Positions 1 to 64,000 are shown, numbered from the stretch's first letter. The stretch is 64,000 nt of DNA from an uncultured delta proteobacterium (GCA_963735595.1 CAVTLK010000005.1:640001-704000); one strand, 5' to 3'. The notes: generated by a model not told the origin, from the letters alone. Made by a program: numbers and translations.

Positions 1-25
1 AGTAAAGAGTATTGAGATAGAGTAA
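1..25 (+). CDS. hypA: 3' end of hydrogenase maturation nickel metallochaperone HypA (partial)
   Basis: Frame 2 reads VKSIEIE-stop, like the HypA C-terminus (..ELxVKSIEVE), and hypB lies about 1.1 kb downstream. Only 7 codons are visible. Confidence 0.6.
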
Positions 26-72
26 TCACCGGAGTGTCAATGCAACTGTTTTGCGGCAGTGACGCTATTCTC

Positions 73-106
73 GTCATTGCGAGGAGCGAAGCGACGCGGC
101 AATCTC
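73..106 (+). repeat. GTCATTGCGAG...GCAATC palindromic intergenic repeat (half element)
   Basis: gtcattgcgaggagcgaagcgacgcggcaatctc; related copies at 7367, 9040 and 31290. Confidence 0.75.
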
Positions 107-137
107 GGACGCTGTAATTTCCGATTATCAGGTTAGA

Positions 138-290
138 ATGTACGTATTCAATGCCGTCATTACCAAGGAAGAGAAATGGTACGTCGCCCACTGTGTTGAG
201 TTGGGTGTCGTCAGCCAGGGTAAGACCATCGAGAAGGCGCAGGCGAACCTGAAGGAAGCGGTGGAACTCTATAATGAAAGTTTTGAATAG
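138..290 (+). CDS. HicB-family (UPF0150-like) antitoxin, 50 aa; not in ORF track
   Basis: Hand translation MYVFNAVITKEEKWYVAHCVELGVVSQGKTIEKAQANLKEAVELYNESFE has the typical YVAxCxELGVxSQGxTxEEAxxNLKEA motif. Confidence 0.8.
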   Translation: MYVFNAVITKEEKWYVAHCVELGVVSQGKTIEKAQANLKEAVELYNESFE

Positions 291-331
291 TAGCGCCTTC
301 TTGCTTGTGATAGGGGACTAGGGGGGGGAAA

Positions 332-1168
332 ATGGCCGTTCCAAAATATGATGATATGATGAATCCTCTTATTCAAGTTCTTCACGAACTGGGTGGTTCT
401 GCAACCATTTCCGAACTTGAAGACTCAGTAGCAATCAAGATGAACCTATCGGACAAAGATATAGACGAGATTCATAGAGGTAGCAGGACGAAGCTAAGCT
501 ATAACTTGGCATGGACGAGGACTTATCTAAAGAAATACGGGATTATTGAAAACTCAAAGAGAGGCGTCTGGTCGTTAACACCAAAGGGGAATAGGGAACA
601 GAATGTCAATGTGAAGGATGTTGTTAAAACTTACAAGGATTTAAAAGGTGAGCAAAAAATAGAAGCTAGTCTTGACGAAATCGACGCAGAGACTGAAATT
701 ACCTGGCGCGATAGACTTCTAGATATTCTAAAGGCGTTGGAGCCTTCTTCCTTTGAAAAACTATGTCAAAGAGTATTAAGAGAGTCCGGTTTTCAGAATG
801 TTGAGGTTACAGGGAGAAGCGGAGATGGAGGCATAGATGGAAAGGGTGTAATAAAGATTAGCGGACTACTCTCTTTCACCGTCTTCTTCCAATGTAAGAG
901 ATATAAGAGATCAAGTGTTTCAGCGAAAGACGTTCGAGATTTTCGTGGCGCTATGTCTGGGAGGGCAGATAAAGGACTTATTATCACTACAAGCACTTTT
1001 ACAAGGGACGCTAAGAAAGAGGCAAAAAGAGACGGAGCCGAATTAGTCGATTTAATAGACGGCGAGGAATTGGTCGAGAAACTAAAGGAGTTATCGATAG
1101 GTATAGAGATTAAGGAAAGAGTTGTAGAAGAAGTGATAATTATAAAAGAGTGGTTTGAGAACATATAA
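332..1168 (+). CDS. mrr: Mrr-family type IV restriction endonuclease (Mrr_N wHTH + Mrr_cat)
   Basis: N-terminal WTRTYLKKYGIIENSKRGVW; catalytic GRSGDGGIDG...QCKRY...VRDFRGAM...GLIITTSTF. AT-rich relative to flanks. Confidence 0.92.
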   Translation: MAVPKYDDMMNPLIQVLHELGGSATISELEDSVAIKMNLSDKDIDEIHRGSRTKLSYNLAWTRTYLKKYGIIENSKRGVWSLTPKGNREQNVNVKDVVKTYKDLKGEQKIEASLDEIDAETEITWRDRLLDILKALEPSSFEKLCQRVLRESGFQNVEVTGRSGDGGIDGKGVIKISGLLSFTVFFQCKRYKRSSVSAKDVRDFRGAMSGRADKGLIITTSTFTRDAKKEAKRDGAELVDLIDGEELVEKLKELSIGIEIKERVVEEVIIIKEWFENI

Positions 1169-1178
1169 GGAGGCCCCC

Positions 1179-1847
1179 ATGGCCGTAAAGCTCGTTACCA
1201 TCAAGGAAGACATCCTCAAGGACAACAAGGAGATGAGCGCCCTGCTGAAGGAGCGCTTCAAAAAGTCAAAGACCCTTGTCGTCAACCTCATGTCGTCGCC
1301 GGGGGCCGGCAAGACCTCCACCATCCTCAAGACCATCGAGAAGCTCGCGCCCGGGGTCAAGTCCGCGGTCATCGAGGGGGACATCACGTCCACCGTCGAT
1401 GCCGACAAGATGGACGCCCGCGGCATCCCGGTCGTCCAGATCAACACCGGCGGGGCCTGCCATATAGACTCGGCGATGGTGGCCGAGGCGGTGGCCGATT
1501 TCGACACGACGGGGATAGACCTCATGGTCGTCGAGAACGTCGGCAACCTCGTCTGCCCGGCAGAGTTTGAGGTTGGCGAGGACGTGCGGGTCATGATCCT
1601 CTCGGTGCCGGAGGGGCACGACAAGCCGCAGAAGTACCCGCTCATGTTCATCGAGACGCAGGCCTGCATCCTCAACAAAATAGACCTGCTGCCCCATACC
1701 GATTTCGACATGGATGCCTTCAGGAAGACCGTCATGTCGCTAAACCCGAAGACCACGATCTTCCCGGTCTCGATGAAGACCGGCGAGGGCCTGGACGCAT
1801 GGGTCGGTTGGCTCGCGGACAAGATAAACAAGAAAAAGAACGCGTAG
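1179..1847 (+). CDS. hypB: Hydrogenase nickel incorporation GTPase HypB
   Basis: SSPGAGKT, EGD, TGGACH, ENVGNLVCPAEF and NKIDL motifs; TAAGGAGG RBS before ATG 1179. Confidence 0.95.
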   Translation: MAVKLVTIKEDILKDNKEMSALLKERFKKSKTLVVNLMSSPGAGKTSTILKTIEKLAPGVKSAVIEGDITSTVDADKMDARGIPVVQINTGGACHIDSAMVAEAVADFDTTGIDLMVVENVGNLVCPAEFEVGEDVRVMILSVPEGHDKPQKYPLMFIETQACILNKIDLLPHTDFDMDAFRKTVMSLNPKTTIFPVSMKTGEGLDAWVGWLADKINKKKNA

Positions 1848-1933
1848 ACCTTCCTGCCCCACGTCCCGTCACATAGGATCGGGGCGGGGGCGTTTTTATT
1901 CGCAACGTCTGGCCGAAAGGAAATGACCCACCC

Positions 1934-3430
1934 ATGGACGCTCACTCACGCGCTCAACTGGACCGTATCCTCCATCCCCGGTCGTTAGCCCTCGTCGGGG
2001 TCTCGGGTACCCCCGGCAAGTTCGGATGGTTATACCTCACATCGCTGATTCACATCGGCTTTTCCGGCAACCTCTACCCCATCAACAAGAACGCCGATGA
2101 AATCCTCGGCTACAAGACCTATCCCTCGCTCGCGGCCCTGCCGGAGGTCCCGGACGCGGTTATTTTCACGATCCCTGCCCGCCACGTCCCGGAGGCCCTC
2201 GAGGAGGCCCTGGCGGCGGGCATCCCGGGGGCAGTGGTGATAACGGCGGGATTTTCCGAAGACACCGACGAGGGGAAACTGCTTGAGGCCCGGGTCAGGG
2301 AGATCGCGCGGCGTGGCATCCGGGTAATCGGGCCGAACTGCTTCGGCGTCTATTCTCCGAAGGCCGGGATCACCGTCCTGCCGGGTTCGGGGTTCTCCCG
2401 GGAATCGGGCCCGGTCGGTTTTTTTGCCCAGAGCGGGGGGCTCACCGCAGACCTGGGGCAGATAGCCATCGGCCGCGGCGTGAGGTTTTCGGCGATGGTC
2501 AGCTACGGCAACGCCGCCGACGTCAACGAGCTGGACATGCTGGACTATTTCGCCCACGACCCGAACACGTCGATCATCGCAGCCTATCTCGAGGGGGTCT
2601 CCGACGGCGCCCGGTTCCTGCGGCTTCTGGCCGAGGTCACGCGGAAGAAGCCGGTAATCATCTGGAAGGGCGGCACATCGGCCACCGGCGCCCGGATGGT
2701 CATGAGCCACACCGGGTCGATGGGAGGCCAGGCCGCGATATGGGAGGCCGTCTTCGGGCAGACCGGCGCGGTGAAGGTACGGGGGCTCAATGATCTGATC
2801 GATACGCTGGCGGCCTTCAACTCGATTTATCCCCGGGCCGGCAGGCGCATCGCCGTGATGGGGGGCGGCGGGGCGCTGGGGGTGGAGGCCTCCGACCTGG
2901 TGGATGACCTCGGCCTTGTCGTGCCGGTCTTCGAGAAGCAGGTCCAGGACGAGATCAACAAACGCCTGCCCGAGTTCGGCAAGAGCGCCAGGAACCCCGT
3001 CGATACGGGAAATCCCCTCATCCCGGCCGACCCACTCATCGAGATCATGCAGATCATCGCCGCGCGGGACGCTATCGACGCAATCTTCGTGGTGCAGCTC
3101 CTGTTTCATTCGCAGGTCCTCATGCGCCGGGTCGCCGGTCAGACCGGGTCGTCCCTGTCGCTGTTTGCCCATTACCCGAGGCTCGCCGAGGGCGCCGGCG
3201 AGATATCGAAGGCCTCGGGCAAGCCCATCATCGCCGTGCTGCCCCGGACTTCGATCTCAACGAGCGACGAGGACCTGGAGCTCGAAGCGGAGCTCCGCCG
3301 GGCTGAGGCCGCCTTCCAGGCGGCCGGGTGCGTCGTCTTCCCGACGATCGATCGGGCGCTCCGGGCCTTGGCGCGCGTGGTGAGATATCAGGAGTATCGG
3401 GGGCTTCGGGGGGTGCGGCCGGCCGACTGA
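1934..3430 (+). CDS. ADP-forming acyl-CoA synthetase alpha-like (CoA-binding) protein
   Basis: HPRSLALVGVS, GPNCFG, QSGG, SYGNAAD, WKGG..SHTGS (phospho-His motif), NPVD. Confidence 0.85.
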   Translation: MDAHSRAQLDRILHPRSLALVGVSGTPGKFGWLYLTSLIHIGFSGNLYPINKNADEILGYKTYPSLAALPEVPDAVIFTIPARHVPEALEEALAAGIPGAVVITAGFSEDTDEGKLLEARVREIARRGIRVIGPNCFGVYSPKAGITVLPGSGFSRESGPVGFFAQSGGLTADLGQIAIGRGVRFSAMVSYGNAADVNELDMLDYFAHDPNTSIIAAYLEGVSDGARFLRLLAEVTRKKPVIIWKGGTSATGARMVMSHTGSMGGQAAIWEAVFGQTGAVKVRGLNDLIDTLAAFNSIYPRAGRRIAVMGGGGALGVEASDLVDDLGLVVPVFEKQVQDEINKRLPEFGKSARNPVDTGNPLIPADPLIEIMQIIAARDAIDAIFVVQLLFHSQVLMRRVAGQTGSSLSLFAHYPRLAEGAGEISKASGKPIIAVLPRTSISTSDEDLELEAELRRAEAAFQAAGCVVFPTIDRALRALARVVRYQEYRGLRGVRPAD

Positions 3431-3547
3431 GCGGGCGGTGCGCCGTTCCCGTGGGGGGGGTGAGAAGGGGCATCGTTTACACAGGGTTCTTTATCGTCCC
3501 CCGTGTACGTGGTAACAGTCTATCGTGAGCCAGGTTTCGGCGGCGGT

Positions 3548-4180
3548 CTATTCCTCGGACTGCCTGATCAGCGCCTTTAAGGAAAGCTCCACCGGGCGCT
3601 TTTCATTCGAGCCGAGGTCGCCGTCGATGGGGCGTATCCCCAGCTGAAGCGAATCGCCCTGGACCTTGACGATATCGTACTCGATGGGGTAATCGGTGAT
3701 GGGTCGAAACGAGAGGCACCCCGTCTTGCTCACGTCCTGGGGCATTCCCAGCCCCCACACACCGTCCCCGCATTTTGACTTCATGAAGATATCGATAAAG
3801 GCCAGCGAATCGGGTTCCATGGTTATCTGGGCAAACGTGAAGTCGATATCGGTCGCACCTTCCACGACCTCGGATTCCCCGACCAGCTCGTAGGTGCCGT
3901 CCACGATGGCGGTGTAGAACTTGATATCCGAGAGAGGGTCGCCGTAGACGGACGTTACCGCCCGGAAGGCGTCGTCGGTAAAGGTATAGTCGCGGATGAT
4001 GTAATAGACGCTGTCGTCGGGATTCGTCGTGTATTCGCGCTCGGGGCTTACCCAGCGGCCGACCATCATCCGGTTGACCTTGCCTGTCTTGCCGCACCCC
4101 GAGATGAGCAGAGGGGCAACAAGGGTGATGATCGCGAGAATTATCCCAACACCGATTCCGATTCGTCGCATTACCGTCAT
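3548..4180 (-). CDS. Lipoprotein with APCDD1-like domain
   Basis: Lipobox LISGC; motifs GRWVS, RDYTF, YGDP, GAT, CGxGxW..QDVSKTGC, EYDIVK, LGxRPxDG, EKRP resemble the APCDD1 repeat as recalled. Confidence 0.65.
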   Translation of the reverse strand: MTVMRRIGIGVGIILAIITLVAPLLISGCGKTGKVNRMMVGRWVSPEREYTTNPDDSVYYIIRDYTFTDDAFRAVTSVYGDPLSDIKFYTAIVDGTYELVGESEVVEGATDIDFTFAQITMEPDSLAFIDIFMKSKCGDGVWGLGMPQDVSKTGCLSFRPITDYPIEYDIVKVQGDSLQLGIRPIDGDLGSNEKRPVELSLKALIRQSEE

Positions 4181-4417
4181 CCTCCATACAGATACGATAA
4201 AGACGCCAGTTCGGGCCGCCGGCCTTCCGATGCCGGGCGCCTATCTTTTTACATATACCAAAGGCGGGCCGTTGTCAATTTAATTCATCGAGAATTCATC
4301 GGCTGCGGGAACCGGGTGCCGCCTCTTATCGGGAAGGGCGCGGCGTCCGGGACGATAAATATTGTACACCGCCGGCGGTTTCTGCTACAATGGCTCTCGG
4401 CAATCAAGGAGATCCGT

Positions 4418-5242
4418 ATGTCACGACGTCCGAACTGGTGGCTGTCCGTCCTGGCCAAGATCTGGCCGCTGACATGGATCTCGGCCCGGGCAACCCGGTG
4501 GCCGGTAGTGGGGAGGCTCGTCGCCGCGACGGCGCTGCCCCTCTTCTCAAAGAAAAACCTCGCCATATCCTACATCCCGATCAACCAGGACCTCCAGGGG
4601 GTGCCCAGCTCCTATCTCCCGCGCGAGATCGTCCGGGAGCTGATAGAGCGGTCTTCCCACCGGGCGATCATCGAGCGCTGCACCTGCCGGGACGCCCGCG
4701 ACTGCGCCGAGCATCCAGCCACGCTGGGCTGTACGCTATTGGGCGAGGGGGCAAAAGAGATAGACCCGCGTATCGCCCGGCATGTCTCCGTGGCCGACGC
4801 GCTTGCCCACCTCGACCGGACGCTCGAAGACGGCCTCATCCCCATGGTGGGCCGTGTCAAGCTCGACAACTTCATCTGGGGCGTCCGGGACCGGGGGAAG
4901 CTCCTGACGATCTGCCACTGCTGCCGCTGCTGCTGCACGATCTTTGCCTCCGGCAAGTACCTTCCCGAACAGGCACAACAATCGCTCATCGCGCTTCCCG
5001 GGGTCTCGTTTACCACCGACGCGAAGCGCTGCACGCTGTGCGGCGATTGCGTCCGGGACTGCTTTATGGGGGCGCTCTCGATTTCCGACGGGATTATCGT
5101 GCGGGATGCCGCACTCTGTAAGGCGTGCGGCAGGTGCGCGGCGGTCTGCCCGACGGGGGCCACGGAGGGGACGGTCACCGACCGGGAGGCGGCGGTCAGG
5201 AGCATAACCGAACGGCTTGCCGGCGTCGTGGATTTCGAGTAG
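4418..5242 (+). CDS. Cys-rich 4Fe-4S protein (CxCR...GC / ICxCCxCCC core + 2x[4Fe-4S] ferredoxin domain)
   Basis: CTCRDARDC, ICHCCRCCC, CTLCGDCVRDCF, CKACGRCAAVCP; AAGGAG RBS before ATG 4418. Confidence 0.85.
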   Translation: MSRRPNWWLSVLAKIWPLTWISARATRWPVVGRLVAATALPLFSKKNLAISYIPINQDLQGVPSSYLPREIVRELIERSSHRAIIERCTCRDARDCAEHPATLGCTLLGEGAKEIDPRIARHVSVADALAHLDRTLEDGLIPMVGRVKLDNFIWGVRDRGKLLTICHCCRCCCTIFASGKYLPEQAQQSLIALPGVSFTTDAKRCTLCGDCVRDCFMGALSISDGIIVRDAALCKACGRCAAVCPTGATEGTVTDREAAVRSITERLAGVVDFE

Positions 5243-5362
5243 CCCCCTTTCCCGACCACCCGATCCCTCCGGCCGCCGGTTTCCGAGCAGGGGAGGCTCG
5301 ATCGGGGCACAGGGAAATGCCAGGAGTCACCAGGAGGTACCAGGAGGTACTAGGGAGGAAAT

Positions 5363-6196
5363 ATGTCGGCTCTTTTCAAGTACGGACCGAACAGGAGGAT
5401 GGTCAAGCTCTCGGTCGCGCTGAGCTGGCCCCTCATGCAGGCGGCAAAACGGCTCAGCAATGTCCCTCTCCTTAAATGGATCATCAATCCGGTCTTCGCT
5501 TATCCCCACAACGAGATCACCGCGATCCCGATCAACGCCGAGATCGCGATGCCCGACAGCGTCGCGCTGCCCTCCCGCATCATCGAGGAGGTCCTGAAAC
5601 GCTCGTCGGATATCTTCGTGCTGGACGAGTGCATATGCCGCGGCCTGCTTGAGTGCACGAACCACCCGAAAGATATCGGCTGCATAGCCCTGGGGCCCGC
5701 CACGCGGCGGATGCACCCGTCCCACGGGCGCTTTGTCACGGTCGATCAGGGGATGGCCCACGTCAGGCGGGCGGGCAAGGCGGGGCTTGTCGCCAGCGTC
5801 GCCCATGTCTGGATTGACCCCGTGGCCTTCTGGACGGTGCCCTTTTCCCGGCTCATGTTCATCTGTTTTTGCGACGACTGCTGCTGCCTCTACCGCACCC
5901 ACATGAAACACCGGGGGCCGAACCTTGACCGCGCTTATAAACGGCTGCCGGGGATATCGGTGTCCGTCGACCGGGACACGTGCGACGGGTGCGGGATCTG
6001 CGCCGAGCGCTGCTTTATCGGGGAGATGCAGGTTATCGGCGGTACCGCGGTGGTGCCGGAAAGCTGCAAGGGGTGCGGCCGCTGCGTCGAGGTCTGCCCG
6101 AGGGGGGCGCTGCGTCTCGAGATGGACGATATGGAAAGGCTCGTATCCCGGATGATGGACCGGATCGGGGCGGTTGCCGATATCGGGAGGGGATGA
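5363..6196 (+). CDS. Paralogous Cys-rich 4Fe-4S protein
   Basis: CICRGLLEC, ICFCDDCCC, CDGCGICAERCF, CKGCGRCVEVCP. Confidence 0.85.
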   Translation: MSALFKYGPNRRMVKLSVALSWPLMQAAKRLSNVPLLKWIINPVFAYPHNEITAIPINAEIAMPDSVALPSRIIEEVLKRSSDIFVLDECICRGLLECTNHPKDIGCIALGPATRRMHPSHGRFVTVDQGMAHVRRAGKAGLVASVAHVWIDPVAFWTVPFSRLMFICFCDDCCCLYRTHMKHRGPNLDRAYKRLPGISVSVDRDTCDGCGICAERCFIGEMQVIGGTAVVPESCKGCGRCVEVCPRGALRLEMDDMERLVSRMMDRIGAVADIGRG

Positions 6197-6203
6197 TACG
6201 GTA

Positions 6204-7304
6204 ATGGGCGGGCCTCTGGCGACATTGGTACAGGATGGGCGGCCGATAATCGGGTGTCTGCCGCTGTACCCCCCCGAGGAGCTGATCCATTCGTTCGGGG
6301 CCGTACCGGTCGTGCTGTGGGGATTCAAGGACGTGATCCGGCGGACCCCCGAGGCCGACGGCCACATCCAGAACTACGTCTGCTCGATCGTGAGAAACGT
6401 CACCGAGTTTCTCCTTACCGAGGATTCCGCCTCGCTCGCCGGGCTCCTGTTCTACAACGCGTGCGATCCGATCAGGAACCTCCCCGAGATCATCGCCGAC
6501 GGCCGAAAGCTAAGGCGGATGGGGACGCCGGCCGTCTTCAGCATCCACGTCCCGGTGCAGGCGCTCGGGCGCGACTACGGCGGGGCGTACCTGGCCGCCG
6601 AGATCCGGGACCTCGTCGGATCGCTCGAGGATTTCTTCAAGGCGGATTTTTCACCCGGCCGGTTTATCGAGAGCGTCTCCCGGTACGACGAGATGCGGCG
6701 GTTCTCCCGCCAGATCGACGGGCTTACGGCCCGGGACACCGCCTCGTTTTCCGAGTTCTCGGCGCTCATGATGGGAAACACCCGGCTCGGGGTGGAGGAG
6801 CGCATCGCCCGGCTCTCGGCCTTCTGCAAACGTCATGCTGACAATGCCGCACCGAAGCAGGGCCGTATCACAAAACGGGTAGTTCTTACCGGGATCCACC
6901 CCCCGTCCCCTGAGGTGATATCGATGATCGAGGCCGCGGGCATGACGGTCGTCGGAAACGATATCGCGGCGCTGTCGCGCTCCTACGGGGCCGGCCCGGG
7001 GCCGACCGGGGACCCGGCCGACTATTACGTCCGTTTCTACCGCGACCACTACCCCTGTACGACGCTTATCGGGTCTTCGGACGCACGGGTGGATCGGCTC
7101 CTCGGGCTTGTCGATGAACGGGAGGCGGGGGGCCTCATCGTTATCGGCGAGAAGTTCTGCGAATACGAATATTTCGAGATACCGAACGTAACGCGGCGTC
7201 TCGGGGAGCGTGGGATAAAGACGCTTGTCCTGGAGGTATCGGCCGAGGACAAAAACCTGGGGCCGATAAAGACCAGGGTCGAGGCATTCGGGGAGATGCT
7301 GTGA
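6204..7304 (+). CDS. 2-hydroxyacyl-CoA dehydratase family subunit (HgdB/FldC/BcrC-like)
   Basis: YPPEELIHSFG, YVCS, NACD, KFCE and TRVEAFGEML motifs. Confidence 0.85.
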   Translation: MGGPLATLVQDGRPIIGCLPLYPPEELIHSFGAVPVVLWGFKDVIRRTPEADGHIQNYVCSIVRNVTEFLLTEDSASLAGLLFYNACDPIRNLPEIIADGRKLRRMGTPAVFSIHVPVQALGRDYGGAYLAAEIRDLVGSLEDFFKADFSPGRFIESVSRYDEMRRFSRQIDGLTARDTASFSEFSALMMGNTRLGVEERIARLSAFCKRHADNAAPKQGRITKRVVLTGIHPPSPEVISMIEAAGMTVVGNDIAALSRSYGAGPGPTGDPADYYVRFYRDHYPCTTLIGSSDARVDRLLGLVDEREAGGLIVIGEKFCEYEYFEIPNVTRRLGERGIKTLVLEVSAEDKNLGPIKTRVEAFGEML

Positions 7305-7366
7305 TACCCGTAAACGTCACGTTCTTCCGGTAGGCCGTCAGAGGGCTCGGGAAGAAGTACGCCACC

Positions 7367-7416
7367 GTCATTGCGAGGCCCCTTTAGGGGCCGTGGCAAT
7401 CCCCCGACTGTCACCG
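7367..7416 (+). repeat. GTCATTGCGAG-family palindromic repeat
   Basis: gtcattgcgaggcccctttaggggccgtggcaatcccccgactgtcaccg. Confidence 0.7.
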
Positions 7417-7481
7417 GTGACCGTGAAAACCGGCGGGGTCATAACTCTAACGGTTGGAATTAGCAACGAAAGGGGAATCCC

Positions 7482-8726
7482 ATGACCGCACCGAAGCGTT
7501 TTGTCGAGTCCAAGGCGCACCTCACGAAGATAATGACCGATTACTTCCTCGGCAACCACACACGGGCCGCCGAAGGGATACCGGTGGTCTGGATAGCGGT
7601 CAACGCCCCCATCGAGATACTGAAGGGGTTTGACCTGGTGGTGATTGCCCCGGAAAACCATTCGGCGGTCTGTGCCGCCCGGGGCATCGGCGGGGCGCTT
7701 TCCGAAGAGGCAGAGGGCATGGGGTTTTCAATGGATCTGTGTTCGTATGCCCGCATCGACATCGGCAGCTTCTTCGGCACGGCCGACAGCGGCGGCATGG
7801 GGCTGCCGAGGCCCTCCCTGCTGGTCTCGGACAACAACAACTGCACGCTGCTGGTCAAGTGGTTTGACGTCTACCGGCGGGAGCTGGGCGTCCCCCACTT
7901 CGTGATGGACGTCCCCTTCTGCTACGGGCCGCAGCAGGCCAGAGACGTGGATTACATGGTGCGCCAGTTCTCCGATCTCATCGACCTGATCTCCCGCCTC
8001 ACGGGCCAGCACTTCGACATCGAAAAGACGAGGCAGGCACTCGCCTTCACCGACGAGGCCAACCGGCAGTGGAAGCGCTTTTACGACCTGGCCAAGACGA
8101 GGCCGTCGGCCATTACGGCCTTTGACACATTCGTCCACATGGCGCCCTACGTCGTCTACCGGGGCACCAGGACCCTCGTGGACCACTTCACGATGCTGGC
8201 CGACGAGGCCGAGCGGCAGCTCTCCGACGGGATCTATCCCGTCCCGGACGAGAAATACCGCCTCCTCTGGGACAACATCGCCCCCTGGCACCAGCTCCGG
8301 GCGATGTCCACGAGGCTCAAAGACCTCTCGGCAAATATAGTGTATGCCACCTATACCTCCTGCATCGGGTCGGCCGAAGGGCAGATCGACGCGATCGAGC
8401 TTATCGACCCCGATCCCCTCAGGAACGTCGCGCGGATGCAGAACTTCACGATCTGTTCCTACGGGCTGGACCTCCGGTTCCAGGCGATGGCGCGGCTGAT
8501 TGAGCGCTATCGCATCGACGGGGTCGTCTTTTCGTCCAACCGCAGCTGCAAGGTTTACTCGGTCATGCAGATGGACCTGATGCGGCGGGTCAAGGACGCC
8601 TTCGGCATCCCCACGGTGATGGTGGACGTGGACCATGCCGACGTGCGCAAGTACAGCGAGGAGACCTTCTTCGTGAGGCTTGAAGCGCTGCTGGAGGAGA
8701 TTGGGGCGCACAACCGGGCGCACTGA
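7482..8726 (+). CDS. 2-hydroxyacyl-CoA dehydratase family subunit (HgdA/FldB/BcrB-like)
   Basis: PENHSA, DLCSYARID, NNNC..KWF, YRLLWDNIAPW, NRSCK, DHAD, RLEALLE. Confidence 0.88.
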   Translation: MTAPKRFVESKAHLTKIMTDYFLGNHTRAAEGIPVVWIAVNAPIEILKGFDLVVIAPENHSAVCAARGIGGALSEEAEGMGFSMDLCSYARIDIGSFFGTADSGGMGLPRPSLLVSDNNNCTLLVKWFDVYRRELGVPHFVMDVPFCYGPQQARDVDYMVRQFSDLIDLISRLTGQHFDIEKTRQALAFTDEANRQWKRFYDLAKTRPSAITAFDTFVHMAPYVVYRGTRTLVDHFTMLADEAERQLSDGIYPVPDEKYRLLWDNIAPWHQLRAMSTRLKDLSANIVYATYTSCIGSAEGQIDAIELIDPDPLRNVARMQNFTICSYGLDLRFQAMARLIERYRIDGVVFSSNRSCKVYSVMQMDLMRRVKDAFGIPTVMVDVDHADVRKYSEETFFVRLEALLEEIGAHNRAH

Positions 8727-8753
8727 CGCGGAGGTGATCCCCGCAAAAAAAGA

Positions 8754-8783
8754 TTGACAGCGGTACCGGGGATATGCAAGAAT
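8754..8783 (+). promoter_or_regulatory. Putative sigma70 promoter upstream of the aroF-pheA leader
   Basis: TTGACA-18 nt-AAGAAT. Confidence 0.5.
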
Positions 8784-9039
8784 AGCGGCACTATATGGAC
8801 CGAAAACGGAGCACCCAACCCAATGGGGTTTGCCTGAGCACATCCGAATATGATTGTACCAACCGGCCACGGACCGTCATAGTATCCGCTGGCTTTTTTA
8901 CGTTTATACCGCGGGCAGGCGTTTGCTTGTCCGCGGTAGTCATATAAAACCTCTCCGTAACAATTCACTTTCTTTATTCTATCCACTGACAAACCCCTAT
9001 GCAGGGTGAAGCGGGATTTTTAATGCTTTCCTTATGTAC

Positions 9040-9136
9040 GTCATTGCGAGGGAGCTTTAGCGACCGAAGCAATCCCCTGACTGTCACCGATATTGAGGGG
9101 ATTGCCACGCCGCCCTCATGGGCGGCTCGCAATGAC
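9040..9136. repeat. Complete GTCATTGCGAG...CTCGCAATGAC palindromic element
   Basis: Terminal inverted repeats gtcattgcgag/ctcgcaatgac with internal gcaatcccct/aggggattgc arms. Confidence 0.8.
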
Positions 9137-9184
9137 ACTCATGCATGAGTTAGGCTAAATGCATTTATTCAGGGAGGACATCCA

Positions 9185-11074
9185 GTGATACTCGTGCTCA
9201 ACAAAGACATCAGCAGCCAGGATAAAGAACGGCTCCGCGACGAGCTGCGCGCCCAGAACCTGATCATAAAAGAGATGAAGGGCGTTGAGGAGACGATCTT
9301 CGGCGTCGTGGGCCAGATCGAGCGGGACATCCGCTATTTCGAGACGCTGCCCGGCGTCTTCCAGGTCATCCCGATCAGCAAGCCCTACAAGCTCGTCAGC
9401 CGGGAGATGCACCCCGCGAGCTCCGTCATCACCGTGGGCGACGTTGTCGTGGGCGGGGACCGACTGGTGGTCATCGCCGGGCCGTGCGGCGTGGAGGGGC
9501 GGCAGCGCACCCTGGAGATCGCCCGGGCCGTGAGGGCCAGCGGCGCGGTACTCTTCCGCGGCGGGGCGTTCAAGCCCCGGACGTCGCCCTATTCCTTCCA
9601 GGGGATGGGGGAGGAGGGTCTCAAGATCCTGGCCGAGGTCAGGGAAGAGACCGGCATGGGCATCGTGACCGAGATGACGGCTGTGGCCCAGGCCGACCTG
9701 ATGATGAAGTACGTGGACGTGGTCCAGATCGGGGCGCGCAACATGCAGAGCTTTGAGCTCCTCAAGACCGTCGGGCGGCTCAACAAGCCGGTCCTCCTGA
9801 AGCGGGGGATATCGGCCACCATCGAGGAATGGCTCATGGCCGCCGAGTATATCCTGTCGGAGGGAAACGACAGGGTCATCCTCTGCGAGCGGGGGATCAG
9901 GACGTTCGAGACCTATACCCGAAACACGCTTGACCTCACGGCTATCCCGGTGGTCAAGAAGCTCTCTCATCTCCCGGTCATCGTGGACCCGAGCCACGCA
10001 ACCGGCATCCGCGAAAAGGTCAGCCCCATGGCGCGCGCGGCGATTGCCGCCGGGGCCGACGGGATTATCGTGGAGGTCCACACCGAGCCGGAAAAGGCGC
10101 TCTCCGACGGGCCCCAGAGCCTCTACCCGCACCAGTTTGAACAGCTCATGCGTGACCTCTCGGTGATCGCCCCGGTGGTGGGCAAGCAGCTTGACTTTGG
10201 CTACATCCAGAAGGCCCGCATCATGGCGCGTCCCGTGGGGAAGGCCGGTGCGCCGGCCCGGGTCGTCTACCGCGGCGCCCCCGGCTCCTCCGGCCACCGG
10301 GCGGCCGCCCAGTTCTTCGGGGCGGACCAGAGCGAGGCGCGCCCGGCCTTTGCCGAGGTCTTCGAGGCGGTGGCGGCGGGCCAGGCGGCCTTCGGGATCA
10401 TCCCGCTGGAAAACTCGCTGACGGGAAGCATCCACGAGAACTACGACCTCCTGATGGCGCACGACCTCACGATCGTGGGCGAGCTGACGCTCAGGATCGT
10501 CCACAGCCTGATCGGCCGCAAGGTCGCGGGGCTTTCCGACATCCGGCGGGTCTACGCCACGCCCCAGGTCTTCGAGCGGTGCGCCGGTTTTCTCGAACAA
10601 CACCCCCAATGGGACGCCGTGGCCGTCAAGGACACGACCGCCGGGGTTATCCGGGTGAAGGAATCGAAGGGAAAACACGAGGCGGCCGTCGGTAGCCTTG
10701 AGAGCGCCCAACTCTTTGATCTTACGGTCCTCAAGGAGGGGATCGAGACCAGCCCCCGCAACTTCACGCGCTTTGCGGTTATCGCGGCCGAAGACCCGTT
10801 CGAGGGGCCGAAAGAGAAATCGTCCATCGTCTTTTCGGTGGCAGACCGGCCCGGAGCGCTATTCGAAACGCTCAAGGTCTTCGCCGACCGAACTATTAAT
10901 ATGGTCAAGCTCGAATCGAGGCCCGTTCCGGACAAATCGACGAGCTACCTTTTTTACGTCGATATGGAGATCGACATCAACGACCCGGCCTACGGGGACG
11001 TTCTGGGAGAGCTGAAAAATAGCACCCAGTACCTGAAGCTGTTGGGGACTTACCGGAAGGGGGCGACGATGTGA
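9185..11074 (+). CDS. aroF-pheA: DAHP synthase (type I-beta, N-terminal regulatory domain) fused to prephenate dehydratase (PDT + ACT)
   Basis: [41 protein letters not shown]; then [28 protein letters not shown]. Confidence 0.92.
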
Positions 11075-11143
11075 TACCAAAAAATTATTACCGGTTCGAC
11101 GTCGATATGCTATGATGGGCAAAACCGTGAGGAGGCCGTTACC

Positions 11144-11617
11144 ATGCGGAAGGCATTATTGCTGGCGGCTACGGTCGCCGTCTCATTTCTCCCCGGCGCC
11201 GTCGGGTCTCTCTTTACCGCGCCGGCGATCCCGACCTGGTATGCCGGACTGATTAAGCCCGCCTACAATCCGCCCGACTGGGTCTTCGGGCCGGCCTGGA
11301 CACTCCTCTACCTGCTGATGGGGATTGCCCTCTTCCTTGTCGTCAGAGACGGGATGAGTCAGCGGCGGATGAAGGCCGCCGTCGTTGCCTTTGCGGCCCA
11401 GCTTTTTCTCAACGGCCTCTGGTCGTATGTCTTCTTCGGCCTGAAGTCGCCCGGGTGGGCGCTCGTGGAAATCGCGGCGCTCTGGGTTTCCATCGTCATC
11501 TCTCTTGTCCTTTTCTTCCGAGTATCAAGGGCGGCGGGCCTGCTGCTCGTCCCGTATCTCGGCTGGGTAACGTTTGCGGCCCTGCTAAACGGGGCGATAT
11601 GGCGTCTCAACGGGTAG
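11144..11617 (+). CDS. tspO: TspO/MBR family protein
   Basis: WYAGLIKPAYNPPDWVFGPAWTLLY, LNGLWS..FFG, LLVPYLGWVTFA..LN. Confidence 0.93.
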   Translation: MRKALLLAATVAVSFLPGAVGSLFTAPAIPTWYAGLIKPAYNPPDWVFGPAWTLLYLLMGIALFLVVRDGMSQRRMKAAVVAFAAQLFLNGLWSYVFFGLKSPGWALVEIAALWVSIVISLVLFFRVSRAAGLLLVPYLGWVTFAALLNGAIWRLNG

Positions 11618-11707
11618 GAGGCCGTCGGCAGTTTTGGAGGCTGCGCCGCACCGACAGAAAGCCGAAAGGAATATATCATAACCCATACCTATAGGTGTTG
11701 ACTGACG

Positions 11708-12028
11708 ATGATAAGCTGGCTGTTTCTCCTGGTCGCAATTCTCTCGGAGGTAGCGGGGACCATCTGCATGAAGCTCTCGATGGGGCTTACTAAGCTCATT
11801 CCCACCATCGTGATGTTCGTGCTCTACGGGATCAGCTTCACCGCGCTGGCGTTTTCGCTCAAAACCATAGACGTGAGCGTCTCGTACGCCATCTGGTCGG
11901 GGCTGGGCACGGCCGTTATCGCGGTGGCGGGATATTTCATCTTCGGTGAGCCGCTGGGCGCATTCAAGGTCGTCTCTATCTGCCTGATCATCGCCGGGGT
12001 GGTGGGCCTCAATATCGCCGGGCACTGA
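11708..12028 (+). CDS. SMR-family small multidrug/guanidinium efflux protein
   Basis: Four TM segments, conserved TM1 Glu (AILSEVAGT), YAIWSGLG. Confidence 0.9.
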   Translation: MISWLFLLVAILSEVAGTICMKLSMGLTKLIPTIVMFVLYGISFTALAFSLKTIDVSVSYAIWSGLGTAVIAVAGYFIFGEPLGAFKVVSICLIIAGVVGLNIAGH

Positions 12029-12063
12029 GCCCTTATCGTTAACCCTAAGGGAGGGGACATACG

Positions 12064-13095
12064 GTGGTCGAAAAGAGACAGATGAAAACAGGCGTAGCCT
12101 ACTTCGAGACGAGAAACCTCAGGCACGTCAAGGAGGATCTCGCCGACATGGTGGCGCATAACTGCACCTTTGTCGTCCACACTATGAGCGAGTACGACCT
12201 CAACTTCAACACGCTGGTGATGAAGGATATCGTCTCGCTTTCCCACGATATGGGGCTTGAGGTCTACATCAATCCCTGGGGGGTGGGGCGGGTCTTCGGC
12301 GGCCCGGAGCCCTATTCCCACTGGATCGCCGAGCGGCCCGACCAGTGTCAGAAGATGAACGACGGCAGCCACGCGCCGATCGCGTGCCTGGTCAGCCGGC
12401 CGTTTCGGGACTACGTGAAGTACTGGATCGACCAGGCGGCCGCCACCGGGGCCGACATCGTCTTCTGGGACGAGCCGCACTATTATTACACCCACGAGAT
12501 GCTTTTCGGCGGCGCCGGGCGCGATCGGTGGGCCTGCGCCTGTGACCGGTGCCGGGCGCTCTTTACCGAGCGGTTCGGCCGTGACCTGCCGTCGAACATG
12601 GATGATGACCTCATCGCATTCAGGGACAGGGTCGTGCTCGATCTCTTTTCCGAGATCACGGCTCATGCCGCGGGCCACGGCATGAAAAACGCCGTCTGCG
12701 TCCTGCCGGACGAGAACCCGCTGGTCGGCCTGTCCACGTGGGACGGACTTGCCGAAATAGAGGGCCTCGATATCTTCGGCACCGATCCCTATTGGATGGT
12801 CTTCGACCGGCCCGTCGATCAGTACGTTCGGGCAACGGCGCAGCGGGTGATGGATATCTGCGACAGGACCGGAAAAGAGGCCCAGCTCTGGGTGCAGGCG
12901 TTCCTGATCTGGAAGGGCCGGGAAGAGGAAGTCGCGCGGGCGGTCCAGATCATGGCCGAGGAGGGGATAGCTAACATCGCCGCCTGGGCGTACCTCGGGT
13001 CGGCTTACTGGAACCACAAATGCCAGGACCACGAAAAGGTCTGGGAGATACTGGGCCGGGCCTTTGGGGAGGCGGCGGGCGCACAAAAGCCTTGA
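12064..13095 (+). CDS. Uncharacterised TIM-barrel glycoside-hydrolase-like protein
   Basis: PWGVGRVFGG, FWDEPH, CxCxxC, FGTDPYW, WVQAF motifs suggest a GH-type barrel; family not pinned down. Confidence 0.55.
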   Translation: MVEKRQMKTGVAYFETRNLRHVKEDLADMVAHNCTFVVHTMSEYDLNFNTLVMKDIVSLSHDMGLEVYINPWGVGRVFGGPEPYSHWIAERPDQCQKMNDGSHAPIACLVSRPFRDYVKYWIDQAAATGADIVFWDEPHYYYTHEMLFGGAGRDRWACACDRCRALFTERFGRDLPSNMDDDLIAFRDRVVLDLFSEITAHAAGHGMKNAVCVLPDENPLVGLSTWDGLAEIEGLDIFGTDPYWMVFDRPVDQYVRATAQRVMDICDRTGKEAQLWVQAFLIWKGREEEVARAVQIMAEEGIANIAAWAYLGSAYWNHKCQDHEKVWEILGRAFGEAAGAQKP

Positions 13096-13356
13096 GCATC
13101 GGCAAGATACATGATAGAATAAGTCATGATTTAAACAGCCCGCCCCGCGGATTTCCGAACCGTTGCACGGCGAGGGCGAGCAAAAGGCCGGAAATAATTT
13201 AGAATTCCCCATTAAAATCTGCGAGGGAAACGCGTTTCGTCTTGACGGTGTTCGCGTTTTCCTATATAAGTGAATGCCGACGCGCCGCGAGGGACGGCGC
13301 GGTTCAGTATGCGAAGTGTCAGAAAATCGATAACGAGAGATATACCGAGGTAACCG

Positions 13357-14880
13357 TTGCTCTACAAAGCGCCGTACGATACTTTTTCCGATTTCATCAT
13401 CGTCAGGGACAAAGACCTGTGCATCAACTGCCGCGTCTGCGAGCGGCAGTGTTCTTACAACGCGCACGTGTACGATCCCGAGACCGACTCGATGAAGGAA
13501 GATAACTCCAAATGCGTAGACTGCCACCGGTGCGAGGCCCTCTGCCCCACCGGGGCGCTCTCCATCCGTGAGAACCCCCGAAACTTCAAGGCAAACGCCA
13601 GTTGGACGGCCTACCACATCAAGAACCTCTACAAGCAGGCCTCCACGGGCGGCATCCTCTTGACCGGGATGGGCAACGACAAGCCCTACAGGATCTACTG
13701 GGACCACATCCTGCTTGACGCCAGCCAGGTCACCAACCCCTCCATCGACCCCCTGAGGGAGCCGATGGAGCTGATTACCTACCTCGGGCGAAAGCCGGAC
13801 GCCGTGGACGTGGTCAGGGAAGGCGGGAAACTCACGCTCAAGACGCCGCTCGAACCCCAGGTCAAGCTCGATTATCCCATCGTCTTTTCGGCAATGAGCT
13901 ACGGCGCCATCAACTATAACGCACACCTTGCCATGGCGAAGGCCGCCAGGGAGTGCGGGATACTTTACAACACGGGCGAAGGCGGGCTCCACCCGACGCT
14001 GTACGACTACGGGCCGTGGACCATCGTCCAGGTCGCCTCGGGCCGCTTCGGCGTGCACGCCGACTACCTGAATGCGGGATCGGCCATCGAGATCAAGGTC
14101 GGGCAGGGGGCAAAACCGGGCATCGGCGGGCACCTGCCCGGTGAGAAGGTCAGCGAAGGGATCAGCCTGACCCGGATGATCCCGACCGGGACCGACGCGC
14201 TCTCGCCCGCGCCGCACCACGATATCTACTCCATCGAGGACCTGCGCCAGCTCATCTACGCCCTCAAGGAGGCCTCCGGCTACGCGAAGCCGGTCTCCGT
14301 CAAGATCGCCGCCGTGCATAACGTGGCGGCCATCGCATCGGGCATGGTGCGGGCAGGCGCAGACATCATCGCCATCGACGGGCTGAGGGGCGGCACGGGC
14401 GCAGCGCCCGTGATGATCCGGGATAACGTCGGGATACCGCTGGAGCTGGCGCTGGCCGCGGTGGACGACCGGCTGCGGCAGGAGGGGATCAGAAACCAGG
14501 CGTCGATACTGGCTGCCGGCGGCATCCGCTGCAGCGCGGACGTAGTCAAGGCCATCGCGCTGGGGGCCGACGCCGTCTACATCGGCACGGCGGCCCTCAT
14601 CGCCATGGGCTGCGGGATGTGCCAGAAGTGCTATACCGGCAAGTGCCCCTGGGGGATCACCACCAACGACCCATACCTGGCTAAGCGGCTCAACCCCGAT
14701 ATCGCCACCGAGCGGCTCATCAACCTCGTCCACGCCTGGGGCCATGAGATACAGGAAATGCTCGGCGGGATGGGGCTCAACGCAATCGAAAGCCTGAGGG
14801 GCAACCGCGAGCGGCTACGGGGCGTGGAGCTTTCCCGGGTGGAGCTGGATATCCTGGGGATCAAGCACGCGGGGGAATAA
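13357..14880 (+). CDS. Glutamate synthase FMN-binding subunit (archaeal-type GltB2) with N-terminal ferredoxin domain
   Basis: Two CxxCxxCxxxC motifs, QVTNPSIDPLRE, AMSYGA, NTGEGG, QVASGRFGV, EIKVGQGAKPGIGGHLPG, CGMCQKCYTGKCPWG. Confidence 0.93.
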   Translation: MLYKAPYDTFSDFIIVRDKDLCINCRVCERQCSYNAHVYDPETDSMKEDNSKCVDCHRCEALCPTGALSIRENPRNFKANASWTAYHIKNLYKQASTGGILLTGMGNDKPYRIYWDHILLDASQVTNPSIDPLREPMELITYLGRKPDAVDVVREGGKLTLKTPLEPQVKLDYPIVFSAMSYGAINYNAHLAMAKAARECGILYNTGEGGLHPTLYDYGPWTIVQVASGRFGVHADYLNAGSAIEIKVGQGAKPGIGGHLPGEKVSEGISLTRMIPTGTDALSPAPHHDIYSIEDLRQLIYALKEASGYAKPVSVKIAAVHNVAAIASGMVRAGADIIAIDGLRGGTGAAPVMIRDNVGIPLELALAAVDDRLRQEGIRNQASILAAGGIRCSADVVKAIALGADAVYIGTAALIAMGCGMCQKCYTGKCPWGITTNDPYLAKRLNPDIATERLINLVHAWGHEIQEMLGGMGLNAIESLRGNRERLRGVELSRVELDILGIKHAGE

Positions 14881-14924
14881 AGACCCCGGGAATTATATAG
14901 AACGACTATTTATGAGATAATCCC

Positions 14925-15365
14925 ATGAGATACGTCGTGGCCAAAGAGGAGGTCTGCATCGGGTGCCGGCTCTGTGAGATCGCCTGCATCGTGGAACACT
15001 CCCGAACCAAAGACATCGTCAAGACCTACCGGGAAGAAGACCGTCCCGTCTCCCGCGCCCACGTAGAGGAAGAAGGACCGGTCTCCCTTTCGATTACGTG
15101 CCGGCACTGCGAAGACGCCTGGTGTGTCTCGGCCTGCATCACCGGCGCCATGCATAAGCTGCCGGACGGCCGGGTGCTGGTGGATACCGATAAGTGCGTC
15201 GGGTGCTGGTCGTGCGTCATGGCCTGCCGGGTGGGGGCCGTAGCGATGGATGAGGCGGCCCACAGATCGGTCAAGTGCGATCTTTGTGGGGACAGACTAA
15301 CCCCCGCCTGCGTTGAGGCCTGCCCAAACAGGGCGCTGGTTGTCGTCGAGGAGGAAGTCGGATGA
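14925..15365 (+). CDS. 4Fe-4S dicluster protein (HydN/CooF-like)
   Basis: CIGCRLCEIAC, CRHCEDAWCVSAC, CVGCWSCVMAC, KCDLC..PACVEACP. Confidence 0.9.
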   Translation: MRYVVAKEEVCIGCRLCEIACIVEHSRTKDIVKTYREEDRPVSRAHVEEEGPVSLSITCRHCEDAWCVSACITGAMHKLPDGRVLVDTDKCVGCWSCVMACRVGAVAMDEAAHRSVKCDLCGDRLTPACVEACPNRALVVVEEEVG

Positions 15366-16627
15366 ACTATCTCATCATCGGCGGCGGTGTGGCGGCCCTC
15401 GGGGCCATCGACGGCATCCGCTCCATCGATACCACGGGTAAGATTACTCTTGTAACCAACGAGCCGTTTCCCCCCTATTCGCGGCCGGGGATCAGCTACT
15501 GGCTTTCGGGGAAGCTTGCCGACTGGGGCATGCCGCTCCGCGACGAGGCGTTCTACCGGGAGGCCGGCGTAACGATCCTCACCGAAACCCGGGCGGTAAC
15601 GCTCGATACGAAAAAGAAAACGGTCGCCACTGACCGCGCGGGGACAATTGCCTACGATAAGCTGCTCCTGGCCACAGGCGGTGCCCCGATCATCCCCCCC
15701 ATCGAGGGGATCGCGGGGACCGACATGATCTTTACCTTTACCACCTACAACGACGCCCTGACGATCTCGGCAAAAAAGGACCGGATCAGGCGGGCGGTGG
15801 TGGTGGGTGGCGGCCTCATCGGGCTCAAGGCCGCCGAGGCCCTCAACGACATCGGGATTTCGGTCACCGTTGTCGAGCTCATGGATAGAATCCTTTCGCT
15901 GGCCTTCGACAAGACGGCCGGAGACCTGATGAAGAAGCGGCTCGAAAAGGCCGGCATCGCCGTAATAACCGGAGACTCCGTTACTGCGGTTACGGCCGCG
16001 GGCGGCGCCGTATCGGCGACAAAGCTTGGCTCGGGCGCGACGATCGATACGGACGCGCTGGTTGTGGCCGTCGGGGTAAAGCCGGATACGGCGCTTGCCG
16101 CGGCGGCCGGCATCAAGGTCAACCGGGGCATCCTCGTTGACCAGTACCTCATGACGTCGGCGCCGGACGTGTTTGCCGCCGGCGACGTGGTGGAGGCATA
16201 CGACCTGGCGGCAAAGGACCGGCGGGTCACGCCGATCTTGCCCAACGCCTCCCGACAGGGGCGGCAGGCAGGCCGCAACATGGCCGGGGCGGCCGAATCG
16301 TACGAGGGGGGGCTGCCGATGAACTCAATCGGCTTTTACGGGCTTTCGTCGATCAGCGTGGGCCTGGTTAACCCGGCCGAGGGTTCCCCGTACCGGGTCG
16401 TGACGCGCCTGGACGAAGCGTGCGACATCTACCGAAAGCTCATCTTCGATGACGGCAGACTCGTGGGTGCGGTCCTCGTGGGTGACGTGGCGCGGGCCGG
16501 CATCTTTTTCGGTTTGGTAAGGGACGGGACGCCCGTGACCGGCATGGAAGAGAAAATGCTCTCGACGGACTTCGGCCACGTCCACTTCGATAAAGAGGTC
16601 AGGACACAGAGGTTGAAGAGATCATGA
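15362..16627 (+). CDS. FAD/NAD(P)-dependent oxidoreductase (NirB/rubredoxin reductase-like)
   Basis: GGGVAA, YDKLLLATGG, GGGLIG, TSAPDVFAAGDV. Confidence 0.9.
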   Translation: MNYLIIGGGVAALGAIDGIRSIDTTGKITLVTNEPFPPYSRPGISYWLSGKLADWGMPLRDEAFYREAGVTILTETRAVTLDTKKKTVATDRAGTIAYDKLLLATGGAPIIPPIEGIAGTDMIFTFTTYNDALTISAKKDRIRRAVVVGGGLIGLKAAEALNDIGISVTVVELMDRILSLAFDKTAGDLMKKRLEKAGIAVITGDSVTAVTAAGGAVSATKLGSGATIDTDALVVAVGVKPDTALAAAAGIKVNRGILVDQYLMTSAPDVFAAGDVVEAYDLAAKDRRVTPILPNASRQGRQAGRNMAGAAESYEGGLPMNSIGFYGLSSISVGLVNPAEGSPYRVVTRLDEACDIYRKLIFDDGRLVGAVLVGDVARAGIFFGLVRDGTPVTGMEEKMLSTDFGHVHFDKEVRTQRLKRS

Positions 16628-17730
16628 ACCATACCTATCAGAAAGATATCTCGGGATGCGGACTTGCCGGCATCATAAACAGGAAGGGCGAGCGCATCTC
16701 CGGCTCGGTTGTCACCAAGGCCATTTGGAACCAGCACGACCGCGGGAACGGACTGGGGGGCGGGTTCGCCGCCTACGGGATCTATCCCAGCTACCGCGAG
16801 CTCTACGCCTTCCATATCATGTACAGCCACGACCGGGCGCTGGAGGAGACGGAACGGTTCCTGAAAGACAAGATGATCATCCACCACCAGGAATGGATGC
16901 CGATCCGGGAGACGGAGAAGATCCAGAACCATCCCCTTCTGATGCGCTATTTCGTCCTGCCGTCGCACTCTAACGAGGAAAAGCAGAAGCTGGACGTCGG
17001 CACGGTCACCGAGGACGACATCATGGTCGGGCGCGTCATGCACATCAACCACGATATCGACGGTGCCTTCGTCTTTTCGTCCGGCAAGAACATGGGAGCC
17101 TTCAAGGGCGTTGGATTTCCCGAGGACATCAGCGAGTTCTTCCGCCTGGATGAATACCGGGGATATATCTGGACCGCCCACAACCGATTCCCCACCAATA
17201 CCCCCGGCTGGTGGGGCGGGGCGCACCCCTTCACGATCCTGGACTGGTCAATCGTCCATAACGGCGAGATATCCTCCTACGGCATCAATAAGCGCTACCT
17301 GGAGATGTTCGGGTATAAGTGTACGCTTCTGACCGATACCGAGGTGGTAGCCTACATGCTCGACCTGCTCATACGGCGCCACGGCCTTTCCTACGAGGTG
17401 GCCTGCAAGGCGCTGGCCTCCCCCTTCTGGCACGAGATCGATTTGATGGACAAGGACGAAGCCCAGGCGCTGGCGGCGATCAGGATGGTTTACGGATCGT
17501 CGCTTCTTAACGGCCCCTTTGCAATTCTGTTTGCCAACAACCGGGGGCTCGTGGGCCTCAACGACCGGGTGAAGCTCAGACCGCTGGTTGTGGCCGAGCA
17601 GGGGGACTTTGTCTACCTGGCCTCGGAGGAGAGCGCGATACGCGAGATATGCCCGGATGTCGATGAAGTCTGGGCGCCCATCGCCGGAGAGCCGGTGGTC
17701 ACGCTCCTCTCGGATGCGGCCGCGGCATAA
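16624..17730 (+). CDS. Glutamate synthase amidotransferase subunit (class II GATase, GltB1)
   Basis: N-terminal GCG, RGNGLGGG, HNRFPTNT..WGGAHPF, HNGEI, TDTE, DRVKLRP. Confidence 0.92.
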   Translation: MNHTYQKDISGCGLAGIINRKGERISGSVVTKAIWNQHDRGNGLGGGFAAYGIYPSYRELYAFHIMYSHDRALEETERFLKDKMIIHHQEWMPIRETEKIQNHPLLMRYFVLPSHSNEEKQKLDVGTVTEDDIMVGRVMHINHDIDGAFVFSSGKNMGAFKGVGFPEDISEFFRLDEYRGYIWTAHNRFPTNTPGWWGGAHPFTILDWSIVHNGEISSYGINKRYLEMFGYKCTLLTDTEVVAYMLDLLIRRHGLSYEVACKALASPFWHEIDLMDKDEAQALAAIRMVYGSSLLNGPFAILFANNRGLVGLNDRVKLRPLVVAEQGDFVYLASEESAIREICPDVDEVWAPIAGEPVVTLLSDAAAA

Positions 17731-17741
17731 GGGAAACACAG

Positions 17742-18503
17742 ATGATTCAGAAGAAAGACTCGGCATTCAGGATCGATTCGGCGGGGGTCTACTACAAAGA
17801 CCTCAACAAGGCCGTCAGGGATAAAATCGGTTCCGGCGTCAGGCACTTTGATCTCATCAACGTCAACGGCCAGCGCTATATCGCCGACGCGCTCAAGGCC
17901 GAGATTACCATCGATATACACGGCACGCCGGGCCAGGATATCGGCGCCTTTATGAACGGCCCGATCGTCCGCGTTCACGGCAACGCCCAGGACGGCGTCG
18001 GCAACACTATGGACGGCGGCAAGATAGTGGTGGACGGAATGGTGGGGGACGTCTGCGGCTATGCCATGCGGGGCGGAAAGATCCACATAAAGGGAGACTG
18101 CGGCTACCGGGTGGGAATCCACATGAAGGAGTATTACGAGAAAGTTCCCGTGATCGTGGTGGGGGGTAAGGCAGGGGATTTCTTCGGCGAGTACATGGCG
18201 GGAGGAAGGCTCATCCTGTTAGGGATGTATTCTCGACATCCCGAGCGGCCGATCGCGGGGCTCTTCATGGGAACAGGGATGCACGGCGGGGCGATCTTCG
18301 TGAGAGGCGTAGTGGACGAGAACCGTCTCGGCAAGGAGCTTGGTGTGGCCGAGCCCAGCCAACAGGACAGAGAGATCCTTGAGTTCTTTATCGCCGATTT
18401 TGCCAAGGACTTTGACCTTGACGCCGCCGAGATAATGTCGGAGCCGTTCTACAAATACTACCCAAAATCACTGAGGCCTTACGGCAATCTCTACGCCTAT
18501 TGA
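17742..18503 (+). CDS. Glutamate synthase GXGXG subunit (GltB3)
   Basis: Repeated GXGXG beta-helix motifs, GEYMAGG, GTGMHGG. Confidence 0.92.
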   Translation: MIQKKDSAFRIDSAGVYYKDLNKAVRDKIGSGVRHFDLINVNGQRYIADALKAEITIDIHGTPGQDIGAFMNGPIVRVHGNAQDGVGNTMDGGKIVVDGMVGDVCGYAMRGGKIHIKGDCGYRVGIHMKEYYEKVPVIVVGGKAGDFFGEYMAGGRLILLGMYSRHPERPIAGLFMGTGMHGGAIFVRGVVDENRLGKELGVAEPSQQDREILEFFIADFAKDFDLDAAEIMSEPFYKYYPKSLRPYGNLYAY

Positions 18504-18863
18504 GGTTCGGACCTCACACCTGTTGTTACTCACCCTCCGTGGATTGCCTTCCGGGGGGTTTGTATTTCGGCGGTAAACGAGGCGGGCCTTCTCGTGACGC
18601 GGATATATATCGGGCGGGCGCTCGACGGCCGCGGAAACGCTCCTGTCGTCCTCTCGGGTTCGACGCAGAGGCAAAACGGGCGGGGATAGCGTAATCATAC
18701 GTGCATCAATTTAAGAAATCTTTATCATTAATTATAATACGTTTTTCGTTGAAGGGAGGGCGGTAAAGAGGTATACTGTATACATCAGCGTTGTCTCGTC
18801 TTTCATAGCCTCAGCTGATCCGTCCTGTGTCGGAGATCAGGTATACCTATCCGGGAGACGATA

Positions 18864-19430
18864 ATGGTGGAAAAAACGGTATCCAATATTTCGATTCGCG
18901 CGACGATAGACGCCACGTGCGAGATACTGGGCGATAACGGCCTCAAAGCCCTGCTCAACTACGCGAAGCTCGGCTATATCCTGGACAACATCCCCGACTA
19001 CTCTTTTACCAAGAGCTACGAGGAACGCGAATTCAACGGCCTGACTTCGAGTTTCTATTCGATTCTCGGCACGTCCGGCGCCAAGGCCCTTTTCAGGCTA
19101 ATCGGCAAGGCCATCGGCGGTAAAGTCCTCGCGTCCGGGGCCTTTGATTCCCTCAAGGACCTGCCGGCCGATGAAAAGGCCCTCAAGATGCTGGAGATAT
19201 ATGCCATGGCAACGGGAAAGGGGAAGGCCTTTCAAGAGGGAGATATCGTTGTTTACGATAACCCACAGTGCACGGCATGCGTCGGATTGAAGGACAGCAC
19301 CCCCGTTTGCACCGCGCTCAACGGCATGTTCGACGAATACTTCAAATGGGCCGGCGTTACGGATAAAAGGACCGTGGAGACGAAGTGCATCGCAATGGGA
19401 GATACGGCCTGCCGGTACGAGCTGGTTTGA
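18864..19430 (+). CDS. Stand-alone V4R-domain protein 1
   Basis: LGxNGLKALLNY, DNPQCTAC, PVC...G, VETKCIAMGDTACRYE. Confidence 0.85.
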   Translation: MVEKTVSNISIRATIDATCEILGDNGLKALLNYAKLGYILDNIPDYSFTKSYEEREFNGLTSSFYSILGTSGAKALFRLIGKAIGGKVLASGAFDSLKDLPADEKALKMLEIYAMATGKGKAFQEGDIVVYDNPQCTACVGLKDSTPVCTALNGMFDEYFKWAGVTDKRTVETKCIAMGDTACRYELV

Positions 19431-19517
19431 AGATGTAATACGCAAGACGCCGTTAGATATACTTTAACGGATAGGATCATTCACCCATCCTTAATCCATT
19501 CCAGTTAGGAGCGCGAG

Positions 19518-20093
19518 ATGGCAGACAAAACGGTTGGAAATATCGTAATTCGGCTGACGCTTGACTCCGCAGAGGAGGTGCTTGGCATCAACGGGCTCAA
19601 GGCGATCCTCAACTTCTCCAAGATGGCCCACCTGTTGGAGAACAAGCCCGACTATTCGTTCGAGAAGAATTTTACCGACGACGAATTCCGGGCGGTTTCG
19701 TCCAGCTTCGCGGAGGTTCTCGGTTTGGACGGCGGACGGGCGATCTTCCGCCTGATCGGCAAAGCGATGGGCAAGAACGCGATCAAGATCGGGGCATATG
19801 AGTCGCTCAAGGAGCTGCTTCCCGACGAGAAGCTCTTCAAGGCTATCGAGCTTTACTCCCTGGTCTCCGGCAGGGGAAAGGTGATGAGGGAGGGGGACGT
19901 GATCGTCTTCGACAATCCCCAGTGTACGCTGTGCGCTAAAGTAAAGCACGACCACCCGATCTGCAGCCTCTATAATGGGTACCTGGATACGACCGTCGAA
20001 TGGTCGGGGGTCACGGGGAAGAAGACGGTGGAGACCGCCTGCATGGCGATGGGAGATAAATCCTGCCGGTTTGAGGTCCTGCCGGTTGACTGA
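19518..20093 (+). CDS. Stand-alone V4R-domain protein 2
   Basis: LGINGLKAILNF, DNPQCTLC, PICSLYNG, VETACMAMGDKSCRFE. Confidence 0.87.
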   Translation: MADKTVGNIVIRLTLDSAEEVLGINGLKAILNFSKMAHLLENKPDYSFEKNFTDDEFRAVSSSFAEVLGLDGGRAIFRLIGKAMGKNAIKIGAYESLKELLPDEKLFKAIELYSLVSGRGKVMREGDVIVFDNPQCTLCAKVKHDHPICSLYNGYLDTTVEWSGVTGKKTVETACMAMGDKSCRFEVLPVD

Positions 20094-20239
20094 CGGGTGC
20101 CGCCCTGTGCCCCGGGCCGCGCCACAGAATCTCTCTGACGGCATCGTGCCGTTGAATAGAGCGCGTATCTATGAGCCGCCCCTGTTTTACGGGCCGGCTC
20201 TTTTTCGTGACTTTGATTTCAGAGGAAGAGGTGCACAAG

Positions 20240-20815
20240 GTGGCGGAAAAGACGGTATCGAACCTGGTATTTCGTGTGGTTCTTGACGGGGCCGAGGAAG
20301 TGCTCGGCGTCAACGGTGTGAAGGCGATCCTCAACTTCTCCGGGCTGTCCGACCTGTTGGTAAACAGACCTGATTATTCCTTTGAGAAGAACTTCACCGA
20401 CGACCAACTGCGGGGCATCTCGTCCAGCTTCGCCGCCGTTCTGGGCATGGACGGGGCCCGGGCCGTTTACCGCCTGATCGGAAAAGCCAGCGGCAAAAAA
20501 ACAATCGAGGTCGGGGTATATGATTCCCTCAAGGACCTGCCGCCCGACGAAAAGCTATTCAAGGCCGTCGGCCTATATGCCATGGTTACGGGGAGGGGAA
20601 CGGTAACGAAAGAGGGCGACGTGATCGTCTACGACAATCCCCAGTGCTCCGTCTGCAAGGACGTCACGTACGGTCAACCGGTTTGCAGCATCTATAACGG
20701 GTACTTTGACTCGGTCATCGAATGGATGGATATCAAGGACAAGAAGTCGGTGGAGACGGCCTGTATCGCGATGGGGAGCAAATCCTGCCGGTTTGAGATC
20801 CTGCCGGTGGACTGA
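20240..20815 (+). CDS. Stand-alone V4R-domain protein 3
   Basis: GTG start chosen by alignment with paralogs (VAEKTVSN); DNPQCSVC, VETACIAMGSKSCRFE. Confidence 0.85.
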   Translation: MAEKTVSNLVFRVVLDGAEEVLGVNGVKAILNFSGLSDLLVNRPDYSFEKNFTDDQLRGISSSFAAVLGMDGARAVYRLIGKASGKKTIEVGVYDSLKDLPPDEKLFKAVGLYAMVTGRGTVTKEGDVIVYDNPQCSVCKDVTYGQPVCSIYNGYFDSVIEWMDIKDKKSVETACIAMGSKSCRFEILPVD

Positions 20816-20854
20816 TGGGCGTGCGTCGATTTTATCGCAAGCAAGCCAAAACGG

Positions 20855-20877
20855 AAGGGCCCCGAGAGGGCCCTTTT
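20855..20877. terminator. Intrinsic terminator between convergent genes
   Basis: aagggccc-cgaga-gggccctttt hairpin. Confidence 0.6.
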
Positions 20878-20916
20878 CTATGCCGTCGAATCGCTATCGT
20901 CGCGCCGCGATGCCTT

Positions 20917-21447
20917 TTACCGACGCTTCGGCCACGGCACGATCATGGAGACACGCTTCCGGTACCCCTCGTACTCCTTGCCGAAATCCGCAAGCAGCCT
21001 CGTCTCCTCGAAACGCCTGATGTAGAGCATCGCGAGGGGAAAGAGAACGCCGATGATCATCAGCCCCGCAATCGTCCCCCATAGAAGCGACAGCGCAACG
21101 TAACAGGTAAGCGCCCCGAAGACCATCGGGTTTCGAGACCACCGGTAGGGGCCGGTGACAACCAGGTGTTCCGTGCGGGGGGATACCGCCATGCCGAAGC
21201 CCTCCGCCGGGCCGCCCTTTCCCCGGACGACCAGGAAGAGGTTGGACCAGAGGACAAACAAGAGACCGATCGCTCCGAGCGGTAATGCGAGTACGAGCCT
21301 CGCTGGGAGTTCGGCAAACGCCGGCAGGCCCAGCCACCGGTCGACGATCCCGGACAGGTGATAGAGCCCCAGCGGTATCAGGATCGCGAAGAGCGTCCCG
21401 CCCATCGTAAAGCCCGCGATGTGCCTGAGGATCTTTTTCGCATTCAT
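20917..21447 (-). CDS. Isoprenylcysteine carboxyl methyltransferase / PEMT family membrane protein
   Basis: LVVTGPYRWSRNPM, EETRLLADFGKEYEGYRKRV. Confidence 0.88.
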   Translation of the reverse strand: MNAKKILRHIAGFTMGGTLFAILIPLGLYHLSGIVDRWLGLPAFAELPARLVLALPLGAIGLLFVLWSNLFLVVRGKGGPAEGFGMAVSPRTEHLVVTGPYRWSRNPMVFGALTCYVALSLLWGTIAGLMIIGVLFPLAMLYIRRFEETRLLADFGKEYEGYRKRVSMIVPWPKRR

Positions 21448-22658
21448 CTTTTCATCACCTTAGCCACCTCGGGGGCGTGGATGCGCTCGTTTTCCGGTAG
21501 CGTGCTCAGCAACGGCCGGGCATAGTTCTTAAAAGCGACCGTCACGTCGTTGGTCCCCTCGATGAAATGGTCCGGCATCTTCTTGGTGCCCCCGGTAACG
21601 TCCGCCAGGCCCACGAGATTATACCGCACGGCATAGTCGCCCACCCGCTCGATGACAATGGAGCCGTCCACCTTATGCCAGGTGGCAAACTGCAGCGCCC
21701 ATTCGCCGACCTCCCGCGCCTCCTGCGCGTCCACCTCACTCACGCAGCCGAGGAAGGACCGCTGGAGGTAGCCGAACGTATCCGCCCGGACCCGCTTGAT
21801 GTTGAGCCGCTCCTTGACGAGGTCGCCCAGCGCGTCGCCCAGCGACGTCATACCGGACAGCTGCACGTTTCCGTGTGCGTCGTGCTCAACGCGGTCGGTC
21901 AGGGTGGTGATGATGGGCTTGTTCTCCTCATCCCCGATCCCCTCCGATACGGCCACGACGCATCGATCGTGGCGCGTCATGACGGCGTCCACGTCCTTGA
22001 TGAAGGCGTCGGGCGAGAAGGGACGCTCCGGCAGGTAGATCAGGTGGGGGCCGTCGTTGTCGTATTTCTTGGCGAAGATCGAGGCGGCGGTCAAAAACCC
22101 GGCGTGCCGCCCCATGACGATGCCGATGTAAACGCCCGGCAGGCTGCGGTTATCCTGGTTGATGCCGGCAAAGGCCTGGGCCACGAACCGGGCGGCAGAG
22201 CCGTATCCGGGGCAGTGGTCGGTGACCTTGATGTCGTTGTCGATGGTCTTGGGGATGTGGATGACCCGGAGGTCATAGGCGGCGTCGATCGCATTCCTGT
22301 TGACGATACGGCAGGTTTCGGCCGAGTCGTTGCCGCCGATGTAAAAGAAGTAGTGGATGTCATGGGCCTTGAGCACCTCGAAGATGCGGGCGCAGTCGTC
22401 CTTCGTGGGCTTCTTGCGGGACGACAGCAGCCCCGCGCCGGGGGTCCTGGCCACCACCTCGAGGTTATGGGTAGAGGCCTGGGTCAGGTCGATGAAGTTT
22501 TCGTTCATCAACCCCTCGACGCCGCCCACGGCTCCGTAGAAGTTCGTGATATGGGGGTAGCGCCGGGCCTGGAGGACGGCCCCGACGAGGCTCTGGTTAA
22601 TGACCGCCGTCGGTCCCCCGCCCTGGGCGATTACCGCCTTTCCCGATATCTGATCCAT
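21444..22658 (-). CDS. 6-phosphofructokinase, probably PPi-dependent
   Basis: QGGGPTAVIN, IGGNDS (Asp at the PPi-diagnostic position), PKTIDND, MGRHAG; AGGGAG RBS before MDQ. Confidence 0.88.
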   Translation of the reverse strand: MDQISGKAVIAQGGGPTAVINQSLVGAVLQARRYPHITNFYGAVGGVEGLMNENFIDLTQASTHNLEVVARTPGAGLLSSRKKPTKDDCARIFEVLKAHDIHYFFYIGGNDSAETCRIVNRNAIDAAYDLRVIHIPKTIDNDIKVTDHCPGYGSAARFVAQAFAGINQDNRSLPGVYIGIVMGRHAGFLTAASIFAKKYDNDGPHLIYLPERPFSPDAFIKDVDAVMTRHDRCVVAVSEGIGDEENKPIITTLTDRVEHDAHGNVQLSGMTSLGDALGDLVKERLNIKRVRADTFGYLQRSFLGCVSEVDAQEAREVGEWALQFATWHKVDGSIVIERVGDYAVRYNLVGLADVTGGTKKMPDHFIEGTNDVTVAFKNYARPLLSTLPENERIHAPEVAKVMKR

Positions 22659-22850
22659 CGTGTGCTCCCTGAGATATGCCATTTCTCTATATCATGGTTA
22701 CGGTAAAAATACAAGGGGGCACGGGCAGGGCGGACAGGGCGATCGATAGGCCGTGGCAGGGCCCGTTTCGCGGTGGCTGCCGAAAACCTTTGACCCGCCC
22801 GTCCAACGGTGGTATAACCATCGGAAATATTTTCTAAAAGGAATCATCTC

Positions 22851-23861
22851 ATGCCAACGATATCATTCGTCACCGGCGGGACCGGCTTTATCGGCTCCCG
22901 GCTGGTACGCAGGCTCATCGCCGAGGGGCACACCGTCCGGGTTTTGGCGCGCAGCGTCGATAAGGCGCGGGCGCTGTTTGACGACGAGGCCGAGATCATC
23001 CCCGGCGACCTGGACAACACCGACGCGCTCGCGCACGGGTGCCGGGGGGCCGACCGGGTCTTTCACCTGGCGGCCCAGGTCGGCGACTTCGGCCCCCGGC
23101 GCGGCTACTACCACACCAACGCCGAGGGGACTCGAGGCGTGGTCGACGCGGCCGAGAGGGCGGCCGCGGGGCGGTTCGTCTATATCTCCACCAATGCGGT
23201 TACCGGCATCAAGCGCGCGCACGTCACCGACGAATCGGCCCCTTACGCGACAAACGGCGGGCACTACGGCATATCCAAGGGGCTGGCCGAGCGCATCATC
23301 CGGGACCGGCACGTGCGGACAGGGTTTCCCGGCGTGATCCTCCGGCCGCCGGTGGTCTACGGCCCCGGGTCGGCAAACTGGGTGCTGCGGCCGCTCTCGC
23401 TGATGAAGCAGGGAAAGATGGTGCTCGTCGATTCCGGCAGGGGGCTCTGCTGGCACGTCTACGTCGATAACCTGATAGACGCGTCGGTCCTGGCCTCCGG
23501 CCACCCGAAGGCTCCCGGTGAGGTCTTTATCATCAGCGACGGTAAACACGATACCACCTGGGGGGACTATTTCAACCTGCTGGCAAAAACGGCGGGCTAC
23601 GGGCCCATCACCAGGAACGTTCCGAAGGCCGCGGCGGTGGCAGTGGCTCACGTCAGTTACGCCCTGTATGCCTCCTTTGGCATCCGGCCGAAACTGACGC
23701 CGCTGGGCGTGGGCATCCTCACCTCGGGCGCGCCGGTCAGCATCGTAAAGGCGCAAAACGTCCTGGGCTATCAACCGAGGGTCGATCTTGCCGAGGGGAT
23801 GAAGCGGGTAGGGGAGTGGCTGAACGCCGAGGCGCGGGAGTATTTGAATTCGGCGGGCTGA
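22851..23861 (+). CDS. Extended SDR / NAD-dependent epimerase-dehydratase (3beta-HSD-like)
   Basis: TGGTGFIG, HLAA, YGISK, LRPPVVYGP, YVDNL. Confidence 0.88.
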   Translation: MPTISFVTGGTGFIGSRLVRRLIAEGHTVRVLARSVDKARALFDDEAEIIPGDLDNTDALAHGCRGADRVFHLAAQVGDFGPRRGYYHTNAEGTRGVVDAAERAAAGRFVYISTNAVTGIKRAHVTDESAPYATNGGHYGISKGLAERIIRDRHVRTGFPGVILRPPVVYGPGSANWVLRPLSLMKQGKMVLVDSGRGLCWHVYVDNLIDASVLASGHPKAPGEVFIISDGKHDTTWGDYFNLLAKTAGYGPITRNVPKAAAVAVAHVSYALYASFGIRPKLTPLGVGILTSGAPVSIVKAQNVLGYQPRVDLAEGMKRVGEWLNAEAREYLNSAG

Positions 23862-23891
23862 TGCAATCCGGCTGACCGGGTTGAAGAAAGC

Positions 23892-23917
23892 GGGCGGTAT
23901 ATACCGCCCTTTTTTTT
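23892..23917 (+). terminator. Intrinsic terminator
   Basis: gggcggta-ta-taccgccc followed by T8. Confidence 0.75.
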
Positions 23918-24074
23918 CGATTTCGACCCACAGTCCAGTTTCTTGTCCGGGGTTTTCCCTCGCGTATTCGCGGCGAATAGATGAATCCATTTGAGAATGA
24001 GCACATCCAAAGTATAGAAAGTAATACTACCATAATAGTAGTATTTAGCCTTAAACCATTCGCAGGAGGATGCT

Positions 24075-24686
24075 ATGAAGACAAAACTTCTCTCGATGTT
24101 TGTAGCGGTAGCGATGATATCGGTCGTTTCGGCCCTTTCAGCCTTTTCGGCCGAGCCCCCTTTGGCTAAAGTTCGGGTAGTCGACCTGAGCGCTTTGAGC
24201 TCGCCCACGAAACTCGACGATGCCGAGTTGGCACGTTTGGCGGTCTTGTCGGCCGTGGAAAACCCGGAGGTATTTCCCTTCGTATCCGATTTCGTCCTTA
24301 AGTCGGGCGCCGAGGTTGCCACTGGTTCGGATTCGAGCATTACGTGTGTATTGAGCTGTCCGATTGATATATCCGGAAGCCTGAAAGAAGAGGACAAGCT
24401 GGAGTTCGTATCCATGCCGCCCACGAAAGACGAGCCGAAGTACGACATCGCTATCGTGAAGCCCGATGGCTCCGTGGCGAAGGTAGATAAGGAGATAATC
24501 GTCGATTACAGGAACAGGACGCTCAACACCAACGAAGAGATTACCGTCGGAGAGGGAGACGTTGTCCTGACGTTTGTCAAGGAAGTAAAACCGATTCAGT
24601 TTGGGGAAAAGAAACAGATCGAGGGTAAGAAAGATACGCCGAGCACCCAGCCCGACCCCCAGGACACGCAGGAGCCTCCTCGTTAG
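24075..24686 (+). CDS. Hypothetical secreted protein
   Basis: GGAGG RBS, Sec signal peptide (..SAFSA/EPP), lower GC; no family recognised. Confidence 0.7.
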   Translation: MKTKLLSMFVAVAMISVVSALSAFSAEPPLAKVRVVDLSALSSPTKLDDAELARLAVLSAVENPEVFPFVSDFVLKSGAEVATGSDSSITCVLSCPIDISGSLKEEDKLEFVSMPPTKDEPKYDIAIVKPDGSVAKVDKEIIVDYRNRTLNTNEEITVGEGDVVLTFVKEVKPIQFGEKKQIEGKKDTPSTQPDPQDTQEPPR

Positions 24687-24730
24687 AGACGAGATAGGAC
24701 ACTATACCAACCGCATGATTGATAACGATT

Positions 24731-24760
24731 TAAGGAGAGGACCGATGGTCCTCTCCTTTA
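24731..24760. terminator. Bidirectional hairpin terminator
   Basis: taaggagaggacc-gat-ggtcctctccttta. Confidence 0.6.
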
Positions 24761-24865
24761 TCTTTTCAGTACCTTGTTGAAAAAGAAGACATACGCGCCC
24801 AGGCGGGTGAGGTCTTCCGGGCCGGTGAACCTGAGCGCTGTCAGGCCGGACGAGTCGTCGATCAT
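24758..24865 (-). pseudogene. C-terminal remnant of a beta-flower-protein paralog
   Basis: Translates MIDDSSGLTALRFTGPEDLTRLGAYVFFFNKVLKR, matching the C-terminus of 25922..26356 (IESSSGVTALRFSGPADYTRLGAYVFFFNRVLKK). Confidence 0.8.
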
Positions 24866-24875
24866 GCAGTCAATT

Positions 24876-25814
24876 TCATTTAACCATTTTTTCCAGGATC
24901 ATTTCTAGTGCTTTGGCTAACGCCCGGTTGAATTCGTCCGGGCGGTCCATCATAAGGAAGTGGTCGGCGTTCTCTATAACGATCGCGTCGAACGAGTACA
25001 TGTGCCTCCGGTTCGCCTCGTAGTCGACGGGTTCCAGTTGCCCGTTTACGTCAACGACGGGGACGCGGACCTCGTCGAATATCCCGGCCGCTTCCCCGGT
25101 AATATACTGCGACAGATACTCGCGCATAGCGCTCAGGGCTACTACGGGCGGCGCGGACGACATATCGCCCAGGATCCACTCGCGAAGAGCGGGGTCCGTT
25201 TTGGGGTAGATCATTTCGGAGACGAACGCCCGGCTCCCGGACACGAAATCCTTTTTAATCGGTGCCATCATCTCCTCCATTTGTTCGGCTTTCAGGGGAT
25301 ATTCGATGTTTCCCAGCGTATCTACGCCGATAAGACCGATCACCCGGTCAGGCATGAGCCGGGCGGCCTCGGCAATGACCGCGCCTCCCATGGAGTGGCC
25401 GATCAGGATCACGCTGCGGCTGTCCGTCGCATCTACCACCGCCCGGACGTCTTCACCGAACGCCTTCATGGTGTAGGCTGTGCGGGACTGCCCCGAGTGG
25501 CCGTGGCCCGCGAGGTCCAGGACAATAACGCGATGGTTCTTTGAAAAATACGGTACCTGGGCGCGCCAGTAGCGGGCGTCACAGCTCCACCCGTGCACAA
25601 ACACGAGGGTCGGCTCGCCGGTGCCGTATACCTCATAAGAAATCGGGGTGCCGTCCCTGGAAGGGACGACGTGAGGCCATTTTTCCTGCGCGCGCGCCAC
25701 ACCAAAAGTACAAAATATAACCGCCAAACAGATAAGCGCACCCGTCGAGTATTTTACGGCATGCGTGTAGCAATTTCCTTCCTTTGAACCAAACGTCTTC
25801 CTTTCATATTTCAT
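24876..25814 (-). CDS. Exported alpha/beta hydrolase
   Basis: FVHGW, DLAGHGHS, GHSMGG nucleophile elbow, ADHF; signal peptide ending ARA. Confidence 0.88.
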   Translation of the reverse strand: MKYERKTFGSKEGNCYTHAVKYSTGALICLAVIFCTFGVARAQEKWPHVVPSRDGTPISYEVYGTGEPTLVFVHGWSCDARYWRAQVPYFSKNHRVIVLDLAGHGHSGQSRTAYTMKAFGEDVRAVVDATDSRSVILIGHSMGGAVIAEAARLMPDRVIGLIGVDTLGNIEYPLKAEQMEEMMAPIKKDFVSGSRAFVSEMIYPKTDPALREWILGDMSSAPPVVALSAMREYLSQYITGEAAGIFDEVRVPVVDVNGQLEPVDYEANRRHMYSFDAIVIENADHFLMMDRPDEFNRALAKALEMILEKMVK

Positions 25815-25921
25815 GGTTTGTTCTCCTTTGCCTTGAACGATCCCGCTCAAGGGTGAGGGTGAAAAGGGTCACATCCTTTGCAGCGCCGTCGGGGGTTGTA
25901 GCCGGGTCGGATATGCCCCCG

Positions 25922-26356
25922 TTACTTCTTCAGCACCCTGTTGAAAAAGAAGACATACGCCCCTAGGCGGGTATAATCGGCCGGCCCGGAAAACCTGAGC
26001 GCCGTAACGCCGGACGAGCTTTCGATCGTGCCTGAGCCGATGCTCCCGATGGTCCAGCCCGTGCCGTCCTCCACACTCCCGTTTTCCCGAATGCGGCCGA
26101 TTGTCGAGCCTGACGAGTTCTCCACGCTGCCGTTTTCCCGAACGCGCCCGATTGTCCAGCCGGAGGAATCCTCCACGTCGCCGGTTGCCCGGATGCGCCC
26201 GATCGTCCAGCCCGATGAGTCTTCCACGTCGCCGTTGTCACGGATACGCCCGATGGTCCAGCCGGAGGTATCCTCGATGACGATATCGGACTCGGCCAGA
26301 AGCGGCGCGGCACAAACAAGGACAAGAAAGAACGCAACCGGAGCGGTAAGCTTCAT
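25922..26356 (-). CDS. Secreted repeat protein, beta-flower-like
   Basis: Signal peptide, about 5-6 tandem 16-aa repeats (VEDSSGWTIGRIRxxG), hydrophobic C-terminal AYVFFF helix. Confidence 0.7.
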   Translation of the reverse strand: MKLTAPVAFFLVLVCAAPLLAESDIVIEDTSGWTIGRIRDNGDVEDSSGWTIGRIRATGDVEDSSGWTIGRVRENGSVENSSGSTIGRIRENGSVEDGTGWTIGSIGSGTIESSSGVTALRFSGPADYTRLGAYVFFFNRVLKK

Positions 26357-27369
26357 TATGACCTCCCTTCGAAGTCGATAATGGTCGCGACAAAATCTGA
26401 AATGGTAAACTCGACCGAGCGGCTGTAACCCTTGGGGTCTCCACCGACCTCGATCGGCTGCTCGTCGGCCGACGTGATCCGTATCCCGTCGGTTAAAAAG
26501 TCGATGATGTCGTTGCTGTGGTAGGTTCCCTTCCAGAAGCCGCGCAGATGGCGCACGGCAACCCCCGGATCGAGGTTTACTATCCTCAGGTGCATCGTCC
26601 CCGGCACCTTGCCGGCGTGGGGGAAGGCGCGCAGCTTGTACCCGAAAAAGGGGATAACGCCCGCCGCGATAAACGAGGCCGGCCCGTGGTAGAGAATTGC
26701 ATTACGTCGGTCGGTTACGGGGACGCAGTCGCCGTTGCGGTCCGGCCGGAACAGCCGCCCGCCCGTACAGGTCACCTCCACTTCGGGGACGTTGGCGCCG
26801 CCCGCGAACCGGGGGAGCGTTTTGGTGGCGGCGGCCAGGAAATAGCCGAAGAGATTCTTGGTAAATGGCGAAAGGAGCCGGCCTTCGTGCTCCTTGTTGA
26901 GGTCGTAGTAGTCGTTGAGGATCTGGGCGTCCCACCCCATTCCCGCAAACGGGCACAACAGCCCTCCGACCTCGATGAGCGGGTTGGCGACGGTGGAGAA
27001 GGCGCCGCCCCGGGCCACGTAAGCCAGCTGCCCGAGCCCCCCTTTAACCCCCACCGCGTACGTCCAGGCATTGCCGGTTCCGAGTTTCAGGATGCCGACC
27101 GGCGGCACGGTGAGCGAGCCGCCGGCGCCGACGACGTCGCGGATTACCGAGAGCGCCGTGACGATCGTCCCGTCGCCCCCGCCGGTAAAGATGACGTCAA
27201 AACCTCCCCCCAGGATCTCTCGCACGGCGCCCTGGGCCTCGGCAAGCGAGCCGGTGGCCCAGATGTGCCGCCGGGGGATGATCCGTGCGATGTCGCCGAC
27301 GAGGCGGCGGGTATATCTGCGCGCGTTCTTGTTGAGGATGACCGCGACCTTGCGCGTATTTGAAATCAT
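26356..27369 (-). CDS. Diacylglycerol/lipid kinase family protein
   Basis: ILN, GGGDGT, LGTGN, GMGWDA. Confidence 0.85.
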   Translation of the reverse strand: MISNTRKVAVILNKNARRYTRRLVGDIARIIPRRHIWATGSLAEAQGAVREILGGGFDVIFTGGGDGTIVTALSVIRDVVGAGGSLTVPPVGILKLGTGNAWTYAVGVKGGLGQLAYVARGGAFSTVANPLIEVGGLLCPFAGMGWDAQILNDYYDLNKEHEGRLLSPFTKNLFGYFLAAATKTLPRFAGGANVPEVEVTCTGGRLFRPDRNGDCVPVTDRRNAILYHGPASFIAAGVIPFFGYKLRAFPHAGKVPGTMHLRIVNLDPGVAVRHLRGFWKGTYHSNDIIDFLTDGIRITSADEQPIEVGGDPKGYSRSVEFTISDFVATIIDFEGRS

Positions 27370-27462
27370 GGCGTCTTAAAATCCTTTTGTGGCGCCCGCG
27401 GGGTTCTCCCGGCGGGCCATAAAATGGTAGGCGTTTTTTTAGAGCCTGTCAAACTAAAAATC

Positions 27463-27491
27463 TTGACTGGTTTTTTTTAGGGGTATATGAT
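27463..27491 (+). promoter_or_regulatory. sigma70 promoter for the nitrilase gene
   Basis: TTGACT-17 nt-TATGAT. It overlaps the ORF-track ATG, so the true start is downstream. Confidence 0.65.
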
Positions 27492-27510
27492 ACCCGGTAA
27501 CGATGATCCA

Positions 27511-28362
27511 ATGAGGCGGTACGCTACGGAACAGCGGGTGAAGATTGCCGGGATACAGTTTGCGGTCACCGATACCGTCGAGCGCTCCGTCGCTCGGGCA
27601 AAAGAGCTGCTGTGCCTTTCTCACGAGCAGGGGGCGCAGCTCGTCTCGTTTTCGGAGCTGTTCAGCAATCCGTGGTTTCCCTACCGTCCCAAGGCGGACC
27701 CTGCCCCCTTTGCCGAAACCATTCCCGGCCCCCTCACGGAGGAGTTCTGCCGGCTGGCCGCCGCCTATCACATGGTTATCGTGCTGCCGCTGGCCGAGCG
27801 GAAGGGGTCCCGCTGCTACAACTCTACGGCGGTCATAGACGCCGATGGGTCGCTTCTCGGAGCTTACCGAAAGGTGCATGTTCCGCAGATCCCTCTCTGG
27901 TACGAGAAGGACTGTTTTGCGCCGGGAGACAGGGGTTTCCCGGTATTTAAGACCAGCTGCCTGACGCTCGGGGTACAGATCTGCTGGGACAACTTCTTTC
28001 CCGAGGGCAGCCGGTCGCTGGCGCTTTCCGGCGCCCAACTCATTGTGGCCCCCACGGCGGCGGCAATGAAGACCCACGAGCGATGGCAGACTGCCATAGC
28101 GGCAAATTCGATTACCAACGGTGTGTTCTGCCTCAGGGTCAACCGGACCGGCAGCGAAGAGAGCCAGGATTTTTACGGTGAAACGTTCGCGACCAATCCC
28201 GATGGGGAGTTGATCGGACAGCCCGCCGGTATGAACGACTCGGTATCATTATTCGAGATAGATACGGCCGACGTCGAGCGTGCGCGGTCGATGTGGCCTT
28301 TTTTCGGCGACCGTCGGCCGGATGTCTACCGCGGTTTAAAGGCCGGCCGCGGCGCATCATGA
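27511..28362 (+). CDS. Carbon-nitrogen hydrolase (N-carbamoylputrescine amidase / beta-ureidopropionase-like)
   Basis: Glu-Lys-Cys triad contexts SELF, YRKVHVP, QICWDNFFPE. Confidence 0.88.
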   Translation: MRRYATEQRVKIAGIQFAVTDTVERSVARAKELLCLSHEQGAQLVSFSELFSNPWFPYRPKADPAPFAETIPGPLTEEFCRLAAAYHMVIVLPLAERKGSRCYNSTAVIDADGSLLGAYRKVHVPQIPLWYEKDCFAPGDRGFPVFKTSCLTLGVQICWDNFFPEGSRSLALSGAQLIVAPTAAAMKTHERWQTAIAANSITNGVFCLRVNRTGSEESQDFYGETFATNPDGELIGQPAGMNDSVSLFEIDTADVERARSMWPFFGDRRPDVYRGLKAGRGAS

Positions 28363-28606
28363 GAGAAAACGAAAGAAACACGTCTTTTTTTCATATAACC
28401 TATTTACGCGCCTTGGCCTCTTCTGGTATAATGGTAATGGAGGGATAAAGCGTATATCCCTCTATATGAGTATCGGCCGGACGCGGCGGCCCCCGAGACC
28501 GCCGGCCGGAAAGTAACATGACCGCGCCGCCGCCCTGTCGGCGTATGCAGGGCGATATACGGGATACATAGCGAGATACCAACACCCAGAGAAGGGAGGG
28601 TTCCCA

Positions 28607-28816
28607 ATGACATTGGAAAAGAAACTCTGTGCGGTCTGCGCATGGAGGAGGAACTGCCAGAAAAAATTCTCAAGCTCATCCGGGGTTTCGGGGGCCCTGT
28701 ACTGTTCGGATTTCACCAAGGACCTTTCTATAAAGGAAGAGCCACTGGATCGGGCTTTCGACGAAAAGATGAAAGACGCCGAGATGAAGAAAAAAGATAA
28801 ATACTGGAAGTGGTAA
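28607..28816 (+). CDS. Small Cys-rich hypothetical protein upstream of argS
   Basis: GGGAGG RBS; CAVCAWRRNCQKKF...CSDF motif. Confidence 0.7.
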   Translation: MTLEKKLCAVCAWRRNCQKKFSSSSGVSGALYCSDFTKDLSIKEEPLDRAFDEKMKDAEMKKKDKYWKW

Positions 28817-28831
28817 CGGGAGCGTCTTGTA

Positions 28832-30520
28832 TTGGTTAAGGAAAATCTGCGCGAGATCATCACCGGTAGCCTGTGTAAACTAAAGGACAGCGGTTTTATT
28901 TCTACGGATCCCCTCCCCATCGCCCAGATAGAGATTCCCAAGGATCCCAGCCACGGCGATTTTGCCACGAACATCGCCATGATCTTGGCCTCCGCCGAAA
29001 AAAAGAACCCACGGCAGCTGGCCGAACATATCGTAAACGCAATCACCACAAACGGTTCCGTATCGGATGAGGGCTTCGTCAAGAGCGTCGAGGTCGCCGG
29101 GCCGGGGTTTATCAATATCACGCTGTCGGAGAATTTCTGGCGGGACGTCGTCCGCCGGGTGCTCAACGGCGGCGAAACATACGGCAACGTCGACCTCGGA
29201 GGCGGCAGGCGAGTACAGATCGAGTTCGTCAGCGCCAACCCGACGGGTCCGCTGCACGTGGGCCACGCCCGGGGCGGTGTGGTCGGCGACGCGATGGCCA
29301 ATATCCTCTCTGCCGCAGGCTACGAGGTCGAGCGGGAGTACTACATCAACGACGCCGGTGTCCAGATGGAAAACCTGGGCAAGAGCGTTTTTGCCCGTTA
29401 TCAGGAACTTTTCGGGCGGTCGGTTGTCTTTGAAGATAACTACTATATGGGAGACTATATTAAGGATATTGCGGTCAGGATCAGGGATGCCCAGGGCGAT
29501 CGGCTGCTGGAAATACCCGAGGCGGACGCCGTTACACTCTGTAAAGACGTCGCCTGCCGCGAAGTCCTCGACCAGATCAGAAAAGACCTTGCGGACTTCG
29601 GGATCGTCTACAACGAATGGTTTTCCGAAAAGAGCCTCTACGATGAGGGACTCGTTTCCAAATACATCCAGGAATTCAAGGAGCGCCGCCTGATCTACGA
29701 GAAGGAAGGGGCGCTCTGGTTTGACACCACCGACTACGGGGACGACAAGGACCGGGTCGTTATCAAGAGCGACAACGAGCCGACCTATTTCGCCTCGGAC
29801 ATCGCCTACCACTGGGATAAGTTCCATCGGCGGGGATTTGACATCGTCATCAACGTCTGGGGCGCCGATCATCACGGCTACGTGGTCAGGATGAAGGCGG
29901 CGGTCAAGGCGATGGGGATCAAGCCCGAAAACCTTGTCCTCATCCTCGTGCAGCTGGTCAACCTCGTCAGGGGGGGGAAACCCGTCTCCATGTCCAAGCG
30001 GGCCGGTGAATTCGTGACGATCAGGGACGTAATGGACGAGGTGGGCAAGGACGCGATGCGCTGGTTCATGCTCATGCGTACCTATGATTCCCACCTTGAT
30101 TTTGATCTTGACCTGGCCACCAAGCAGTCCCAGGAGAACCCGGTTTACTATGTCCAGTACGCCCACGCCCGGATCTGCTCCATCCTCCGCCAGGCCGAGG
30201 AAGCGGGGCAGGCCGTGGTTCCCGATCCCGGCACCGTGGATCTCTCGCCCCTGAAGCTGCCGGAAGAGCTTTTGCTGATGAAGGTATTGGCGCGGTTCCC
30301 GGACGTGATTGCGGACTCCGCCCGTGAGATGGAGCCCCATCGGGTCATCTTCTATGTCTTCGAGCTTGCGTCTGACTTTCATAGCTACTATAACCGTAAC
30401 CGGGTGATCACCGAAGACCGTGCGCTGACGGCGGCGCGTCTGGGACTCGTCGCCGCGATCGGCGTCGTGATCAGAAAGGCCCTTACGATTGTTGGAGTAT
30501 CCGCGCCGGAGCGGATGTAG
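28832..30520 (+). CDS. argS: Arginine--tRNA ligase
   Basis: HGDFATN, EFVSANPTGPLHVGH, YFASDIAYH, WGADHHGY, MSKRAG, YVQYAHAR. Confidence 0.97.
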   Translation: MVKENLREIITGSLCKLKDSGFISTDPLPIAQIEIPKDPSHGDFATNIAMILASAEKKNPRQLAEHIVNAITTNGSVSDEGFVKSVEVAGPGFINITLSENFWRDVVRRVLNGGETYGNVDLGGGRRVQIEFVSANPTGPLHVGHARGGVVGDAMANILSAAGYEVEREYYINDAGVQMENLGKSVFARYQELFGRSVVFEDNYYMGDYIKDIAVRIRDAQGDRLLEIPEADAVTLCKDVACREVLDQIRKDLADFGIVYNEWFSEKSLYDEGLVSKYIQEFKERRLIYEKEGALWFDTTDYGDDKDRVVIKSDNEPTYFASDIAYHWDKFHRRGFDIVINVWGADHHGYVVRMKAAVKAMGIKPENLVLILVQLVNLVRGGKPVSMSKRAGEFVTIRDVMDEVGKDAMRWFMLMRTYDSHLDFDLDLATKQSQENPVYYVQYAHARICSILRQAEEAGQAVVPDPGTVDLSPLKLPEELLLMKVLARFPDVIADSAREMEPHRVIFYVFELASDFHSYYNRNRVITEDRALTAARLGLVAAIGVVIRKALTIVGVSAPERM

Positions 30521-30556
30521 GGTTATTTATTTCATAGACGCATAAGGGGGTATGAG

Positions 30557-31222
30557 ATGAAGGGAAGAGATATGAAATATTTCACCGACGATGATGACGA
30601 AAAGAAGGTGCGGGACTACCGCAAGAACAAGGAAGCCTACGAATTCTCCCTGGAGTCGCGCCACATGGCGCTGCTGGTGGTCGTGGGTCTGATTGTGGCC
30701 GTGCTGGTCTTTTCCGTCGGGTATATCACGGGCAAGTCCCAGGCCCTCAAAGGGATTGAGACAGCCGGTCTTCCCGGCGGGGAAACGGGCCTTGTCCCGA
30801 CGCCTTCCGGGGACCTGGTTGCGGAAGGCGAAAAGCCGGCCGTCAATTTCTACGACACTCTAGGTGAGGGAGACGTCCCGACAGATGAGATGGGCTCGTA
30901 TACACCGCCCGGGACGGAACCGGAGACGCCCAAGCCGCCGACCGACGTTGCCACCGGCCCCAAGCCGGACGATGCCAGCAAGACCGTCTTCTATTTCATC
31001 CAGATGATCACCACGAAGGACAAGAAGAAGGCCGAGGACCTCGTCACATCGCTCAAGAACGACGGATACCCGGCCTATTCCAAGGACCTGGGTGACGGCA
31101 CAACCCGCGTGGGGATTAAGTGGTACAAGACCAAAGAGGAGGCCGATAAGGCCCTCAAGGATATCGCGACCAAGGATAAGTACAAGAGCTATAAACCGGA
31201 GATCGGGACGGGGTGGCCCTAA
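30557..31222 (+). CDS. SPOR-domain cell-division protein (FtsN/DedD-like)
   Basis: Single TM helix, Pro-rich linker, C-terminal SPOR-like domain; argS-SPOR synteny is common. Confidence 0.75.
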   Translation: MKGRDMKYFTDDDDEKKVRDYRKNKEAYEFSLESRHMALLVVVGLIVAVLVFSVGYITGKSQALKGIETAGLPGGETGLVPTPSGDLVAEGEKPAVNFYDTLGEGDVPTDEMGSYTPPGTEPETPKPPTDVATGPKPDDASKTVFYFIQMITTKDKKKAEDLVTSLKNDGYPAYSKDLGDGTTRVGIKWYKTKEEADKALKDIATKDKYKSYKPEIGTGWP

Positions 31223-31289
31223 ACCGCCCCGGAAAAACTCCGTCTTGCCGGGGGGAGCCCCAGTCGGGGAGGTGGAACTGCCTCCACTA

Positions 31290-31342
31290 TCATTGCGAGC
31301 CCCAATGGGGCGAAGCAATCCACCCACTACTACGGTGACAGA
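31290..31342 (+). repeat. GTCATTGCGAG-family repeat (degenerate)
   Basis: tcattgcgagccccaatggggcgaagcaatcc...cggtgacag. Confidence 0.6.
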
Positions 31343-31437
31343 CCGCCGACGTTTAACGGCGGCAAGAACGGATATGATACGATATATCGATACGGCTATG
31401 TACCTATTGCGTAGTCGTAAGAAGGAAAACTGAATCG

Positions 31438-31644
31438 ATGCCGAGTGTGACCATCAACGCCGAGCTGTGCAAAGGGTGTGAGCTGTGTGTGGAGGCGTGC
31501 CCAAAAAAGATCATCGTCATCGGAAACGCGCCCAACGGCCAGGGCTACTTTACGGCAGTATGGGAAGACGATGCCCGCACATGTACGGGATGCGCCTTAT
31601 GTGCCGAGATGTGCCCCGATATCGCTATTGAGGTGTTCAAGTGA
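31438..31644 (+). CDS. 2-oxoacid:ferredoxin oxidoreductase delta (2x[4Fe-4S]) subunit
   Basis: CKGCELCVEACP, CTGCALCAEMCPDIAIEV; overlaps the next gene start. Confidence 0.9.
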   Translation: MPSVTINAELCKGCELCVEACPKKIIVIGNAPNGQGYFTAVWEDDARTCTGCALCAEMCPDIAIEVFK

Positions 31645-32729
31645 ACGAGACCGCCGGACGCCCGGCCGAAACCAGGAGAGAGCTCATCAAGGGCAACGAG
31701 GCAATCGCGATGGGGGCGCTGGACGCGGGGCTGAAGTTTTACTTCGGTTACCCCATTACCCCCCAGAACGACATCCCCGAGTACCTCTCGTTTCACCTGC
31801 CGAAGGCCGGCGGCGCCTTCATCCAGGCAGAGAGCGAGATCGCCTCGATCAACATGGTGCTGGGCGCGGCGGCTACCGGCAAGCGTGCCATGACGTCTTC
31901 GTCCAGCCCGGGCATCTCGCTGATGCAGGAGGGAATCTCCTACATGGCAGGAAGCGAGATCCCCGGCGTAATCGTCAACATCTCGCGCAGCGGACCGGGG
32001 CTGGGCGGTATTTCGCCCTCGCAGGGCGACTATTTTCAGTCGACCCGCGGCGGCGGCCACGGGGACTACCGGACGATGGTTTTGGCGCCCAACTCCGTCC
32101 AGGAGCTCTACGACCTGACAATAGCGGCCTTTGACCTTGCCGATATCTACCGCAATCCGGTCGTGATCCTGGGCGACTCGATCCTGGGCCAGATAAAGGA
32201 GCCGATGGTGCGGCACAAGGCCGTCGCCCCCCCGCTCGCCAAACCCTGGGCACTGACGGGAGCGGCAGGCCGCCCGCCCCAGTTGCTCAAGTCCCTCTAC
32301 CTGGCGGAAGGGGAGCTGACCATCCATAACTGGAAGCTCAAGGAAAAGTACGATTCGATGGCAAAGGATGCCCAGTACGATACGTATCTCGTCGACGATG
32401 CCCGGCTTATCGTCTCGGCATACGGTTCGGTTTCCCGGATCGTGCGCACCTCGATTGACCGGGTCAGGGAGAAGGGGATGAAGGTGGGGCTGCTGCGCCC
32501 GATCACGCTGTTCCCGTTTCCCCACGCGCCGCTGTTGGAGCTCTCGCGCCGCGTCAAGGAGTTCTTCGTGGTGGAGCTCAACACCGGCCAGATGGTGGAG
32601 GACGTCAGGCTCTCGGTCGCGGGGGATGCGCGGGTCGATTTCTTCGGCAATCCGCCCGGGTCGATCCCGTCTCCGGCCCAGTTGGAGGAGCTCATCGAAG
32701 AGCGGTACAAACGCATCGGGACCCCATAG
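31641..32729 (+). CDS. vorB: 2-ketoisovalerate-type 2-oxoacid:ferredoxin oxidoreductase alpha-type subunit
   Basis: GNEAIA, GYPITPQ, QAESEIASINMV, TSSSSPG, RGGGHGDY. Confidence 0.88.
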   Translation: MNETAGRPAETRRELIKGNEAIAMGALDAGLKFYFGYPITPQNDIPEYLSFHLPKAGGAFIQAESEIASINMVLGAAATGKRAMTSSSSPGISLMQEGISYMAGSEIPGVIVNISRSGPGLGGISPSQGDYFQSTRGGGHGDYRTMVLAPNSVQELYDLTIAAFDLADIYRNPVVILGDSILGQIKEPMVRHKAVAPPLAKPWALTGAAGRPPQLLKSLYLAEGELTIHNWKLKEKYDSMAKDAQYDTYLVDDARLIVSAYGSVSRIVRTSIDRVREKGMKVGLLRPITLFPFPHAPLLELSRRVKEFFVVELNTGQMVEDVRLSVAGDARVDFFGNPPGSIPSPAQLEELIEERYKRIGTP

Positions 32730-32743
32730 GCGTCTGATACGAT

Positions 32744-32769
32744 AAAAACCCGGCACTGCCGGGTTTTTT
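32744..32769 (+). terminator. Intrinsic (bidirectional) terminator after vorB
   Basis: aaaaacccggca-c-tgccgggtttttt. Confidence 0.8.
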
Positions 32770-32889
32770 AATGCCAAATTTAAGGCCAATAATGCAATCG
32801 GTGGGCCCGGTTTCCTCATTCTGTTGACTAATCAGTTTTCCCGATTTACAATAGTACCATTGTGCTATTTCCGATAATGGAGCATAGCT

Positions 32890-34767
32890 ATGCCGACGAT
32901 TCAGGCGCTCAAGAAGAAACATCCCGAGAAGTTTGTTTCCGAGGACGAGATATTCGGGAACATTCACCGTGGTGACCGGATATTTATCAGCACGGGATGC
33001 GGGGAGCCGCAGTATTTGGTGGGTGCGTTGATCAAGTTTGTTGAGTCGCACCCGAAGGCGGTGTTCGACTCGGAGGTATTCCAGGTTTGGACGCTGGGGG
33101 TGGCGCCGTACACGGACGACAAGTTCAAGTCTAATTTTCGGCACAACTCGTTTTTCATTGGGAACGACACGCGCGGTGCGATCAACCGCGGTGCTGCTGA
33201 CTACACGCCGATATTTTTATCGCAGGTTCCGGGGCTGTTGGACCGCCGGATGATCCCGGTGGACGTGGCGCTGGTGCAGGTATCGGTGCCTGACGAGCAC
33301 GGGTACGTGAGCCTGGGAGTGAGCGTGGACATCGTGAAGTCTGCGGTGGCCAACGCGACGACGGTGATAGCGCAGGTGAACTCGCGGATGCCGCGGGTGC
33401 ACGGGGACGGGTTTGTGCACATTGATGCGATCGACTACATCATTGTTCACGACGAGGAGCTGCTGGTCTACGAGGACACGACGCCCGACGAGATAGCGCA
33501 TGCGATTGGGCGGTACGTGGCGCGGATTGTGCGTGACGGGGATACGATCCAGGTGGGATACGGGAGCCTGCCGAACGCGATCATTGCCAATTTGGAGAAC
33601 AAGGAGCACCTTGGGGTGCACACGGAGTTATTTTCCGACGGGATTGCACAGCTGATGCAAAAGGGAGTGATCGACAATTCGAAGAAGACGATCAACCGCG
33701 GCAAGACGGTGACGACGTTTTGCATGGGCAGGCGCGAGACGTACGATTTTATCAACGACAATCCCTCGATAGAGTTTCGGACGGTAGACTACACGAATGA
33801 TCCGCTGGTGATAGCGCAGCACCGGAACATGGTGGCGATCAACAGCGCCCTGGCGGTGGATTTGACGGGTCAGGCGACGGCGGAATCGATCGGGACGACG
33901 TTTTACAGCGGTATCGGGGGCCAGGCGGACTTCATGCGGGGCGCGATTTTATCTCCCGGCGGCCGGACGATTTTAGCATTGGCCTCGACGGCGGAGGGGG
34001 GCAAGGTATCGCGGATCGTGCCGTTTTTGCGCGAGGGTGAGGGGGTGACGCTGAACCGCGGCGACATACACTACGTGGTGACGGAGTGGGGGATCGCGTA
34101 CCTGCACGGCAAGAACATCCGCGAGCGGGCGATGGAGCTTATAGCGGTGGCGCACCCTGATTTTCGACAGAAGCTCATCGAGGATGCGCGGCGTTTGTCG
34201 TTGATCTACAAGGACCAGGCGTTCATCCCCGGCAAGGAGGGCCAGTACCCCGAGCACATGGAGATCTACCGGACCACGGCCGCGGGGCTCACGATATTCC
34301 TGAGGCCCGTCAAGATCAGCGACGAGCCGCTCCTGAAGGACTTCTTCTACGACCTCTCGGACAAGACCATTTACCGGCGCTTCTTTACGATGCGCCCCGA
34401 TATGCCGCACGAGCGCCTGCAAAGCTACGTCATTATCGACTATACCAAGGAGATCGTTATCCTCGCGTCGATCATGGAGGAGGAAAAGGAGGTCATCGTC
34501 GGCATGGGGCAGTACATCATCGAGGAGACGTCGCTCTCCGCGGAGGTGGCCTTCATCGTCAAAGACGAGTACCAGAACCGCGGCATCGGCACCGAGATCC
34601 TTACCTACCTCACGTATCTGGCCAAGCGGCACGGGCTGACAAGCTTCACGGCCGAAGTCCTCGTGGAAAATAAGCCCATGATCCACGTGTTTGAGAAGAC
34701 GGGATTTGATATCGAAAAGCGGGGGAGCGAAGGGGTCTACGAGATGAAGCTCAACTTCGTGGATTAG
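32890..34767 (+). CDS. Acetyl-CoA hydrolase/4-hydroxybutyrate CoA-transferase family + C-terminal GNAT fusion, copy 1
   Basis: DGDTIQVGYG, GVHTE (catalytic Glu), SGIGGQADF; GNAT with RPVK, AEVAF, YQNRGIGT. Confidence 0.92.
   Translation: MPTIQALKKKHPEKFVSEDEIFGNIHRGDRIFISTGCGEPQYLVGALIKFVESHPKAVFDSEVFQVWTLGVAPYTDDKFKSNFRHNSFFIGNDTRGAINRGAADYTPIFLSQVPGLLDRRMIPVDVALVQVSVPDEHGYVSLGVSVDIVKSAVANATTVIAQVNSRMPRVHGDGFVHIDAIDYIIVHDEELLVYEDTTPDEIAHAIGRYVARIVRDGDTIQVGYGSLPNAIIANLENKEHLGVHTELFSDGIAQLMQKGVIDNSKKTINRGKTVTTFCMGRRETYDFINDNPSIEFRTVDYTNDPLVIAQHRNMVAINSALAVDLTGQATAESIGTTFYSGIGGQADFMRGAILSPGGRTILALASTAEGGKVSRIVPFLREGEGVTLNRGDIHYVVTEWGIAYLHGKNIRERAMELIAVAHPDFRQKLIEDARRLSLIYKDQAFIPGKEGQYPEHMEIYRTTAAGLTIFLRPVKISDEPLLKDFFYDLSDKTIYRRFFTMRPDMPHERLQSYVIIDYTKEIVILASIMEEEKEVIVGMGQYIIEETSLSAEVAFIVKDEYQNRGIGTEILTYLTYLAKRHGLTSFTAEVLVENKPMIHVFEKTGFDIEKRGSEGVYEMKLNFVD
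32923..34250 (+). repeat. Direct repeat copy A (near-identical to 34823..36150)
   Basis: Offset exactly 1900 nt; about 6 mismatches in the first ~175 nt, then no difference seen by eye over about 33097..34223. Confidence 0.9.
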
Positions 34768-34774
34768 GGGCGAT

Positions 34775-36664
34775 ATGGAAGCCGGCGTGCGACATACGAT
34801 CGACCAGCTAAGATCGCGCAACCCCGAGAAGTTTGTTTCCGAGGACGAGGTATTCGGGAACATTCACCGGGGTGACCGGATATTCATCAGCACGGGATGC
34901 GGGGAGCCGCAGTATCTGGTGGGTGCGTTGATCAAGTTTGTTGAGTCGCACCCGAAGGCGGTGTTCGACTCGGAGGTATTCCAGGTCTGGACGCTTGGGG
35001 TGGCGCCGTACACGGACGACAAGTTCAAGTCTAATTTTCGGCACAACTCGTTTTTCATTGGGAACGACACGCGCGGTGCGATCAACCGCGGTGCTGCTGA
35101 CTACACGCCGATATTTTTATCGCAGGTTCCGGGGCTGTTGGACCGCCGGATGATCCCGGTGGACGTGGCGCTGGTGCAGGTATCGGTGCCTGACGAGCAC
35201 GGGTACGTGAGCCTGGGAGTGAGCGTGGACATCGTGAAGTCTGCGGTGGCCAACGCGACGACGGTGATAGCGCAGGTGAACTCGCGGATGCCGCGGGTGC
35301 ACGGGGACGGGTTTGTGCACATTGATGCGATCGACTACATCATTGTTCACGACGAGGAGCTGCTGGTCTACGAGGACACGACGCCCGACGAGATAGCGCA
35401 TGCGATTGGGCGGTACGTGGCGCGGATTGTGCGTGACGGGGATACGATCCAGGTGGGATACGGGAGCCTGCCGAACGCGATCATTGCCAATTTGGAGAAC
35501 AAGGAGCACCTTGGGGTGCACACGGAGTTATTTTCCGACGGGATTGCACAGCTGATGCAAAAGGGAGTGATCGACAATTCGAAGAAGACGATCAACCGCG
35601 GCAAGACGGTGACGACGTTTTGCATGGGCAGGCGCGAGACGTACGATTTTATCAACGACAATCCCTCGATAGAGTTTCGGACGGTAGACTACACGAATGA
35701 TCCGCTGGTGATAGCGCAGCACCGGAACATGGTGGCGATCAACAGCGCCCTGGCGGTGGATTTGACGGGTCAGGCGACGGCGGAATCGATCGGGACGACG
35801 TTTTACAGCGGTATCGGGGGCCAGGCGGACTTCATGCGGGGCGCGATTTTATCTCCCGGCGGCCGGACGATTTTAGCATTGGCCTCGACGGCGGAGGGGG
35901 GCAAGGTATCGCGGATCGTGCCGTTTTTGCGCGAGGGTGAGGGGGTGACGCTGAACCGCGGCGACATACACTACGTGGTGACGGAGTGGGGGATCGCGTA
36001 CCTGCACGGCAAGAACATCCGCGAGCGGGCGATGGAGCTTATAGCGGTGGCGCACCCTGATTTTCGACAGAAGCTCATCGAGGATGCGCGGCGTTTGTCG
36101 TTGATCTACAAGGACCAGGCGTTTATCCCCGGCAAGGAGGGCCAGTATCCCGAACACCTGGAGGCCTACCGGACGACCGAAGGGGGCCTGGACCTGTTCC
36201 TCCGCCCGGTCAAGATCAGTGACGAGCCGCTCCTGAAGGACTTCTTCTACGACCTCTCGGACACGAGCATCTACCGGCGCTTCTTTATCTACCTTATCTC
36301 CATGCCCCATGAGAAGCTTCAGAAGTTCGTGGTAATCGACCACACGCGGGAGGCGGTAATCATGGCCACCGTCCAGCAGGAGGGGAGGGAGGTCATCGTG
36401 GGGATGGGGCAGTATGTCATCGACCGGCTCTCGCTGACCGCGGAGGTGGCGTTCCTGGTGAGGGATTCATACCAGAACCGGGGGATCGGCACCGAGCTCC
36501 TCAAGTACCTGATGTATCTGGCCCAGAAACAGGGGCTCCTTGGCTTTACCGCCGAGGTGCTCCCGGAAAATACGCCGATGCTGCACGTCTTCGAGGAAAA
36601 CGGCTTTGAACTCACGAGGAAAAGTCTCGGCGGCGTCATGATCCTCAAGCATAATTTCTCGTAG
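34775..36664 (+). CDS. Acetyl-CoA hydrolase/transferase + GNAT fusion, copy 2
   Basis: Transferase domain essentially identical to copy 1; GNAT domain diverged. Confidence 0.92.
   Translation: MEAGVRHTIDQLRSRNPEKFVSEDEVFGNIHRGDRIFISTGCGEPQYLVGALIKFVESHPKAVFDSEVFQVWTLGVAPYTDDKFKSNFRHNSFFIGNDTRGAINRGAADYTPIFLSQVPGLLDRRMIPVDVALVQVSVPDEHGYVSLGVSVDIVKSAVANATTVIAQVNSRMPRVHGDGFVHIDAIDYIIVHDEELLVYEDTTPDEIAHAIGRYVARIVRDGDTIQVGYGSLPNAIIANLENKEHLGVHTELFSDGIAQLMQKGVIDNSKKTINRGKTVTTFCMGRRETYDFINDNPSIEFRTVDYTNDPLVIAQHRNMVAINSALAVDLTGQATAESIGTTFYSGIGGQADFMRGAILSPGGRTILALASTAEGGKVSRIVPFLREGEGVTLNRGDIHYVVTEWGIAYLHGKNIRERAMELIAVAHPDFRQKLIEDARRLSLIYKDQAFIPGKEGQYPEHLEAYRTTEGGLDLFLRPVKISDEPLLKDFFYDLSDTSIYRRFFIYLISMPHEKLQKFVVIDHTREAVIMATVQQEGREVIVGMGQYVIDRLSLTAEVAFLVRDSYQNRGIGTELLKYLMYLAQKQGLLGFTAEVLPENTPMLHVFEENGFELTRKSLGGVMILKHNFS
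34823..36150 (+). repeat. Direct repeat copy B
   Basis: See copy A; the shadow ORFs in the track are also duplicated at +1900. Confidence 0.9.
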
Positions 36665-36766
36665 GCCGCGTGGCCGCGGCACGGGCAGGTGCCGAAAGAC
36701 GCTTCCGTAAGAGTCCGGTAACCTTCTTCATCATCGCGTGTGCCCACCTCGATTCCGGGAGACGTG

Positions 36767-38635
36767 ATGGCCGTAAAAACCATAAAGAAGCTCTACGCCG
36801 AAAAGACCCGTCCCCTCGACGAAGTCCTTTCGCTTGTCCGCCGGGGCGACCGGGTGTTCCTCGGCGGCGGCTGCGGCCGCCCGATGTTCCTGGCCGAGTC
36901 GCTGGCGGCCTACGCCCGCGCCAACCCGTCGCCCGTCTCTCCCAATCACGTCTACCATCTCTATTCCTTTGGCGTGGTCCCGAGCGAGGCCGACCCCTTT
37001 GACGACAACTTCAGGAAGAATATTTTCTTTATCGGGCGCGACCAGCGCGACTGCGTGGCCAGGCGCAGCGCCGATTACTCACCCATCTTTCTTTCGCAGG
37101 TGCCGGGGTTTCTGAAAAGCCGGTCGGTTGACCTTGACGCCGCGCTCATCCAGGTCGGCCCGCCGGACGCGTGCGGGTATATGAGCCTGGGCGTCAGCGT
37201 CGATATCACGAAGGCCGCCGTGAAAAACGCCCGGATCGTCATCGCCCAGGTGAACCGCCGGATGCCCCGGGTGCACGGCGACGCGTTCGTCCACCTTGAA
37301 GAGGTCGATGCCGTTATCCGGTACGACGAGGAGCTTCCCGAATACATCGAGAAAGCCCCCGACGAGGTCGCCGATCGGATCGGCTCCTATGTATCCCCGA
37401 TCATCCGCGACGGCGACACGATCCAGGTTGGCTACGGAAGCCTGCCCAATGCGATCCTGGGCCACCTTGGGCAGAAGAAACACCTCGGCATACACACGGA
37501 GCTTCTGACCGACGGGCTGGTAGACCTTATCCGGTGCGGCGCCGTGGACAACTCCGCCAAGGGAGTGGACGAGGGCAGGTCCGTGGTGAGCTTCTGTATG
37601 GGCACGCGGCCGACCTACGACTATATCCACGACAACCCGGGCATAGAGTTTCGGACCTCCGAGTATACCAACAACCCGCTCGTGATCGCGCGGATCAACG
37701 CGATGACGGCCGTGAACACGGCGCTGGCCGTTGACCTCACCGGCCAGGCGACGGCCGAATCCATCGGCTATTCCTTTTACAGCGGGATCGGGGGGCTGGC
37801 CGACTTCATGCGGGGGGCGATCCTGTCGCCCGGGGGAAGGACGATACTGACGCTGCCGTCCACCGCCGAGGAGGGTAAGGTCTCCCGGATCGTCCCGCTG
37901 CTCCCCGACGGGACGGGCGTGACCCTCGGCCGGGGAGACGTGCACTACGTGGTGACCGAATACGGGATCGCGTATCTGGCGGGCAAGAACATCCGGGAGC
38001 GGGCGATGGAGCTTATCGCGGTGGCCCATCCTGATTTTCGCCCGTGGCTCATCAAGGAGGCGCGCCGGCTTAATCTTGTTTATAGCGACCAGGCCTTCAT
38101 AACGGGTAAGGCCGGGGAGTACCCCGAGCACCTGGAACGGTGGCGGACGATGGGGACGGGCATGACGGTACTCTTTCGGCCCGTCAAGATGAGCGACGAG
38201 CCGCTCTTGAAGGATTTTTTCTACGCGCTCTCGCCGGAGTCGCTCTATAAGCGTTTCTTCTCCCGCCGGCAGGACATGCCCCACGAGATCCTCCAGCGGT
38301 TTGCGGTCATCGACTACACGAAAGAGATGATCGTCCTTGCCACGATCATGCAGGACCAAAAGGAGATCGTCATCGGGATGGGGCAGTACAAGATCACCGA
38401 AAAGACGCGGACGGCCGAGGCCGCGATGGTCGTCAGGGACGGGTACCAGGGCAGGGGCATCGGGACGGTGATGGTCGACCAACTGGTGTATCTCGCCCGC
38501 CGGCAGGGCCTGGTGGCGTTTACGGCAGACGTCTTCGAAGACAACTCCCCGATGCTCAGGGTGTTCGAGAAGTCGGGCCTTGACGTTGAGAGGAAATGTG
38601 AATACGGCGTTTACAAGATGCGGGTGAGTTTATAG
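36767..38635 (+). CDS. Acetyl-CoA hydrolase/transferase + GNAT fusion, copy 3 (diverged)
   Basis: Same architecture, GIHTE retained, host-like C-ending codons; GGAG RBS before ATG 36767. Confidence 0.92.
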   Translation: MAVKTIKKLYAEKTRPLDEVLSLVRRGDRVFLGGGCGRPMFLAESLAAYARANPSPVSPNHVYHLYSFGVVPSEADPFDDNFRKNIFFIGRDQRDCVARRSADYSPIFLSQVPGFLKSRSVDLDAALIQVGPPDACGYMSLGVSVDITKAAVKNARIVIAQVNRRMPRVHGDAFVHLEEVDAVIRYDEELPEYIEKAPDEVADRIGSYVSPIIRDGDTIQVGYGSLPNAILGHLGQKKHLGIHTELLTDGLVDLIRCGAVDNSAKGVDEGRSVVSFCMGTRPTYDYIHDNPGIEFRTSEYTNNPLVIARINAMTAVNTALAVDLTGQATAESIGYSFYSGIGGLADFMRGAILSPGGRTILTLPSTAEEGKVSRIVPLLPDGTGVTLGRGDVHYVVTEYGIAYLAGKNIRERAMELIAVAHPDFRPWLIKEARRLNLVYSDQAFITGKAGEYPEHLERWRTMGTGMTVLFRPVKMSDEPLLKDFFYALSPESLYKRFFSRRQDMPHEILQRFAVIDYTKEMIVLATIMQDQKEIVIGMGQYKITEKTRTAEAAMVVRDGYQGRGIGTVMVDQLVYLARRQGLVAFTADVFEDNSPMLRVFEKSGLDVERKCEYGVYKMRVSL

Positions 38636-38754
38636 GGGTGATCTTAAGGGTAGGGCTGTCGGTACTCAGATGCCTGCGAATTACTGTATCCGTTTTCATC
38701 GAGCGCCGTCTAAAGTGATAACGCCCGTTTTTTCCCGTTGCGCCTTAACAACCC

Positions 38755-38780
38755 GTAGGGACACGACTTGTCGTGTCCGT
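38755..38780 (+). repeat. GTAG-type REP
   Basis: GTAGGGACACGACTTGTCGTGTCCGT (GTAG + hairpin). Confidence 0.9.
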
Positions 38781-38785
38781 CATCA

Positions 38786-39349
38786 TCACGGTACGTACTC
38801 GGTATCATCCGCCCATTTCAGCGGATTACTTGGGATATAATTCCTAATTTCGTTTAAATCGCGCTCGTTACGGATGACGTGTTCGTAGAATCGTGGCTGC
38901 CATTGGAAATAAGGGAAACCGTGCCGGTTGCACCAGAGCTTAACACCGGCTTTATACTGTTGTATGACGACCGATAGGCTGCCACTGATTGGATGTGAAA
39001 AAGCTGAAGACGGTGCTTCGTTATCCAACGTTCTTTTGGAAGGGACGGACACGACAAGTCGTGTCCCTACGGGTGTTAGCACGACAATGCCGTGAACATG
39101 ATTGGGCATGACAACGAATTCATCTAGGGCAACATTCGTGTAGTGATCCGGTATCTCCCGCCACATTCGTTGTGCGGTGTTTCCAATTTCCGACATGATC
39201 ATCCCGTCTTGATCGATCCGTCCCAGCAGGGGGGCCTTATGCTTCGTGCCTATCGTAATAAAATACCACCCGGCCTGCGAGTAATCGTAGTATTGTAGTC
39301 GCACCGTGCGGCGATTGAGTTTCCCCGATTTATCCGATACGTCCTTCAT
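38786..39349 (-). mobile_element. REP-associated tyrosine transposase (RAYT/TnpA-REP, Y1 HUH)
   Basis: RxxxRLxxYDYSxxGWYFIT, VMPNHVH, WQPRFYEHVIR, YIxxNP; flanked by REPs. Confidence 0.93.
39045..39070 (-). repeat. REP inside the RAYT coding sequence
   Basis: Exact reverse complement ACGGACACGACAAGTCGTGTCCCTAC; encodes VGTRLVVSV. Confidence 0.9.
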
Positions 39350-39370
39350 GTCAAGTACGTTTTTTCATCC

Positions 39371-39396
39371 GTAGGGACACGACTTGTCGTGTCCGT
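39371..39396 (+). repeat. GTAG-type REP
   Basis: Identical to 38755..38780. Confidence 0.9.
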
Positions 39397-39603
39397 CTTG
39401 TATTTCCTCAATCCTTCGTCCGCCGGAATTTGCGGTTCATGGCGAGGACGAAAGGGGAAACCCAGAGCCCGTGCTTTGCATCATTGAATATACCTGATAG
39501 TCTATTACCATATACATATCGGAATGTAAATCCGATAGCATCCTGATTTATCTCACCGAATAATGTGATACTGGAGAACGCGTTTTCGTGATAAGATTTC
39601 CTC

Positions 39604-41067
39604 ATGAACGATTTGGCTTTCTTCCGCACCCTCTCCACCATCTCCTCCTTTGGGATGATCGCCGATGGTGACCACGTCATCGTCGCGCTGTCGGGCGGGG
39701 CGGATTCGGTGGCGCTGCTGGCGGCGATGGCCGAGATCGCGCCGCGTTATCGGCTCACCCTTTCGGCCGCCCACGTCCACCACGGGCTTCGGGGTGTGGA
39801 AGCCGACCGGGACGCCGCGTTCGCGGAAAGAGTCACGCAGCAGGTCGCGGGGCGCTACGGCCTCGCCATCCCGTTTTATCTCCACAAGGCCGACGTAAAG
39901 AAGGCCGCGAAAGAACAAAAGCTCTCCACCCAGGAGACGGGCCGCCTCGTCCGCGACGTCTATTTCCGCCGTCTTATGGACGAGATCGGTGCAACGAAGA
40001 TCGCCACCGGCCACACCGCCTCCGACAATGCCGAGACCTTACTCATGCGGCTCGTCACGGGGGCCGGGCCCGAGGGGCTTTCGGGCATCCCGCCGGTGCG
40101 CCCGCCCTATATCCGCCCCCTCATCGAGACGACCAGGGCCGAAGTCGAGGCGTTCCTGACGGAGCGGGGTATCCCCTGGATCGTCGATTCCTCAAATCTG
40201 AAGAACGACTACCTGAGAAACCGGATCAGAAACGAGATCATGCCGGCGCTCGCCGCGGTTAATCCCTCCGTACAGGAACGTCTCATCGAGGCTGCTGCGG
40301 CCTGCCGGGACGCGTTTGCCCTTCTTTCGGCCGCCGCCCGCGATTTTGTGTCCCGGTACGCCGAAGACGGCACGATCCGGGTAGCGGAGCTTTCGGCGCT
40401 TGACCCGGCGGTCGCCTCGGAGGCCGTCAAGCTCCTGATCTTCGAGGCGGCCGGGCCGCGTAAAACACCCCTGAGGCTTTCCCGTCCCCATATTGATGCG
40501 GTCCTCCGGCTTGCGGCCGACCCCACCCACGGCACGAGGACGGTGAGACTCCCCGGCGGGCTGGCCGCCCGGCGCGTCTACGACTCACTCGCGATCACAC
40601 GCGCCGCGGCGCTCCCCGGTAGCGATAGCCCGGTCCTGCCCGAAACGCCCCTCGCTATCCCCGGCGTAACCCCTTTACCCTGCGGGGGGCTCGTGGTTAC
40701 GGCGCGTATCATCGAGGCTGTCCCGTCCGTAACCGACCACGATCACCCCGGCGGCACCGACCGGGGGCCGTCCGGCCGAGAGCGGATCACGGCGCTGCTT
40801 GACTATGACCGGATATCCCATCCCCCCGCAGCGCGTGGCCGCAGGCCGGGAGACCGGGTTACGCTGCCGGCAGGCTCCGGCACCAAGAAGCTCTCGGACC
40901 TGCTTATCGATGCAAAGGTGCCGAGGCACGAGCGAGACCTTGTCCCGATCCTCGTGTGCGGCAGCGATATCATGTGGGTCATGGGGTGGGGGGCGGACGG
41001 GAGATTTGCCCCAACGGACAAGACGCGCCGCCTTCTTCGGGTAACGTTTACATCCGCGGACGAATAG
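39604..41067 (+). CDS. tilS: tRNA(Ile)-lysidine synthetase
   Basis: ALSGGADS, HHGLR, GHTASDNAET, RPLI, DSSN..YLRNRIR, KKLSDLLIDAKVP. Confidence 0.95.
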   Translation: MNDLAFFRTLSTISSFGMIADGDHVIVALSGGADSVALLAAMAEIAPRYRLTLSAAHVHHGLRGVEADRDAAFAERVTQQVAGRYGLAIPFYLHKADVKKAAKEQKLSTQETGRLVRDVYFRRLMDEIGATKIATGHTASDNAETLLMRLVTGAGPEGLSGIPPVRPPYIRPLIETTRAEVEAFLTERGIPWIVDSSNLKNDYLRNRIRNEIMPALAAVNPSVQERLIEAAAACRDAFALLSAAARDFVSRYAEDGTIRVAELSALDPAVASEAVKLLIFEAAGPRKTPLRLSRPHIDAVLRLAADPTHGTRTVRLPGGLAARRVYDSLAITRAAALPGSDSPVLPETPLAIPGVTPLPCGGLVVTARIIEAVPSVTDHDHPGGTDRGPSGRERITALLDYDRISHPPAARGRRPGDRVTLPAGSGTKKLSDLLIDAKVPRHERDLVPILVCGSDIMWVMGWGADGRFAPTDKTRRLLRVTFTSADE

Positions 41068-41094
41068 AACGGGCCGGGCGGGCAGGCGTCCGGA

Positions 41095-41640
41095 CTACGG
41101 CATTTCCCTTTTGGGGCGCAGCAGAACCACCAGGCTGTTTGTCAGGATGACACACCCGGCCAGCGCCGGCAGCAGCGCATTGATCATCAGGCCGATACGC
41201 GGCTCGTCTGCAATTACCGGCAGCGGCCAGATGATAAGCCAGACGCTCAAAAGGGCCAGGCCGAACCGGTCTCCCCATCTCTTTTCGGCCAGGCCCAGGG
41301 GGACGAGGCATCCCGCCAGAAGCGAGACGCCCCAGATGATCATACCGAGGAGATTGCCCGACTTGAATCGAAACACCGACTCATACGGAATAACACCCAT
41401 CGCCAGCAGGAATACCGAAAGGAGTATCATCCCCGCCAGGTCGCTCTTTGATACGGCAAACAGGCAAAAGAGAAAGATAATCCCCACGATCATGGCGCCG
41501 GGATGCAGCACCCAGGCGACGATCGGATAACGGCCCCCGACGTAGCTGGCCAGCCCGAACAACAACAGCCACCCGCCCAAGAGCAGGTATCCGACCCGAA
41601 CGGTCGTCCGTATCGGCAGTTCATTCTGCATGGATATCAC
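41095..41640 (-). CDS. Membrane protein with three degenerate GxxLLxxWL hairpin repeats
   Basis: GYLLLGGWLL / GMILLSVFLL / GLALLSVWLI; paralog of the next gene. Confidence 0.7.
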   Translation of the reverse strand: MISMQNELPIRTTVRVGYLLLGGWLLLFGLASYVGGRYPIVAWVLHPGAMIVGIIFLFCLFAVSKSDLAGMILLSVFLLAMGVIPYESVFRFKSGNLLGMIIWGVSLLAGCLVPLGLAEKRWGDRFGLALLSVWLIIWPLPVIADEPRIGLMINALLPALAGCVILTNSLVVLLRPKREMP

Positions 41641-41682
41641 ACCACGCCACTGGTTTTAGCACATAAAGAGACAGCCGGATGC

Positions 41683-42156
41683 CTATCTCCCGATGAGGAG
41701 CAGGATGCCGGAGATGACGGCCAGTATCGCGAGGATGATACCGGAGGCCGGGATCATCAGGCCCAAGAGCGAGATCGCGGCCGACGCGATAAGCCAGACC
41801 GCCAGGAGCACCATCCCGATCCTGGCGGCCGTCTTTCTGCCCTTCATACCCACTAAAAGGAGGATTCCCGCCAGAAGCGCCAGCACGATTGTGATCTCGC
41901 TGGCAAAGGGAAGGCCCATCCCGACAAACGGCATCAGTCCCACGAGGATAAGCCAGATCGCCAGGAAGATCATCCCCAGTCGTTCCGGCCAGTTCATCCT
42001 GCCCAGTTCTATGAGGATAACGACCCCGGTAACGACGGCAAGTATCTGCAGCGCCAGCGTCAGGAGGGAATGCCTTATCCCCAGGAGCTCCAGTGCCCCC
42101 GAGGCGATGAGCCAGATGGCCAGCAGCAGATACCCGAGTTTCAGGTACTTCTTCAT
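41683..42156 (-). CDS. Membrane protein with three ~52-aa GxxLLAIWLI repeats
   Basis: LGYLLLAIWLI / LGMIFLAIWLI / IGMVLLAVWLI, each followed by a second TM helix; AAAGGA RBS. Confidence 0.8.
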   Translation of the reverse strand: MKKYLKLGYLLLAIWLIASGALELLGIRHSLLTLALQILAVVTGVVILIELGRMNWPERLGMIFLAIWLILVGLMPFVGMGLPFASEITIVLALLAGILLLVGMKGRKTAARIGMVLLAVWLIASAAISLLGLMIPASGIILAILAVISGILLLIGR

Positions 42157-42224
42157 CGATTAGTCCTTTCCTGTTATGGTTAGTAACGAAGCATTGTATC
42201 TTTTATATCCGGGCGGCATACCGG

Positions 42225-43520
42225 TCACGAGGGGCGCTCGTTCAGGTGGGCCGCCAGCCGTTTGCCGAGAGCGGCCGCCGTCCATACGACCGGCAGGCCG
42301 AGGGATTGGGGAAATACACTCGAATCGCATACAAAGAGGTTCTTGATCCTCGTCTCGAGGTTCTTATCCACCACCACACCGATCCGGCAGGTTGCCGACG
42401 GGTGGGCGCCGATCGGGGGAAGCTCGATGATTGAATGATCGGGCGCGCCGAGCTTTGAGAGGATCTTCCTGATTATCCCGGTACCCTTGGCGAGCCGTTT
42501 ACCGTCCCGATCGGTCATCGGTTTGGAGAACGAGGTATCGGAGACGACCTCGCCGGCAACTTCATCGGCGATTTTGACCATGATTCCGGTGTAGCGGGGA
42601 AATTGCATGAGCCTGGGCAGTTGGCGCGGCGCGGCCAGCATCAGCTGCAGCATAAAGGCCGACCAGCCCGGGAATACCGGCAGGATCGCGATTCCGTCTG
42701 ACTCGTGGTGTTCCAGCGTCCCCACGCTCATAGGGTTTGCGTGAAGCGTGTTCAAGCCCGGGACAATGCCGCCGACAAACTGGAGCCAGTCGCAGGCAAA
42801 TCCCTTGCCTGCCTCCTCGATACCGCTGTTCTTCAGGATGACAGGAGAGCCGACCGCCGCGCTGATGACGACGGTCTTCCCCCAGTAACGGAGGGGCATG
42901 CCCCATCGGACGGCCTGGACGCCCGTTGCCCTGCCGTTTTCGGTCATCACCCGGGTCACCCGGGTATGGAGGGCGAGATCGGCCCCGTATGCGACCGCCT
43001 CATCGCCGTAGACGCGGGAGGTCCACTTGGCTCCCCTCCTGCACCCGAGCATACAGTCGGCGCAGTCCGGGACGCATTTTTCAGGGTCAATGAATTTCTC
43101 GATCTTCGTCCAGTGGTAGCCGAGGTCGTTTGCCGCCTCCAGAATGCGCAGGTTGGCTTTACCCACCAGCTCGTCGGGCAACAGCTGTACCCGGAGATCC
43201 TTCTTGACCTGGGCGGCGGCCTCGGTAAGGTCGATGCGGAAGGGAGAAAAGACCTCGCGGGGCGGGGCGACGGCGCATCCGGCGGCAACGTTCGATGCGC
43301 CACCGTAATTGTTCACGCTGACAACCCAGTATCCCTCGCGGGAGAGCGTCAGCCCGAACCGCTTGGCCATCAACGCCATCGACGCGGTATTCCCGACACG
43401 GTTAATCCTTCCGCCGCGCTCGATGAGGAGGACCTTCTTTTTATTCTTCGCCGACTCGCGGGCGACGGCGGCGCCCCCCGGCCCCGTTCCCACGACGATG
43501 ATGTCGTACTCTTTTTCCAT
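42225..43520 (-). CDS. GMC-family FAD oxidoreductase with internal Cys cluster
   Basis: DIIVVGTGPGG, CVPDCADCMLGC, HPSATCRIG, NLFVCDSSVFP. Confidence 0.85.
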   Translation of the reverse strand: MEKEYDIIVVGTGPGGAAVARESAKNKKKVLLIERGGRINRVGNTASMALMAKRFGLTLSREGYWVVSVNNYGGASNVAAGCAVAPPREVFSPFRIDLTEAAAQVKKDLRVQLLPDELVGKANLRILEAANDLGYHWTKIEKFIDPEKCVPDCADCMLGCRRGAKWTSRVYGDEAVAYGADLALHTRVTRVMTENGRATGVQAVRWGMPLRYWGKTVVISAAVGSPVILKNSGIEEAGKGFACDWLQFVGGIVPGLNTLHANPMSVGTLEHHESDGIAILPVFPGWSAFMLQLMLAAPRQLPRLMQFPRYTGIMVKIADEVAGEVVSDTSFSKPMTDRDGKRLAKGTGIIRKILSKLGAPDHSIIELPPIGAHPSATCRIGVVVDKNLETRIKNLFVCDSSVFPQSLGLPVVWTAAALGKRLAAHLNERPS

Positions 43521-43680
43521 TGCTGTGCCTTGTTTTCGGTCACTTCCGGTTAATATTGTAGCCTTCCGAATTTGAAATGTAAACGAAAAATCATGGGACG
43601 GTTTTCGGGTCTCCCGGCGGGATGGTCGGCACAAAGCGGTTGTCGGAATCACTGCAGAGCCGCTGCCGTCGCACGATTAG

Positions 43681-44906
43681 CTACTGCTCGAAGTAGATAA
43701 TAGTAGCCTCCGGCAGCACGGCTACGGGCGTGCCCGGCCCGAACTCGCCGGTAAGGAGCGTAAGGGTCTCGCCCCAGTCCCTCGTCCGGGTGATGGCCCC
43801 GGGATTCTTCACCCAATCGGTGAAGGTGGCGTCCCACTGCGGTGCGACGACGATGATCCGCACCCCCGGCGGGACCTCTGTCGGTGACATCTGGCGGCCG
43901 CCGTGGCCGCGCCCGAAGCTGCGCTGGAGATAGTGGGGGATCTGCCCCTCGGGGGAATCCGCGATGATCACCACCGTCCCGGTTGTATCCGAAAGCGCCG
44001 ATGCCCCGATGCGGGCGGCGATGAACATCTCGTTTGCCTTCACGAACGCGTTGGCGATCACGAGGCGGCGGCCCTCGGGGTGCGGGCCTACGGAATAGAC
44101 CTCACGTGCAAGCTCCACCGCGCGCCGGTGCTCCTCCTGCGGGTCCCCGGCAAAGAGCGCCGTGGTTTGCCCCCGCTCGTTGACGACGGCGTCGATCTTG
44201 AAGTGCAGGCCGGCCATTCGGGCCGCCTCTTCGATATCCTGCCTCATGATATTCTCGTCGCCGGTGCCGGGCCCCGTTGTCTGGGGGGCCAGATCCTTGA
44301 CATGAATGTGATAGTGTGCGGCGCTCTCTATAGAGGCGACGCCCGGCAGGATGATCTTCCCCCGCCCGAAAAGCCGGTGTTGATATGGGCGGTCACACAC
44401 CCGATGCCGATCCTGAGGTCGGCCTCCATCACCTCCCGGTTGACGGCCAGTTTCGTTCCCCGGGAGGTCGTCCCGACGAACGTGCAGTGGTCGTACGGAT
44501 TATGGTTGTAGACGGCAAATCGCTCCGTAATCCGCGGCCCAAGCTTCTTCCTGAATTCGTGGTGCGTGTGGGCGCCGTGGTTTCCGAGGGCGGCAACAAA
44601 GGAAATACCGTCCTCGCTCATTCCCCCGGCTATCAGCTCACGAATGACGACAGGCGCTATCTCCGATATCCGGGTTGGGCGGGTAATATCGTCGAAGATA
44701 ATGGCCGCGCTCGACTTGCCCCGGGCAAGCTCGGAAAGGCCCGCCGAGCCGATAGGGTGTTTGACCGCGTGCTCGATACCTTCGGGCGACAGGGGCGCCC
44801 GGTTGCGCCCGCGCATGTTCAGCACCTGGACATCCCAGGTGTCGGGAAGCTCGATGGTCGATGACGAGTTGTCGTACCAGAGTCGCCGGGGGATTTCGAT
44901 CTGCAT
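43681..44906 (-). pseudogene. larA: LarA-family nickel-pincer racemase/epimerase, frameshifted near 44360
   Basis: DDITRPT, ALGNH, NHN, then GFSGG[G]KIILPG split across two frames by a G5 run that needs G6. Confidence 0.8.
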
Positions 44907-44969
44907 GGTGTGGTTCCTGAAATAGTAGGATAGTTTGTCGGACGGATGGCCTCTGCCGCTTCTCGGCCG

Positions 44970-45557
44970 TTACCTCAATTCAAGCTCAAAGAGGCAGGTC
45001 AGGCCTCCCATCGCCTTACACGTGGTCTCCCTGGCCTGGTATTTCCCCTTACCGAAGACCCAATCGGCCAGGAACTGGACGCATCCGGCGTAATGGGAGC
45101 AGTAGGGTTTCCTGCTGGTAACCCCTTCGCAGAGGAGACAGTCGAAGGCATCCAGGGTGACAAGGCCCGCGGTACCGTCGGCTACCTTACCCTTGTTAAT
45201 GGCGCTCCTGAAAAACTCGACCGCCTTGTTGAAACGCTCTGGTTGCGGAAGTCCCTTTATTGAATCAAGGACGCCAAACCTTACGACGGCGGCCTCAATT
45301 CCCTTGTAACCGATCTGCCTGATAATCCCCTGGGCGCCGATGGCGCCGACGAGTTTTACCGTCTGGGAAAATATATCGAGCTGTTCCTTATTGGTGAATT
45401 CGCGATCCCATGTATAGGGAGGCGGATCGTTGATGATCCGCGAAAGACCCGCCCCCCTCAGAATAATAGTGCGGGCATTCTCTCCCAATATCTCCGTAAG
45501 GGCCTCGTAGGCCCCCCTGATTGGAATACAACTGACCGTTTTCTCCTGATCGGACAT
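44970..45557 (-). CDS. Stand-alone V4R-domain protein 4
   Basis: ILGENARTIILRGAGL..PP, DCLLC, PYCSHYAG, RETTCKAMGGLTCLFE. Confidence 0.83.
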   Translation of the reverse strand: MSDQEKTVSCIPIRGAYEALTEILGENARTIILRGAGLSRIINDPPPYTWDREFTNKEQLDIFSQTVKLVGAIGAQGIIRQIGYKGIEAAVVRFGVLDSIKGLPQPERFNKAVEFFRSAINKGKVADGTAGLVTLDAFDCLLCEGVTSRKPYCSHYAGCVQFLADWVFGKGKYQARETTCKAMGGLTCLFELELR

Positions 45558-45842
45558 GATTTCCTCTTGAATAAAGTCCCAACCAGAATGCAGGTAGACT
45601 AATAGCGGGCAAAGATCTCCTGTCGATAACAGGGTTCGTGGTAAAAGGCGAACCCGAAACGGATGCTCCCTTTATCTTCCCTCTGTCTTTATGAGCATTA
45701 TAGTGGCATATTATCGACCCGGCAAGACTAAATCGTATCGTTGAAACGGTCGCTCCCTGAGGTGCGGATACGTATCGCGGTGGCGGTATCGGCTCTTTCG
45801 GCCGGTACGCGGACGGTGCGGTGACCGGAATCGGTAATAAGA

Positions 45843-46220
45843 CTATTTCTTATATACGTCTTCGGGATTGAATACGAGGTTGCCGTCGGCAACAAGATCG
45901 CTTCCGTCAAGCTTTCGGAAGAAGCAGGATCGGTAACCCGTGTGACATGCCGCTCCGCCGACCTGCTCCACCCTTATGAGAAGGGTATCGTCGTCGCAAT
46001 CCACGCGAATTTCTTTTACGATCTGAACGTGCCCCGATGTCTCGCCCTTCTTCCAGAGCTTGTTTCTCGACCGGGAGTAGAAGACGACGGTCCCTTCCTT
46101 CAGGGTCAGGTTCCACGACTCCTCGTTCATGAACCCGAGCATGAGGACTTCCCCGGTTAGGTGATCCTGGATAATGGTGGGAACAAGGCCCCCGATCTTC
46201 TTGAAGTCAAGCGTTACCAT
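45843..46220 (-). CDS. hisI: Phosphoribosyl-AMP cyclohydrolase
   Basis: [39 protein letters not shown]. Confidence 0.95.
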
Positions 46221-46462
46221 CGATGGATCCTTTCTTGATTGCCGTGGCGTTTCGGAGGGTAGAAAGACCGGGGACTTCCGCAACGATTCGGGAAGCGGCC
46301 GCCGCGTATGAGCGGGTACGCATACTACTCGGGTGCGCCTTCCTTGACGGCAGGCAACGGATTCCCCCTTAAAAAGGGTCCCAATCCGAACGGAGCGATA
46401 TATGATATATGCGCCTGGGATATATGCGCGGGGCGTGCGGGGCCGCGCGCGCCTTCCGAAGG

Positions 46463-48607
46463 TTAGTAAGTCGTCTGGCCGAGATTGATCCTCGGCAGAG
46501 TTCCCAGGCCCGTCAGGGTAATGCTCATGAAAACGCCGAGCTCGTCGGGCTCGTTACCTTCCGGATACAGGTTGTTATAGACGGTAAGGTCGACCCCCCA
46601 GCACTGCCGGTGATAGTTGACGCTCCCGCCGAGGTAGCGCAAACCGTCCTGATCGAACGAGTATCGCGCCCCAAGCGAAACGTCTATTGACTTGTTCACA
46701 ACCAGCTTAAGCGACCCGAAAATGTGCTCATTCTCATCGTGATAGATGATATCCGATTGGAGGACGTAACCCAGCGAGAGCGTATCGCCCCGAACGTCAT
46801 TAAGCCGAACGTCCGTGCTTATATATAAGACCCGGTCAAGAGTATGATCGAACCTCCCTTTACCCCGAAAAGTGATGTAGGAAGACGGCGAATACCTCAG
46901 CTCAAAGTAGCTGACCGTATGGGGGTCGTCAACCGAGTACCCGAGCCACGGGATATCCGGCATAAAATCGATCCCGACTCCGATCTCGGCATATAAAAGT
47001 TCGTCTGAGAACCCGTTACCCTCGGCCTTCGTCCGGTGCGCCAGAATCCGGTTAATAAGTGATACGTACAGGAGGCTGGTGCTCCTGATCCTGTCCTTGT
47101 CGTCAAAATTGGGGTAGGACTCCTCATCCATCGGCGGCGAGTATCGGTATCCGACGACCGGTTTGATGATGTGCCTCATGGACGAGTATGTGTCCGAATC
47201 CAGGGCATATGTTTTGGCCAGATACGTCGAGAACTCCACGCCGGCGGTGTACGTGGCCCGGTCCATTTCGTCCGGATAGGAGCCGTCCCCATTGATCCAC
47301 CACCAGCTGAAATCGCCCTCAATCCAGGGGGTAATGGAGAAATAACCGGGCGCGATATTTGCCGTGAGGCGTGGGGTGACATTAAGGCGGAGCGCCCTGA
47401 CTCCCTCCTCGCGGTAGAAATTGGTCACCGAGCCGTCCATCTCAAAGGCCACCGGTGTTCCAAAGAGGAATGCGGGACGTACGTACGTGGTAAACCGCGG
47501 GAGCCGCTGGACGGTTGCCCGATCGGAGTCGATCTGATCGTTAAGGTTTTGAAACCAGGACGCGTCCAGCATCATAGAAACGGGATACCACTCCTTGAGC
47601 AGCGACGCGCTCGACTCCAGGTAGGAGGAGGTCCTCATATTGACGTTATCGGCAAAATCCTCAAGATAGGTATCGTCTGAAACGAGGTTGATATCAACCA
47701 GCGCTTTAATATCGCCGGGAAGCATCTGCCGATGATAATACTCGGCCCCCCATCGGAAGCCTTCTTCGCTCTTCGTCCCGTCCTCGAGGTCATATCCGGC
47801 GTCATCGATGAAGGTATAATTCAGTATTCCTCTTAAGTCGGGCCTGAGGAAGTAGCGGTATTCAAGGCCCCCGAGTACTCCCCGCTCGGTCATGACGTCC
47901 GCGGTAAATGTTGCGTCCATGCTCCGATTGATGGCCCAGAAGTAGGCATTCCTCACCTCAAAGCCTTTTTTGCCGGATTGGCCGAAGGAGGGGAAGAGGA
48001 AACCGGATGCCCGCTTGGTCCGCGCAGGGTATATCCCAAAGGGGATATAGGCAACCGGAAAATTCTTGATCCAGAATGCGCCGTTCCAGATTTTGCCGTA
48101 TCCTTCCAGCGTAACTTCGGATCGTTTTCCGGTGATCTTCCACGCGGGGACCGCCCCATCGCACGAGGTAAGGCTCCCCTCGCGGATGCGATAGGTCTTC
48201 TCGCCGAGTTTTTCCATTTCTTCGCCGGTAATATAGAAATGCTTGTCGGCGTAGAACATCATCCCTTTATAGACGACGCCCGTTTGTGTGTCGATATTTA
48301 GGTTAAAGCGATCGCCCTTGATTTCGTCGCTGCCGTTGAAGTAATAGACGTTCCCGGTGGCCTCGGCCTCTTTCGTCTCCCCGTTCATGCTAACGCGGTC
48401 GGCCTTCAGGACCATGGGGCCGCGGGTGATCTCGACATTTCCCTCGGCGGTGTAGATCTTATTCTCCCGGTCGTACGAGAGCATATCCGCCGATACCATG
48501 ATCGGTATCGTGGTATCTCCGAAGTCGGCCTCGGGGAACTGGGCAAACGCCGCCGGCGCCGCTATGAGAACGACAATAAGACACGCGAGAGCTTGTAACG
48601 TTTTCAT
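46463..48607 (-). CDS. lptD: LPS-assembly outer membrane protein LptD
   Basis: Signal peptide, OstA-like N-domain (AEGNVEI), [20 protein letters not shown]-terminal QCWG. Confidence 0.88.
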
Positions 48608-48766
48608 AATTACTTCACATAATAAATGATACGACAGTCTATTCATAGCAGAATTAAACGCGATTTTCAAGCATAATGTATACCTCCCATAAAAAGTGAT
48701 TCGGCGCCCAAAAAAGCGAACTACCGCCCTAAAAAGGTTTGACGCAGGGGGATTGGGAGGCTACAA

Positions 48767-49699
48767 TTGTCCCGAACGAGGGTGACAGCCCCGGTTTTCT
48801 CGTGTCGCGCGCTGCCCGGGGCTGCGCGGCGGGCGGATTGCGCCACACCGCCCGCCGGGAGTGTCTGTCATATCTGCGGGCAACCGCCCGTTTTACCGTC
48901 GATACACAGGAGCGGCACCATCCAACCGACAACCGACCATACCGCCACCGTCGCCACCGTCATCTCCCTCAGGGACGTCCCCGACCTCATCGAGGTCGCC
49001 GAGCGGAAGGAATTCTACCGGCGCTCGCTCGACCTCTTCCTGATGATGATCAAAAAGGAACCGATCAACGTGCCCGCGTGGGGACACTGCGGGTTGTTGC
49101 TGTACGAACTGGGGAGGTTCGACGAGAGCCTGGCCTATTTCCGCACAATCATCGACCACGAGCCGGACAATGCCGTGGCGTGGGACGCACGGGGATTCAT
49201 CCTGATGGAACAGGGCGATTTTCGTTCGGCCGCCGAGGCCTTCGGGAAGGTGCTGGAGGTTTCTCCGAAGCGGGCGGACGTGGCCGCCGATATGGCTCTG
49301 TGCTTATTTCATACGGGTCAATACGCCGAGGCCCAACAAGCGCTGGCAGACCGGGTCGGAAAAGTCATGGGGACAAAGGAACACTACTTGATGGGAAGGA
49401 TCGTCGATAAGACCGGCAACGACCCGGCCCCCCACTTCGAGCGGGCTCTGGCCGCCTACCGCAATCCGGAGGGGCCGGTTCGGGAGGGAGTCTATGCCAC
49501 GCTTGCGGCCATACGAGGGGTGATCCGCACCCGAACGGGGGATACCGACCGGGCGTGCGAAGCCCTCATCGAAGCCGGCAACCGGGCCTCCCTGACCGAT
49601 CCCGACCGGATGATCCTTTCGCCGGTTGAGCTGACCTTCAAGGTTCGCGGCGCTTTCATGCGGGAGGTAAAGGGACTCATGGAGAGATTGGCCGAATGA
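48767..49699 (+). CDS. TPR-repeat protein (start uncertain)
   Basis: Consecutive TPR-like units (AWGHCGLLLYELGRFDESL; AWDARGFILMEQGDF). Confidence 0.7.
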   Translation: MSRTRVTAPVFSCRALPGAARRADCATPPAGSVCHICGQPPVLPSIHRSGTIQPTTDHTATVATVISLRDVPDLIEVAERKEFYRRSLDLFLMMIKKEPINVPAWGHCGLLLYELGRFDESLAYFRTIIDHEPDNAVAWDARGFILMEQGDFRSAAEAFGKVLEVSPKRADVAADMALCLFHTGQYAEAQQALADRVGKVMGTKEHYLMGRIVDKTGNDPAPHFERALAAYRNPEGPVREGVYATLAAIRGVIRTRTGDTDRACEALIEAGNRASLTDPDRMILSPVELTFKVRGAFMREVKGLMERLAE

Positions 49700-49773
49700 T
49701 CGCCGCCGGGTAACGCGGCGGACGCGACCGCCCGCTACGCTGGAATAACATCAACGTGGCTATGGAGGCACAC

Positions 49774-50406
49774 ATGGGCGAGACACAGGGGATCACCCGA
49801 TTGGGGTTTCGAATCGTTCTGGACTCGCTGGCCGAAAATATCGGCGTTAATGGAAAGAATGCAATCCTTAATTTCACGAAGCTTGATCAATACATAAAAG
49901 AGCCCCCCGAGTATGACCCCGAGGGGCGTATCCCCACTGAACAATACCAGCAGCTATGGAGTGGGGTCCGCGTCATCCTTGGCAACAAGGGGTATAACTC
50001 CCTCGTATACCGGGCGGGGATAACGCTCATCGGCGACGCCAAGAAGCGGAACCCGGCCTACCAGGCTCTGGCCGAAAGCCCGCAGCCGCCGGTCGAAAAG
50101 CTCGTGACGCTGCTGTCTGCCTACCTTTACGCGATCGGCATGAAGCCCGAGGAGTCGATGGAGCACCTTTCCGACGACAAAACGGTCGTTATCCACCGGC
50201 CCCAGTGTAATGAGTGCGTCGAGATCTGCAAGAACGCGGAGATAACCAAGGACATCACCAAACCGGGGTGCGCGTTCATCGTCGGGGCGTTTACGGAGCT
50301 TTCCAACGTCCGCAAAGACCTCCTGACGGCCACGGTGGAGGAGACGCAGTGTAAGCTCATGGGCGCGCCGGAGTGCACGTTCGCGGTCAGGTACGAGGTG
50401 GTGTAG
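49774..50406 (+). CDS. Stand-alone V4R-domain protein 5
   Basis: IGVNGKNAILNF..PP, RPQCNEC, PGCAFIVG, VEETQCKLMGAPECTF; GGAGG RBS. Confidence 0.85.
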   Translation: MGETQGITRLGFRIVLDSLAENIGVNGKNAILNFTKLDQYIKEPPEYDPEGRIPTEQYQQLWSGVRVILGNKGYNSLVYRAGITLIGDAKKRNPAYQALAESPQPPVEKLVTLLSAYLYAIGMKPEESMEHLSDDKTVVIHRPQCNECVEICKNAEITKDITKPGCAFIVGAFTELSNVRKDLLTATVEETQCKLMGAPECTFAVRYEVV

Positions 50407-50593
50407 GGGAGGAGTTGATATATAGGGCGGAAACGAAACGGACACCATGAATGGCGTCCCGGCGGATTTTTCGCAGGACGGCCCTGCGGCCCGTAGGGAA
50501 GCGGTTTATCGCCCCCGTTTGATTGGCCGCCCTTACGCTGACAGAAGTTACTGTCGTTTGCCGTATCTATTGTCTTATCCGGAGTAGTGACTC

Positions 50594-50992
50594 ATGATTA
50601 TGGGGCCCGCGCCGCTCTGTCTGAAGTGCGTCCGTTTTCACGAGGATAGCAGCGGACATTTTGCCTGCGATGCCTTCCCGGAGGGGATACCGGACGAGAT
50701 CGTCCTGGGAGGCTTCAACCATAACCGGCCGTTTCCCGGCGACAACGGCATGCGTTTCCTGGCGCGGGTGAAGTTCGCCGTGGTCGGCCCTGAAGGAGCG
50801 ACGTTTTCCCCCTTCGCACAGGAAGTTTTCGGCAGGGTCATTATGGGAGCGGCCGACGAGCGGTTCGTGACGCGGATGCGCACGCTCATTGCCGAGATCG
50901 ACCGGATTGTTTCCGGGCTCACCCCCGAAGACCAGAAGAGGATATGGAAGGCATTTTACCGGATCGCCGATGATCTGCTGACAAAACGGTAG
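50594..50992 (+). CDS. Hypothetical protein with CxxC...CxAFPxGIP...H..P..GDNG motif
   Basis: CLKC...ACDAFPEGIPDEI..GFNHNRPFPGDNGMRF; GGAG RBS. Confidence 0.7.
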   Translation: MIMGPAPLCLKCVRFHEDSSGHFACDAFPEGIPDEIVLGGFNHNRPFPGDNGMRFLARVKFAVVGPEGATFSPFAQEVFGRVIMGAADERFVTRMRTLIAEIDRIVSGLTPEDQKRIWKAFYRIADDLLTKR

Positions 50993-51021
50993 CATATATG
51001 AAACCGGTTTCGGCGCAGTTA

Positions 51022-51091
51022 GGAGGCGCAACGCATGCTCATGGGCGCGCCTGAGTGCACGTTCAACGTCACGCACGAGGTGGTGTAGGGG
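51022..51091 (+). pseudogene. Degenerate 3'-end remnant of a V4R gene
   Basis: EAQRMLMGAPECTFNVTHEVV-stop versus ETQCKLMGAPECTFAVRYEVV-stop; same gtgtagggga end. Confidence 0.75.
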
Positions 51092-51360
51092 AGCGAGAAG
51101 GGGAGAGACGTCATTTTGTGACACTATCCACTCGGTGACAGATATTCTTTTGCACGTTGTCTATACGATACCCGTTACCAGCCAACACATCCGGCAAGCT
51201 AATCGACTATTAGTATCATAAAATGAACTATCACCGCAATAATTGATGTCTATGCTTCAAGATTTCCGTGCTCATACTTGGTACGTCATTTACTTAAATA
51301 GTATTTGGATTATGAAGCTTTTAACTCCCTTATTGCAGATCGAAACCGTGGAGGTTACGA

Positions 51361-51993
51361 ATGGGCGAAATACAGGGAATTACCCGATTGGGATTCAGGC
51401 TCGTCATGGACTCGATCGAGGACAGTATCGGCACTAACGGAAAGAACGCGATCCTCAACTATACGAAACTCGATCAGTATATCAAGACCCCCCCCGACTA
51501 CGACCCCGAGCAGCGGATAACCACCGAGGAGTACCAGCGCTTCTGGAGCGGGGTCCGTGTCATCCTCGGGAACAGGGGCTATAACCCCGTAGTCTTCCGG
51601 GCGGGGATTAGCGCGGTAAAAGACGCGCAAAAAAGGAATCCGGCCTATCGTGCCCTGATCGAGAGCCCGCAACAACCTGTCGAAAAGCTCGTGACACTGC
51701 TGTCCGCCTACATCTACATGTTCGGCATGAAACCTGAAGAGACGCTGGGGCACTTCCCCGACGAGAAAACATTTCTCATCCACCGGCCCCAATGCAACGA
51801 GTGCGTCGAAATCTGTAAGGATAAAGAGATAACAAAAGATATTACCAGGCCGGGATGCGCCATCGTAGTCGGGGCGCTTACCGAGCTTACCAACTCCCGC
51901 CCTGACCTGATGAAGACAACCGTCGAGGAGACGCAGTGTAAGCTCATGGGCGCGCCGGAGTGCACGTTCGTAGTCAGGTACGAGGTGGTGTAG
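51361..51993 (+). CDS. Stand-alone V4R-domain protein 6 (close paralog of 5)
   Basis: Same length and motifs as 49774..50406; GGAGG RBS. Confidence 0.87.
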   Translation: MGEIQGITRLGFRLVMDSIEDSIGTNGKNAILNYTKLDQYIKTPPDYDPEQRITTEEYQRFWSGVRVILGNRGYNPVVFRAGISAVKDAQKRNPAYRALIESPQQPVEKLVTLLSAYIYMFGMKPEETLGHFPDEKTFLIHRPQCNECVEICKDKEITKDITRPGCAIVVGALTELTNSRPDLMKTTVEETQCKLMGAPECTFVVRYEVV

Positions 51994-52035
51994 GGCGGTA
52001 CGAAGAGGACGCCGTACATGGCGTCCACTGCGTTC

Positions 52036-52608
52036 CTATTTCAACATCGTGTATCCTTCGGGGAGTTTGAACAACGAATCATCGAGCCGACCCGTCTTGA
52101 TATTCCTATATTCCTTCATCAGGTAGCGGTATCTCGTCTTCAGCTCGATCTTAACCGGGTAATCGATCTCCCGGGCACGCCAGGCCGTGAGCGTCCCCCG
52201 GGCGGGATCGTCATATCGGTAGAAATGGATATCACAGGCCAATCCCCCTACGGTCTCGGTCCCGAGAGATTCGACCGTCGCGATTTCGATGAGCCGCGGA
52301 TTTATCTCCGGGACGATGAAATCATCGTCGTCACTGTCCCACTCCTCGTCGTAAGCCCCATGCTGTGGGAAGATCGTCCACTGGGCGCCAAAATCGGCGC
52401 GGTAGATGATGACCTTCCCGCCCGCTCCAGTCATCAGCTCGTACCGGACGCTGGTGCCCTTGACGTACGCCGTGCCTTCGTGTTTCGCGCCGTTTTGATC
52501 GATGGAAACGTCCGCCGTAAACTCGGCGCATTGGGCGATCGGGGCGCAGAAGAGGATGAAGGAAACGGCCGCCATGAGGATGATTGTCCTTTTTACGTCG
52601 GTACGCAT
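52036..52608 (-). CDS. Exported DUF4412/LolA-like protein
   Basis: Signal peptide then AEFTAD, VRYE, LGTETVGG..C, YPVK, SLFKLPEGY. Confidence 0.7.
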   Translation of the reverse strand: MRTDVKRTIILMAAVSFILFCAPIAQCAEFTADVSIDQNGAKHEGTAYVKGTSVRYELMTGAGGKVIIYRADFGAQWTIFPQHGAYDEEWDSDDDDFIVPEINPRLIEIATVESLGTETVGGLACDIHFYRYDDPARGTLTAWRAREIDYPVKIELKTRYRYLMKEYRNIKTGRLDDSLFKLPEGYTMLK

Positions 52609-52628
52609 CCCTCCACCTCCTTCTGCCG

Positions 52629-52700
52629 AATTAAGGGGACACCATACTTAATTACTATTCAAGTATGGTTCCCCTTAATTGCAGTTGCGTCCCCTTAATT
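52629..52700. repeat. AATTAAGGGGACACCATACTT inverted repeat plus a third partial arm
   Basis: 52629..52649 pairs with 52661..52680; gtccccttaatt recurs at 52689..52700. Confidence 0.7.
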
Positions 52701-52707
52701 CCAAATC

Positions 52708-53280
52708 TTATTTCAGCATGCTGTAGTCCGGGGGAAGCTCAAAAAGCGAGTCCTTGAGAGAACCCCTCTTGATGTTCCGATATTCTTTCGTCAGACGATG
52801 GGTGTCCGTTTTGAGTTCTACCTTCACCGGGTAGCTCAGGTTAATCGCGCGATAGACGGTAAGCGTCCCCTGCGACGGGTTGACAAAACGGTAGAACTCC
52901 ACATCACACACGACTCCGGCGACCGTCTCCGTTCCGAGCGCCTCTTTTGTCGCGACCTCGCCGAGCCTGCGGTTGGCCTCCGGCACGATGAAATCATCGT
53001 CGTCGTAGTCCCACTCCTCATCGTAGACCTCCCCTGCCGGGAAGATTGTCCACTGGGCGCCGAAATCGGCGCGGTAGATAACGATCTCTTCGCCGGCCTC
53101 GGTCGTCAACTCGTACCTGACGTTACCGTCTTTTACATACGCCTTGGCGGCATATTTCAAGCCGTCTTTATCGATGGCAACGTCCGCCGTAAATTCGGCG
53201 CACCATGCGGCGGAAGTCAGGATGATCCCCCCGGCAAGGGCCGCGGCAAGACAGAAAGCGCTTCTGATAATCCTACCCAT
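52708..53280 (-). CDS. Exported DUF4412/LolA-like protein, tandem paralog
   Basis: Same length (190 aa) and motifs as the neighbour. Confidence 0.7.
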   Translation of the reverse strand: MGRIIRSAFCLAAALAGGIILTSAAWCAEFTADVAIDKDGLKYAAKAYVKDGNVRYELTTEAGEEIVIYRADFGAQWTIFPAGEVYDEEWDYDDDDFIVPEANRRLGEVATKEALGTETVAGVVCDVEFYRFVNPSQGTLTVYRAINLSYPVKVELKTDTHRLTKEYRNIKRGSLKDSLFELPPDYSMLK

Positions 53281-53356
53281 ATTGAGATACTCCCAAGTAA
53301 TACTGATAGGTTATTCTACTATCGGAAGCGCGGCAGGTCAAGCCTCGGCTTGCCTC

Positions 53357-54307
53357 TTACTGTTCCTTTATCGGGGCGGGTGGTTTTTGGGCAAGGCGGT
53401 AGATGACAAAAGTGCCGGAATCCTTTTTGTGGTAGTAGAGCGAACCGTCGGGTGCAACGGTCGGCGCCTCGACGAATCCGTCTGCCGCACGGATCAGCGC
53501 CGGTCGCCCGAAGGGCGCCCCGACCCTATCCCGAGTCGTGACGTAGATCCCGACGTGGATCGGCACGAGGCCCGCCAGGTGTCTCAGACGGGTGAAAAAG
53601 AGGGTCAGCCCGTCGGCCGAGGTCGCCGGTGCGTATTCGAGGGCGCCTGAGTTGACCTCGCGCATAATCGCGGCAGCCGCGAGATCGGGAGCAAAGCCCA
53701 ATCCCATCCGCCGGGCCGCCAGGATGTCGGCCGCCTCCGGCAGACCGCGTCCGGGGACGATCCTGCCGTGAACGTAATAGAGGGTCGTGCCGTCCGCGCT
53801 TATCTCAGCGTCGAAGTTCGCGTACGGGGGCCTCCCCTTCGCGATACCCGCTACCGGCTCGACGGCCGCGACCACGCCGTCGGAAAAGGGGCCGTGGAAG
53901 ATCAACGAGAAGGTCCGAGCATAGTCGCGCGTCGAGACGAAGTAGAAGACGCCGTCCCCGTCCATCGAGGCCACGGCGTCAAGCGCCGTTGAGTTGATCC
54001 CGGCGACCTCCCCGAGGTAATCGAACGTCAGGTCGTCTATCCGCCGGGCCCAGAAGAGGTTGGTATCCACCGACGGGTCGTTGCTGTTGTTGAAGAAGAG
54101 ATATGCCCCGTCGCGACTGATGAACGGCTCCATCGCGTCGCCGGAGTAGCCCAGAATGGTGACGGGCCGGGGGTTGGCATAGGATACCGAGATCGTCTCA
54201 GCGACGGACGTATCGGAGGCGGGGGCTGAGCAGGTGGCTGAGGCGCAGAGGAGCGCGAAGGAAAGGACCGCCGTGAGGGTAATTGTCCGTTTCATACCGA
54301 TAGGCAT
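53357..54307 (-). CDS. Exported TolB-like / PD40 beta-propeller protein
   Basis: Repeats EPFISRDGAYLFF, AEISADGTTLYY, APATSADGLTLFF, APTVAPDGSLYY. Confidence 0.75.
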   Translation of the reverse strand: MPIGMKRTITLTAVLSFALLCASATCSAPASDTSVAETISVSYANPRPVTILGYSGDAMEPFISRDGAYLFFNNSNDPSVDTNLFWARRIDDLTFDYLGEVAGINSTALDAVASMDGDGVFYFVSTRDYARTFSLIFHGPFSDGVVAAVEPVAGIAKGRPPYANFDAEISADGTTLYYVHGRIVPGRGLPEAADILAARRMGLGFAPDLAAAAIMREVNSGALEYAPATSADGLTLFFTRLRHLAGLVPIHVGIYVTTRDRVGAPFGRPALIRAADGFVEAPTVAPDGSLYYHKKDSGTFVIYRLAQKPPAPIKEQ

Positions 54308-54427
54308 CTCTGCACTTCCTCTCACCGGCTGCCTTGAGTATACCGGAAATTGAAAGATTAGGGCGAAGGGGGAGGGGTCGTGATTATCGAATCCGCACGC
54401 TCCCTCCCTCTTATCCCGTCCGCTTTC

Positions 54428-55921
54428 CTACCATCCCGGGGCCCGTCTGTCGAACCAGGGGGCGGCCTTTTCCAACTGGGCCGCCAGGCAGAGCAGCCTC
54501 CCCTCGCTGCCGAACGGCGCCACGAAATGCACCCCGCAGGGGAGGCCGTCGGCCGTCCAGTGCATCGGAACGGACATCGCCGGCAGCCCCGTCAGGTTGG
54601 CAAGCTGGGTGAAGGGCGTGGCCGCAAGATTATCGATGGCAAGCTGCTCCACGATACCGGTCGCCTTCAGGAGCTTTCCCGCCCCCAGGCCGTTGACGAT
54701 CTTCATCAGCACGACTTCCGCGGGCTTGGGCTTGAGCTCCCCGATTTTTACGGGCGGTCGGGCCGTCGTCGGCGTCAGAAAGAGGTCGTATTTCTCGAAG
54801 AACGTCCCCATCACCCGCGCGGCCTTGTCCCATTCCCGGATCGCCGTCACGAATTCCCCTGCCGACATCGCCCTGCCCAAAAGCCCGAGGGTCCGGGTGA
54901 CCAGCTCAACCTCTCGCTTCGCGGCGCGCCTGCCGTACGTGTCCTTGACGACCTTGATATCGGCGGCCATTTCGCCCAGGTACATGATGAAATAGCCGAT
55001 CGCCAGATCCCTGAAGGCCACCGGGGGCGCTTTCTCCTCGATCCTGTGGCCGAGGCCGGCCAAAAGCTTTGCCGTCTTCTTTACGGCCGCGATATTTTCC
55101 TTGTCCACGGGCTTCCCGACCGGAGAGACGGTACTAAAGGCGATAGTGAGCTTACCCGGGTTCCTCCTGATCTCCTGGCTGTACGGCCGCTCGGGCGGCG
55201 CGATCACGTAGGGCGCGCCCGGGTCCGGTCCTTGTAGGCTGTCTAGCGCCGCGGCGCTGTCGCGCACCGAGCGGGAGAGCACGTGGCCCACCACGGCCCC
55301 CTGCCACAGCTCGCCGTAGTCCGGCCCGGTCGGGTTTCGGCCGCGGGAGGGCTTGAGGCCGAAGAGCGCGCAGTTGGACGACGGGATGCGGATCGACCCG
55401 CCCCCGTCGCCGCCGGAGGCCATCGGCACAAAGCCTGCCGCGATAGCCGCCGCGGACCCGCCGCTGGAGCCGCCCGGGGTGCGCTCGAGGTTCCATGGGT
55501 TGCGGCACGGTCCGAAGAGGTCCGGCTCCGTGTAGGCCACCAACCCGAACTCAGGCAGGTTCGTCTTACCGATGACCACCAGGCCCGCCTTTTTGTAGCG
55601 TTCCACCATTGCGCTGTCGCGCACAGGCACGAAGTTCCGGTAGGCGCGGCACCCGCTCGTCAGCGGCACACCGGCGTAGGCGTCCAGCAGGTCCTTGAGG
55701 AGGAACGGCACGCCCGTAAACGGCCCGTTGGGGAGTTTGCCTTTTGCGGCCTTGCGGCCGATGTCATACATGGCGTGGATAACGGCGTTGAGCTTCGGGT
55801 TTCCGGCCTCGATACGGCCGATCGCCTCCTCCACGAGCTCGGCGGGCGAGACCTTCTTCTTCTTTACCAGGTCAGCCAGCCCCAGGGCATCGTATTTTAC
55901 GTATTCTTTAATGCCGGCCAT
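54428..55921 (-). CDS. Amidase-signature family enzyme
   Basis: [33 protein letters not shown]. Confidence 0.93.
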
Positions 55922-56076
55922 GGATTTCTCCTTATGAATGAAAGGGAATGATGAAATTAGTGAAACAGAGATAACTAATCGCTATCTATTACCTACCGGG
56001 AACACAATACGTATAGAAATGATTCCAAACTGCAAATCAGTTATCTATCGATACAGCATCGCGCTACGTGCTGCGC

Positions 56077-56601
56077 CTACCACCGTAAACTCACCAGCCA
56101 CAGCATAAGGCCGGCCACCAGGACGTTGAAGGCCATCGAGACGTTACCCCACGAGTAGTTCTTCTTAATGACTGCCTCGATGATGTGATTGACGGCCGAG
56201 CCCGCCTTGAAGACAAAGACGGTGATGATGAGCGCCGACCGGAACTGGATCGTACTGAAAAATTCGACCTGGGTGGCCAGCAGGGCAGCGACGGCAAAAC
56301 CAAGGTGAACGAACCCTACCTCCCGTTGGAAATTCCCGTCCCCTCGGTCGAACCCGGAAAACTCCGCGACCTTTTTCCCTAAAAAAACCAATCCTACGAA
56401 TGAGAAACAACCCTGAATATAGACCGCGTAAAAGAGAAGATTATCGAGCAGGGCATGAGGCCGATCGAGATCCGGATTGAGTGCGATTTGTACTGCCGCC
56501 GCAGCCAGTGCAATGATCGGGAGGAGAAAGATATACCACTTCCCGATAATCTCTATCAGAATATAATAGAGAATCCTTTTTGGCTTTGATTCGTTTTTCA
56601 T
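56077..56601 (-). CDS. Membrane protein (DUF6790-like)
   Basis: FQREVGFxxLG...H...NYSWGN pattern with four TMs; GGAGG RBS. Confidence 0.6.
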   Translation of the reverse strand: MKNESKPKRILYYILIEIIGKWYIFLLPIIALAAAAVQIALNPDLDRPHALLDNLLFYAVYIQGCFSFVGLVFLGKKVAEFSGFDRGDGNFQREVGFVHLGFAVAALLATQVEFFSTIQFRSALIITVFVFKAGSAVNHIIEAVIKKNYSWGNVSMAFNVLVAGLMLWLVSLRW

Positions 56602-56719
56602 GATACGCCCTCCGGCTAAGGTGTGATCCGGTCGGTCTGGCTTGAGGGGAACCACGGCTGAAGGTCCCTGCGCTTTTCAGTATACTCCCGCCGAAACGAT
56701 TGTCAAGCGTACCAATAAG

Positions 56720-57172
56720 CTAGTGTTCTTTATTGATTTCCCTGACCACGACGCGGATCCCCTTGACGGCCGTCACCTCCACGACAATCCCAACGGGGAT
56801 GTCCCCTCCCAGCTCGCTCTCGGCCCGCCAGAGCTCGCCGCCGAGACGGACGTGGCCCTTGTTCTTCCGGTTATCCACGGCGATCGTAACCGGTCCCCGC
56901 ATGCCGATCATCCGGTTCGAGCCGATCGGCGGCGGGAGCCTTTTCATGATTCTTTTCGTGATAACCAGCGCCAGGGGGAGCAGCGTGCCGGATACGATCC
57001 CAAACGCCGTCCACTGGACCGTTGGCCCGAGGCCGGCGTAGGCCAGCATCCCGGCGGTAACCGTCCCGAGTATGAACGGTACGATGAATATGCCGGGCAC
57101 GATAAGCTCCGTAACGGCCAGCAGGGCTCCCGCGGCCATCCAGATCCACCAGATTTCAACGGCAGGGGCCAT
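56720..57172 (-). CDS. NfeD-family (short) membrane protein
   Basis: WWIW..ELIVPG, C-terminal OB fold GHVRLGGELWRA...VEVTAVKG. Confidence 0.85.
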   Translation of the reverse strand: MAPAVEIWWIWMAAGALLAVTELIVPGIFIVPFILGTVTAGMLAYAGLGPTVQWTAFGIVSGTLLPLALVITKRIMKRLPPPIGSNRMIGMRGPVTIAVDNRKNKGHVRLGGELWRAESELGGDIPVGIVVEVTAVKGIRVVVREINKEH

Positions 57173-57299
57173 GATGTATATCCAGGTATGACGAAAGGAG
57201 AAGCGAAACAAATACGTACATGTAGCATACTACAGCGGAGATGATTGTCAAGAGTGTGGATGGATTGGCCGCCGTCACGAAAAAAAACGAAAAAAGTGC

Positions 57300-57346
57300 T
57301 TTACATTCTGCCGTCGCGTGTTCATAATCAGAATATACTGATTATG
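57300..57346 (+). promoter_or_regulatory. sigma70 promoter with operator palindrome over the -10 box
   Basis: TTTACA (57300-57305), 17 nt spacer, CATAAT (57323-57328); CATAATCAG-aatata-CTGATTATG at 57323..57346. Confidence 0.75.
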
Positions 57347-57394
57347 CTGATTAGTTGGTTATGTCAAGATATACCACATTTCATGGAGCTGCCG

Positions 57395-57670
57395 ATGAAC
57401 GGAGAAGATACTAAAAAGAAAGGTGCAGCCGCGGCCGGCCGGCAGCCCTCGTGCTGCCGGGTGCAGTCGATCGTATCGATCGACGAGCGGGGCCAGATGG
57501 TGCTGCCCAAGGAGATCAGGGAGCAGGCCGGCATCAAACCGGGCGACAAGCTGGCCGTGGTCAGCATGGAGCAGGACGGTAAAGTCTGCTGCATCACGCT
57601 GATGAAGATCGACGCGCTGACCGACGTGGTCAAAGGCGTCCTCGGGCCGGTTATGAAGGATATCCTGTAG
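57395..57670 (+). CDS. HgcC-like (HgcAB-associated) AbrB/MazE/SpoVT DNA-binding protein
   Basis: SCCRVQSIVSIDERGQMVLPKEIREQAGIKPGDKLAVV...VCCITLMK; the CC pairs around the AbrB fold match the HgcAB-associated family as recalled. Confidence 0.75.
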   Translation: MNGEDTKKKGAAAAGRQPSCCRVQSIVSIDERGQMVLPKEIREQAGIKPGDKLAVVSMEQDGKVCCITLMKIDALTDVVKGVLGPVMKDIL

Positions 57671-57731
57671 GCCGAAACCCGGCCGTATCCAATAAGCCCG
57701 ATAGGCTGATACGCCAATAGGAGAGATACCG

Positions 57732-58466
57732 ATGAACAAACGCGCCGCACGCACGGCGATCGGCATAGCGGTTTCCATAGGCTGGGCCTCGATGCTGGCG
57801 TTTCTCGCCTTTCTCGTGATCGGTCCCGTAAGTCCGTTGGACTTTAGCTTCAGTCAGCGCGGCCTGCTCCGGCTTGACGCGGGGCTGTCGCTCGTCTTTT
57901 TCATTCAACACAGCGTGATGATCCGTAAATCATTCCGCACGTGGATAACCCGTCCGGTCTCCCCGGAATATTTCGGCGTCCTCTACACGGTCGCCTCCGG
58001 CGTTGCGCTCCTCGCGCTCGTCGCGTTCTGGCAGGAATCCGACGTGATCATCGCCTCGGCCCACGGCGCCGTTCGATGGGCGCTACGCGCGGTGCCGGTT
58101 CTTTCCATAGCGGGGTTCGTTTGGGGCGTACGGTCGCTCAGGTTCTTCGACCCCTTCGGAACGAGCCCGATCACCAACCGCATGAGGGGCAGAGAGCCCA
58201 GGCCCATGCCGCTGGTAGCAGCGGGGCCGTACCGCTGGGTACGCCATCCCCTCTATTTCTTTATCGTGTTGATGGTCTGGGCATACCCGGACCTGACCGC
58301 CGACCGGCTGCTTTTCAACGTCCTCTGGACGGCCTGGATCGTGATCGCCTCGCTCCTGGAGGAGCGTGATCTCGTAGGCGAGTTCGGCGATTCGTACCGG
58401 CGCTATCAGAAACAGGTGCCCATGCTTATCCCGTACCGGATTCCGTCAAATGTAAAGGGGAATTAG
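57732..58466 (+). CDS. MddA/nurim-like integral membrane methyltransferase (ICMT superfamily)
   Basis: FFIQHSVMIR, FDPFG, GPYRWVRHPLY, LTADRLLF, EERDLVGEFGDSYRRYQKQVPMLIP. Confidence 0.75.
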   Translation: MNKRAARTAIGIAVSIGWASMLAFLAFLVIGPVSPLDFSFSQRGLLRLDAGLSLVFFIQHSVMIRKSFRTWITRPVSPEYFGVLYTVASGVALLALVAFWQESDVIIASAHGAVRWALRAVPVLSIAGFVWGVRSLRFFDPFGTSPITNRMRGREPRPMPLVAAGPYRWVRHPLYFFIVLMVWAYPDLTADRLLFNVLWTAWIVIASLLEERDLVGEFGDSYRRYQKQVPMLIPYRIPSNVKGN

Positions 58467-58517
58467 TACCGTACGTTCTCGCGGGGAAAACGCAATAAAC
58501 GCATAAGGAGTATAGAT

Positions 58518-59399
58518 ATGAAACAGGAAGAAATCAAGAAGGCGGTGAGGGACCGCTATGGAAACATCGCCGAGTCCTCGGCCGGATGCGGATGCACGCC
58601 CAAGGGTCAGGCACAGTCCTGCTGCGGACCGCAGATGGACGCGGGCGATATTGCAGAAAAGATCGGGTATTCGGCGGCCGACCTCTCCTCGATCCCCGAC
58701 GGCTCCAACATGGGCCTCGGCTGCGGCAATCCCGTCGCGCTGGCCTCGCTGACGGAAGGGGAGGTGGTGCTGGACCTCGGCTCCGGCGGCGGGGTCGACT
58801 GCTTTATCGCCGCCAAGAAGGTCGGTAAAACCGGACGGGTCATCGGGGTGGACATGACCCCCGAGATGATCGCGAAGGCCCAGGCCAACGCGAAAAGGGG
58901 CGGTTTTGACAACGTCGAGTTCCGAATGGGAGAAATCGAAAACCTTCCCGTGGAAGACGGGACCGTGAACGCCGTCATATCCAACTGCGTCATCAACCTC
59001 TCGCCCGACAAGCCGCAGGTGTTCCGTGAGGCGTACCGGTCGCTCACCCCCGGAGGCAGGCTCATGGTGTCGGACATCGTGCTTCTGAGGGAGCTGCCGG
59101 AGCAGGTCAGGAAATCGGTGGACGCCTATACGGCCTGCGTGGCCGGCGCGCTGATCAAGGACGATTATATCGGCGCGATCAGGGCTGCCGGTTTTGAGGA
59201 CGTGGAGGTGATCGGTGAGACGGTCTACCCCACTGAATGGCTCATGGCCGACCCCTCGCTTGAGCCGATGATCGAGGAGGCAAAGGCGGCAGGAATCATC
59301 GACGACGGCAAGCCCTATGCCGCCAGCATAAAAGTCTCGGCAATAAAACCGGGAGGAGAGAAAAAGGCGGATTGCGAGGGGTGCTGTTGCTGCTGTTGA
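58518..59399 (+). CDS. arsM: Arsenite S-adenosylmethionine methyltransferase
   Basis: SCCG, GLGCGNP, LDLGSGGGVD, SNCVINL, CVAGA; AAGGAG RBS. Confidence 0.92.
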   Translation: MKQEEIKKAVRDRYGNIAESSAGCGCTPKGQAQSCCGPQMDAGDIAEKIGYSAADLSSIPDGSNMGLGCGNPVALASLTEGEVVLDLGSGGGVDCFIAAKKVGKTGRVIGVDMTPEMIAKAQANAKRGGFDNVEFRMGEIENLPVEDGTVNAVISNCVINLSPDKPQVFREAYRSLTPGGRLMVSDIVLLRELPEQVRKSVDAYTACVAGALIKDDYIGAIRAAGFEDVEVIGETVYPTEWLMADPSLEPMIEEAKAAGIIDDGKPYAASIKVSAIKPGGEKKADCEGCCCCC

Positions 59400-59432
59400 C
59401 GATTGGACCGGTATTGACTACCAAACTGTTTG

Positions 59433-59463
59433 AAACGGGCGGCCTAACGGCTGCCCGTTTTTT
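59433..59463 (+). terminator. Intrinsic terminator after arsM
   Basis: aaacgggcggcc-taac-ggctgcccgtttttt. Confidence 0.75.
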
Positions 59464-59488
59464 AATAGCGCTGGGTGCCACCCGATGC

Positions 59489-59513
59489 CGGACGCGATGA
59501 ATCGCGTCCCTAT
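59489..59513 (-). repeat. Degenerate GTAG-type REP overlapping the GNAT stop codon
   Basis: Minus strand reads ATAGGGACGCGATTCATCGCGTCCG. Confidence 0.6.
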
Positions 59514-60022
59514 GATTTTTTTTTCAACTCCCGTCTCATGAGCGTTACCTCAAACGTGAAATGCTCAAACCTGATCCGGCGGTTTACGGTAAAGCCCATC
59601 CGCCGGTACCATTTGACCAGGTGCTCCTCGTCGGAGATCACCCCGATCGAGGCATGGTCGGCCCCGGTCTTCGCGGCCTCGTCGATCGCAAATGTCAGGA
59701 GCTTTTTGCCCAGGCCCCGGCCCTGATAGCCCGGCAGCACCGCGAGCCTGCCGATGTAGCAGACCTCGGGCCGGGCGTGCTCCACTGTCACGGAGCCGGC
59801 AGGCGTGCCGTCTGCCTCGATAATATAATAATGAACGCCCTTGTCCATGTCCCCGACTATCCATGCGTCGGTGATGTTGGAGGCGTGCTTCGAGTCCTTA
59901 TCCGGGGGCAGCCCCAGGCGATCGGCCACCTCTGTGAAGGACGTCTTAATGATCGCCACGAGTGTCGGGATGTCGTCCTGACCGGCCCGTCGTATAGTCG
60001 TATCCATCGCGAAACCATCCAT
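59510..60022 (-). CDS. GNAT family N-acetyltransferase
   Basis: RLAVLPGYQGRGLG, LVKWYRRMGF; start uncertain (60022 or 60007). Confidence 0.85.
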   Translation of the reverse strand: MDGFAMDTTIRRAGQDDIPTLVAIIKTSFTEVADRLGLPPDKDSKHASNITDAWIVGDMDKGVHYYIIEADGTPAGSVTVEHARPEVCYIGRLAVLPGYQGRGLGKKLLTFAIDEAAKTGADHASIGVISDEEHLVKWYRRMGFTVNRRIRFEHFTFEVTLMRRELKKKS

Positions 60023-60078
60023 TATATTTCTATCCGAGTAACGCATCGGCCGGAAAACCGGCTGCCTTGGCGTCCGCG

Positions 60079-61295
60079 CTAACGGCCGATCGCCTCGATT
60101 CCCGTCCCGGGGAAATAAAACTCGATTATCTGCCGGTAGTCTCTTCCCATGCGGGCGAGCTCTACCGCCCCCCACTGGCTCATCCCCACGCCGTGACCCA
60201 GCCCTTTGCCGTCAAACCGGTAGGAGCCGCCGGTTTCGTGCAGCTCAAAGAGGGTGCTCTTGAGGCTGCCCCACCCGAAGCGGCTGCATACGACGATCCG
60301 GAACTTCTCGCCCGTGAGCCCGGTGCCCGCCCCCGTGAGCCGTATCTTTACCGCCCGTCCCGACGGGTCGCGCCCCGCCACGCCAACGCCGGTCACCGGC
60401 CGGCCGAGCGCGTCGGTAAGCGCCGCAAGCAGGCGCCGCTTCTCGACGGTAGAAGGTCCACGCAAAATCGGGGCTCGCCGCCGAAAGCTCCCTCCCGCGG
60501 AAAGCGTCCCTGATCGGGACGAGGTAGGGGACGGCCGGCCCGCCCCAGACATATACGGGCGATGTGGTCATACCGCCGGAGCTGGAATGATAGAAGACGC
60601 TCGGCCGGTTTGCCGCCGTACGTCACGACGAGGCCGGCGGTCTCGGTGACGGCCCGGGTGCCGGCGGCGGTCTCGGTATCCACGCCCCCGTAGTGCTGGC
60701 AGTGGGTCAGGTCGCACAGGTCCCAGCCCGTGTGCCTGCCCCGGTTTGCCAGAGCAAAGGTGCGGCACACGATCGCCTGGGCCAAAAGTGCGGCCGTTTC
60801 CCTCGTGGAAAGCTCGGCCGGCACCACCGAGAGGAGATACTCCTCGAGGGGCACGGTGTTGAGAAGGACGATAACGCCCTTCTCGGCCGATAGGGTGAGC
60901 GTCCCGTGGTAGCGGTGCCCGTCGGTCGGCGTCGTGACGGTAAGGACGGTCGACCCGGATAGGGGGGAGATAGTCAGGGGGGTCGGCACGCGCGCCGCTT
61001 TATCGTCTACGGTGAGAGTCAAGACCGACGATCCACTGGCGGTAACGGTAATGGTAACGGGGTTTTGTTCAAGGGCACCGCCGGGAAACGAGACGCGGAC
61101 GGGAGATGGCGCACTGATGGTTACGCGGTCGGTAACCCTACCCTCGAGGACCCTGACGACGATTGCGGTATCGCCGGCTGCGGAGGCGGTTACGGCAAGC
61201 AGGAGCGATAGAACACACGGCACCAATAGAAAACGCGCCAAGCGTGGTAACCGCGGTACGGCACGGATCGGTGTCAGGCGGCAGATCGAGTACAT
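60079..61295 (-). pseudogene. SpoIID/LytB-family lytic transglycosylase with two frameshifts
   Basis: LEEYL..VVPAE, AQAI..RT, CQHY; then FYHSSSGG and PYL in a second frame; then GHGVGMSQWGA in a third. Single extra bases near 60600 and 60451. Confidence 0.8.
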
Positions 61296-61514
61296 TGCGG
61301 CCCCAATGACGACTATACGGTCACTATATGATGAACGGTGAAAAAAGAAAAGGGAAAATATCGCCGGAATCATTGGAGGGCTGCGGGCAGACATCCACCC
61401 GAATCGGCATCACCTTTTGACTTGACGTTTTCCCCGATTACGATATGATATTACCGTTTTGTTGATAGGTGCGGTACAGACGCTAAAACCCAGTTTGCGC
61501 GGTGGAGGTATTAT

Positions 61515-61952
61515 ATGTCCGGTTATAAGAAAGTGCTGGTTGCGGTGGACGGTTCGTCCTGTTCGGAAAAGGCGGTTGGGGTTGCCGTAAACTTTTGCCG
61601 GCTTTCAAATGCCGAGCTTCACGCCATCTTCGTCATATCCGAGATGGTGGTGGAAAACTTCAAGCGCCTCGGCAAGGGACAGGCCAAGGAGGTGCTCGAG
61701 AGCCTCAAGGACGAGGGGAGAAAATACTTTCGCGATGTCAAGGATACCGCCAAGGAATGGGACGTGAAGGTTGTGGAGGCTATCCGCGAGGGTTTCCCGG
61801 CCGACGAGATCGTGACGTACGCCAAGAAGTCCAAGATCGACCTCATCGTCATGGGGACCCATGGCCGCAGGGTTGGCACCAGGCCCCTCATCGGGAGCAC
61901 GGCAGACCGGGTCATCCACCTGGCGCCCTGTCCGATCCTCATCGTGCCATAA
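61515..61952 (+). CDS. Universal stress protein (UspA family)
   Basis: VAVDGS, DLIVMGTHG, IGSTADRV, CPILIV; GGAGG RBS. Confidence 0.93.
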   Translation: MSGYKKVLVAVDGSSCSEKAVGVAVNFCRLSNAELHAIFVISEMVVENFKRLGKGQAKEVLESLKDEGRKYFRDVKDTAKEWDVKVVEAIREGFPADEIVTYAKKSKIDLIVMGTHGRRVGTRPLIGSTADRVIHLAPCPILIVP

Positions 61953-61991
61953 GGTATCGTGGGAAAATATCCCATCAGGAAGTTTTCTTGC

Positions 61992-62028
61992 CGATAGACT
62001 TGCCCCGGAACAAGTCTATCGTTTTTTT
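61992..62028 (+). terminator. Intrinsic terminator after usp
   Basis: cgatagacttg-ccccggaa-caagtctatcg followed by T7. Confidence 0.7.
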
Positions 62029-62205
62029 GAGGAGCGGGAGGATTTCTCCGAGGTAGAGAGAATTATCCCTCCGCAGCGCACCGAGGATACCGGCCTGGCC
62101 CCGCACGCGCTTGCCCGGGCGCGGACCGCCCTCAAGAAGCTGGGCAAGCGGGGGCTGCCGGGCCCGGTGCCGCCCGGCTTCTCTCCGCCGGCCGTCCTTT
62201 CGGAC

Positions 62206-64000
62206 ATGGCCGCGGCCTATGACCCGGACCTCCACGAGCGTGTCCGGAGGATCGCCTGGTACCTCTCGTCTTACCTCTTCACCCACGATGACCCCGCATC
62301 TCCCTTTCTCTCGAAAGACCGGCGCGAGGCGCGGCACGCCGACGCGATACGGGCCCACGACGGGCCGATCCTCTTCGTCCCCAACTATAACTCCCATTTA
62401 GACAGCGTTATGATTGCGGTTTTTTTCGACGCCCTGGGCCTTTGTCTCCCCTTCTCGGCCCTGGGCGACCTGCTGATGCCGAGCGTCGCTGTCGAACAGG
62501 AGATGAAGCGGCTGCGGGTCATCAAGATCACCAAGTCCCACCTCTGGGCGCCGCACTACCCGGCCTATGAGCGGATCCTTTCCGAATATATGAAGGCCCT
62601 CTTCGAGGGGGGCGCCCGGGTGGTCGTTCACAGCGAGGCCTCGCGGTACACCACCCGCAGCATCGACGGGACGATGCGGGCGACCATCCCGCCCTGGATC
62701 ATCTCGGCGCTGCTATCGTCCGAGCGGGACGTGCTGGTGGTCCCGCTGACTCTCTCGCTTTCCCGGGTCCCCGAGGACCGGGCGCTGACCTACCATAAAC
62801 CGCTGGCCGGCCTGATCAGCCGAAACGACCTGAGCGCCGACGTCCCGATTACCCGTTACCTGAGATTCGGCCGCGGCTGGTGGGGCCGCCTGTTCAGCGC
62901 GGTGCTCGACGGTATGCCGGGCGTTTACGGCACGGCGTACCTGACGCTCGGCGAACCCTTCCTGAAGGGGGATATGATCAGGGAGGCGCCGGCCGGGCGC
63001 GACCCCGCCGATACCATCGCCAGACGGGCGATGGAGGAGACGGCCAGGAATAAAAAGGTGCTCCCCACGCACCTGGTCGCCGGGACGCTTATGAGCCGCG
63101 AGCGGCTGACAAAACGGGAGCTCCATCCGGCGGCCGCCGAGGAGCTCGAACGGCTGATCGCCTTTCATCGCGAGCGCTACGGGTCGGCGCCCGATCTGGA
63201 CGACTCGTTTTCGGGCGGCATCGGGAGGGCCGTGGAGGCGGGGCTTTTGCCGATGACGGAGCGCCGTATCATTAAAAAGGGCCTGATGCTCCCCCGACGC
63301 TTCTACGTCTCGAACCGGGTCCTGGGCCGGTTCTACGCAAACCAGCTCGACCACCGGATCTATCCCCAGTGGTCGGGCCACAACCTGACGGTGGTCAACG
63401 CCGGGGCGTTCGGCTATACGCTGACCACCCACCTGGGGAGGAAGTTCGACGCCGACCCGGCCTATGCCGACTGGAGCCTGGTGCTGTTTGACGCCCGCAG
63501 GGATATCGTGCAGTCAATAGCGGAGCACCGGGCGCACCCCGACTTTTTCCCCGGCAGCGTGCTGCCGAAGGTTGTCCACGTGGAATCGGACCTCGGGGCG
63601 GGGATCGGCCGCGCCGAGATCGTCGTCGTGGCCACCCCTTCGGACCACTTCCGGGAGACGGCGCGCGCGATTCTGGAGGCCCACCCCGACCCGTTTGTGC
63701 TGGTGATCGCCACGAAGGGATTTGAGGCCGAGACCTCGCTCTTGCCGGTCGAGACGGCATGGGAAGAGATGGACAGGCGGGGGAGGTCCAACGTCCAGAT
63801 CGCCGTAATTTCCGGGGCAAACCTCGCCGGCGAGATCATGGAGGAAAGACTGACGGCAACCCAGCTTGCCGTAGAGAATAACGACCTGAGGGCACGGCTC
63901 ATCGATATCTTCTCAACGGACGATTTTTACGTCTACCCCTCCAGCGACCTCCTGGGCACGCAGCTGGCCGGCGCCATGAAGAACGTCTATGCCATCGCCT
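62206..64000 (+). CDS. PlsB-like acyltransferase domain fused to NAD(P)H glycerol-3-phosphate dehydrogenase (GpsA); runs off the window end, start uncertain
   Basis: Hand translation of frame 1 shows no stop: FVPNYNSHLD, VVPLTLSLSRVPE, YGTAYLTLGEP, FYANQLDH; then NAGAFG, ATPS, ATKG, ISGANLA, DLLGTQLAGAMKNVYAIA. Confidence 0.85.
   Translation, partial: MAAAYDPDLHERVRRIAWYLSSYLFTHDDPASPFLSKDRREARHADAIRAHDGPILFVPNYNSHLDSVMIAVFFDALGLCLPFSALGDLLMPSVAVEQEMKRLRVIKITKSHLWAPHYPAYERILSEYMKALFEGGARVVVHSEASRYTTRSIDGTMRATIPPWIISALLSSERDVLVVPLTLSLSRVPEDRALTYHKPLAGLISRNDLSADVPITRYLRFGRGWWGRLFSAVLDGMPGVYGTAYLTLGEPFLKGDMIREAPAGRDPADTIARRAMEETARNKKVLPTHLVAGTLMSRERLTKRELHPAAAEELERLIAFHRERYGSAPDLDDSFSGGIGRAVEAGLLPMTERRIIKKGLMLPRRFYVSNRVLGRFYANQLDHRIYPQWSGHNLTVVNAGAFGYTLTTHLGRKFDADPAYADWSLVLFDARRDIVQSIAEHRAHPDFFPGSVLPKVVHVESDLGAGIGRAEIVVVATPSDHFRETARAILEAHPDPFVLVIATKGFEAETSLLPVETAWEEMDRRGRSNVQIAVISGANLAGEIMEERLTATQLAVENNDLRARLIDIFSTDDFYVYPSSDLLGTQLAGAMKNVYAIA

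What the first reader, a model, noticed from the sequence alone, without database searches (positions are those of the whole stretch)
32923..36150. GRINS-like pair: identical, G-skewed ~1.1-1.3 kb blocks in two tandem CoA-transferase-GNAT genes
Seen: the transferase halves of genes 32890 and 34775 are near-identical at a 1900-nt offset, with no mismatch seen over about 33097..34223, while their N-termini and GNAT halves differ. The shared block uses G/T-ending codons (gtg, ggg, ttt, att, acg), unlike the C-ending codons of the GNAT halves and of the third paralog. Hand counts of 60-nt lines starting at 33301, 33361, 33481 and 34021 give G 24-26 vs C 13-14. Line 33241 is weaker (G24:C17), and line 34321 just outside the block gives G14:C21. 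T and A were about equal in these samples. Known: GRINS (genetic repeats of intense nucleotide skews) are ~1 kb gene-conversion-homogenised skewed repeats described mainly in assembly-line PKS genes. Inference: a similar conversion/recoding process acts here on a non-PKS gene pair.
Basis: partly seen in the sequence, partly recalled or inferred. Interest (0 to 1): 0.75.

Follow-up and report, generated by a model that had tools for sequence, protein, structure and literature searches.

The report
Copied gene halves recoded toward G
Two neighbouring enzyme genes share a nearly identical 1.3-kb first part while their tails differ, and exactly that shared part is written with G-ending codons, likely as a side effect of how DNA mismatch repair treats repeated copying between the genes, which would give a testable cause for an unexplained class of skewed repeats.

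Summary
Confirmed: 1,127 nt identical at offset 1900 (33097-34223); fourfold sites G149:C29 against G107:C111 in the third paralogue. It fails the strict GRINS test (mean |GC| 0.204, mean |TA| 0.113 < 0.15). Three relatives carry the same array: the block is 98-99.8% identical within, 84-96% between genomes, and GNAT halves sort by position, so this is old concerted evolution, not misassembly or import. The skew follows the repeat: where a relative's tract runs ~40 codons further, so does the skew. The two tuf copies are the genome's only other such outliers; fusA and rpoB are normal. Phylum-wide, tuf is skewed in 26 of 43 two-copy and 0 of 20 single-copy genomes, and in 0 of 3 two-copy genomes lacking MutS. 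In a second phylum: 7 of 7 with NucS (G plus T, GRINS-like), 0 of 17 with neither system. Best reading (0.6): strand-polarised biased gene conversion driven by mismatch repair. Limits: about four independent contrasts; 14 of 40 MutS genomes unskewed; source of polarity unknown. This scan noted the same repeat-linked G skew earlier on other DNA (tuf, recA, DUF1552 genes); I found no paper linking it to mismatch repair.

The parts
32890..34767 (+). Gene 1, 625 aa: 4-hydroxybutyrate-type CoA-transferase (res. ~8-439) fused to a Pat-like GNAT (res. ~451-620)
32923..34223 (+). Homogenised, G-skewed block, copy 1 (codons 12-444); 33097-34223 is 100% identical to copy 2
34224..34767 (+). Linker and GNAT1: not homogenised (70% nt to GNAT2), unskewed, 84-92% aa conserved in relatives
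34775..36664 (+). Gene 2, 629 aa, same architecture, 7 nt after gene 1
34823..36123 (+). Homogenised, G-skewed block, copy 2 (34997-36123 identical to copy 1)
36124..36664 (+). Linker and GNAT2: unskewed, 85-90% aa conserved in relatives
36740..38635 (+). Gene 3, third paralogue (65% nt to the block): outside the conversion pair, unskewed; internal control

Best explanation
The transferase halves of two old tandem paralogues are near-identical within each of four genomes, likely because recurrent gene conversion homogenises them, and their G-over-C silent-site skew is likely a by-product of mismatch repair acting on conversion heteroduplexes that form with a fixed strand polarity. Shown: the duplication is older than the split of these genomes, the tract ends at the domain boundary, both GNAT halves stay distinct and conserved, and the skew covers the tract and nothing else. 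Inferred: a C/G difference between copies gives a G:G or a C:C mispair depending on which strands pair; MutS sees G:G and G:T well and C:C poorly, so with one polarity one of the two reciprocal conversions is blocked or undone more often and G accumulates on one strand with little T/A effect. NucS, which cuts G/T, G/G and T/T only, would give the G+T version, i.e. classical GRINS. No repair system, or no second copy, would give no skew. Whether the polarity comes from the replication fork or from transcription is open. The proteins are predicted CoA-transferase-fused lysine acyltransferases; selection likely keeps the two GNATs apart while tolerating or favouring a common transferase half.
For: Within/between identity and trees. 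Skew 0.67-0.79 in 8 of 8 block copies against -0.11..+0.12 in their GNATs and -0.02..+0.12 in gene 3. G005's tract reaches codon ~486 and is skewed there (G13:C3 against 20:31 in three relatives, p 0.004). Both tuf copies rank 3 and 4 of 2,091 with the same codon signature while fusA, rpoB, rpoC score -0.05, -0.15, -0.19. tuf minus neighbours >0.25 in 26 of 43 two-copy and 0 of 20 single-copy genomes (25 of 40 against 0 of 12 families); 7 of the 20 single-copy genomes were tested and have MutS. The repair idea was noted before the repair genes were searched: G000 has MutS and MutL, no NucS; the 3 two-copy genomes without MutS_I and MutL score -0.35, -0.55, -0.09; all 26 skewed ones have MutS_I. 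Second phylum: NucS 7 of 7 skewed (0.55-1.09) with twofold T up 0.18-0.62; neither system 0 of 17 (-0.64..-0.17); MutS 4 of 9. NucS specificity: PMC11109965 passages; C-C as repair-inactive and G-T as efficiently repaired in E. coli: PMC5416779 passages.
Against: Only about four phylogenetically independent contrasts; the NucS genomes on the rpoB tree form one clade and the MutS ones another, so lineage-wide codon selection could confound. 14 of 40 two-copy MutS genomes are under 0.25, as is E. coli tufB (0.18 against 0.09), and 5 of 9 in the second phylum. G001 has a skewed tuf (0.65) but no MutS_I hit (89% complete, MutL present); G009 has MutS and an unskewed partial tuf of unknown copy number. 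The TolC-family pair has one copy on each replication strand by local skew yet is G-skewed on the sense strand (0.22-0.52), which a symmetric fork-polarity model would cancel. Context effects (C kept after A, T gained only next to T/C) are not explained. Polarised young differences (27 from G, 6 to G) do not separate fixation bias from mutation once parsimony bias of 1.8-3.0 is simulated. No conversion event was observed.
Confidence: 0.6

Rival explanations
1. Conversion is real, but the skew comes from mutagenesis during it: exposed single strands (C and A deamination) or an error-prone repair polymerase put G on one strand, as the GRINS paper proposed with tautomers.
For: Explains confinement to converted tracts equally well; A-to-G and context-dependent C loss (AA, CC, CT, TC depleted, z -5 to -6) look like a mutational signature.
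Against: Silent sites in the block evolve no faster than in GNATs and gene 3 (fourfold distance 0.13 against 0.12-0.20 at short range, 0.28-0.66 against 0.50-2.07 or saturated at depth); C-to-T is absent at Asp/His/Tyr/Asn codons; the skew is missing where mismatch repair is missing, when unrepaired damage should show more.
Confidence: 0.2
2. Skew arises first, for another reason, and skewed DNA is then more prone to convert (GRINS paper's second hypothesis), possibly under selection for convertibility.
For: Proposed in PMC8256042; one unpaired-looking homologue has skew 0.45 (L149).
Against: 0 of 20 single-copy tufs and nearly all of 162 homologous transferase segments are unskewed (median -0.10, 95th percentile 0.15); 17 near-identical tuf pairs persist without any G skew; the tract extension in G005 and the younger TolC pair gained skew with homogenisation.
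Confidence: 0.07
3. Translational selection for G-ending codons in very highly expressed genes, spread by conversion.
For: tuf is highly expressed; PMC6053082 notes that concerted evolution can spread optimised codons.
Against: The skew stops mid-ORF at the homology boundary; fusA and ribosomal-protein genes of the same operon are unskewed; single-copy tufs lean to C.
Confidence: 0.07
4. A recent duplication or import of a G-rich transferase module, or an assembly artefact.
For: No read spanning both copies was available; L079 is a hybrid of copy 1 start and GNAT2, as a collapse would give.
Against: Four separately assembled genomes hold both copies with their own 2-20 differing codons and 4-16% between-genome divergence; the block sits beside gene 3 in the tree; no G-rich donor among 159 loci; tuf shares the signature.
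Confidence: 0.02

Closest known systems
GRINS (Nivina et al. 2021, PMC8256042; parts 1-4 of 5 of the text read, one supplementary file searched)
   Same: About 1 kb, >80% identical intragenomic repeat inside coding sequence, covering a domain, skew strongest at third positions, closer within than between genomes.
   Different: No TA skew, one sign over the whole tract, housekeeping/metabolic genes in a deltaproteobacterium; the paper has no mention of tuf, mismatch, MutS or NucS.
Concerted evolution of tufA/tufB (Paulsson et al. 2017, PMC5485169; parts 1-2 of 5 read)
   Same: Non-reciprocal kb-scale tracts bounded by homology; MutS loss raised conversion 200- to 1000-fold there.
   Different: The parts read report no base-composition effect; here the unit is one domain of a fusion protein.
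Long-lasting concerted evolution in prokaryotes, e.g. mtrA-1/mtrA-2 (PMC6053082; passages read)
   Same: Tandem duplicates with a homogenised part and distinct fused parts, recurring over lineages.
   Different: The word 'skew' does not occur in that text; this pair is confined so far to part of one family.
GC-biased gene conversion (recalled, no call)
   Same: Repair bias in heteroduplex mimics selection.
   Different: Strand-symmetric G+C gain there; here G replaces C on one strand with third-position G+C about unchanged (0.80 against 0.84).
4-hydroxybutyrate CoA-transferases (PDB 9vag, 3eh7) and Pat acetyltransferases (PDB 4nxy, 9it0)
   Same: Strong sequence matches to each half (E 1e-124; 4e-18).
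   Different: The fusion has no solved structure among the hits and no paper in one search.

Membership tests
GRINS | Duplicated region >500 bp | tested here: met
   1,301 nt, 1,127 identical
GRINS | >80% identity to another region | tested here: met
   99.5%
GRINS | Mean |GC skew| >0.15 (150-nt windows, step 30) | tested here: met
   0.204 and 0.199
GRINS | Mean |TA skew| >0.15 | tested here: not met
   0.113 and 0.110; genome median 0.13
GRINS | Correlated GC and TA skews (typical, r 0.70) | tested here: not met
   r 0.24 and 0.13 over 39 overlapping windows
Concerted evolution by gene conversion | Paralogues closer within than between genomes, silent sites included | tested here: met
   0.984-0.998 within, 0.842-0.961 between; pairs are clades in G000, G002, G005 (support >=0.99), unresolved in G003 (0.53)
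Concerted evolution by gene conversion | Duplication older than the homogenisation (flanks sort by position) | tested here: met
   GNAT1 and GNAT2 clades span all four genomes; 0.67-0.71 between paralogues
Concerted evolution by gene conversion | Non-reciprocal transfer observed directly | not testable with these tools
   uncultured organism; no spanning reads
Family I CoA-transferase, 4-hydroxybutyrate type | AcetylCoA_hydro and AcetylCoA_hyd_C domains with the HTE glutamate | tested here: met
   that this Glu is catalytic is recalled; below the cut-off of every NCBIfam equivalog
Pat-type lysine acetyltransferase | GNAT domain with acetyl-CoA-binding motif A; protein acetylation activity | tested here: inconclusive
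   domain and QNRGIG/QGRGIG motif present; Pat model 87 bits against cut-off 460; activity untested

The most novel reading that the evidence does not exclude
Bacteria have a general, strand-polarised form of biased gene conversion whose direction is set by the mismatch-repair system: MutS lineages drive converting repeats to G on one strand, NucS lineages to G+T (the GRINS of polyketide synthases), lineages with neither show none. GRINS would then be a footprint of repair, not an element, and silent-site skew would mark long-lived conversion tracts to within a few codons in a single genome.
Probability: 0.45. Interest if true: 0.88.

Novelty: new variant of a known kind. Interest (0 to 1): 0.72.

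Why it matters
The origin of GRINS skews is stated as unknown in the defining paper. This locus gives internal controls (an unconverted half of the same ORF, a third paralogue, a tract boundary that moved in a relative) showing that skew follows conversion, and the tuf survey ties its presence and flavour to which repair system a genome has. That turns an open question into a one-strain genetic test, warns that duplicated genes such as tuf can look foreign or oddly selected for non-adaptive reasons, and bears on module exchange in polyketide synthases.

Tried and rejected
Read support: 20 of 24 listed runs hold parts at share <=0.27; four laid runs gave only short contigs of relatives, none spanning: uninformative. 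Polarising substitutions: inconclusive after simulation. NucS_C hits in the first phylum (17 of 45) are ~40-aa matches at E >= 2e-8 and were not counted as NucS. Dropped from the tuf count for unclear copy number: G116, G137, G387, G035, G181, G253, G202, G139, G039, G026, G298, G353, G010 (13 of 76 genomes fetched); G232 and G317 were moved to two-copy. Dropped in the second phylum (7 of 40): G659, G689, G516, G626, G522 (second copy scores differently), G510 (uncertain), G468 (no control genes); with them the counts were 9 of 9 and 0 of 21, and a G659/G541 sister contrast I first noted is void. Genomes were picked by me from those with listed coordinates, before skew or repair genes were known, not at random. 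A single-copy NucS control and DNA identity of those second copies remain untested. The 97% pair C4:86981/C5:1 is single in 4 of 4 relatives and unskewed: young or assembly overlap. Literature: 10 searches; none listed a paper linking repeat skew to mismatch repair; none of the 10 listed papers contains 'GRINS'. The library lacks most subscription journals; supplementary figures held as pictures could not be read.

Full report
Observation. The window is G000:C5:640001-704000, in a five-contig genome whose nearest relatives are titled uncultured deltaproteobacteria. Three tandem genes at 32890, 34775 and 36740 each fuse a 4-hydroxybutyrate-type CoA-transferase to a Pat-like GNAT. Genes 1 and 2 are identical over 33097-34223 at offset 1900, with 6 more mismatches back to 32923. 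In this block fourfold sites are A11 C29 G149 T24 and Lys/Glu/Gln codons end in G 50 of 52 times; the GNAT half of the same ORF (C39 G33) and gene 3 (C111 G107) are balanced. By the published GRINS rule the block passes length, identity and GC skew (0.204) and fails TA skew (0.113).

It is old concerted evolution. Of 9 same-family genomes, G002, G003 and G005 carry the whole array. Block copies are 0.984-0.998 identical within a genome and 0.842-0.961 between; GNAT paralogues are 0.67-0.71 within, orthologues 0.79-0.97. GNATs form two clades by position; blocks pair by genome in three of four, the G003 pair being unresolved. Each GNAT keeps 84-92% amino-acid identity while its silent sites approach saturation. 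All 8 block copies have fourfold skew 0.67-0.79; homologues in G004, G006-G009, G022, G033, G039 lie between -0.27 and +0.08. Among 162 scored segments from 159 further loci the median is -0.10, and the five highest all belong to this array, so no G-rich donor is in view.

The skew follows the tract. In G005 the copies stay identical to codon ~486 instead of ~444, and those codons are skewed (G13:C3) while the same codons in three relatives are not (20:31; p 0.004). Genome-wide, the top four of 2,091 genes are these two and the two tuf copies (99.2% identical); fusA, rpoB, rpoC and ribosomal-protein genes around them are not skewed, and block and tuf share the same codon shifts (ACG, GCG, GAG, AAG, TTG, TTT up; GTC, CTC, ACC, GCC down). 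A third concerted pair, a TolC-family gene (97.3% within G000, 99.2% within G003, 94% between), has skew 0.22-0.28, 0.52 in G002 and -0.03 in G005, where only one copy was found.

Phylum test. For tuf minus neighbouring single-copy genes, 26 of 43 two-copy genomes exceed +0.25 (median +0.41) against 0 of 20 single-copy genomes (maximum +0.15); by family, tallied by hand, 25 of 40 against 0 of 12. TA skew does not differ (p 0.7). Thirteen genomes of unclear copy number were left out. Kin are not independent, and 17 two-copy genomes are not skewed.

Mechanism. I wrote down that unequal repair of G:G and C:C mispairs in polarised heteroduplexes could give G-only skew under MutS and G+T skew under NucS. 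G000 has MutS and MutL and no NucS hit. MutS_I was then found in 40 of 45 genomes; it is missing from G103 (one contig) and from all 8 tested genomes of family f2, and MutL is missing from the three of these tested. These are the unskewed or C-skewed cases (-0.09; -0.35 to -0.55 in the six f2 genomes measured, two of them shown two-copy). Among the 26 skewed MutS genomes fourfold T does not rise (median 0.00). In 40 two-tuf genomes of a second phylum (centre titled Actinomycetota), after dropping 7, NucS genomes are skewed 7 of 7 with T also raised, genomes with neither system 0 of 17 (14 with DNA identity >=0.998), and one MutS clade 4 of 9. Streptomyces NucS cuts G/T, G/G and T/T and not T/C, A/A, A/C, G/A or C/C (PMC11109965, passages; also PMC11551744, passages), which matches the G+T versus C+A strands of GRINS. 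The idea of looking in Actinomycetota was prompted by earlier notes of this scan.

What counts against it. These are about four independent contrasts. MutS plus two copies is not sufficient (14 of 40; E. coli tufB 0.18 against 0.09), presumably where codon selection is strong, which I did not test. G001 is skewed without a MutS_I hit. Every strongly skewed gene is both sense and, by local skew, leading strand; the TolC pair has one lagging copy in three genomes and is still G-rich on the sense strand, so fork polarity alone is doubtful and transcription polarity or unequal recipient rates are needed. Young differences run 27 from G and 6 to G, but parsimony alone gives ratios of 1.8-3.0. Slower silent divergence in the block at depth favours fixation bias over hypermutation only modestly.

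Function of the genes. Both halves look intact (HTE glutamate, GNAT motif A). By homology they are likely acyl-CoA-sensing or -using lysine acyltransferases; the tract stops at the domain boundary, likely because conversion of one GNAT by the other is selected against. A 1.1-kb perfect direct repeat should also allow pop-out to a hybrid gene; L079 has that structure, but a collapsed assembly explains it as well.

Verdict. Real, more than chance, not a strict GRINS but works like one: a GC-only variant. Concerted evolution about 0.97; repair-directed biased conversion about 0.6.

Noticed in passing
G000:C4:550870-552075 and C4:567686-568885 (L048, L047): Two tuf copies, 99.2% identical, with the same G skew as the block; the first has a frameshift, probably a long-read indel error.
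   Followed up: yes
G000:C1:360465-361757 and C2:105234-106526 (L260, L257): TolC-family gene pair under concerted evolution with intermediate skew; one copy on each replication strand by local skew.
   Followed up: yes
Family f2 genomes (e.g. G144, L316/L317) and G103: No MutS_I in 8 of 8 f2 genomes, no MutL in two tested, no credible NucS; their tuf is C-skewed beyond the single-copy range.
   Followed up: partly
L079:35-1903: Hybrid gene: start of copy 1, block, GNAT2, followed by gene 3; collapsed assembly or real pop-out.
   Followed up: partly
G006 contigs C6 start and C41 start (L040, L039): Assembly breaks inside the array; the transferase fragment seen (131 codons) is unskewed (-0.13).
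   Followed up: no
L149:5001-6860: A distant homologue with skew 0.45 and no partner in its 11.9-kb locus; a second copy elsewhere was not sought.
   Followed up: no
window 38786-39397: Gene like a REP-associated tyrosine transposase (57 bits, under the cut-off of 80) right after the array, with a 53-nt inverted repeat (39044-39096 / 39345-39397).
   Followed up: no
window 18864-20815, 44970-45557, 49756-51993: Clusters of small paralogous genes at 60-75% identity; the one at 44970 has a V4R domain; they are neither homogenised nor skewed.
   Followed up: no
G000:C3:1-31628: Matches itself in reverse at 85.8%; probably a fold-back assembly artefact.
   Followed up: no
G000:C4:86981-88387 and C5:2-1408: 97% pair at a contig end, single in four relatives, unskewed.
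   Followed up: yes
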